Below are positions 1 to 64,000 of a stretch of 64,000 bases of DNA, piece after piece. The DNA is from Octopus sinensis (taxonomy: Eukaryota). A model generated the notes under the pieces. It did not search any database. It had not been told where the DNA came from and was given only the letters and a program-made list of their open reading frames with translations. The stretch lies in contig NC_043000.1 of NCBI RefSeq assembly GCF_006345805.1, positions 744,001 through 808,000 of the forward strand, in the 5' to 3' direction. The position numbers and the translations under genes are program-made. Each line of letters opens with the position of its first letter. Position 1 is the first letter of the stretch.

Positions 1-85
1 CAAACGGTACACACGAGGTCACATATATTTATGTATGCATATATGTGTGTTATATATATTTATGTATGTGTGTTATGTATTTATG

Positions 86-150
<65 letters not shown>

Positions 151-156
<6 letters not shown>

Positions 157-1082
157 TATGTGTGTGTACATATAAGTATATACATATATTCATTTATACG
201 TTTCAGTGCTAAGGCTGTGGCCATACTGAGGGTACGTACACACACACACACATACACACATATATATATAACAATCTCGAAGGGATTACCACAGAGCAAT
301 GTACCCGACGCTCTAACGCATCTGCCGATTGTGCTTTTCATACCATTGAATAGTGATATGAACCAACTCTGCATACATCTCCTGTTGAAATGCTCAATCC
401 AGTGTTGAACCCGAAACCAAAATTTGTGAAGCACAATGAAATGAAGTATGTTTATACAACAGTGGGTGCCATGTTTAAATTCTGCGATTCTGGTGTCCAT
501 GTGACAATAAGATTTAAATTGCATTCGACTCGGTCCAGCAACTGATAACCAATCAAATCACATAACATCCTTTGCAAGTCTTGTTTACTCAAACTGATTT
601 TTTCCCACAAACAGCAACTACAATGTTGTATCGTCCCCGTTAATGATAAATATTTGGTCATTTGTCGGGCGTTTACAACCTACCACTCACACCACACATA
701 CATACTACATAGATGAGGGCAGACGTTGATGCATACACACACACACACGCAAACACATACACATACACACGAACGGAACCCCCATGCATCCACACACACA
801 CGAACTGAACCCCCCCCCCACGCTTCCACACACACACGCAAGCACACACATATACATAATTTTATTCACATTTTTATAGTCTTTAGGTGTGTATGTATAT
901 ATGTATGTATGTATGTATATGCGTATATGTATGTATGTATGCATGCATGTATGTATGTATATATGTGTGTGTGCGTGTGTGCGTGTGTGTGTGTGTATGT
1001 ACGTACCCTCAGAATGGCCACAACCTTGGCACTGAAACGTATAAAAGAGTATATTTATATACTTATATGTACACACACATAC

Positions 1083-1087
<5 letters not shown>
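151..1087. repeat. Inverted-repeat element, arms of ~105 bp (151-~255 and ~985-1087), embedded in (TA)n
   Basis: tatacgtttcagtgctaaggctgtggccatactgagggtacgtaca in the left arm is the near-exact reverse complement of tgtacgtaccctcagaatggccacaaccttggcactgaaacgtata in the right arm. Confidence 0.85.
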
Positions 1088-1124
<37 letters not shown>

Positions 1125-1128
<4 letters not shown>

Positions 1129-1370
1129 ATTTTTAATTTAGAATAAAGTCAGGTGTATGTGTGAGTTAAGGTATGCTTGCATGGATATGTGTACATGTGC
1201 ACAAGTATATGTGTGTGAGTGTGTATGTGCGTATATATGTATGATGTGTGCATAAATGTGTCTTCGTGTATGCATATATATATGTGTGTGCGCGTGTGTT
1301 GTGTGTTGTATGTATATGTATATATATATGTATATGTATATATATGTATGTATATGTATATGTATATATA

Positions 1371-1453
<83 letters not shown>

Positions 1454-1694
1454 ATAATATATATATATATACATATACATATACATATACATATATATAT
1501 ACATATACATACAACACACAACACACGCGCACACACATATATATACGCATACACGAAGACACATTTATGCACACATCATACATATATACGCACATACACA
1601 CTCACACACGTATACTTGTGCACATGTACACATATCCATGCAAGCATACCTTAACTCACACATACACCTGACTTTATTTTAAATTAAAAATCAA
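1125..1694. repeat. Near-perfect ~570-bp palindrome (foldback) centred on a (TA)n tract
   Basis: ttgatttttaatttagaataaagtcaggtgtatgtgtgagttaaggtatgcttgcatgg... is mirrored by ...ccatgcaagcataccttaactcacacatacacctgactttattttaaattaaaaatcaa with only a few mismatches. Confidence 0.92.
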
Positions 1695-2534
1695 TGAGAT
1701 TTTCCACTTTCTTCTCGTCCATTCTCACACACCAAATAAAGAAATATTCACTGCAGACACCGATGAAGATAAACAAAACAATAAAAACATAAATAAAAAA
1801 AAAACAAAAACTATTGTCTGTCTGTCTGTCACTCTTAGAATCCTCCTGGCACTTATCTAATTTTAGTAATTGTCTTTTTGTCATTTTTGCTGTGTTCGTT
1901 TCTGTGGAGGTGGTGCAGGGGCAAGCGCTGGTGGTAGCGGTATTGTTGTTTGTTAGGGTTACAATAGGGACTGGATCTAAGCTACCACAATGCTAACGTT
2001 GCTAATTTTAAATCATTGATTTTCAAATCTTCCCCTTTCCATTTTAGATATTCAATTATTTATTTTTCTCTCAATAGGGACACTAAAGAAAAGTAAGTAG
2101 ATTTTATACATCGCCTTCCCTAACTTTTAGTCTATTTCGTTGGAGAAGCGATCCCTATTCTTCGTATTACCCCTTCCTCTCTTTATCTCTATGGCCCTCT
2201 ATATTGTATGCTTCCCTGTTTGTATGTCTGTGTAGTTTTCTGCTCAATTTTCTTTTTCTTTATTGTTCCCTCGCTCTGTGACCTGTCAGTCGTATCATCA
2301 TTCTAAAATATTTCCTGGTTCACTCACTGTTAAACAACGACAGAGGACAGGTAATTAATTCACACCTGGTCAATGAGATTAACTAAAGATCTTAAAAAAA
2401 AATATATATATATATAGATATATATATATATTCTCTATCATAGCGGGTGGCGTACCACAGAAAAATTGAACTAAAACAAAACAACCCAAAGGTACAGTAA
2501 TAACCTTAATTATATATATATATTTTTTTTAATC

Positions 2535-2895
2535 TTTTTCTTGCTTCAAATATTGGACTGCAGCCATGCTACAGCATCGCTTTCAAGGGTTTAATCACAC
2601 AACTCGATTCAGGTATAAGTTTTTTTTTTATCAGTCCTTTTTGCCAAACCGCAAGATGAAGGGATGTAAACAAACCATGGTTGGGGAGAGTAAACACAAA
2701 GGCACACTAGTACACACACACACACACACGCACACACACTTATTTATACGATGAGCCTCCACTCATTTTTTTTAAAACTAATTTCACTTACAAGGCGCTG
2801 GTTGGTTCGGAGAAAATTGATCAAGATCCATGCTGTGGGACTGAACCCGAAATCATTTGGTTGTAAAGCGAGCTCGTTAACCACACACACATGCC
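2535..2895 (-). mobile_element. SINE family C (degenerate copy)
   Basis: Reverse complement of the family-C head and tail seen intact at 58817-59155 (gactgcagccatgct..., gtgggactgaacccg). Confidence 0.65.
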
Positions 2896-3384
2896 TGCAA
2901 CAAGTAACACACTTATATAGATGTGTGTGTGTGTGTGTGCATGTGTGTGTGTGTATGTGTGTGGTGTGTGTGTGCGGTGTTTTTGTGCGTGTGTGTGTGC
3001 AGTGAGTGAAATTCATAATGCAGTTTCGACTTCTACTTCAAGTTGTACATATATAGGTGCAGACATGGATGTGTGGTTAAAAAGTTTCTTTTCACAGTTT
3101 GATTCTGAGAGCGTTTTCACTCCACAGTACTTGAAAAAGCGCCTTTAAAAACAGCCGGTGCTTTACCAAAGACGTCATATGATTTGGCTGCAATTTCAAA
3201 GCAGAGCAAGGTCCTTGAATGCAGAAGTGACAGAAAAGGAAGTTTCCTAGACTAAGAGCATTCATAATAGACGGCACTTTGCCAACGAAATCACATGATT
3301 TCAAGGAGATCTGGCTGAAATTGCTAAGCAGGTCATGTTCCCTTCATTCGGTGAAGCTACAGAAACGAAGGCTTGTTGATCTAG

Positions 3385-3604
3385 CCCTTTCCTTACCAAC
3401 CCGGCTGAAACCGGCTCTGGCTCTAAGTACAAATGTCTTGTTTTCATAAATTTTGAATTAAAATCTTCCACCAAACCTTAGTCACAATTTATGTTCCTAA
3501 CACTAGCTGAATGATAACTAAGTTATTTTACTAAATTCCTTGTTATGTTTAAAGTAATTGAAACAAATACAGAGCATTTCAAAATAAATACAGTAAATAA
3601 AGGG
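3385..3604. mobile_element. piggyBac-like MITE (CCCTTT...AAAGGG termini) flanked by CTAG
   Basis: ctag|CCCTTTCCTTAC at 3385 and GTAAATAAAGGG|ctag at 3604. The terminal inverted repeat matches at 10/12 and the interior is non-coding and AT-rich. Confidence 0.55.
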
Positions 3605-4230
3605 CTAGGAGAAATATAGCATTTACTTGCGCTCCTTAAAAACTCCCAATTCAAATTAGAGGATCAAACTTTGCCATCGTCTCTCCCGGAGTTGATAAAA
3701 TATTTACTAGTAACGTGATCATCTCTTTATTGACTATAACCTGACTAACCCATTCTCTCGAGACTGATGCTCGGGTACCTCGTTTAAAAACTAGTATTTT
3801 GCTAATGTCGCTTAAACGCTATTACTCTGTTTTACGATGCATTCTTTCTGTTAACAATATTGTAATACTTTTACTCTATTAATGGTAGTTGAGTGTCAGA
3901 AACTGGAAAATACTAAGCCAAATGTATTGATGTGTTTTATGACAGCCTTTAATTTATAAATCCAAATTCTCGTCGGCGTCAATAAAACTAGTAGCAGTTA
4001 ATTATACTGGTGCTTTAATCAATGGATTTCTAATCGATAAGATCTATGAGCCAAAATGTTCCAACCGTGATCATAGGGATTTTTTTTCAAGGAAATGAGT
4101 CCATAACTACATTATTCGTTTCATAATTTGTAGGGTGATTTCATGTGCATTTCGCATACATACATACATACATACATGCATATATATATATATATATATA
4201 TATATAAATGTATGTATGTATGCATATATA

Positions 4231-5104
4231 TATATGGTGGGGGGGGGGAGTAAACAGGCATTAAAAATTGGCAAAACAAATCCATATTCCTTTTACAAAT
4301 TTATTGAAACAAATGATACATGTTCTTTATTACATGAAAAAATGAAAGTAAATCTTCATATTTCAATGTAAGCACCCGTGGCCTCAACCAGTTTCCTCAA
4401 ACGGTCAGGGATGGAATGAACAATCTTCTGAAGGACGTAGTCTGGGATATCATTGAGAACTTCCTAAATCCAAGTCATCCAGTGTGCGAGGTTTACCTTG
4501 TAACCTCTTTTGTGTAACCCTACAGATAAAAATCCTATGGAATGAGATCTGGACTTCTTGGAAGCCATTCCATATTCCATTCCATTCTCCGCTCACAGTT
4601 TTCAGGTTTTAGCTCCTGCACGTAATGGGGTTTCCACGGATGAAAATACAATTCTTTATGCAACACTCTATGTGTTGTGTGTCTTGTTAGTCCACTTTCA
4701 CGAGCTGCGATTAAACATTTCCTGCACTGTTGCCACATTCTCCGCTGATCGGGATGGAGTTGGACGGCAACTTCTTGTATCGTTCACACTTCCCGTGGTC
4801 ATCAGCCTTGCATGACAATTTTTTATTGTCTTTGGACGTAGTGTTGCATGCTTACCTTTCCATGCACGCCACCATCTCTGAACCAAAGCAATAGAATCCC
4901 ACTCTTCATAGCGTGCTGCTATCTTAGCTCGCTCCTGAACTGTCATGCAATCAGCTATCTGGAAAATAAGAAATAAGACAATGAAAAAATTTAAAAAAAT
5001 CCCCATTAATGTCGTCTGTTTAAAAAATGTTTGTCATGATTTCAGTGATACTAAAACTTCTATAAACAATTTCTAATACCTAGTTACTTTCCACCCACCC
5101 TGTA
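4231..5104 (-). mobile_element. Internally deleted Tc1/mariner DNA transposon (DUF4817-type HTH N-terminus plus WPxRSPDL motif)
   Basis: MTVQERAKIAARY...TIKNCHARLMTTGSVND, then LHKELYFHPWKPHYVQEL, then WLPRSPDLIP. The right TIR reads TACAGGGTGGGTGGAAAGTAACTA on the minus strand (5081-5104), with a degenerate counterpart at ~4231-4256. Confidence 0.8.
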
Positions 5105-5250
5105 CACACACACACACACTCATATATATATGACCCCGATACATATTAAAGTCTGGTACTTGTTCTACCAGTCACTTTTGCAAAACCGCTAATGTTACAG
5201 GGGCGAAAACAAATCAACACCGATTGTTAAGCGATGGTAGTATACACACA

Positions 5251-5287
<37 letters not shown>

Positions 5288-5570
5288 ACGATGGGTTTCC
5301 ACTTTTTCCGCTTACAAAATTAATTCACAGAGAATTGATCAGCCCAACACTATAATAGAATACACTTGCCCAATATACTGCATAGCGGGATAGAACTCGA
5401 AACCATGCGGTTGCAAAGTAATCGTATTACGTGCAAGCATGGTTGTGTGGTCACAAACTTGTTAACGAATGCTCTGACCTTCACCATAAATTAGAAAACG
5501 ATTGAAGTTATTGAAGAAATAGCTAACGTTAGAGGAAAGACATCGATGAACAAGGGAAACAAATATTAAA

Positions 5571-6145
5571 GGCGGCGAGCTGGCAGAAACGTTAGCACGC
5601 CGGGCGAAATGCTTAGCGGTATTTCGTCTGCCGCTACGTTCTGAGTTTAAATTCCGCCGAGGTCCACTTTGCCTTTCATCCTTTCGGGGTCGATTAAATA
5701 AGTACCAGTTACACACTGGGGTCGATGTAATCGACTTAATCCGTTTGTCTTTTCTTGTTTGTCCTCTCTGTGTTTAGCCCTTTGTGGATAGTAAAGAAAT
5801 AGGTATTTCGTCTGCCGCTACGTTCTGAGTTCAAATTCCGCCGAAGTCGCCTTTGCCTTTCATCCTTTCGGGATCGATAAATTAAGTACCAGTTATGCAC
5901 TGGGGTCGATGTAATCGACTTAATCCGTTTGTCTCTCCTTGTTTGTCCTCTCTGTGTTTAGCCCCTCGTGGATAGTAAAGAAATAGGTATTTCGTCTGCC
6001 GCTACGTTCTGAGTTCAAATTCCGCCGAAGTCGCCTCTGCCTTTCATCCTTTCGGAGTCAATAAATTAAATACGAATTGTGTACTGGGGTCGATCTAATC
6101 GACTGGCCCTTTCCCCCAAAATTTCGGGCCTTGTGCCTAGAGGAC
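5571..6145 (+). mobile_element. tRNA-derived SINE family A, three tandem units
   Basis: ggcggcgagctggcagaaacgttagc head, B-box-like gagttcaaattcc, and the conserved gcctttcatcctttcggggtcgataaattaagtaccag domain repeated three times at ~185-bp spacing. Confidence 0.88.
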
Positions 6146-7230
6146 AAAAGAACAACCGAAACAAATATTCGTGTTTTGCTTGAATCACATTCTAAAGAAT
6201 TAACTGTTTATGACTTTCTTAATGAGATTATCAGTTTAAATATGAAAACGCAGGTAATCGAATAGTCGAATAATTGAACAACGAATGAAGATAATTACCA
6301 TGAAAGAATTTGATATGATGCATGAAACGAGTTTGAAAACTTTAACCAATTATAGTCACAAGTACAACTGTACGGGAAGAAATTTGCTACTTGACCACAC
6401 GGTTTCGGGATCAGTGTAACTGTGTTGCATCATGGTTTCAATTCCTAGACCGAGTGGTACGTGGTGTTCTTGAGCAAAACAATCTCGTGTTTCCCTGCAA
6501 TCACTTCGACACCTGACGTGTGGTACACCATGCATTTGTTCAGGCATCGTCAAACTTATTGTGGGAATGGGTTAATTTTTCAGTACATACATTTGATCAC
6601 AATAAACAAATCATTTGTGCACTCCCATAAAATGAAAAGAAAAAAAAATGAACACTTATACGTCATCTTCGACGGGTGATTTCATTATATATATATATAC
6701 CTATATTGTAGTAATACACAGCTTGATCAATAGATAGTGAATGCATATAATATAATCTTATAAATATGTAGGAAAAAGCACTTAAAATACATGAGGAAAT
6801 AGACAGATACAAAATATTAATATCAATTTTCTATTAATTTTATGCCCCGCGCTCGTGTGTTTTATACAGGGACGTACAATTATCTCTGAGATGAAGGATT
6901 TGTATAATACAGCACTTGTATCTAAATATTTGCTTTAGATGTTATCGACCGGTCGAGGTTACAATACTTTTGGTGTTCGAATTTCGCAACCTTATTTTTG
7001 ATTTCCATTATGAATTTCTTCTTTATTTTATTTTATTTCCTGCTTTCTTTTAGTGGAATCGAAAACGCATCAGACAAAATGAAAGCAGCGTTTCTTCTGG
7101 TTGTTGAAATTCTCCCGAGGTCGACTTTGCCTTTCGTCCTTTTAAGACCGATAAAATAAGTATCAGTTGTGCCGTGGGGCGTTGTAACTGACTACACACT
7201 TCCCATGAAATTAGTAGCTCTATATGGTGA

Positions 7231-7548
7231 GGGCGCGTGGCTTAGTGGTTAGGGCATTCGGCTCATGATCGTAAGTTTGTGAGTTCGATTCCCGGCGACG
7301 CGTTGTGTCCTTGAGCAAGACACTTTATTTCACGTTGCTCCAGTCCACTCAGCTGGCAAAAATGAGTTGTACTTGTATTTCAAAGGGTCAGCCTTGTCAC
7401 TCTCTGTGTCACGCTGATTATCCCCGAGAACTACGTTAAGGGTACACGTGTCTGTGGAATGCTCAGCCATTTGCACGTTAATTTCACGAGCAAGCTGTTC
7501 CGTTGATCGTATCAGCTGGGACCCTCGTCGTCGTAACCGGCGGAGTCT
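7231..7548 (+). mobile_element. tRNA-derived SINE family B (variant tail)
   Basis: A box tggcttagtgg, B box gagttcgattccc, central gtgtccttgagcaagacactttatttcacgttgctccagt. Confidence 0.85.
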
Positions 7549-7619
7549 TTAAGAGTAGCTCTATGCCAAAATTTGGAACTATGATTATGTTATGTTTTTT
7601 TTTATATATATATAACAAT

Positions 7620-8375
7620 TTGAACTCAGAACGTAAAGACGGACGAAATGTCGATAAGCATTTTGTCCGACTAACTAACGATTCTGCCAGCTCATGCCTT
7701 AACGCTAACACTATAATGGTTTCAAGAGTTGACACAAGGCCAGCAATTATGAAGGAGGGGACAAATCGATTTCATCGACCTCACTGCTCCATTGGTATTT
7801 ATTTTATCGACCCCGAAAGGATGAAAGGCAAAGTCGACCTCGGCAGAATTTGAACTCAGAACGTAAAGCCGGAAGAAATACCTATTTCTTTACTACCCAC
7901 AAGGGGGCTAAACACAGAGAGGACAAACAAGGACAGACAAACGGATTAAGTCGATTATATCGACCCCAGTGCGTAACTGGTATTCATTTAATCGACCCCG
8001 AAAGGATGAAAGGCAAAGTCGATCTCGGCGGAATTTGAACTCAGAACGTAGCGGCAGACGAAATACCGCTAAGCATTTCGCCCGGCGTGCTAACGTTTCT
8101 GCCAGCTCGCCGGAAGAAATACCACAGAGCATTTTGTCCGGTGAGCTAAATATTCGCTGCTTTAATAATGATCCTTCTTACTATAGGCACAAGACTGAAA
8201 TTTTGGAGTAGGGGACTAGACGATTGCAAATCGATGACCCCAATGTTTGATTGACCATTATTTTATCGACCTCGAAAGGATGAAAGGCAAAGTCGAACTC
8301 GGCGGAATTTGAACTCAGAACGTGAAGACGGACGAAATGCTTGTGTGCTAACGATTCTGCCAGTACACCGCCTTG
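7620..8375 (-). mobile_element. Cluster of SINE family A units
   Basis: Several copies of cgaccccgaaaggatgaaaggcaaagtcgacctcggcggaatttgaactcagaacg, the reverse complement of family A. Confidence 0.85.
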
Positions 8376-9578
8376 ACACTAACACTATAATACAATGTAT
8401 ACATATTTCTGTTCATCGAACAACTGAAACGCTGTTTGCAAAAGCTGACAGAAGATCCATCATACATCATGCATGCGTACTGTATGCATTGCTGGTTTTA
8501 TTATGTATGATGCTTGTCCTGCTTATATAGTTAAATGCTTTATATTTATGTGTCTCTGGAGGCTATTGTATATTTTTGTTATGATGGACATGCGATGGGA
8601 ATGTTTTAGCAACGGGAAATGAATTCGGACACAAACATAAAAACAACAATAGAAAACAAACATGAGGCAATTTCACTGCGCCAACATTAATACGAGATAC
8701 TCTGGCTTCTATCAATACAAAATTAGTGGAGCATATGATTTTGATCTGTATGTGTATTCGTCTGTGCAAGCACAAGCGCACTTCTCTCTCCTTTGCTTGC
8801 TCAACTTTCACTCACTCACTCACTCTTCAATGTCTCTCTGCCCTTTCTTTCTCTCGGCCTCTCTTTTCCCTCATTTCCTCTCTGTATTATTTCTAGTGAC
8901 CATAGATGTCACTCGCAAGCAAGCATGGTTTGATACTATTCATCACGCTTTCGCTATAAAGCGGCGAGCAGATAATATCTTGTTTCTTCATAGAACACAC
9001 TATTTGCTTTCCCATCATTGACCCAGCGGTACATCGAGGTTCTGACAGAAAGAGAAAGGGGACAGTACTCATTTACTCATTTCTGGTTGGGTTGCCTGAG
9101 TTCAAATTCCGGTGTGGTCGATTTTGCCTTTTATCGAGAAAGGATAAAATAAATACCAGTCGGTCACAGAGTCGATGCAATTAACTTCCGCCCCACCCAC
9201 CCTCCCCAACATTGGCGGCCTTGTACCAAAATTTGAAACCATTAATGACATCAGGGATTGAAACCGTAATGCAGAAACATCGTATCAAGCGTTTGCTTTC
9301 TGTATTTCCTTGACGAATACAGAAAGGAAAGAAAAACATTGATTTCTTATATTAGTACAAGGTCACTTAATGTAAAGCAAATATATATAGTTGATGGAAC
9401 CAACGGCAACATATTATGGAAGGGCTCAGCAGTAAAGCACTTAATCATCGATCTATTGGTTCAGAATTACTCTAAGACTAAACAACAGAAACAATAACTA
9501 GATGTACTGTATAGAAAATGGGTGTTAACATATTAAATGGAGAAGGCTGAGACATGATAATCAAGTAAAAGTACGCAT

Positions 9579-9617
<39 letters not shown>

Positions 9618-9749
9618 ACACACACATGCATACGTACACATATACACGCGTACACACACACACTTATGTTTATGTTTTCTTTGAATTGGTAAACTTCCAA
9701 ACAAAAGTTGTTTTACACCTATCCATAAAAGTAGGATCAGTGAAGATGC

Positions 9750-10334
9750 TAAAAACTACATTTCAATTTCTCTGACTTTTGGTGTGTCGGTGCCGATGGT
9801 ACTGATTCGCTGTTTTTTGCGTTGTCCGCCATACTTTGAGGATTATGAGGAGGAGGAGGAAAAAGACTGTTATAACTGAAGTTTGTGGTCTGAAGATTGA
9901 ATCGAATCCAAGAGCGTGTTTAGCGTATATAGCTCCTGCTGATAAGATTCCGAGCGGGCCTTGTTTCGAAGCGTCACGAATGAATTGTTGATCTGCTTCC
10001 CAATTTTCTTTATAAGGATCGGTGTAGTGTAAGTCGTAGACATAGGCAATGAGATCAAGTTCGTTAATTGGTTCTTCTTGTAGTTTGCTGAATATGTGTG
10101 TTCCCGGTCCGAGAAATTTATATCCTGGTGGATGTAACTTCGACGCAGCTGTCTTCGAAATTTTTTTTTTTTGTTTGAAAAAGTCAGAATGACGCTGTCG
10201 CTGGTACCACCCAAATATATATACTAGGCACCGCTTACTACCAGAACCAGGGCTTTTTCCAAGGTTTGTTATCAGACTTATCATACTCCCTCCAGAGGAA
10301 TTCAATTTTGAGGATTATGAGGAGGAGGAAAAAG
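9750..10334 (-). pseudogene. Endogenous densovirus/parvovirus-like element: VP1-unique phospholipase A2 (Parvo_coat_N-type) fragment
   Basis: The minus-strand translation LHPPGYKFLGPGT...PINELDLIAYVYDLHY...EADQQF...GILSAGAIYAKHALG matches the parvoviral PLA2 pattern: PGYxxLGPG Ca-binding loop, P-x-N-x-x-D, HDxxY and AD-x-x-F. The catalytic HD appears as YD. Confidence 0.8.

Positions 10335-64000: not shown

Follow-up and report, generated by a model that had tools for sequence, protein, structure and literature searches.

Endogenous parvoviral elements (EPVs) are well documented (bioRxiv 10.1101/2021.10.25.465781). The Densovirinae, in turn, already include mollusc viruses, and the phospholipase A2 (PLA2) domain is limited to the Parvovirinae, the Densovirinae and transfers from them, as set out in the accessible part of PMC13426907. 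For cephalopods, the supplement to Francois et al. 2016 (PMC5013282) lists NS sequences from O. bimaculoides (one of them genomic), Sepia officinalis and Euprymna scolopes, together with a VP transcript fragment from O. vulgaris, JR446908. Beyond that paper, no report on cephalopod endogenous parvoviruses was found in a literature coverage that mostly leaves out subscription journals; the accessible text of PMC11357303 does not mention octopus. No classified cephalopod parvovirus turned up in the searches made.

The locus described here lies in the window, that is, the whole 64 kb stretch of octopus DNA that was analysed. In the terms of the accessible EPV text, it resembles known elements in being a short, broken germline fragment present at one locus in related hosts, and VP-only inserts are known among EPVs. 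It differs from them in being cephalopod, young, joined to a LINE, provided with a duplicated linker and not assignable to a genus. The feature is both real and endogenous, and its membership in the Parvoviridae is likely, as judged from the sequence. Probably, it is a single-copy, broken fragment of what is likely a parvovirus capsid gene, joined to a truncated LINE; it is likely a non-functional fossil, and its source would be an unclassified lineage.

The cephalopod sequences in the Francois et al. supplement come from the same host class as the window locus but, unlike it, have their best matches in Iteradensovirus, Aveparvovirus or AAV. Neither the window locus nor the capsid family of about 610 aa discussed below is among the rows of that supplement examined. 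The sequence-only reading had proposed that the viral lineage may be undescribed. This holds only in part, as cephalopod parvovirus-like sequences were already in print in 2016.

The PLA2 domain and the viral piece around it

A stop-free minus-strand frame, 10314–9763, contains the peptide on which the sequence-only reading was based. That reading had recognized a PLA2 of the type unique to VP1 (VP1u) and had named a Pfam profile search as a check. Its identification holds: the peptide is present letter for letter and matches PF08398 (Phospholip_A2_4) at 31.9 bits against a cutoff of 23.9 (E 1.7e-7), with no match to a cellular PLA2 family in Pfam at E ≤ 1. A phmmer search of 1.84 billion representatives returned 67 matches, the best at E 4.5e-21, and PF08398 is present in 65 of them. 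By the PF08398 match and the homolog alignment, the domain occupies 9889–10155 (minus strand), with the Ca-loop motif PPGYKFLGPG at 10131–10102 (minus strand). Like the VP1u PLA2 of the Parvovirinae and Densovirinae, it has the Ca-loop, the dyad Asp, AD..F and a downstream helix, and it lies N-terminal to an internal Met. Unlike these, the window copy has Tyr in place of His, no start codon and an out-of-frame linker.

The His-Asp mechanism of these PLA2 enzymes is well established. Codon 10038–10036 specifies Tyr at the catalytic His position, where 67 of the 71 aligned relatives have His; the reported change of this codon is thus borne out. Since Tyr replaces the His of the mechanism, the PLA2 domain of the window copy is likely inactive. 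Two of the relatives, the Logan protein P0010 and P0003, likewise have another residue (Tyr and Leu, respectively) at the position of the catalytic His, which suggests further decayed copies.

Other searches with the peptide and its relatives gave little. The window peptide had no sequence match in the PDB below E 0.11, and a word-indexed search that used an 88-aa piece to look for longer homologous proteins produced 32 candidates, none of which scored. In IMG/VR, the window peptide, P0012, A3 and P0003 yielded nothing but one 20-residue match; it falls in a phage gene, in a frame of the opposite strand, and was judged to be chance. A3 and P0002 had no match in the metagenome scans.

The viral piece, about 550 bases, is larger than the PLA2 domain alone. 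Read along the minus strand, it runs from a repeat copy (10334–10307) through the tail of a reading frame (to 10241), a TATA box, an initiator, a T12 tract, the PLA2 domain and a linker to a VP2-like start, MADN. It likely spans the region from the VP promoter to the first 14 or so codons of VP2. The linker between PLA2 and the VP2-like start is at 9833–9888 (minus strand), and the reading frame is broken inside it. In the closest relatives, the linker is in frame and 17–22 codons long, after which a Met opens the capsid sequence. The VP2-like start, at 9790–9832 (minus strand), breaks off about 14 codons in, and the viral piece has an approximate left end; the ATG at 9832 opens MADN in a frame other than that of PLA2. 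MADN also follows PLA2 in P0002 and P0003, and MAE or MAD does so in P0001, P0088 and P0089. Across the six frames of the window, MADN occurs once. Over its wider extent, the short stretch shows weak similarity, with shuffle tests giving p values of 0.009–0.76. To summarize, the two parvoviral VP traits are recognizable: a VP1u PLA2 motif N-terminal on a capsid protein, broken in the window copy, and an internal VP2 start after PLA2, whose continuation into capsid is seen only in relatives. No further VP fragment was found in the window by tblastn or with the profile of the capsid family.

Upstream of PLA2, the T12 tract sits at the expected VP1 start (10161–10172), and no in-frame ATG exists between the initiator and the Ca-loop motif. 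The tract varies between sequencing runs, with 1 additional base in X5 and 2 in X8. Because of these differences, the long frame of 183 aa is not a maintained open reading frame, which corrects the sequence-only reading. The viral piece is thus broken in three places: at its start, in the active site and within the linker. The TATA box (from 10223) and an initiator-like TCATTC (10192) lie in 10187–10223 (minus strand). Consensus motifs for both elements are well known. The pair is unique in the window outside TA microsatellites and arose in 1 of 5000 shuffles, although the pattern was chosen after it had been seen; it is likely the viral VP promoter, as far as sequence can tell. The segment 10241–10306 (minus strand) is the tail of a reading frame that lies upstream and closes with two stops; its depth is single-copy. 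It has no Pfam match, and the stretch 10173–10306 is without a homolog; we infer a viral origin, and the segment is possibly the end of a non-structural gene.

A direct repeat marks the joint. Copy 1, of 31 nt (9835–9865), forms the linker end, 2 nt before the VP2-like ATG; copy 2, of 28 nt and one GAG shorter, is at the 5′ joint of a LINE (10307–10334). Two matches were found in the window against none expected. The LINE, a 5′-truncated, decayed non-LTR retrotransposon retaining part of its reverse transcriptase (RT), extends over 10331–11750 (plus strand), with its start placed from the RVT_1 match (E 8.1e-9) and its right end approximate. The last 4 nt of copy 2 double as the first codons of the RT-like stretch. 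The virus piece and the LINE are arranged head-to-head, and 28 nt of the linker are duplicated where they join. The 28-nt repeat was not accepted as a host target-site duplication flanking the viral insert, since it leaves the VP2-like start outside. A candidate target-site duplication of the LINE, a lone 11-nt word, lies inside the 3′ part of the LINE and was rejected as well. Of the 114 frames of at least 45 aa in the 5.9–16 kb segment, only the PLA2 and RT frames pass the Pfam cutoff, and an Rfam scan of 5–16 kb found no match. The sequence-only reading was incomplete: it had not noted the LINE, the TATA/initiator pair, the repeat at 9835–9865 and 10307–10334 or the VP2-like start at 9832.

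The surroundings hold several other features. Inverted arms of 36 nt, 94% complementary and 60 nt apart, form 12048–12179, which looks like a small non-autonomous DNA transposon. Two short minus-strand frames, 14606–14893 and 15254–15544, have no Pfam match and resemble the C-terminal nuclease end of non-LTR retrotransposons. A host LRR membrane-protein ORF at 15727–21768 (plus strand) is a single stop-free frame of 2013 codons; its product has a long stalk of low complexity and, late in the sequence, a hydrophobic segment. This product is identical to an O. vulgaris protein at 1121 of 1137 aligned residues (98.6%), the annotation there covering just 1172 aa of the frame. The identity places the host in the O. 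vulgaris group, as O. vulgaris itself or a species very near to it. Tandem copies of a repeat of 168–184 nt, which resembles an octopus SINE, are found at 5618–6104 and 51603–51913. An assembly gap of 100 N (38062–38161) is far from the viral piece.

Endogenous state and age of the locus

The stretch is present in 10 of the 24 listed runs, under four coded organism labels. These runs are all DNA or unlabelled; no RNA run is listed among them, which has no bearing on expression. With the possible source set aside, 8 runs from 5 studies remain, under three other organism labels. The species distinctness of the labels aside, the same locus is found in several closely related octopuses.

Contigs from 4 of the 10 runs with the stretch were aligned to the window, and copy number rests on contig depth. 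The X8 contig (9852–10678, depth 5.95) has 2 other letters, carries the same Tyr codon and bridges the LINE joint. The X4 contig (10174–10793) also bridges it, at a depth of 59.9 compared with 49.9 for the locus-specific LINE contig in that run. The X5 contig (9835–10345, depth 4.65) is not counted as bridging because its reach past the joint is too short. The germline status put forward earlier is therefore upheld at the LINE joint, where a junction with host DNA is seen at single-copy depth in independent samples, X4 and X8. The summed contig depth of the LINE itself is far above single-copy in all 4 runs. Depth is also high in 3 of the 4 runs in bin 9807–9877, perhaps owing to simple-repeat contigs. 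The left joint (9790) is bridged by no listed contig, and X2 coverage is patchy.

Differences between runs amount to 0.2–0.6%, and the indels in the viral piece differ from run to run. This divergence fits the O. vulgaris group, whose age is given as about 2.5 My in the accessible parts of PMC10700109 and bioRxiv 573493. The LINE shows other letters at 55–64 places over about 1.4 kb. At a rate from the literature, this would correspond very roughly to an order of 10 My, a figure that dates the virus only if the two arrived together.

Two explanations bear on the locus as such. An assembly chimera with a contaminating virus might be suspected, as no listed contig bridges the left joint; we give it next to no weight, since independent studies, under different organism labels, show this same broken piece and its LINE joint at the single-copy depth of the host. 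The fragment might instead have been kept for a host role, as a source of antiviral piRNA or as an exapted promoter near the LRR gene. Its sharing among organism labels at so small a difference, with the TATA/initiator pair intact, would fit such a role. Yet a group of the age cited above, about 2.5 My, should show divergence this low, the coding frame is broken in three places, and the indels vary between runs, so that retention for function is quite improbable. The locus is read as a germline fossil, likely without a present function.

Relatives, the capsid family and the source virus

The two best phmmer matches are Logan proteins. The third is O. vulgaris CAI9735766.1, 52% identical, and the top matches also include O. 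bimaculoides A0A0L8FWZ4; P0011 is from O. bimaculoides. CAI9735766.1 is on an 84-Mb contig, whereas the O. vulgaris ortholog of the neighbouring LRR gene is on a 177-Mb contig. Because the contigs differ, CAI9735766.1 represents a separate insertion. Its VP2 part is 43–51% identical to a Logan capsid family (E 1e-35 to 1e-49) that consists of full-length members of 606–621 aa and several partial ones, on contigs of 2–4.5 kb. A Sepia pharaonis protein joins this family at E 1.4e-20.

The PLA2 trees have 89 columns only and no named references. In the first, the window groups with P0001, P0002, P0003 and P0011 at 92/76; in the second, from which P0036 (not a PLA2) was dropped, the same four are still nearest, and no starred clade holds the window. 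One exclusive clade of the window and the full-length family was rejected at p 0.029, for a group chosen after the tree had been seen. Given so weak a PLA2 tree, it is the VP2 similarity of the relatives that connects the window piece with the full-length family. On this basis, the source virus likely came from an unclassified lineage with a VP1 of about 610 aa, of which other fragments are in O. vulgaris, O. bimaculoides and cuttlefish. The lineage has likely infected cephalopods more than once.

Other proteins touch on this group. A sea spider protein, P0007 (Nymphon striatum, KAG1679876.1), combines PLA2 with an AdSDV_VP1 match, adjoins the octopus group in the first tree and is probably another endogenous element. 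The P0004, P0005 and P0016 clusters make up another Logan family, whose members carry additional N-terminal sequence ahead of PLA2; its VP2 similarity to the octopus-linked proteins is weak (P0016, E 4e-9).

Which viruses the piece came from is argued from VP, as no terminal hairpin is linked to the element and no NS1 was found among the frames of the 5.9–16 kb segment. The sequence-only reading had spoken of a densovirus. A germline, broken, parvovirus-type VP1u PLA2 in an octopus stands, but "densovirus" is not assignable because there is no linked NS1, and the relatives' capsid part, unlike the VP1u PLA2 proteins of the Parvovirinae and Densovirinae, matches no Pfam capsid model. That orphan capsid, the alignment of its profile with Denso_VP4- and AdSDV_VP1-bearing proteins over PLA2 only, and a weak Gemini_coat match on one PLA2 match could point to another ssDNA virus group, bidnavirus-like or CRESS-like, with a PLA2-bearing single jelly-roll capsid; the status as a fossil would be the same. 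ESM features of the capsid part place Denso_VP4/VP1_2 parvovirus clusters in the top two positions (0.94 and 0.93), with smacovirus capsid clusters at 0.93 and anellovirus at 0.90, and the rows listed are mostly Cossaviricota. All PDB matches of the family profile are annotated capsid or VP1 chains, aligned at PLA2 only. An N-terminal PLA2, a short linker, an internal Met, a protein of about 610 aa and contigs of 2–4.5 kb fit parvoviruses as the accessible part of PMC13426907 describes them, and we regard a different ssDNA group as improbable.

The main alternative named at the outset was a Polinton or adintovirus origin, from a PLA2X gene. PF08398 is not specific to parvoviruses: PLA2-like genes occur in adintoviruses (PMC8502044), PLA2X belongs to the same Pfam family, and many of the 67 matches are short proteins without a capsid part. 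But PLA2X, in the accessible text of that paper, ends in a pX-like domain, whereas the closest relatives of the window peptide run on into capsid sequence. The window copy is present at single-copy depth, and the arrangement expected of PLA2X, in which the PLA2 stands alone, has a pX-like tail and neighbours PolB, integrase and capsid genes, was not found: PolB, integrase and ATPase matched none of the 114 frames. This origin is therefore disfavoured and very improbable, and a parvovirus capsid gene is the preferred source.

A proposed origin of the joint and its meaning

We propose that the germline took up a piece of viral DNA through joining guided by microhomology at the 5′ end of the LINE. 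In one route, the LINE reverse transcriptase would have jumped onto viral single-stranded DNA, first to the linker and then to the upstream region, giving the observed order. In another, the LINE would have landed in an existing viral insert and deleted its upstream part, with repair copying 28 nt as filler. The two routes appear about equally probable, and either would explain the copy of the linker at the joint. Because any VP mRNA would start downstream of the TATA box, a longer transcript or viral DNA itself likely served as the template, and not VP mRNA. Since LINE cDNA has the same polarity as the coding strand of the virus, its continuation onto the virus would need a negative-sense strand as template. 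Many parvoviruses package the negative-sense strand. We put forward, as a tentative suggestion that is less likely than not to hold, a still-circulating, unclassified cephalopod parvovirus lineage of genus or subfamily level, with a PLA2 capsid protein of about 610 aa unlike any Pfam capsid family and repeated entry into octopus and cuttlefish germlines, one copy of which was captured when a LINE RT switched onto viral negative-sense ssDNA.

Germline fossils are direct evidence of host range, and an orphan capsid family known from public sequencing runs is here tied to cephalopods through the window locus and the fragments in O. vulgaris, O. bimaculoides and Sepia. The joint offers a small test case for the entry of an ssDNA virus into the germline through LINE machinery. 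In octopus culture, the locus could yield false positives in PCR. The capsid lineage is what matters for parvovirus taxonomy, the window locus being mainly a host tag. Some of its members are full-length and look intact, so that the genome, taxonomy and hosts of the family are workable from existing data.
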